A DNA stretch of 62,548 nt, counting the filler, from Kipferlia bialata (lineage: Eukaryota), in NCBI GenBank assembly GCA_003568945.1. It is 4 parts of 4 records of this genome, joined end to end, with 100 filler letters (N's around TTAATTAATTAA, not from the genome) between each part and the next. Parts side by side here need not be neighbours in the genome. Positions count along the whole stretch, not along the records: positions 35,223 to 52,709 come from BDIP01000529.1; 3 more parts are not named here. One strand, written 5' to 3'. Below are positions 1 to 62,548 of the stretch, one piece after another (the first letter of the stretch is position 1; each line of letters starts with the position of its first letter). The translations under genes and the position numbers were made by a program. The notes under the pieces are model-generated. The model did not search any database, was not told the origin of the DNA, and saw nothing but the letters and a program-made list of their open reading frames with translations.

Positions 1-12300: not shown

Positions 12301-15300
12301 TCAGTGTCCGGGCATATGTCCTGTCCCCTAACACCCACAGGGCGAGCAGTGCCTTACGGGAGTCAATCTGATGTGAGGCAATCAGTGGTAAACACCACAC
12401 ACTCATAAGGCTGCAAAGACGCTGACATATACACTAACGTGTCACCCGTACCAGCCTCAGCAGCTCATTGAACTCAGTGGGACAGTCCAGGTCAAAGCAC
12501 AGCTTCCAGATACGCTGAAGCACCTGTGTTAGATGAGATATATCACATTGACACACATGTATGGCATCCATTTGTAACCATGTGTATACACACCTCCATA
12601 TGGGGCAGACCAGGCACAGGGTGGAGGCGGGTGAACAGCTGACGGTGAGGGAAGGAAGAAGGTCCATTGAGTAGAGATACCACCCATACCTTGCGTGCCC
12701 TGCCGTCCGTGCTCCTCCTGTCCTGGGGAGGAATGACGCAGTCGGAGACCCTGAGGAACCGAAGCCTGGGGGTTGGTATATGCAACATAACCAGACACTG
12801 CCTCACAGTTAATATGATGTCTCAGAAAGCAATGTCTTCTGACCACTACATCGTTTGTCATATACACACCACTGAAGCACTCACCTGCGCCTATCAACTG
12901 CAACGTCACCCAGGTAGTCAGCACACATGGCTACTACCACGTGTCTCTCCTGCTGTAAGGGGAGCGACTCAATGGGGGTATATGTGTATATACATATATC
13001 CAACCACACCTGGCTGGACAGCTGATGGCACTGGATCCTGCGACTTATGATGGTAGTCAGGTCGTGCTCCAGTCTACTGTACACCACGAGGGTATGGGCG
13101 ACCTCACTGGCTATCTCGTAGGCCTCTTCCTTATCCCTTGGGTCAGACAGACCCATAGGCATTGGAAGAGTGTACAGATGGCGAAAACGGAACGACAATT
13201 GCGATGGAGAGGGGGATTCCCACATACCTGTATGCCTCAAACACCTTCTTCCGGTTTCCAAACCCAACACACAGGTCTCTCTTGCACTCCCTAAAGGATC
13301 GGGACAGAATGCGCTTATCAGTGGTGCGGGGCCTATAGTTGATCGACGGAAGAACTCAAGAGTAGAAACCGGTATTACAATGAACGATATACAACTCATA
13401 CTACTCACCAATACATATACAGAAGATGCAGATTCTCGTATAGTGTATGTATATTATACTGTATCAATTACAACCCACCTCCCCCCAATCCTGAGGAAGC
13501 TTCTCTCGTCTGTAAACTGCAGAATACCCTCTAAAAGGGTGTCCAGTGCCTAGGTTAGGTGAATACCAAATGACGACAGGGTACTACGCAGAATGAATGA
13601 CCATAAGTAATCATACCTGGTTGGTGTATGTGACGATGACGATTGGGCCGTTGATCCGCTGTGTTTGGTGACTCCTCAGAAGCATCTCCAGAGTGAGCTT
13701 GGCCGTGTAGGACTTTCCTGGGGGTCAGGGAAGTAGGGGGCTATGCCCTCCATGAACGATGTCATGCACCACTGTCTGTACCCACCTGTGCCTGGCCCGC
13801 CCCTGATGAGGGTCACCGCACAGTTGTGGGTGTGGCGGAGGGCCTTCATCTGGGTTGGGTCGGCACGACACACAAGGCCTCCTGCCACAGGATATGTTCT
13901 GTCCCTGTGGATCCCTTGGCCGACCTCCCCCTCCCAGCCCATGGTCCTGTTCAGAGTCTTGGGGGCAGGGAGAGGCTCACCTGTGGCAGTCGTGAAGAGC
14001 AGAGACACATCGACATCCTCAGACCTGGGGGTAGTGGACATGCATTTACAATGAGGGTCACAGTCAATAGTCCTGAGTACCCGTACCTGACCCACTTCGG
14101 GGTGGGCATCTCATCATCCACTCCGGCCAGCACCCCTCCGAAGGGTAGGTCGTCAGCGTCCTTGGCCATCAGGTTGTGGATGATGGGGAGGTAGGCAGGC
14201 AGAAGAGGTTCGCTGAAGGCCAGCAGCTGTACACTGCCGCCAAGCAGTCTGTCTAGGCTGACCCCTGACACAGAGGGGGTGTCAGTGAGGACCTCCACGA
14301 CTAGACTGTCCCAGCCCTGCCTCTTGCTGGTGGGTCTCGGACCCTTACCCCTGCCACCACCCGAGAACCGACCCCCCTTCGCAAGTACATCATCCATCTG
14401 ACCTGCGGTAAAGGAGCCTATCTAAGGGTTCTCGCATTCACATACACTCACACAAATGGCGCCTACCTAGAGACATCAGGTGGATGGAGGACTCCCACAT
14501 GTCTGCAGAGGCTACAAGGAGCCTGGGGTCATCAAGAAATGAAAGACACCAAGACAATTCCCACACCGTTTGCAAAGCAGACAATAGCAGTGCCTCCCAC
14601 CTTCCGTACTCCAGCGTGACGGGGTTGGAGTCAGCCGGGTGCTCGAAAGTGATGGTAAACTGCACACGGCTCTGCTGCAAATCAGAGTGGATACCCGAGA
14701 ACCTAGCCTTCCTGTGCGTGAATAGGCAATATCATTCAATACAACCTGGTAAGCAAAGTAGCTTCATCAGCCCCCCCCCCCCCACACACACACACCTGAT
14801 GCACATGATGTCCCTGGGGTCTGGCACCTGGTCGTTACTGAAGAAGGCCCGGGCATGGGTGCGGAGGGGCAGGTTGAAATTAGCCCTAATAGTGAGAAGT
14901 CTAAAGAGAAACACCAGAGCTAACACCATAGTGATCGAGCATCTTGTGACGTATAGTATGAACATACCTCTCTAGGGCCGCATATGTGTTCAACTGGGTG
15001 TCTACACTCACATACTGGGCCTCTACAACAGGCTTGTCCCCTTGTCTCTCCCTCGCTAGCTCCTGTCCGAAGCCGCGCAGACTCTGGGGTGAGTGGACAA
15101 CAGCTGACACACACGATATCACAGACACACACCTCTATGGAGTCCAGAGCTGCCACTTCGTTCCTGGGGACCCCTGAGTAGGTGCCTGAGTAAGATGGAC
15201 AATGGGACTACGAGACAACTCCCACATCACTGCGATTACCCACCTATTCCCGGCTCTCCCTCCTCCACCCGCTCAGCCTGTTCGGCCTCGAGCTCCTTGC

Positions 15301-16501
15301 GCCTGAGGGTGAATAGATGATGGGGGGTCTGACAAATAGAACCACTAAACCTCTCCCTCTAACCTCTTTGCCTCCTCCTGGAGCTTTGCCAATATATCCT
15401 GGACCATTCCGGTATACCCTGGGACCCACATTGTGGCCATCGTGAGAAATGGCTGGTAGGAGAAATGGAGTGAACGAGAACCAAAGACACCTCATCGTAG
15501 AGAGGACAGAACTGAACAAGTAGAAACAATCCCCTGTACCTGCTTGATAGCGATTCCTGCTCCACAGAGTGCAATTGCTCTGTTGAGCAGCTCGATCACA
15601 GACATGACATCCTTCTCAGGAAACAAGGACCTGACATAAGGAGCCAAACAAATGTCAAGTCAGTTGAGACGTGCCCTACCTCCCAGACAGGACATCCTCA
15701 ATGTGGGGACGGGAGAACAGGGCATGGGTCTCGGTCAGACATCTGATCATATTGGCACCTATATCAGTAAAGGGGGTATAGAAGCGAAGGTATACCAAAG
15801 CGTTGAACATGTATCGAGTAGAATGTACAATATGTGAAGAGAAATACTGTACCTATGGTCTCATCTGGACACCTACACAGCAACAGGCACCGCTCCCTCC
15901 TACAGTGAGAGACAGCCAACAATCAACCACGCCATAGGATTCAGAGAACGAGTTGACTGTGACACACATAATGTGGCAGAAGTATATATGTTCCAACCTG
16001 AGTAGACACTGCTTTGAAAGGGGCGCTGAGAAAGCAATGGCATATGCCAGCTTGATGGAGAGCTTGTTTTCCTCTTGGAAGTGGTCAGGCTGGCAGTGAG
16101 GAGGGGCTATTCAAAGAAGCATTGGGAGAGGTCATTGGCACAAGCATTCTCACCCGGAGACTGGCGTGCTCGAACACAGTGTCTATCTCATCTTCCGAGA
16201 CACGCTCCGGCTTGTGTCCCTGGGAGTCGGTGGGTCTGTCCCTGCCTGTGGTGAGATAGACCTGCAGTGCACTCAATCCAAAATAGAATCAGCACTAGCC
16301 TTGGTCCTTTGAAGCCTGCCCACCCCCTTGGCCTCTCCCCTGCCCTCCCTGTCCTCTCTCTCTCTCTCTTCTCTTCCCTCCGCGGCCCTTCCCTCCAATA
16401 TCACCACTATCATTCCTCTTGCCAGAGCCGCGTCTCCCTCCCTTCCCTCTTCCACCTCCTCCTCCCTTCTTTGGTGGGCCTCCACCACCAGTCTTCGTCA
16501 T
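9301..16501 (-). CDS. ZNFX1/Hrr1-like UPF1-family SF1 RNA helicase with C-terminal NF-X1-type zinc fingers; many short introns; 3' end unresolved
   Basis: Helicase motifs: LIRGGPGTGKS (I), VTYTNQALD (Ia), VEEAGE (II), LIGDEQQLRP (III), SMFERL, QYRMRPEI, DDYQGQENKVVLVSLCRS, RALVTLSRAK (VI). These are followed by repeated CGHTCPLPCH / LECGHPCPLPC / LPCKHTCTGTC / LGCGHICGGQC fingers. The start (ATG 16501, Gly/Arg-rich first exon) is tentative. Confidence 0.88.
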
Positions 16502-16680
16502 AACAGACCTCGTAGTACCTTCCGGGCGAGGCAAGGAGATGGCTGAAGGTTAGCGGCAGCGTCTGCACCCTTCTTTTTGCACTTAGTGCCAAGGCTTGGA
16601 CCAAGCGCTGGTGCTGTTCAAGACTTGCTCTCTTGCTGACTGGACGACCACAGCTTATCACTTAGAACCTTGCCTTGCGT

Positions 16681-17305
16681 ATGCTGGACAAACCTGCTGC
16701 CAAGGTCATCGGACCTAGGGAGTTTCAGGATGTACTGAGCGAGTACCCCCAGGTGATGGAGATGCTTATGTGGATGTATATGCGGTAGTGATTGCGTGTA
16801 TCTGTGACCACCGTGTTCCGTCTAGGGCCAGTGTTCGTGGCATATATACTGACGTTGTGACGTATCCACACATCGGGTCCTTTGGTACTGTATCTCTGTG
16901 TGTTGACCTATCATTGTGCCTGCAGTATCATATGGTATATATTTGAGTTCACTTTTGCTTATAGGGAAGTCATTCACTAGGATAATGGGAGGCCACACAT
17001 ATTCATTATGAGACATTTGCATGTCTGAGTCTTATCTTCAGAGCGCCTCTTCCATTCGTCCACTGTGCTGTATATGATTGTATGTGACTCTATGTATATA
17101 TATATGTGCTGTCAACTCCCCTGTATTCACTATGTACTGTTATCCCACTCCTAGCTGACCCCAGGGCTTCTATGACTACGAGCAGCTGAGGCTGACGTAC
17201 TCCGACCAGGAGATCTACTACATCTACCGCAAGATTGGCCGCGGCAAGTACTCCGATGTGTTTGAGGGGTACAACGCATACACAGACTCCATGGTCGTCA
17301 TCAAG
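16681..17305 (+). CDS. Casein kinase II alpha catalytic subunit, N-terminal part (exons 16681-16752, 17165-17305; truncated by contig end)
   Basis: MLDKPAAKVIGPREFQDVLSEYPQ|GFYDYEQLRLTYSDQEIYYIYRKIGRGKYSDVFEGYNAYTDSMVVIK shows the CK2-diagnostic YDYE...RKxGRGKYSxVFEG motif. Confidence 0.9.
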
Positions 17306-17490
17306 GTGGGGATTGAGTGTGTATGCTAGTAGTATATCAATGTGTTGGGGCAATGGCTGTGTGAGTGATGGGATGTCATGGGATACACTATTGACATGTG
17401 GCATCCTATACATTGTGTCCTCATTCCCACTTGGCGTTCGCTTTTGCTTATACTTCCTTGTAGAATTTATGGCTACTTCATCCCTCTCTC

Positions 17491-17534
<44 letters not shown>

Positions 17535-17634
17535 NNNNNNNNNNNNNNNNNNNNNNNNNNNNNNNNNNNNNNNNNNNNTTAATTAATTAANNNNNNNNNN
17601 NNNNNNNNNNNNNNNNNNNNNNNNNNNNNNNNNN
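17535..17634. other. Artificial contig-joining linker
   Basis: An N-run around TTAATTAATTAA (stop codons in all six frames). The same 100-nt structure occurs three times. Confidence 0.97.
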
Positions 17635-18397
17635 CCGAATTCTCTGACCGTGACCCTCATCACGAAGTGAGGGTTTGGTATCACCGGGTGATCTGTCTCC
17701 CAAGACTGATGTTGACCCCCCTCCTCCACGGTCGATATGGTGCATTCTGACTCAGGTATGGGGTTGCAGCTACTGTTGTGGGTCTACGTGATCATATTTA
17801 TGTTCCATTTGGCCTTACACATTCACTTCTTGTCTTGTGAGTGGTCTTGCTGTTCATATTGTTGTCCCGATACGTTCTCCTCGTCTTTTACCTGCCAGAG
17901 GACTCATTAATCAGCCTACACTCATACGTAATCGGCTGTTTAGGGTATCTGCTTATCTAAACATTCCTCTTGATTACTTCTGAATTACTGAACTGCGAGG
18001 TATTGTCCATATCGGTGTCAGTTACTGTCTGGAGAATTGTGCTTACTATTCAATACATCATCTATTCCTACCTAATGAATACTCAACAATCATGGACACT
18101 ACGTTGGAAATCACTTCAATTTGGGTATGGTGTTGTGCAAAGTGATATTCTGTTGGTGTATGTACTGCAGTGTCTGGTCTCACCACCAGCCTCCCTCACT
18201 GAGCGTGACAGCTCATACGCACACAACAAGGACGAAAACTGGGTGTACGTACCACGTCTCTCTCTCTCTCTCTCTCCCTCTCCCTCTCTCTTGTCTGGTG
18301 TTCGTGGTGTCATTTAGAGTATCTTCCATTCTTACACGTTGACCCCTTCTCAGATTCATAGATTCTGTCTTGGTTCTCTCTCTCTCTCTAACCCCAG

Positions 18398-18942
18398 GTA
18401 CGGACCCTCTGACTACAAGACCCCCTTTGACTTTGTCAACGATGTCATTGAGTCACATGGGGAGACGGAGTCATTTATGGCGGTCAACCTCACAGCGGTG
18501 AAGGTATGACATATGCATGCATGCAGTATATTTGGATATATTGGATATTATAGAGGTATGCCATATGCATGCCACTCAGAGATGATCCACCCCCCCCTCT
18601 CACCCCCCAGCACCAGGTTGCCCAATATATATACTTGGAGTGGCATGTAATCTTCTCTGTACACATTCCCACTATCATTCTCTATGATGTCTGGTATGCG
18701 CACTTTCCCCCCAGAACCAGGTTGCCCATTGAAGGTAGTATATGTAGTATATATATGGATANNNNNNNNNNNNNNNNNNNNNNNNNNNNNNNNNNNNNNN
18801 NNNNNNNNNNNNNNNATATAGTATACTATGATCCACCCCTCCCTCTCACCCCCCAGAACCAGGTTGCCCAGTGGAGACGGGAGCTGCCGATGGTGGATCC
18901 CTACTATGCTGTCAAGTGCAACCCAAACCCAGGTATATATAT

Positions 18943-18991
<49 letters not shown>

Positions 18992-21900
18992 TAGATAGTC
19001 ATCAGTGATTACTATGCTGTCAAGTGCAACCCCAACCCAGGTACCTAATAGATGTGTACTATAATCAATACAACATATATCAATACATATAGATCTATAT
19101 ATAAATATATATGTGTGTGTGTATATTTAGACACTCACCCAGCCATCATCAAGACCCTCGCTGCCCTAGGGGTGGGGTTCGACTGTGCTACCATGGGGTA
19201 TGTGACTCCCCCCCTCCCCCTCCCTCTCCCTCTCTCTCTCTCTTCCTCTCTGGGTTAATTGTTGTATATGTCCCTCGCTGTGGGTATCATTTCTTTCTTC
19301 CCTCTCACCCCCCAGTGAGATCTCCACCATTATCGACATGAGACAGGGGCACAAGAAGGTACATTGTATTTGAGTGTTCACTCCATTGCTAAATACCTCT
19401 CTCTCTCTCCCCCCTCAGGCATTGTCAAGACAGTCTGTCTCTCTCTCTCTCCCTCCCTTCCTCCCTCTACCCGCTCCCTCCCTCCCACCCCCAGGTCATT
19501 GTCAAGACAGGCCACCCCCACCAGCCACAGACACTGTACGTCACCCACATGTATATTTACACCCATATATATATCTGTCTCTCTGTCACCCTATCCCTAT
19601 ATAATACCCCCAAGTGATGTCACACTGTACGTCACTACTATCTTTCTCTCTCATTCACCGTCCCATCTCCCTTTACTATCTGCCCCCTCACCCCCTACTG
19701 ACGTCCCTCGAGTTTACACACCATATTCTATCTCTTTGTATCCTCTTCGACACCTCATCTCTAGTGACGCCCCTGTGGCAGGGTGGCCAGAGGCATACCT
19801 CCTATATCGATAAGTATACGTACTATATACTATTTACTATTTACTATATACTATATATATCTATTCATATGTAACCCCTAGCGATGCCCCCCTCGATGTG
19901 GCAGGGTGGCCAGAGGCATACCCCAAGATAGTGTATGCACACCCAGCAAAGATGGTCCCACACCTCATGTGCGTCCATAAATCTCTCTCTCTCTCTCTGT
20001 AATTCCTTCTCTCCCGCTCTCTGGATATTATTGGATACCTATATATATATATATGAGGATACATACCCTAATTACCAGGTATGCCCGGGACAACAACGTC
20101 AACCTGACAGTCTTCGATGGAGAGGTAGGCATCACTGGTGTATATATAGATATTATACTGTTGTGTATGTTTCTAATTACGCCCTTTCCCCTATCACCCA
20201 GGACGAGCTGGACAGGTTGGCAGCCTTTAGTAGTATACATATATTGTTACTAGGCCTAGTAGTATATCTAACCCCCAGGACGAGCTGCACAAGATGGCAG
20301 CCATCCCAGACCAGCAGTACCAACTGCTGATGAGACTGACCACAGACGATGCATCATCACTCTGCCAGTTCAGTGCTAAGGTATAGATGTATCAAACCAA
20401 ACACACACACACATATACATATATATATATATATTTACCGACACATAATACACAACTTCATCTCTCTGCCAGTTCAGTGCTAAGGTGGGTAGATATATAC
20501 ATTAGTACGCATGATAGTACATGCAAATTCACACTCTTGCACGTTTGGTAATAGATTTTTATTTTTACACTGAGACATAGTTCTATTTACATAGTACTGG
20601 TTCTGACCCCAGTTTGGCGCCGATGTTGACCAGGCCCCCCACCTGCTCTCCGTAGCCAAGGAACTCGGCCTCAAGGTACACACACTAATACAAATACACT
20701 AATACATACTCTGTTGTACTGTATACATAGTTATAGTGTACATGATACTGTATCTACATACATGTGCCAAGGACCTCGGCCTCAAGGTGTGCTCACAAAC
20801 ACATACCACATGCTGTATATACTCTAGTTGTGTAATAGGATGCTATTACCGGACAATGACCACACTCATCCCCCAGGTCGTGGGTGTCTCCTTCCATGTC
20901 GGATCCAACTGTGGGGATCCAGGTGGGGTGATCATATATATATACCTATACAGTATATGCCACACATGTATATAGTATATATATATTGTATCTACTTGTC
21001 GGATATATCTGTGGGGACCCGGGTTGGTGGTATATACAGTATGTATAGTACCGAAATCATATAGAGTAGCGTGAGGCCGTGTACCCTTCATGTGAATGTT
21101 TCTGACCCCCCAGGTGCCTACCAGACATCCCTGGACCATGCCGCCAGGGTGTTCAGGGCAGCGAAGGTATATAGATATATATATATACATATATATACAT
21201 ATAGGTCTCTCTCTCTCTCTATCTCTTTGTCTCTGGACCATGCCGCCAGGGTGTTCAAGGCAGCCGAGGTATGTATACGTGTATATATATATATACATTC
21301 ATATATATAGGTCTCTCTCTCTCTCTATCTCTTTGTCTCTGGACCATGCTGCCAGGGTGTTCAGGGCAGCGGAGGTATGTATACGTGTATGTAAATATGT
21401 GTCTTTCTCTCTCTCTCTCTCATAGTATCTCACACTCTAGGACCCAGGCCTCCCACCTGTCTCCATCGTCGACATCAGTCTCTCTCTATATATATGTATA
21501 TATATTAATAGTATTATATATATACATACCTCTCACCCAGGACCTAGGCCTCCCACCCCTCTCCATCGTTGACATTGGGGGTGGCTTCCCTGGTGACCAC
21601 TCTGGCAAGTGGGGACCTCTGCCCACATTCAGTCACATCGCATCAACAGTCAGGTGTTTGCCAGCGTCTCTCCCTCTCTCTCACGCTATCAAGTATTTCA
21701 CCAAACCACGTCGATCTTTAGAAGTATGTGTTATCCTCACCTGACCTCCAGATCTGCCATCTCCCACTTCTGCACCTCACTCGATGTCACCCCTGCTTTT
21801 GTCCACACACCTACTAGTGGGGCAGCACCAGAGGCAGAGGGACGCCAGGTACATATATATATGTATATGTATATATACGTGTGTAGGTATTTGAATATGT

Positions 21901-23433
21901 ACGGTCTTTCTAATTCATCCTGGTTAGGTTCATTGCTCAGTGGTTCTTTGAGCCTTTCTACGTAATGTGGATAATCTCTTTGATCACCAAAGTCAGGTTC
22001 ATTCCCATATATACTCTCTCTCTCTCTCTCTCTATGTATTTAACCTCTAGGTCAGGTTCATTGCTGAGCCCGGCAGATACATGGTGTCAGCATCCACAGT
22101 CGTGGCCACACAGGTGCATTCACATATAGTATATGTATACACATTCACCGACATCTATATGTACACTATCTATCGCCCTCTGACCCCCCAGGTCTATGCC
22201 AGGAAGAGACTGAATGTGTACATTCACACATACTATTCATACTCATATGTCTATCTTACTGACACTGACACTGATATTGAGACTGACATCAGGTCTATGC
22301 CAGGAAGAGACTGGATGTGGGCACAGACCAAGAGTCACAGGTACACTGATACAGAGCATATGTATACATATCTATATATACATACTGATAGATGTGTATG
22401 GTGTGTGTATATCTATATGAGCTATGTTGTGGACACAGACCAAGAGTCACAGGTACACTGTGACTCTGTGACTGTGACAGGTACAGAACATATATAATAT
22501 TGTATACATATGATTGGATAACGTATCTATGTGTTTGTATACATACTCAGAGCTAAGTTGTGGGCAAATACCAAGATTCACAGGTATGACAGTGTTGATC
22601 ATATACATGGTCATATATATACATATAGAGACTCATCCGTATACATATACTCACTCTAAGGCCCTGTACACCGACGACGGGTGCTACGGTTCCTTTAACA
22701 ATGTGCTGCTGGATGAGCCCTACAGACCTGTGCCCCTGAGACTCAAGACCCTCATGGGGGGGAAGCCCAACAAGGTAATACTGTTGTGTGTATACTGGAG
22801 AGTACTTAGTGGTATCAAAACTCTTGTGAAGTCTCCTTCTTATCCCCAGGCCGTGGCCACCTCCATCTTCTCTCTCTCTCTAACTCTAGGCTGTAGCCAC
22901 GTACCTCTTCTCTACCCCGCTTCCTCTCCTCTTATTATATTGTCCTCTATATATGTATCCTTCTAACTCCAGGCAGTAGCCACCTCCATCTTTGGCCCCA
23001 CCTGTGATGGCATCCATCTTCACTCTCTCTGTCTGTCATTCTCTCTCTCTCTCTCTCTAACTCCAGGCCGTGGCCACCTCCATCTTCGGCCCCACCTGTG
23101 ACGGCATCGATGTCATGTGCAAGGCGGGGGAGACACAGTTCGAGAGATGCGAGGTATGCACTATGACAGTATACTACCTCTCTCTCTCTCTCCCTCCCTG
23201 CCTCTCTCTTTTCACTCACCCCTAGGTTGGCGACTGGCTGGTCTTTGAGCACATGGGGGCATACACGGTGAGTGGTACTATACACTGTACACAGTATGTG
23301 AATTCCGTATATCGTGTGGCACCACTGGTGAATCTGCGACTTGCCTTTCTGCCTAACCCTCCAGCACACTGCGTCCTTTGTGTTCAATGGCTACACCCAC
23401 ATCCCTGCCCACCTGCACTATGTGCTAGAGTGA
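18398..23433 (+). CDS. ODC1: Ornithine decarboxylase (group IV PLP-dependent decarboxylase), about 20 exons; probable extra 5' exons at ~17665-17755 and ~18171-18248
   Basis: Spliced motifs: PYYAVKCNPNP (PLP lysine), GVGFDCAT, KIVYAHPAK, SAKFGA, VGVSFHVGS, DIGGGFPG, FIAEPGRY, DDGCYGSFN, SIFGPTCDGID, GDWLVFEHMGAYT, FNGY. Stop TGA at 23431-23433. Confidence 0.95.
18762..18815. other. Scaffold gap inside an ODC intron
   Basis: N-run without the linker. Confidence 0.9.
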
Positions 23434-23791
23434 GTAAAGGGTGTAGGGAGAGAGAGAGATAGAGAGAGAGACAGAGAGAGGAAGAGAGAGAGGGAGTGAG
23501 TCTGGTCACCAGACCCACTTAGTTTAGTACGGTTTCATAGTAGTATGTGTTTGTGTGTTCCGTGTACTCTGTGGCAGATTAGTTACACAGTCAGTGCACT
23601 TCTAGCAGTAGTCTAGAGTAGTATAGTATATATAGTAGTAGGAGACTGTTAGAGTGTACATGCCAGCCTAAACCATCCAATGTCCATGTTGGTCATCCAT
23701 CCACCCTGGTGTACCATATACCTTAGCAGTATGAGTATGAGTATCAGTATATATATATATATATATCATATATATACCTTAGCAGAGTGGA

Positions 23792-24305
23792 TCATGACCA
23801 ACTACCTCTAGGGGCAGAGGAGTTAGTAGAGGATAGCATACATCTAATAGATTGAGTCTTCAACCGAGTACATTGAAGTGAGTGTTCAAGTCTATACAAA
23901 TCTATTCCACGCTTCCACTAGACACTCTACATCTATCGTACACATACTGGTCGGAAACGACCAATACTCTCTTTCCTCCAACCCACTAAATGCATACACA
24001 CTTAGCCACTCACTCTCTCTTGAGCATACACCCTTGTGTACACTCCCTATGCATACACCCTCAACACCCACGTGTCATGCTCCTCCAGTGTACTTACTTG
24101 CTCACACCCTTACGCTCTAGGTATACACCCTCACATCCTAGGAATACACACACTCTATGTGTATACCCTGAGCACCCACGTGTCATGCTCCTCCAGTATC
24201 ATGCCCACCTCCTGGCCCTGGTATACAGTGAATGTGGTACCAGCAAAGACATCAAGCACAGTGGCTGATGGGGTATCGAGACCTACTCATTAGTATACAG
24301 CGTAT

Positions 24306-24357
<52 letters not shown>

Positions 24358-38292: not shown

Positions 38293-38569
38293 CGGTATAG
38301 AGAGAGTAGTTGGGACTCTCGCTTGATCACGGTCAGAATTTTTGAAACCATAGAATCTAAGGGTTCAACGTCTCAACGGCGAAAGAGCTAACTTCAGAAT
38401 GAATCTTGCATCACCTCTTCTCAATTGAGAGTCTCAAGGACTCAGAGAGAGCACAGTATATTGTGGGTGTTGTGCTTGCAGTGACCAGTGTCAGCGAGCG
38501 CTTCCTTTTCAGGAACCGAGAGTGACAACTTCTTTGCGGGGAGTTGTCCTCAGCAACATGTGTCACTCA

Positions 38570-39215
38570 ATGATATCCTTAACCCTATTGTGTTTGATGG
38601 TGCTGCTTGGGGTCCTAGGGAGTGTAAAGGCTGGCTCTGAGGTGCTGACCGAGAGGTATGTTGTCCGGCTGACAGTGTCTATTCTTGCAGTCACCAGTTC
38701 ATTTTGTATTCATCCATCTGCAACAGTGTATGGCACTTCACATGTACATACATCTATATATGTCACTAATGCCTAGGTCAGGGACGGTGGCAGTGGACAA
38801 TGCCGAGTACACCGATCTGATGCATGACAAGGTACCTATAGCATACGAATACATCTCTCTCTTCAGTCCCCCTCACCCAGTGGTTCATCGACCCCACCCC
38901 CTGGCTGGGCATGCCCTTCCTGACCATGGCCACGCTCAGTCTGGAATGGTATGTGGGTGTCTGAACAGTATCCAGTGTATTGGTGTGTCCAGTGGCTGAG
39001 GTCTAATTATAGTATTCGACACCTATCATTCTCCATGATCTCTCCTCACTCCCAGTGAAGGTGCTCTGGAGACGGACTCGGACTATCTGTATGTATACTC
39101 TGCTGTGTGTTCCGAAGAAGAGGCCTCCTATATTACAGGTGGGTGTGTTCTGTTGGTTGTGGTTATATCAGCAATATTACCCTTTCTCTATGGCACCATG
39201 ATATCTATGCGCAAT

Positions 39216-39246
<31 letters not shown>

Positions 39247-40513
39247 CATATATATATATATGAGTATGTATATGTTGTACCCCTCGTACTGACCCTGACC
39301 CCAGAGACCCGTCTGTCCTCTCTGACTGGTGTCTTCTCCGTATCCACCACCCTCTCCATGTCAGACATGACAAGTGACGCACCTGATGTCAACTGTGTGG
39401 CTATAGTGTTCAAGAGGTGGGCGGACTCAAACTTGTGTACTATCTTGTTGTGTACATTGTGTGCATATTCACTCATTGTGTCTCCCTTGTCACAGCGTCT
39501 ATGGGTCTGTATTATTGGCTCTGATTTAGTGTCCGTTCTTGTGTATATATGTAACCGTCACATAATCTTGAGCTGCCCCTTCTACCCGTGGCCTCACCCC
39601 CAGTGACATGGCCAACAATGACTTCTCTGGGTTCTCGTGTACCTACCAGGCCAACCTGGCATCCACAGACACATACGTCACAATGGCAGGTGGGGGGTGA
39701 TGGGATCTCTCTCTCTATATATCTCTATACGAGATGTGTTCTTCAATACACTAGTTGTGTTTACGAATTATGTTTACGAGTATTTCTATACGTCAATGTT
39801 TGGCGGCGTTTATATGTCGATGGAGATACTGAGAAGATGGAGTGTCTCCTACTGCTCTGACCCCAGTTGTCCTGACCGTTGTGCTTGTGTTTGGTGCCGG
39901 TGTCTGCATGTGTAGGGAGTCTGCGACAGAGAAGAGAGAGTTCTTGGAGCAATGCGAGGTATGGCCAGTTCAGTCGGCATCGAAGGCTCTCTAGCAAATG
40001 ATATGGTGTGTATATATACCCTTCTCAAGACCCTCTGCCCGTATCACCCCAGGAGCCCATCATGCTGTCAGCTGTGCATACACACGAGACATACCCACTC
40101 AACCAGGTGGGTACAAGTATATTATATGTGTGTCTGGGGTATCACAGTGATGCGTATGACGTATTGTGTTTTGGGTCTGTTGTGCCCGACCTCCCCCCTC
40201 CCCCCAGCCCCCCCTCCCGGACCTGTCCCTGTCCCTGGAGGACATGGCCCCCACCGCACCAGTGGCCATCCCGTCCCACCCCGTGGCATACCCCAAGGTG
40301 GGGTATGTGACCCATCAGACCCATCAGACAGATACAGAGGCCCAGGAGGCCAGTGACACAGAGTCAGACGATGTAAGGAAGATGGAGAGGGGCAAGGACA
40401 GAAACACCCTCTTTGCGCACACCTCCTCTGTCAACAAGGGGGGACCCAGTGGCAAGGCACTGCCTGGCTCTAGTAGGGCCACCCCCCTGCCCAGCCTCTA
40501 TCGCAAGGGGTAG
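38570..40513 (+). CDS. Hypothetical type I membrane protein (signal peptide, ectodomain, one TM helix, cytosolic tail)
   Basis: MISLTLLCLMVLLGVLGSVKA signal peptide. In-phase exons lead to the TM segment YVTMAVVLTVVLVFGAGVCMC and a Pro/Ser-rich tail ending ...PSLYRKG*. Confidence 0.65.
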
Positions 40514-40909
40514 GGGTTAGCCGGCGGTTGTCTACTATGTGGTATCCAGCCTAACCTGGTCTGTAGCTTCTTGTGGTGTGTACTTGTATTATTCTGCGAT
40601 GCGTTTTGTGTTCATTTTTGTTTTCTGTTGTTTGTGTTGCCTGGCTTCTGTTCTCTACCGTGTTGGGACGTTTGTCTGTTCCTCACCCAGAGGGACAATT
40701 CATATAGATTTCCACTTGTCAAGTCTATTTCGGATACTACACTTTGAAGATGTGATAGAAAGCGGGGGTCGTGGTATTGATGAATAATGGTTTCACATCA
40801 TGCAGCTATTCGTATGTATTGTTACTATATGTATTGTAGTTGTACTATTAGTTGGAGCGTGTGTGACAACAAGTAGACCTATCCCTCCTGTGGCTGAGTA
40901 CCCACTCCC

Positions 40910-43900
40910 TCACTCGAACCTGGCAATGTGTACGATGCTGTTCCTCCCGTGCGCACACTTGTATGCCGCCCCCCCCGCCACTGCACTCAGACCCCTCAGG
41001 ATGACGCAGAGTCTACCGTCAGAGACAGGGTCACCTGTCTTACAGGCCATGCGGCACGATCTGGACCGGAGGGCTGGGAGGAAGAGAGAGAGGGGGCAGG
41101 GGTGGGAGGCCACGGTAGCGGCAGTGTGTGGGAGCGACAGGCCACAGACACTGGCACGGTGGGTGACCTCATATCCCCCCTCCCTCCCGGCTGATGCCTC
41201 CAGCGCATACCCATGGAGCACGGCCTGTCTGCGCTGGGCATCTGTCTCCAGGGACCCACTCACATCAGGCCCATCCTCCACAGGGACAGCCCCCGATGCC
41301 TTCCGTCCCCTGCGGCGTCCCTCCCCATGTGAGTGCACGGGTGAGCATGTGAGTATGTGCCCTAGGTGGGTGAGAAGGTCAGGCAGGGTGGGGCATGATG
41401 GGAGGGGGGCTGAGAGGACAGGGCGGGACACCAGAGACGCCATGAACCCTGTCCACCCCTCAGGGGGGAGCAAGGCCTGGCGGTCAGGGGGAGAGGGACT
41501 TGAAGGCACAATGTATATATCGAGGAAGGAAGTCTCATTCTCATTAGAATGCATACCACCGCCTCACCTCCAGCCCTAGGTCCTGGGCATCGGGTGCCTG
41601 TCCCAGGTGTGTCCATACCCCAACCCCAAGGGAGGAGGCGTGGCACTCCCCCCCGTCCTCCCCATCAGACTCACTCTCACTGTCCACCCCAGCAGTGGCA
41701 CTCACTCTCCCAAGGCTGTCTGGGGGATAACGGCGTGCATACATACGGTCTGCATGATAGTACCTAATATATGTCTACACCGCACCCACCTGCTACCGGG
41801 TACAGTGGCCCCATCCCCCCCTTGTGTCTGCGCGACCCCTGCCCTAGCACATGCCGCAACACACGCACCAGGGTGTTGTAGCACAGGCTCTCAGCTGCAG
41901 CATGAACATCTACCGCCACCAGGTCGCCTTCCTGTGGGTCAGCGGAAGGGACAGAGAGAGGGAGACTGAGACATGGTATTAGCCACACATATCAATGAGA
42001 AACCCACCCCCACCTGTGCATTGTAACACACTGCAAATGGACCAGACCGACACAGTGGGACCAGGCCCCCCACGGCCTCAGGCCCCAGCTTCACATGTCG
42101 ATGAGACACCCTCAGGGATGGGAGAGAGGAGAGAGAGGTGTTGAAGGGACTCTGGACACGCTGGAAGGCCAGAGGTACACCGTCTAGGGACAGAGAGGAC
42201 CCTCCCTGTCGAAGCCGGGCCAGTGCACCCAGCAGTCCGTCGGTCCCAGTACTACCAGTACTGTGTGAGGGATTGTCCCGATGGGTTCTACCAACCCCCC
42301 TCAGCCGCTCTCTCTGTCGCTGGAAGTACCGCTGGGTCTCACCGTCTAGCCTGATCTCCCTCTCTCTATCTCCCTCTGTCCCTTCCTCCACCCCCCTGCG
42401 TGTCACCTTGCCCCTACCCAGCGTCAGTCTCAGCCCCTCGTTGACCGATCCCATCTGCATACGGGTGTAGAAGGGCAGCCCGGCATAAGGGTCATCTACT
42501 GATGCTGATGCTGATGCTGATGCTGGCTGGGTACCCTCAGACACAGGCTCAGGCTGAGTGGCAGCAGTAGCAGTAGCAGTAGTAGTAGTGGTAGTGGAGG
42601 ATGAGGCCTCGGCATCACAGGTACTGTCAGCACCCCCATGGTCAGCAGCAGAGGCAGGGGCGGGAGTTTCCTTGGGGAACCCACTAGGGTGTCCTTGGGC
42701 AGTCGAGACGTCTGGAGGTGTGTCTCCAACCTCTTCACTTGTGGCCCCCGACTCCCTCTCCCTCTCTCTCTCCCTCTCAATCTCCTCCCTAAACGATATG
42801 ACTGACTCTAGTATGGACAGAGAGAGTGCCTTCCAAGCACCATGGGGCACATCTGCCTCTACCCCCTTGGGATGTACTGGGTACTGACGCAGACACACCC
42901 GGTAGGGCACACCGCCACCAACTGCACTAGTAGATCTAGACGCCGTGCCTTGTGTCTCAGTGTGGCTTTGCCGCTCAGAGAGGGGTAGGGCGGCAACGAT
43001 GGAGAACTTCTTGCTGGGGTGGGTCATTATTAGAGGAAGGAAAGGACAAATACACATGGGTTGTAGGACCTCCACAAACAGTAAGACTTTGGTTTAGCAA
43101 TATAAGTGTCAGGGCGTGTTCGTACCATGTGAGTACCCCCCGTATCTGTGTGAGTGCATCCTTGAGAGGCTCAGGGGGGATGGACACTGGGCTGCCACTA
43201 GACACGATGTAGTGACCTGACATGAGACTGAAGGCGGTGTCCATGTATACAACAATCCCTCCTAACCATTAGTGACTAGATGACACTACACATACGCACC
43301 TGCATCCACCCCCCCTACGACCATACCCGCTGCAGCACCATCCTTAGTGTACAGGGGGATCAGCCCAACCCGACCCTCTCCATCTGTCACTCCCACCACT
43401 CTCTCCACCCCGCTCTGCAGCGGTGACTCCTTCCAGCCCTGGGTGCCATCTGTACCTGCCCTGACGTACAGGGACATAGACATGCACTCAGACACACCGG
43501 GGTCCAGCGACCCCTCCCCACTTACATAGCGGGCCAGGACCCAGGGGAGTAGGGCGGCCCTGACAGCGGCCATCACCTGCTGCAGAGGGGTGGAGACTAG
43601 ACACTGGCGCCTCACAGCCAGACCGACAAAAGGCACACATCTAAGTATGCACCCATACGCTGGACAAGGTAGGGGGGGACTGGACACCCCACCTCCCCCC
43701 CTGCCTGTACCCCTGCCTGGGGTGGAGACAAGAGAGCAGAGGGAAGGGGCCACGGGTATCCCCTCAGCCACAAGCCTAGACACAAACTTGGTCCCTGGGG
43801 TGAGATGGGAAGCACAGCATTGTACAATATCCCACTGAGTCTTTGACAAGAAGGAGCGTTGTGAAATGACATACACTCATATACGGTCGGTACACTATAA

Positions 43901-44307
43901 TGAATCTGCAACATGACTATATTATGGCAATATAGATCTAATGACAGAGGCACTAAATGAATGCGGGTGGGAAACAGAGTATAATACCCACCAGACACCT
44001 TCGGAGAGGGACCACCCACTGTGTGCACCGGAGTGACTCCCTGAGCCCATCACAGTACGAAGGGACCGGCCGGACGATATGGACAACACCTGTGTGTCTG
44101 AGTGGGAGAATGCCCTGAGAGGCAGGGCCCCGTCCTTGCCTGTGCCCTCTTCTGACTCTATGTCCTGCATCCTGCCTGGGGTGCCGCCCAAGGTGGCATA
44201 GAGGGTCAGAGGCGAGTGGCACAGATACACTGAGACGGAGTCTGCCCTTAGGACCCTGGCAGACAGACACAGACAGGAGACCATCTGGCCAATGTCACTG
44301 GGATCAG

Positions 44308-44360
<53 letters not shown>

Positions 44361-44362
44361 TG

Positions 44363-44415
<53 letters not shown>

Positions 44416-45882
44416 TGGCATTGAGGGCTGGAATAGGGGTGTAGAGAGAGAGACACACACACACAACGGATATCTAGGCATATACCTCGTACTGCCTTGG
44501 GAACACAACCTCGTGGGGCTCGCACCTGGACGTCAATACACAAATTTATGAATATGTGTGACAGGCGCCTCAACAGTGTTGGTGAGTCTACACAAATATA
44601 TGTATTCATGCATACCTCTGCCTAGTTGCCAGCATCACCCTTGCGCGCTCTCTCTCTATATATTTATATACACACACATATATATATATACATATATATG
44701 GTTTCATACCTCTGTCTAGTAGCCAGCATCACCCTTGCACTCTCAATCTGGGCCTGGCGGTTCTGGGGGTGAGAGGCATATACGATATACATATACTATA
44801 TATGTATATACATGGTGTATTCATATATGCAATACCTACCGCCTCTGTGTCATCCTCCTCTTGACAGTGGTATTAGTGTGTATAACTTATATACTCCAAA
44901 AGATACAATAACCACTCTATATTATACATCCTCTTAATGAACTATAGAGTGTACCTGCCGCCCCTGTGTGTTCCTTCTCTTGCATACACGTGTAGTATAT
45001 ATAGCTACACAGAAAATACATTATACAAACACTGAAAATACATTATACAAAGTATATGACTTCGAGTACAGTACCTGCCGCCTCTGAGTGTTCCTTCTCT
45101 TGACAATGGCATTGACATCCTCATAGAAGCCCTGGAATTAGGATATATGATATATATACACATATGAATACAATACTAATATAACTATATCAGTGTAGTG
45201 TGGTATTGACATCCTCATAGAAGCCCTGGCATAAGAGAGCAGTTAAAACAGGTATATATAGATGAATAGATACACCCATACATGTCTCATGTCTGGGTCC
45301 TGCCTCAGTCTACTTTCAAAAATATATACGCCTATACATGTATACACATGTATATTTACACACATATATTCACTTCATAAACACATACACCCACCTGTCT
45401 CATGTCTGGGTCCTGTCTCTGTATAATCATACTCATATACAAATACATACAGTCATGCATATAAGAAGTTGCAAATAGTATTAACCTCCATACCTGTCTC
45501 ATGTCTGGGTCCTGTCTGAGTCTCTCCATGCGCCTGAGGGGTCAGAGACACAGAAGAATCAAACTATTAAGGAAAGAGAAATGGTACCCAATACCCAATA
45601 CAAAATTAATCCGTACCTAGCACGAGGGGTCAGAATAATATGCACAGATACATAAGAAATAGAGAATGGACCACCAATTAAATTAGACACAGCTAATCCT
45701 TATGTACCTAGCTGTCTGCACCCTCACTGGCACATTCTGCCATATGCAGCATATCACTGCATTCATTGAATACTTCTATATTATAAATAGACTAAGTGTA
45801 TACTATAGTACACACCTAGCTGTCTGTACTCTGACTGGCACATTCTGCCTGGCACATTCTATATGTATACTCTACACCATAA

Positions 45883-45913
<31 letters not shown>

Positions 45914-47014
45914 CTATATTGAGTATACAACTCCTCAATAGTGTATACCTCGCTGTCTGTACTCTCACTGGCACGTTCTGCCTAGGACACTATACCCATA
46001 AGTATACCATTATATATACATATATACCTATATGAATGTATTCCTTATATTCCTTATATAAATATGCATGAATACTAATGCAAATATGTACCTCGCTGTC
46101 TGCACCCTGACTGGCACGTTCTGCCTTGCGTCCTGGCTGGCTGTACTGGTCTGCTGGGCAGTGACAGTGTCCTGGTTGCCTAGGGAGACAAGGCCTGGAT
46201 GTAAAGAGAGCTGTAAGTGTTTACACTGGCAGCCTTACTTCTAACTACAAAATCATAAGTACAATTTTTCCCAACTTACCCTGTTTGCTTGATTTCTTCC
46301 TCATCTTGGGCTGCTGGGTCTCCTCCCTGAGGATCTCCTGGAGAGTAAGACATATATTGAATACACTGCTGTATGAATGCAGTATATATATATATATCTA
46401 TCAGAGATATAGTTATACGCTGAAGAATGTTAGGCCTCCTCGAAGAATTTCCAGATATCACTAGACAAGGTATTTAGGTTTCATTCATACGTGCGAGGAT
46501 ACAACATATACAATAATGTTACAATATATGTACCGTATCCACACGTACATTGTCTGGCTTCTTCTCCGGCCCCTCCCCATTGGCCAGCATCAGGACTACT
46601 CTCTCTCCCTCTCTCTCTCTCTCTCTATATATATACTTATACGTCAACACTATGTCATATGTACTCACGTTGTCAGGCTTCTTCTCTGGTCCCTCCCCAT
46701 TGGCCAGCATCATGGCAGTGCGGATACGCTGCATGGTGTCCTAATAGGGTTAGCTAGAGACAATTGACTATTGAAGATTCATGTCAATTCTCAATATATA
46801 TATATATCCTTACCTTCATCTGCGTGTCAATGTCCATCCCGACCTCCCCCTCCTCCTGGGCACCTGTGACACTGGAGGCAGCAGAGGCAGAAGTACCCTG
46901 AGGATTAGTTATGGTATTAATACTCTTTTCTCTCTCTATGTATACATATACATAGAGAGAGCGAGGGAGAGTCACACTGGAGGCAGCTGAGGCAGAGGTG
47001 CCCTATGGGTAAGG

Positions 47015-47061
<47 letters not shown>

Positions 47062-48296
47062 CTTGTCACACTCGAGGCAGCAGAGGCAGAGGTGCCCTGA
47101 ATATAAGACAGATGGAGAGAGAGTAAGAGAGAAGAGGAGAGAATAGTACTGTCAAACTGCAGCTATAAATATGTACCATAAACTTTGACCCACCCGCCCT
47201 GTCAATGTGTGGAAGAATGTATAGGGTATACACATAATACATATTTACAAAATCTACTACTACGACATTACACTATAGGCACCATAACCAATACCTCCAT
47301 ATACGACCAGTGATAGTGTGTCTATGTATGTCATATATATCCAGCATACCTGCCCTGTCAATGTGTGGAAGAAGGCATCCGGGTATGCATCTGCCAGGAT
47401 ACTGCCAGTGGCCCTGATATAAGGGTGTAGATAGAGGGTGGGAGAGAGAGGCAGTAGGAAAGGGGGTGGGGGTCGGATTGAGGTGAGAGAGTAGACAAGA
47501 CCCATTAGCTTAATACACTAGTAGAGGACATCAATGACTCCATTAGCTACTGGATAACGCAAAGTAAAAGAGGGATTATGCACAGCTATGGAGCAAGAGA
47601 GGAGATAATAATGGGGGAGGGGGAGGTGGAAAGAGAGAGAGAGAGGGAGAGAATGGACATTACCTCGCCTGTGCCGGCCCGTGCTGGTTCTTGTCTGCAT
47701 ATCTCTCGACAAAGGTCTCAAACCTAGGGTAAGAGCCAGAGAATACATATATGAAGGGTAGCTACTTGTTCCAGGGGTAGTTGGAGAGAGAGAGTTTAAT
47801 AGAGTGAGACACCTCACAATACATACGGTAACACCACTACTACGAGACTACATATGAGGAATGGGGGTGGGGAGTAGCCCATGGGAGAGAGAGAGAGACA
47901 GAGACTGTGTTCAGTCCAATTCAACTGAAGCACCCATCTTTCTCTCTCTCTCTTCAGTTCTCTCTCTCTCTCTTCAGTTCACCACAATGATATACAATAC
48001 AGTATATCACCACAGCTTGTCCGGCCCTCCACCAGTATATTCATGTGAGAATATGAGTGATAAAGTAGGGATGTAGTGCAACATGTCTATACAATACCCC
48101 CTCTCTGGTCAGGTGGATGTCACTGACCCATGCCTATACACTCTACCATATCACATACTATACATTCACTCTATGTACACACTATAAATACTCCTGTATG
48201 CCCATACCTCACTGAGTCATGGGTCAGGTTGATGTTCCTGTACAGCATGTTGTAGCTCTCAGTGCTATGCTTCATGCGGTGCTGGTCATCACCCAT
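40910..48296 (-). CDS. Large multi-exon hypothetical protein (possibly two genes); weak GAF-like segment
   Basis: ATG at 48296 (MGDDQHRMKHSTESYNML). Many small in-phase exons (e.g. QNVPVRVQTAR|RMERLRQDPDMRQ|GFYEDVNAIVKREE) and long open exons 43286-43800, 42012-43019 and 40910-41500. SARVLRADSVSVYL only loosely resembles a GAF domain. Confidence 0.55.
45705..46125 (-). repeat. Four copies of the exon end encoding QNVPVRVQTAR, each with a GT donor
   Basis: Copies at ~46092-46123 (real exon), 45949-45980, 45816-45847 and 45708-45739. Confidence 0.92.
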
Positions 48297-48411
48297 CTCT
48301 CAATGAAGCACTCTCTCCCTCTGTTCTCCTCTAGTATGCCTCTGTGGGCGGGGCTGATAGTAGAAAGAGAGAGAGAGAGTCCAAGCTGAGTCAATATTCA
48401 GAATTATTAGA

Positions 48412-48624
48412 GATGTTGTTTTTGGCCTACACCCTCAAGTACTTAGCCAAAAACCCAAAAGGGTGCCTATTCTCTACACTCATTCTGCTCACCTTGCTAC
48501 TCTCTATCCACGGCATGTTCACCCTCCTGAGACATGCCTACCAGTCTGTGAGGGAGAGGATGTCGTGCAATGTCACTGTGCTAGTGCTGGGACTGGCAGG
48601 GGCCGGAAAGACGACCTTGATCAG
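48412..48624 (+). CDS. First exon of a membrane-anchored Arf/SRbeta-like small GTPase (TM helix plus G1 P-loop); continuation not found
   Basis: Hydrophobic LFSTLILLTLLLSIHGMF, then VTVLVLGLAGAGKTTLIR|gtac. No G3/G4 motifs seen downstream. Confidence 0.55.
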
Positions 48625-48744
48625 GTACTTCTGGTCACCCATGTGTCCATCTATATTTACCCTCTTGTCTGCCACTGCCCTATTTGCACACATACTGATC
48701 ACTTTTACACATATACAAATATTACGTGCAGTAGCATGTGTCTT

Positions 48745-48782
<38 letters not shown>

Positions 48783-48838
48783 CCCCCCCCCCCCAGTGTA
48801 GTTATAGCTTGTGTTTATGCCATTTGCCAACTCAACAG

Positions 48839-51800
48839 GGTGTCATGGTCTATACCGCCTGGGGGCACACACTGTAGCGCTGGAGGTGCTGAAGCACTAC
48901 GGACATAATCACTATACCACCGTATTTGCTCTCGTGGTTTTGCGTGCGATAGCGGAAGGCAAGTATCACCCCCAATCTTGGATATTGTCTATGAATGTGT
49001 GTATATTCCCTTCCCTTCCATTAGTAGTTGTTGGCACTGGAATTTTCATATCCTGTGTCCGCCCTCGTGTTCTACTGTTGGTGATATTGTCTTATCCCTT
49101 GATACTTACTTATCACTGGGTATCTCTATGTGTGTGATTAGACTATAGTCTAGAGTATAAGGTATAGAACAGTTTAGTATTAGTGGCATCCTGATTCCCG
49201 GGACTAAGGACTATATGTATATAGGTAGGAATGCATACATTCATTATGTTCTCTGTTTTTTCTCTGTTCTCCCACTGACTTCAGGCACCCCAGAGCTAGA
49301 AGCATGCGAGATACACAACAGCAAGGTGGCCAAGACAGGTGCACAAGTGATCACCATATTGTGTTGTAGATTTGGTACTTCATCGCAATGATGATAGTAT
49401 TTCTTCCCGTCTAATTACAGAGGAGCGTTACCGGGCTGAACTGGTGTCCTTAGGTGCAGTGAGGTGGGTGGTAGGGGCCCTGGTGACACTAGGGGTGCCC
49501 CAGTACCCGTCAGAGTTTGCCACTCACGGCGTCGGCTTCCATCTGCTGGACATGCTGTGCCATCTAGGTATGAATGCATATGTACAGCTACTCAGATGCA
49601 TGTAACCTTTGTACTCTCTATAGGTAAGAACATCACCTATTCTAAACCCAGCCCCCGCCTCCCCCCGTCTTCACACCAAGTCATTCCTAGCATACCTGGC
49701 AGACACTGTTAACACGTGCAGCTCTGACACCCTGCTTTGGGTGTTGTCCATTATACGCAGTATCATGGAGTTCGATCGTAGAGGTACATTAGAGCTAGAT
49801 ATGCCTATTTCTATCGTGCGCCCTTCAATAGGGTGATAGTTTGGTACATGTGAGCGTAACCCAATATATCAGACATTGTAAGGCTCTGTCTTCTACCCCC
49901 GCCCCCATTCTCGCTACACCCTCGCCTCATGGCCAGACAGTGTCTCTTTCAAGTCTGGCATGCTGCCTAGCCTCCTAGGAGCTCTAAAGAGGCTACACAA
50001 GGTGGTCCAGAGTCGGCCTGAGCTAGATGACACAGAGTATGATGCACTCATGCAAACAATGGGTGCAGTGTCCATAGCAGCAGGAGGTAGGACCTAACAG
50101 TTACCCAAAGTGGGCCCGTGGTTCCTGCGCTTGGAAGTGAGAAGACAATCCTCCGACTGTTGTGCTCCATTCTTGAGTACTGTAATTGTACTGGTCGTTG
50201 TCGTATATTCTCTCCCTCCCTCTGTCTCTCAACTACCGTGGTGAATATTTCCCTCTGATCATATATATACACACACAGACGTCGATATAGTAAATATATC
50301 GATGCGGTATATCACCCCAGCCAACGGGCCCCTTGCCATCTCCCTCGGTGTCCACCACTTTGCAATGGCCGCCATGGCCACCCCAGGCCTACCCGTTGAC
50401 CTGTGCGAGGGGTTTGTGTCCGTGATCTTGGGGGTGTCCGGGGGTGGGTGGCCTGGGGTCTCTGTGTATTGTGATATTGTACACACTAGTGTTCAAATAT
50501 TGGTAATCTCGTACTTTACACGCCTGGTATACGGTTGATAGGTTATGCTGTGTCTCTGTTTGTCAGCTTAACACTTATAGCTTGCCTGCTCTCAACGCTT
50601 ACTCCAGCTCGTGATTCCCGCGAAACCCAAGTTGCTCTTCTTGAGGTGTGACGTTGTAGCTTCTATTGTAGCCTATATTGTATCCAGTGCCTCCTGCATA
50701 CATATAGGTGCTCATGTATATACTTGGATATTGTCACTATCACCAACATACAGGCGGGTGCACTCCAGGCGATTCGGTCTGTGATGCTTACCCATCCTGA
50801 TGAGATGGGTCTAGCCAAGCACGCCATGACTGTGTTCATGGCTGTTGGTATGGGCCGGGTACTAGGAGGTATTTGATGACTCGTCTGAATCTAGTCTTTG
50901 AGTATGGGCACTGTACAGACATACAGTATGCGGGAAGGCACATTGGTATCTGCGAGATCTCTATTTCTCTTACCTCCTCCTCAGGTTCCTCTGTATATAC
51001 CCTTACCCGTAGATTCCTGCATTGGGGCTGTTGTTGAGATTGGTGTCCACAAGTGGGCCCTTCAAGCCATGTCCGACTTCATGCAGGTATTATTCATACT
51101 ATGAATGTATATATTATATATATATGAGTACAGTGTGCAGTAACACACTGGGAAATGTATGCGCCTGCGACAAGATGTGTACCCTTGTGTAAGGTGTTGC
51201 TTACGAGTTGTCTCCCAGGGCATGTACATTTTAACGTCAGCCAGAGGCCTGGAGTCTCTGTCACTCCTGCGCCTCGATACTGATGAGGTGCGCCAAGGCA
51301 GGTATGACGTGGTGAGTATGTACATTCAGAACCTGGACCGACCACACGTCTGGCATATGTTCTATTCGTCGATTGCACTCTTGCTACATCTAGACATCTG
51401 GAGTCCTTGGTGTCAGTAACAGTTTCACTATCCGTATCGGTTACCGGTTCTTCCTCCACCCAGACCCCGTTGCTCTTGAGTGTGTGCTCGAAGAGGACAA
51501 TGTCCGTACCCTCCTGGCATCGCTCAACATGCACAGGGCACATGAGGGGCCGGCAAAGATCATTGTGCTTCTGTTCCAGAACATGTTTGCCATATGTGGT
51601 GAGTGCAGACCATTCACATACAAGTATACCACTATATGTATACGTGGAAGGTAGTCTGTATTGCACATATCAGTGGTCCCTTTTCCATGTTATTACGTGT
51701 AGCAGCCGGCAACTGGCAGGTTACCGCCAGTATGTAGATGTTTTGTGATTCTACTATTATCCACGAACTATATATGGTGATGATGGGATATATAATACTG

Positions 51801-52709
51801 TACGATCATGATGTACAATAGGAACTCATCCGCATGTATATAAGTTGTATATATGTTGTATATATGTTGTATATAACCCCCCAGATGACATGAGAGTACT
51901 GGCCGACCATAACATCGGCGACTGCATTGGCAGTGCCTTGGCAGAACACCCACAGAATTTCGAGATCCGGAGGTGCTACGAGTTCGTAAAGGTGATCAAT
52001 TTTCCACCTTGTTGTTTCCATACCTAATAGTGAGTACTTGGTAGTGATTACTTCGCATATTCCACTATAACTCTTCATACCCTGACTATAATTATCGGGA
52101 ATCTGTTCACACCTACTCACAAACCACATCAGTACTCTCAGTATAGCTGGTGTTGTCTTGGAGTAACACGGTTCCACTCCATCCATGCTAATATCCCAGA
52201 AGAGCGAGGACCGCATGGCTCATGGGGGTTTCTGCCGGCACTGTCAGCTGGAGCACGGGCAGGCAGCATGTGACGCTGTCCTAGAGAGAGAACCGCCACG
52301 CAACGAGGTGTGTAAATGTAGTGATTGCAGAGTTTGTTCCTGTTGGTTATCTCGTTGCGGTCAGGGTTCTACATCCATTGGATATACATTGGATATTATG
52401 CCATAACCTGAGTATGATACCTCCTGCATTCCATTGATACTCCCCTCTCCATACGCTATGATACCCCCACCTCACCCAGGTCGAGGAGTGGCAGAGAGGT
52501 ACCATGTACGGGGACCCCCAGTTTGCAGAGGACGCCCTCGACCATCTACTCATGAACAATGAGACGGTGGAGGATATGGTGAGGCGGCAGCTGGGGCTAC
52601 GCTTTGGGGAGACACTCCATGGTGCATACAGGCACTATGGTGACCTCACCCTCTCCCCCCACTCTGCGTGTGTGGTCTACCTCCCCACTATGGGTCAGAA
52701 GAGGGTGGA
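48839..52709 (+). CDS. Helical ARM/HEAT-like repeat hypothetical protein, multi-exon, truncated at contig end
   Basis: Exons with recurring ARM-like segments (LYRLGAHTVALEVLKHY, LVSLGAVRWVVGAL, AGALQAIRSVMLTHP, VEIGVHKWALQAM, LADHNIGDCIGSALAEHP) joined by GT-AG introns. Confidence 0.55.
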
Positions 52710-52809
52710 NNNNNNNNNNNNNNNNNNNNNNNNNNNNNNNNNNNNNNNNNNNNTTAATTAATTAANNNNNNNNNNNNNNNNNNNNNNNNNNNNNNNNNNN
52801 NNNNNNNNN
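52710..52809. other. Artificial contig-joining linker
   Basis: N-TTAATTAATTAA-N. Confidence 0.97.
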
Positions 52810-52855
52810 TTTTTTCTCTCTATATTTTTATATCCCCCCCCCCCCCCCACCGCAG

Positions 52856-54173
52856 GCTGTCTGTCCAATGGGTCTGGGGTGTCGGTGGCCAGGGACGGCA
52901 CTATCAGGGTGTGGGGGATGTCGAGAGGTGGGGCACTGGTGTGTTGTATTCACAGCCGAACTGGTATCCCACCACTCAAATCTCATGCTTAGGTGGTACT
53001 GGTACATGTGTGCGCACTATTCGCATTCCTGGGCGTCTCTGCTGTGAGGCAGTGCTGACACCGACTGGGGAGGGAGAGGGAGAGGGAGTGGCGGAGGCCG
53101 AGGCAGCCACTGGGACCCGGTGGAGCAGTGAGCGTGGGGGCCAGGGCGTGTCCGCTCTACTGTGTGTTTGTGATGACGAGTGTGTGTCTATAGTCAATCT
53201 AGACAGAGGGGTTAGGGTGAGTAGATGGGAGCCAGAGGGGTCCTCCAAGGTGCGCTGTCTAGAGGCCATTCCAGGGTGAGTGTAACGTAGTGTCTGCTGT
53301 TCGGGTTGTCCTCTCTGACGGTGTGTGTCTCTCACCCCAGCGGCGGTGTGCTGGTAGTGCTAAGTGATGGGTCCTCTCTCTCTCTCTCCGTGCCTGACCT
53401 CACGGTGCTGCACGGACCAGTCACTCTGCCCCACTCCAAGGTGTGTCACACTCAGTGGCCGCTATGCTTCTGGGGATTGCTCTTCCCCACCCTCCCTTGA
53501 CCCCAGGGCGTGTGTGCCGTGTGCACCCCCCTATCTGTCGAGCCCCACCATGCCAAGCTGGGTGCGGCATCCGTGGCAGAGATCGTGGCAGCGGCAGGGA
53601 GGGACGGCGGAGTGAGTGTATCTGTTATGTCAGGTATGGGATAGTATTGCGAAACTGGTGGTGTACTTCCATTTGATTCCCCCTCCCACTCCAGGAGACA
53701 CACACGTGTTTGTGCTACCTGGTCTGTTCAGAGGCTGGGCCACAGGTATGTGTATACCACTCTTGACTTGCCCTTGCAGTCTGCTATAGGACTACATATC
53801 CACTAACCGGTCGCTGATTCTTACGTTAGGATGTGCGTTTCATCCTCGCTGCAGTCGGTTGCTCATAGCATGCGGAGAGGATGGCTATCTTAGAGGTATG
53901 GCCGTCCCATATGTGTCTGGTTAGATCTACGTTTGTAACGTTGCTGTATCTGACTGATCTCAAGGCGTGGACGTTAAGATGGGACAGACGCTGTTTGAGG
54001 CGGATCTCGGCAGTGCGTGTGTCTCCTTGACGGTAAGAATGGAGGGCCTCGCCTGTGTGGCGTATGTGCAAACAGAGAGAGACGGAGTTGTTAGAGTGCC
54101 TATTGTAGGCCAGACGGACGGGGGTGCTTTGGAGGCCGTGTCTCCCTCCCCCTCCCCCTCTTCCACCATTTAG
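52856..54173 (+). CDS. WD40/beta-propeller protein, C-terminal part
   Basis: GVSVARDGTIRVWGMS...CVRTIR is a typical WD40 end. Further beta-rich exons run to TAG at 54171-54173. Confidence 0.6.
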
Positions 54174-54744
54174 CTTGGTCTAGTGTACTTGTTTACCCGG
54201 AGCACAGGGGTTTCTGGTTGTTTATGTGTTTGTTGTGGTCATGTCCTATGTATATTCCAGATATCGAGTAGAAGTTGTATCTTGGTAAAGGCAGAACTAG
54301 TATTATAGCAACCCAATGGAGCAGTACTACCATAGTTAGAGGAGTGAAGTGCTGGGCCCTTCTACGAGTGTGACAGTATCCTGTGATTATGTATAATAAC
54401 ACCGACAGAGGCACTGATAAGACTCAGCAAACTGTGAGTCCGCCAACTGGTGATATTCGTCTATTCATGACAACCATTGACTCCTGTCGAGTCCTGTCAC
54501 AGACTATGATTTCCGTCTATACCTGTTACAGAGTGTGTCAGTTACACCCCCTCTTGTCTCGGATGCGTCCACGTCCGCTTACTAGGCCTAGTACAATAAC
54601 TGAACTTAGCTTAGATTCAGATCGATTTAGAATTTAGGTTGGGTCAATCGGAATCAATCTAATTGATCGACCTACTTCTCTACTACTTGGTAAACTAGGA
54701 CCTAGTAGGAGATCGATCTTGTTGAGATCATCTGTTTCACAACA

Positions 54745-55370
54745 ATGTCGGGTATTCCGAAGCCATCCAGGAGTGTTTCGGCGTTTCTGCGACTTGTGGT
54801 GAAGTACGAAAAGCGTAGGGCAAGGCTAGAGGAGGTGAGGATTGTTAATTTTTGCTGGTATGCTATTATTGTCCTGATCTCTTGATTACTCCAATACCAG
54901 GTTAAGAAACAGACTAAAGGGAGTCACCACCCGGATGTTGCGGTGCGGCTGTGGAATGCAGATCGAAGGTGCGACTTGAGACACTCTTGTTGATATATTA
55001 TTGTGTGGTCTTGTCAATCCTGATTCATTTATGTGATGTGATGGGATTCATTCTCTCGATAGCTAATGGCAGGTTGAGAGGTATGCGTCGTCAGATCGCG
55101 AGAGACCGGAGGATCCTGGACAGGGACATTTCAACTACGTTCGAAACACCTGAGCGGGAGAGACTGTGGTTAAGACAGTTAGAAGAGAAGTGTTACTCTT
55201 TCGCTCAGGGCAGGCAGTCCCACATGATGGACTTGAAGTACAATGGTGTGATTACAGTGTGGAGGGAGACAGACCTGGTACCTCCCATTCTGTATGTTGG
55301 GGTAGACTTAGATCGGCTGGACGCATGCCTTGACACATATTGTGAGGACATGGGAATAAATGAATTATAG
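54745..55370 (+). CDS. Small basic hypothetical protein, 3 exons (54745-54834, 54901-54968, 55073-55370)
   Basis: In-phase splicing gives MSGIPKPSRSVSAFLRLVVKYEKRRARLEE|VKKQTKG...ADRR|LRGMRRQIARD...GINEL*. Confidence 0.6.
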
Positions 55371-55674
55371 CTGTTATGCCTGTCACAGAGTGTGTCACTG
55401 ACAGTGTCAGTTGTTATCACTATATTTTTCAATTGGGGTTTAGGAATCGTCTCGGAATACACTGTATACTATCTCTCTCCTCTCTGTCCCCTAGGAACAT
55501 GACAGGTACGAGGAATGTTGCCACTGGGTGTATGGTGACTGGTGGAGTGTATTTTCGTGGTGTTTACTGACTATTGCTTCCAGCCGTGCCTTTGTATATC
55601 ACATATTGTACATCACCTATTGTACATCGCCTATTATTAGTAGCAGACTGGAACCCACTCTCACGTCAGGAGGC

Positions 55675-56681
55675 ATGTGGATAGTGCTGTACAGCGTCCT
55701 GTTCCTGCTCCTGGCAGGATTGATGTTCCTGCAGGTCTACTACCTCATATCATTCAAGTGAGTAGCCCTTCGTATACTTAACCATAAGTAGCTGTTTGGT
55801 GTAATGTGTAGATGCTGCTCTGGTTAAGAGCCCTATTCAGGACTTGGGCCCCCCTTTCTCTCAGCTACCCCCCCCCCTCCAACTACACACACCTACCCTC
55901 ACCTCAGCGACCTTGATCACGATCTGATCAATAGCATCGAGATCACCAGGAAGCTCAACCCCCTTGTGATGCCAGAGATAATTGCTAGCTTTGTTGGGCA
56001 GGTATGACACTTCGACTCACTTGTCCAGTCTCCTTCTAACACTTCCCGGTTCTCTGACTCATTTCAGGCCATGTTTCTCTTCACAGGCAACTGGCTAGGG
56101 TTCCTACTCATGATACCTGCCAGTGTGATCAACAGCCGCAGAATGCAGCTCAGACAGGTGTGTTCTCCATTGTACTCGACCAGTGTTGTAGTGGTTGGAT
56201 GCATTAATCCACTGCTTGTCCAGTCTACTTAATTGTGAGAATGAATGCCGCAGTGGAAGGATACAACAATAATGAGTATATTGTGTTCTATTTCGGAAGC
56301 CGCATGCATTCTTTGTATGGTACGTACCTGTTCTAGAGTTCTGCTTACCCCAGACCAAATTGGACTCCACTAACATCTTTGTCGTACTTCCCAGAGAGAC
56401 CCGTGTAGCTATCATTAAGGTACGTCCTTCCTTGTAGTGACAGTGTTGTAAGATGTATAAGTGATATATGATATATACAGATGGTGTTGGGCTTCTTTAG
56501 TGTTCCCTTTTCTCTTCGCTGGTACTATGCCCTGTCTAGATATTAAATGATTACTATTGGATATTCCCCGCCTGACCCTCAGCTTCTGAACTTCGTCGTG
56601 GTCTGGGTATATGTGATTGTAAAGCTCGTGATGGCGCTGGTAAAGAGTCTTTCAAAGGGTCGGTACGGACGTTTCCGGTAG
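55675..56681 (+). CDS. Cornichon / Erv14 ER cargo receptor, 5 exons
   Basis: QVYYLISFN|DLDHDLINSIEITRKLNPLVMPE...FLFTGNWLGFLLMIP...LDSTNIF...IKLLNFVVVW matches cornichon (DLExDxxNP, LNxxvxPE, DxTxIF). Confidence 0.9.
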
Positions 56682-56901
56682 ATGCTCAGTCAGATCCATA
56701 GATCTTGAACTGTTTGACCCAACCATCAATGTAATAAATACACATAGCTGTCTGCGGTGTCGGTTGGAACGGACTTGCCACACATTGAGGTGACAAGATA
56801 ATTGTCTTCTCTCTACGTATAACATATGCACATTCAATAGCAAGAGTGGCCCCATATTAACACTATTTATTGAATAATGTGTTCCTCAATAATGAAGTCT
56901 C

Positions 56902-57128
56902 TCACGGTACCTCAAGGTCGCTACTACAATCTGTCTCATAGCTACAGAGTGCCACAGACACGCCGTCCCACACAGCCCTATTGGGCCTGCTATCTCTCTC
57001 ACGGTCTCCAAGGCCGGCCTCAGCCTCTCTCTCTCTCTCCCGCCCCCCTTCCTCGCCCAGGAAGAGATCTTCCCCAGCCTCTCTCTCTCTCTCTCCGCCC
57101 CTGCTTGTAACAAACTCAACACGCACCC
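56902..57128 (-). CDS. Orphan terminal exon of a minus-strand gene
   Basis: Preceded by a CCTAACCTTCAG branch/acceptor; reads VRVEFVTSRGG...CSSDLEVP*. No upstream exons found beyond the poly-C run at 57212-57261. Confidence 0.35.
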
Positions 57129-57211
57129 TGAAGGTTAGGAACACAACGCGGGAAAACATAGAAAGGGTAAGAGAAGAAAACCCTATGCAAGAGAATTATT
57201 ACCTAAACGCG

Positions 57212-57261
<50 letters not shown>

Positions 57262-57281
57262 AGTAAGCCCCCCAAAACGGC

Positions 57282-57331
<50 letters not shown>

Positions 57332-57700
57332 CAACTACCTTAAGATATCCAACGTTGCCAGAGTACTCTGATTGAGTCTGTGTCAATCTCCATTACCATC
57401 CCTCTCTTACACCCATCTTAGCCACGTCAGTGTCTTCTAAAGGTTTACATTACATATCCTGTCTGCCAACACACTCAATATCAAACTCAATTAACCGAGA
57501 TACTGCCTAACACAGCCAATGTACTGTCTGTGAGTTAAGCCAACGCAATCAGTATAGAGGGTAATATACAATGATACTGAGTCATACCTCCATATTACTA
57601 TAGCCAATGTTCTGTCTATCAGTGCTGCCTTCACTCTCAGGGTCTCAAGATTAACTATATATATTGTAATACTTACAAATACATGTATCCTAACATACAG

Positions 57701-59069
57701 CCAAGATACTCTCTATCAGTGCTGACAACACCCTCAGTGCCACTAGTATACCCTGTCCCATCAAGTATGACAGGATGACACACACATGCCACAGGATAGG
57801 GGGGGAGGTGGGTATCTATGCATATATATACCAGTGACATAATGGAGTACTATCTCTTTCATTATATGTGTTGATTTCATGTAAATTACCATTATACTTC
57901 CACCAGGTATTTGTTCTTGTCTCCCAAGTCACTGTCCTGTACGATAGCATAGGTCCCATAGAGCTGTACTCATGGAGCATAGACACTAGGTGCACATATC
58001 ATACTATATTGTATTGTTTATATATATATATATATATATGAATATTTATGGTTATACAATAGAGCTGTACTCATGGAGCATAGACACAAGGGAAGTAATC
58101 TCTTATATGATTTGCCACATGTATATGTATTCATACATACGGTGTTAATTCATTATATTGAGGCTATATTACAGTATATACATGTATATATATACAATAG
58201 AGCTATACTCAAGGATCATAGACACAAGGGAAGTCGCAACTACCAATAGTGTATCATAATACCAGTATATATATTCAGGTATATACAAAAGTATATATGG
58301 AGCATATACACGATGTGCACACATAGGTGTCTTTCCTGTATATTGTGCATGTCACACTTACTATCCTAATACTCAGAGAATGGCGTGAGATTCCCCGTAT
58401 GACAGACGATATGGTGCCTGTAATGTGGCCTGAACTGGAGGTATACTTCCTCCCATACTACCTTTTTGAACTACCTATATCCATGACTGTCTCCCCACCT
58501 CCATATTGTTATGTGTTGAGTCCCTTGATGTTTCCGTATACATATACATCCCGCTCACTCTATATACTGACTTTGTATACGACTCTCTCTCTCTCGGTGA
58601 GAGTCTCCCCCTCCCCTGTTCGATATGGGTGTTCATAAGTGTCGTTGTCTGGTATCTGTTCTGTGACGTGACCACAAGTCATGCTGGCACCCTGCCTTTC
58701 TTTCATCTCACATATGTATATATCCATGTGTGGTACCCTTGTGTCCTTGACAGCCTTTTTAGGTGCTGATAACCCCCCCCCTTCTCTCTCTGTCAGGTAC
58801 ATATGTATACATATCCTGTTGGTCTGATGCCCAGTCCTGCTGGCACCCTGCCTTTGTGCTGTCAGATAGACTGTGCATAGTGTGTGCATCGGACGAGGCA
58901 TGCCCAATATATGTACATATATATAGTATTAGTGACATATATGCCCCCTATATGTACATATAGTTATCATTCCGTGATATTGTAAATATGCGTATTCAGC
59001 CTGTCACTTACAGTGTCAGACAGACTGTGCATTATGTGTGCATCGGACGAGGTGTGTTGATATGTACAG

Positions 59070-59104
<35 letters not shown>

Positions 59105-61243
59105 CATATGCATATATATAAAGTATAGTATGTAACATATACTGTCAGACAGACTGTGCATAGTGTGTGCATCAGACGAGGTATAACTTATATGTACATA
59201 TATATAGTAGTAATATATATATAAATATATCTTGATACTGAGCCTGTCACTGACAGGGTCAGACAGGCTGTGCATAGTGTGTGCATCGGATAGAATATTC
59301 GCGCCAGTAAGATGGCGCGAAGGTATGTTGATATGTACACACACACACACACACACATATAAATATATATATATATATCTATATAGTATAGTAGTATGAT
59401 ATATGTAGTGTGTGGCTGTCCGTGCATAGTGTGTGCATCGGATGACCAGTATCAGTATCAGTATCAGTATGAGGTTTGCTGTATTATTGAGTTGACTACA
59501 GATGCAGTGTTATACGATATGCAGTTGGGTACCTCACACTTGCTATTTCTGTATCAATCATATCGTGCCTAAAGTGCCGAATTCCATGTCCTCTTTATCT
59601 GTTTAATAGAACTTATGCACATGTATTTCACTGTCTTGCTCACTCACTCGGTACTCCGTGTAGTATAATATATATATTATAGATAAATAGTATAATATAT
59701 TTATTATAGATAAATAGTATAATATATAGTATAATTAATATACCTTGTACCTATTTGTCTGTATACATTGTCTCACTCCAGTTTTCCCCCTATGGTGGCC
59801 ATCTATGGGTCTATGATCCCCAGAGTCAGGCATGGGCTGAGGTGGATGCATGTCCACCCGACTTCAGCACATTGCCTGCACACGCAACAGTTGGTGATAA
59901 GGTAAGCATATAGACTGCAGTATTGTGTTGCTATACATTGATATGTATATATATTGCATTCTCTGCACATACAGCAATTGGTGACAAGGTACTAGTATCA
60001 AGAAACATGTAGTTCTCATTGCCAGAGTGTCTGTGGTTTTATGAGTGACTACATACCTGGTGAATATTGCTATAACTAACAGTTACTGTGGTTGTATGAA
60101 TGACTTCGGCACTGGGAGTATTATTTCAATATAGTATCTATGATTATATGTGTTCTGACCTAGACCCACTTTGTGGACCGGACTACCATGGAATACCACA
60201 CCCTGGCCCTACACAATGGAAACGATGGTGTACTAGAGGGTACCTGGATAGAGGAGGAACCAATCAGCGGGTATATATGGGAATAGTAGTGCCGGAACAT
60301 TTATGTCCTCGTACAGTCCATCTATCCACTATTATGAGAAAACATCTGTACTTCTATATAAGACTCTCATACTAGTGTTGTGGGAGACTTCTCTGCATGC
60401 ATGGCAGTCGGTCAGCACATGGTGTTCATAGGGGAGAGGGACGGATATAGTGAGGTATCGAGTATTTGTTCATTGTATGCATTGACCAGTGTACCTTGGG
60501 GTGCTATGTGTTGTGTTGATACCTACTCTCTCTTCCACATTTCTTCTCCATCCTTCTTCTGTACACTATTCATACGACGTGTCTACCATTCAGATTTGTC
60601 TCTTGGGCACTTTCTCCGTTACGTTGTAGGCTTTAGAAGCCATAGTATTCTCTACTGATATATTGTTGCATATGATGTCCTCATAACAGATGTGCTCTCT
60701 AGACACTGTCTCCGTTACGTTATACTGTTTAAGATATAGTGTGTACTATATGATCAGTGTTTCGGCTATAGTATATGATGTCCTCATACCAGATGTGTTC
60801 CTTGGACACTGTCTCTAGTACCCTGCAGGAGTGGCCTCATATTGAGGATGGGATAGACGTGGAGTGTGGAGGTACCGACTTTACCATATCACAATATGTC
60901 ATGTATACACTCACCCCAGTTGTGTGCCCTGTTGACCTCCTCACCCACAGCTTTGCAATACCAAATGACTGATATCACAAGTATATTGGCTGGTACATAT
61001 GTACATCTCAATTCTTCGTCTCACCCTGACCCACCTGTACCATACCATTTTACCATACCATTATACCATACTAGATGAATGAGAAGTATATATGGGCCAC
61101 AATGCATCTACATCTTTCTACTTTACGTCTCACTCCCAGTTGTGTACACTGTTGACCCCCTGACCCATCTGTACCAGAGTGCACACATGGCAGAGCAGGG
61201 ACACGCATACGTGTTACGCTTTACCCTAAGGGAGTGTGAGTAA
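57701..61243 (+). CDS. Kelch-like beta-propeller protein; 5' end not found
   Basis: Exons LYSWSIDTRE|WREIPRM, SCWHPAFVLSDRLCIV, HLWVYDPQSQAWAEV...HATVGDK|THFV, SACMAVGQHMVFIG, SLDTVSSTLQEW resemble Kelch blades. Stop TAA at 61241-61243. Confidence 0.6.
58835..59445 (+). repeat. Five copies of the exon end (TCAGACAGACTGTGCATAGTGTGTGCATCGGA-like)
   Basis: Direct repeats at ~58862, 59016, 59145, 59259 and 59422 with TA/CA microsatellite spacers. Confidence 0.88.
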
Positions 61244-61660
61244 CTATAGTAGTCTAACATTGTTATTGTGTTTAACATATGCGCTTAAGTGCCGGAGTTC
61301 TCAGTTGGCAGAGCAGGGGCATACGTACTCTGATTCAGACCATCAGTAAATGCGGATTGAACCTAAACGTGTGTTAGACTCATATTGTGCACATATACAC
61401 ATATATATTCAAACGTGGTACAAGGACATGCATACGTACTATGGTACATGCCTTCTGCGGAAAACAACTAAATCGGGTAAAATGTAGCAAATACCCATCT
61501 GTAACGAAGCGGATGGCCAGACTCAGAGCCTAGGTGTTCATGATGTACTCAAGCATTAGACTGACGTTTCAGACGTCAAACACACTCTTGCGATAAGGGT
61601 GAGGAGTTGACATCTCGCTGAAGTGTCAACGTATCTATAGATCTACATAGCAAGTAGGCC

Positions 61661-62497
61661 ATGGAATCCAAGCGCCTATATGCAGTGCTACCGTCACCTG
61701 GCAAGGGGAATGGGTGTTTTGCCATAGAGGTTGGCATGGGAGCGGTCCTATTGTGGATATTATAGATCGAGAGGGGGCAACGCTGAGTGAAAGGTCCGTT
61801 CATACTCTGTGGGTAGCTCTATCCATAGCTATCCATGCCTCACTCATGTGGAAGACTGACCATAGGACATCCCCCAGGGTACCTGTGTGCTGAGGGAGGC
61901 ACCCTTCCTACTACTCAAGGTAGAGAACTATCCCTCTCTCTCAAAGCACGAGATCTATATGTCCTGACACACTATAATGAGCCATTGATGGTATTCCTTA
62001 CACCCAGGAGGACTATGGGGACTTTGGAGACATCAGGCGCAAGCTCTACTCAAAGAGGTACAAGGACTCTCTCGCCTTCTAGTGTTCAGACCTTTGTCTC
62101 TCCCTCTCCGTTTCTCTCTCTTTGTGTCTCTCTCACCATAGGAAGAAGGCCAAGCTGGCTGCCTTCTGATATCTCTCTCCCTCTATATATATGTAATGTA
62201 TATATCTCTCTCTCTCTTTGTGTCTCTCTCACCTTAGGAAGAAGAAGGCCAAGCTGGTCATATCTATATGTATGAGAATATGTTTTGTCTCCCTCTCTCT
62301 ATATATAATGTATATATGTATATATGTATGTATATGTCACCCCCAGGAAGAAGAAGGCCAAGCTGTATCTATATATATGTATTGTATATCTCTCTCTCTC
62401 TCTATAAATATATCTGACTCTAGGAAGAAGAAGGCCAAGCTGGCTGCCTTCCGTGCTCTGGCCACTGGACATCCCATAGGGAGGCTGGGCAACAAGG
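61661..62497 (+). CDS. SET-domain protein (Set5/SMYD-like), N-terminal part running off the window
   Basis: MESKRLYAVLPSPGKGNGCFAIE|DIPQGTCVLREAPFLLLK matches the SET N-terminal motif GKGxGxFAxxDIxxGxxxLxExP. Confidence 0.75.
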
Positions 62498-62548
62498 TGT
62501 GTATACTCTCTCTCCCCCCCCCCCCTGTCTCTCTCTCTTCCTCTCTCC

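What the first reader, a model, noticed from the sequence alone, without database searches (positions are those of the whole stretch)
45705..46125. Cleanest case: four QNVPVRVQTAR copies with five variable sites, all synonymous and in mosaic combinations
SEEN (minus strand). Exon: CAG AAC GTG CCA GTC AGG GTG CAG ACA GCG AG|GT. Echo 1: AAC..GTG AGA GTA..GCG. Echo 2: AAT..GTC AGA GTA..GCT. Echo 3: AAT..GTG AGG GTG..GCT. All five variable sites are silent third positions, while the flanking intron sequence is not conserved. The AAC/AAT and GTC/GTG sites occur in all four combinations. INFERENCE: that pattern needs recombination or conversion between copies (or recurrent mutation), not simple serial duplication. 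Echoes 1 and 2 also sit after an AG, so each could be a 33-nt frame-preserving cassette.
Basis: partly seen in the sequence, partly recalled or inferred. Interest (0 to 1): 0.85.

Follow-up and report, generated by a model that had tools for sequence, protein, structure and literature searches.

The report
Exon echoes stacked inside protist introns
In several genes of the free-living protist Kipferlia, most introns hold short copies of the neighbouring exon end, splice site included, that the main assembled transcript of the tested gene skips yet that differ from the exon mostly at silent positions, likely because they were captured by recombination from other working versions of the gene, which would make one genome a record of its species' hidden diversity.

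Summary
Observation confirmed. Four copies of a 33-35-nt exon end plus GT lie on the minus strand. All five variable sites are silent, and they give all three possible 2:2 splits. The window encodes a protein named as Kipferlia bialata. A spliced contig uses only the first copy and skips the 558-nt intron holding the other three. The ladder is one case of a gene-wide pattern: 84 echoes in 49 of 68 introns of eight genes, against 0 of 34 in a neighbouring helicase gene. Echo-exon differences are 100 silent to 58 replacement (dN/dS 0.19-0.22). A dead copy of the same allele gives about 0.5. Echo splice sites are as strong as real ones, while flanking intron sequence is near background. Cassette use is not supported: the AGs before echoes 1 and 2 score below all 68 real acceptors, and echoes that cannot be cassettes are equally silent-biased. 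Recurrent mutation rarely gives the mosaic (P<=0.0006). Best reading (inferred): about 110-nt duplications across splice junctions, drawn from or refreshed by divergent working alleles through recombination. No description was found in eight literature searches.

The parts
46092..46194 (-). Working exon (103 nt); its last 33-35 nt are copy 0 of the ladder
   Evidence: contig piece 46091-46193, 0 other letters, depth 61.5; frame
45534..46091 (-). 558-nt GT-AG intron holding all three echoes; 10-11 stops in each frame
   Evidence: joint 45532-46091; stops
45947..45983 (-). Echo 1 + GT; 3 silent differences from the exon; the upstream AG scores -5.1
45814..45853 (-). Echo 2 + GT; 4 silent differences in the shared 34 nt; preceded by a 12-nt partial repeat of itself
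45706..45741 (-). Echo 3 + GT; 3 silent differences; no AG in frame-keeping register
45494..45533 (-). Next working exon (40 nt); its own end is echoed twice in the following intron
45132..45493 (-). Next intron (362 nt) with two donor-type echoes (45418-45395, 45311-45283) and one acceptor-type echo (45225-45201); 45132-45321 is present unchanged in an independent contig
   Evidence: (record 6)
44486..47723 (-). Host gene as modelled (10 exons, family not identified): 13 echoes in 6 of 9 introns
4456..9018 (-). FAM221-like part of P0001: 21 echoes in 10 of 10 introns
18398..23432 (+). Ornithine-decarboxylase-like gene: 18 echoes in 13 of 18 introns
24685..28241 (-). Alpha-galactosidase-like gene: 14 echoes in 8 of 12 introns
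29945..33179 (+). Hydrophobic-protein gene, no Pfam hit on the one exon scanned: 9 echoes in 7 of 11 introns
33937..35103 (-). Endonuclease-I-like gene: 3 echoes in 3 of 5 introns
116..618 (-). RRM gene fragment: 3 echoes in its one modelled intron
61878..62496 (+). Gene fragment with three perfect acceptor-type echoes in 1 of 2 introns
9301..16501 (-). Control: helicase part of P0001, 34 short introns (median 65.5 nt), no echo

Best explanation
The three extra copies are intronic duplicates of an exon end with its splice site, skipped in the main contig, and they were likely captured from, or refreshed by, other working alleles of the gene through recombination. Shown: each echo is 19-45 nt of exon that ends at the splice site and keeps GT or AG. 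Copies recur every ~108 nt. The outermost sites are used in the five echo-bearing introns bridged by RNA. Differences are mostly silent, and the flanks are near background. Inferred mechanism: (1) in these genes the microsatellite-rich introns diverge fast, so alleles match only in the short exons; (2) a break is repaired from a homolog by invasion in an exon, synthesis runs about 110 nt across the junction into the donor's intron, and the end is rejoined without homology, which leaves two alleles' junctions in tandem; (3) the outermost copy stays coding and the other is absorbed into the intron, probably because sites pair across the short exon (exon definition); (4) later mispaired exchange between copies lengthens ladders, reuses the same inner breakpoint and shuffles silent sites, which gives the mosaic. 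The silent bias is thus inherited from selection on working exons, not from translation of echoes.
For: RNA joint skips all three echoes; 12 echoes skipped in 5 bridged introns. 84 echoes in 49 of 68 introns; null 2 of 4300 exon-intron pairs. 100 silent to 58 replacement differences, 41 silent expected; dN/dS 0.19 (CI 0.14-0.26), 0.22 when anchored to the splice site. Simulated dead copies of the same allele give a mean of 0.51-0.55, lowest 0.32 in 160 runs. Differences shared by several echoes: 15 of 15 silent. Differences private to one echo: 20 of 40 silent, p 0.001. GT kept in 38 of 41 and AG in 35 of 39. Echo sites score like real ones (acceptor 8.9 vs 9.0, n 35; donor 6.4 vs 6.9, n 38), and where they differ they lean to consensus (p 2e-5 and 4e-4). 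Identity runs a median 3 nt into the intron, while fourfold sites differ at only 67 of 373. Inner breakpoint identical in 7 of 20 multi-echo ladders, within 4 nt in 11 of 20. One spacer is a chimera of two sibling spacers. Fornicates lack NHEJ and Rad51A and carry two Dmc1 paralogs (PMC8516963 section 8). Dmc1 residues favour exchange with mismatched triplets in yeast tests (PMC6719624 abstract and section 17).
Against: No second allele, strain or paralog was seen, so the donors are inferred, not observed. The model needs allelic introns far more diverged than fourfold sites (about 18%), which is untested. Echo acceptor strength could partly reflect indel-shifted leftover homology, and donor strength could reflect TA/TG-repeat composition. 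Six of 13 perfect echoes have closely matching flanks (identity 0.68-0.96), so some events are same-allele duplications. The four-gamete signal rests on this one ladder and needs switches 3-9 nt apart. The public model P0001 has 8- and 12-residue inserts where my model has echoes; their RNA support is unknown. Splice choice is RNA-checked in one of eight genes only; the other models assume the outermost-site rule, with unbroken phase as their check. Contigs drop minor isoforms.
Confidence: 0.5

Rival explanations
1. Old same-chromosome tandem duplications are kept alike by short gene conversion or collapse between echo and exon. Replacement changes in echoes are purged indirectly because they are harmful when copied into the exon. 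No highly divergent alleles are needed.
For: Sibling spacers are related but diverged (9 of 28 pairs p<=0.05; median identity 0.63 vs 0.53). Breakpoints are reused. 7 of 13 perfect echoes have background flanks. It also predicts mosaics.
Against: It does not by itself explain why echo splice signals stay at full strength while diverging from the real site (20 of 22 acceptors with 6 or more differences still score >=2.5). It needs population size x conversion rate high enough for indirect selection on 20-45-nt homologies.
Confidence: 0.27
2. Echoes are minor alternative exons or exon parts under coding selection (cassettes, alternative sites or recursive splicing).
For: A 33-nt cassette would keep the frame for echoes 1 and 2. 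Echo splice sites are strong. P0001 includes echo-sized inserts at two places. Contigs hide rare isoforms.
Against: The main contig skips them. Echo 1 and 2 acceptors score below all 68 real ones. 66 of 84 echoes cannot be frame-keeping cassettes and have dN/dS 0.23, against 0.20 for the 18 that can. An AG near donor-echo starts occurs in only 16 of 44. Recursive AG|GT sites: 3 of 27 score as acceptors, with no enrichment (p 0.15 and 0.59).
Confidence: 0.08
3. Plain dead tandem duplicates: introns diverge fast by slippage, the silent bias comes from changes in the exon lineage alone, and the mosaic is recurrent mutation in a hand-picked example.
For: The simplest origin. 58-76 replacement changes, including 3 stops, show that echoes decay. 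Introns are microsatellite-rich.
Against: It predicts dN/dS about 0.5, and 0.19-0.22 is observed (p 3e-9; simulation). The mosaic has P<=0.0006.
Confidence: 0.07
4. Assembly artefact: divergent haplotypes were stacked in tandem by a short-read assembler.
For: Each unit looks like a working allele's junction. The species' published draft is a fragmented short-read SPAdes assembly (PMC5874029 section 7). No DNA reads across the focal ladder were available.
Against: An independently assembled 190-nt contig matches 45132-45321 exactly across two echo-spacer junctions of the next intron. Echoes are partial exons joined mid-exon to intron sequence. They decay to stops, reuse breakpoints, and are absent from an adjacent 34-intron gene.
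Confidence: 0.05

Closest known systems
Intron gain by tandem genomic duplication of an AG|GT-bearing exon segment (PMC3443670 and PMC2891723, passages read; PMC4974935, listing only)
   Same: Local duplication of exon sequence hidden by splicing. One candidate here at 8816-8730, where the echo forms the intron's 3' end.
   Different: There the duplication makes a new intron from exon sequence. Here it spans an existing junction and lengthens the intron, recurs in most introns of a gene, forms ladders of up to four copies, and shows coding-like divergence.
Tandem exon duplication with mutually exclusive or cassette splicing (recalled; PMC6071210, listing only)
   Same: Tandem exon-like copies with silent-biased differences and splice sites.
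   Different: Copies are partial exons with one splice site, and the main contig skips them. The silent bias does not depend on cassette potential.
Concerted evolution of tandem repeats by gene conversion and unequal exchange (recalled)
   Same: Mosaic shared sites, chimeric spacer, sharp homology borders.
   Different: Homology blocks are only 19-45 nt, and only one copy is coding.
Tandem duplication by aborted homologous repair finished by alternative end joining (recalled from work on BRCA1 loss and polymerase theta; not read here)
   Same: Head-to-tail duplications with a narrow size range.
   Different: Size about 110 nt, and the template is inferred to be a divergent homolog rather than the sister.
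Introners (PMC9860276, listing only)
   Same: Genome-scale remodelling of introns in a protist.
   Different: No shared mobile intron body with short target duplications was seen. The repeated part is local exon sequence.

Membership tests
Cassette or mutually exclusive duplicated exons | Copies flanked by a working acceptor and donor | tested here: not met
   Echo 1 and 2 acceptors score below all 68 real ones; 66 of 84 echoes cannot be frame-keeping cassettes
Cassette or mutually exclusive duplicated exons | Copies appear in mRNA | tested here: inconclusive
   The main contig skips them, but contigs drop minor isoforms
Ordinary coding tandem repeat | All copies constitutively in mRNA | tested here: not met
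   The joint skips 558 nt; spacers hold stops in all frames
Intron gain by tandem genomic duplication | Intron bounded by two copies of one AG|GT from duplicated exon sequence | tested here: not met
   The focal intron ends at a separate acceptor 172 nt past echo 3; 1 of 84 echoes sits at an intron's 3' end, not RNA-checked
Recursive (ratchet) splicing | AG|GT points with real acceptor strength, enriched | tested here: not met
   3 of 27 score >=2.5; no enrichment. Splicing intermediates not testable here
Concerted evolution by conversion or unequal exchange | Non-tree-like shared sites and chimeric units | tested here: met
   8 of 10 incompatible pairs; simulation; chimeric spacer. One ladder only for site patterns
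Concerted evolution by conversion or unequal exchange | Shared polymorphism between copies in a population | not testable with these tools
   No second strain found and no genome held
Introner elements | Near-identical intron bodies at unrelated sites | tested here: inconclusive
   Unrelated spacers align at background (median 0.53); only one window examined; a shared intron 3' motif was seen by eye

The most novel reading that the evidence does not exclude
Echo ladders are stacks of splice junctions captured from different alleles by exon-anchored, Dmc1-type repair in a hyperdiverse, recombining free-living fornicate. One genome then archives population haplotypes (about 18% apart at fourfold sites, introns unalignable), reveals cryptic homolog exchange, lengthens introns by about 106 nt per event, and forces exon-defined splicing in an organism whose plain introns are about 65 nt.
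Probability: 0.4. Interest if true: 0.9.

Novelty: new variant of a known kind. Interest (0 to 1): 0.75.

Why it matters
K. bialata's 124,912 introns were read as ancestral (PMC5874029, section 12). If the window is typical, many of them are being actively rebuilt by a duplication process not found in the literature searched. Non-coding copies with coding-like divergence would be a within-genome signature of exchange between divergent alleles, which bears on whether free-living fornicates recombine. Full-strength decoy splice sites about 110 nt from the real ones give a natural, large-scale test of exon versus intron definition in a reduced spliceosome (87 of 174 proteins; PMC6679479, passages). 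Echoes may also mislead gene prediction in this genome.

Tried and rejected
No whole genome is held, so the pattern could not be counted genome-wide. The run search listed no holder on record as RNA; the one run, X1, is guessed to be RNA. Zero depth over 45555-46025 is used only because a contig joins across it. A degenerate pattern of the unit found 0 matches in metagenome contigs. P0001 found no related locus there: 21 candidates, none confirmed. The host protein has no identified family: 4 candidates, none at E<=1, and no Pfam hit on the focal exon. A search for shorter FAM221-region relatives scored none of 127 candidates, which is weak evidence on paralogs. CpG decay does not explain the bias: 69 silent to 51 replacement outside CpG context. 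No GC direction at silent sites (42 vs 36). Echo divergence does not track flank identity (rho -0.18, p 0.12). Divergence does not rise with rank in the ladder. Left out of the frame-based counts: echo pairs at 57.6-61.2 kb (no reliable gene model; mismatch phases mixed to suggestive), the terminal repeat at 4348-4493, and uncertain end exons of the galactosidase-like and hydrophobic-protein genes. Earlier findings: three look-ups gave one unrelated note.

Full report
Observation. The columns read CCTT, CGCG, GAAG, GAAG, GGTT for copy 0 and echoes 1-3. Every site is a silent 2:2 split and all three possible splits occur; 8 of 10 site pairs are incompatible and the best tree needs 8 steps. Five of five silent has P 0.0013 under neutrality, before allowing for its choice among 59 ladders. 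The spacers (108, 98, 73 nt) are not more alike than spacers of other genes (p 0.09, 0.77, 0.77).

Organism and RNA. An ORF search returned one protein, P0001, named by its sources as Kipferlia bialata. It maps to the window exon by exon at 100%. Contigs of run X1 (RNA by the tool's guess) give one 1985-nt record at depth 61.5 with seven GT-AG joints in the host gene and no other letters. It uses copy 0 and skips 558 nt holding all three echoes. Over five bridged introns it skips 12 echoes, always using the first donor and the last acceptor. A second record (190 nt, depth 2.3) matches 45132-45321 exactly across two echo-spacer junctions of the next intron. This argues that such junctions exist in raw reads. 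It does not cover the focal ladder, and contigs drop minor isoforms.

The pattern is gene-wide. A frame-free scan gave 114 close repeat pairs. I built exon chains with unbroken phase for eight genes, checked by RNA for one gene, by P0001 for another, and by Pfam hits, mostly below the curated cut-off, for five. 49 of 68 introns hold 84 echoes at a threshold passed by 2 of 4300 unrelated exon-intron pairs. 41 of 44 upstream-exon echoes reach the exon end and 38 of those 41 keep GT; 39 of 40 downstream-exon echoes reach the exon start and 35 of 39 keep AG. Median echo length is 28.5 nt and median period 108.5 nt (10-90%: 77-135). Intron length is about 116 + 106 per echo (r 0.86). The adjacent helicase region has 0 of 34 echo introns; its introns are short (median 65.5 nt) and 3 of 34 carry a dinucleotide run, against 63 of 68 in echo genes. 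Echo pairs at 57.6-61.2 kb and some end exons were left out for lack of a reliable frame.

Coding-like divergence in non-coding copies. Of 158 differences, 105 fall at third positions; 100 are silent and 58 change or stop the codon, against 41 silent expected (89 to 58 without the focal ladder). dN/dS is 0.19 (0.14-0.26), and 0.22 when alignments are forced to the splice site. A dead copy beside a constrained exon of the same lineage should give about 0.5; simulation with the same detection gave 0.51-0.55, lowest 0.32 in 160 runs. All 15 differences shared by several echoes are silent, and private ones are enriched too (20 of 40; p 0.001). The bias is the same in the 66 echoes that cannot be frame-keeping cassettes (0.23) and the 18 that could (0.20), so translation of echoes is not its source. 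Echoes do decay: three changes make stops.

Splice sites and flanks. Identity runs a median 3 nt into the intron, and 40-nt flanks are barely above background (gapped about 0.62 vs 0.57), while fourfold sites differ at 67 of 373. Yet echo splice sites score like real ones, and positions that differ lean to consensus. Caveat: indel-shifted homology or repeat composition may add to this. Sibling spacers are related in 9 of 28 pairs and one is a chimera of two others; inner breakpoints are reused. Six of 13 perfect echoes have closely matching flanks and seven have background flanks, so both same-allele and other events occur. In the RNA-bridged introns, 5 of 9 echo donors and 1 of 3 echo acceptors score at least as well as the site used. 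Choice is therefore positional; exon definition is my inference.

Exchange: supported. Silent-only evolution with local codon use on star, serial or balanced trees gave the observed pattern in at most 0.0006 of five-variable-site cases, and a looser pattern in at most 0.016. The other four 4-copy ladders had too few informative sites to test. Cassettes: not supported; the AGs before echoes 1 and 2 are in register with the exon's own AG and score below all 68 real acceptors. Against my reading, the public model P0001 carries 8- and 12-residue inserts where I place echoes, with unknown RNA support.

Mechanism. Each echo with its flank looks like the junction of an allele that worked until recently. 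The total of neutral change since it went dead is at most about 0.04 per site (pN), while silent sites differ by about 0.19. I therefore favour duplications made or refreshed by exchange with divergent working alleles: invasion in the short exon, about 110 nt of synthesis across the junction, rejoining without homology, then mispaired exchange among copies. Fornicates lack NHEJ and Rad51A, keep two Dmc1 paralogs, and have full, partial or no alternative end joining by lineage (PMC8516963, passages and section 8; K. bialata's own state not checked). Dmc1 residues favour exchange with mismatched triplets in yeast (PMC6719624, abstract and section 17). These are context, not tests. The donors were not observed: no genome, strain or paralog was found. 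The main rival is old same-chromosome duplication with conversion and indirect selection.

Comparison and novelty. The closest described process is intron gain by tandem duplication (PMC3443670 and PMC2891723, passages), which makes new introns rather than stacking partial junctions in old ones. The genome paper (PMC5874029; passages, sections 7 and 12, and a term search of 3 supplementary files) has no occurrence of 'duplicat' in its main text and reads the introns as ancestral. PMC6679479 (passages) treats only the spliceosome. Eight searches listed no paper that describes this pattern by title or abstract start; most listed papers were not opened, subscription journals are largely missing, and preprint supplements were closed. 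Verdict: a real feature and a new variant of known duplication and concerted-evolution processes; interest 0.75.

Noticed in passing
window 9301-16501 and about 55400-56600: The helicase part of P0001 has short introns with no echoes and few microsatellites; a cornichon-like gene (PF03311 hit) shows no pair in the frame-free scan. Two classes of genes seem to exist; what separates them is unexplained.
   Followed up: partly
window 8816-8730 (-): An 87-nt intron, as I model it, ends in a 28-nt echo of the upstream exon end: a candidate intron born by duplication at AG|GT. P0001 has 8 extra residues here; no RNA check.
   Followed up: partly
P0001 residues 1656-1663 and 1704-1715: The public model has inserts where echoes lie (one 8-residue motif occurs twice). 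It also joins the helicase part and the FAM221-like part in one protein, possibly a fusion of two genes by the predictor.
   Followed up: partly
window 4456-4920 (-): Four-copy acceptor ladder in which the last spacer matches one sibling over its first ~52 nt and another over its last 18 nt: a chimeric unit.
   Followed up: yes
window 45612-45636 (-): A remnant inside the focal intron joins 11 nt like the real acceptor region to a short piece like the end of echo 3 with GT; possibly a decayed further unit.
   Followed up: no
window 4348-4493: A 39-nt repeat of the last codons and stop of the FAM221-like part, 107 nt downstream: the same period but not at a modelled splice site.
   Followed up: no
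window 18715-18734 (+): An acceptor echo that ends like the upstream exon and is followed by GT: a 20-nt fused pseudo-exon.
   Followed up: no
many introns, e.g. near 215, 7065, 26700, 31600, 34260, 44440, 47430: Unrelated introns share a 3' motif: a (TC)n run, a short TACACCC-like word, then the acceptor. Seen by eye; a strong splice signal or a common origin.
   Followed up: no
window 57600-61200: Further ladders of up to five copies, one with a possible GC donor on the first copy; no reliable gene model.
   Followed up: partly
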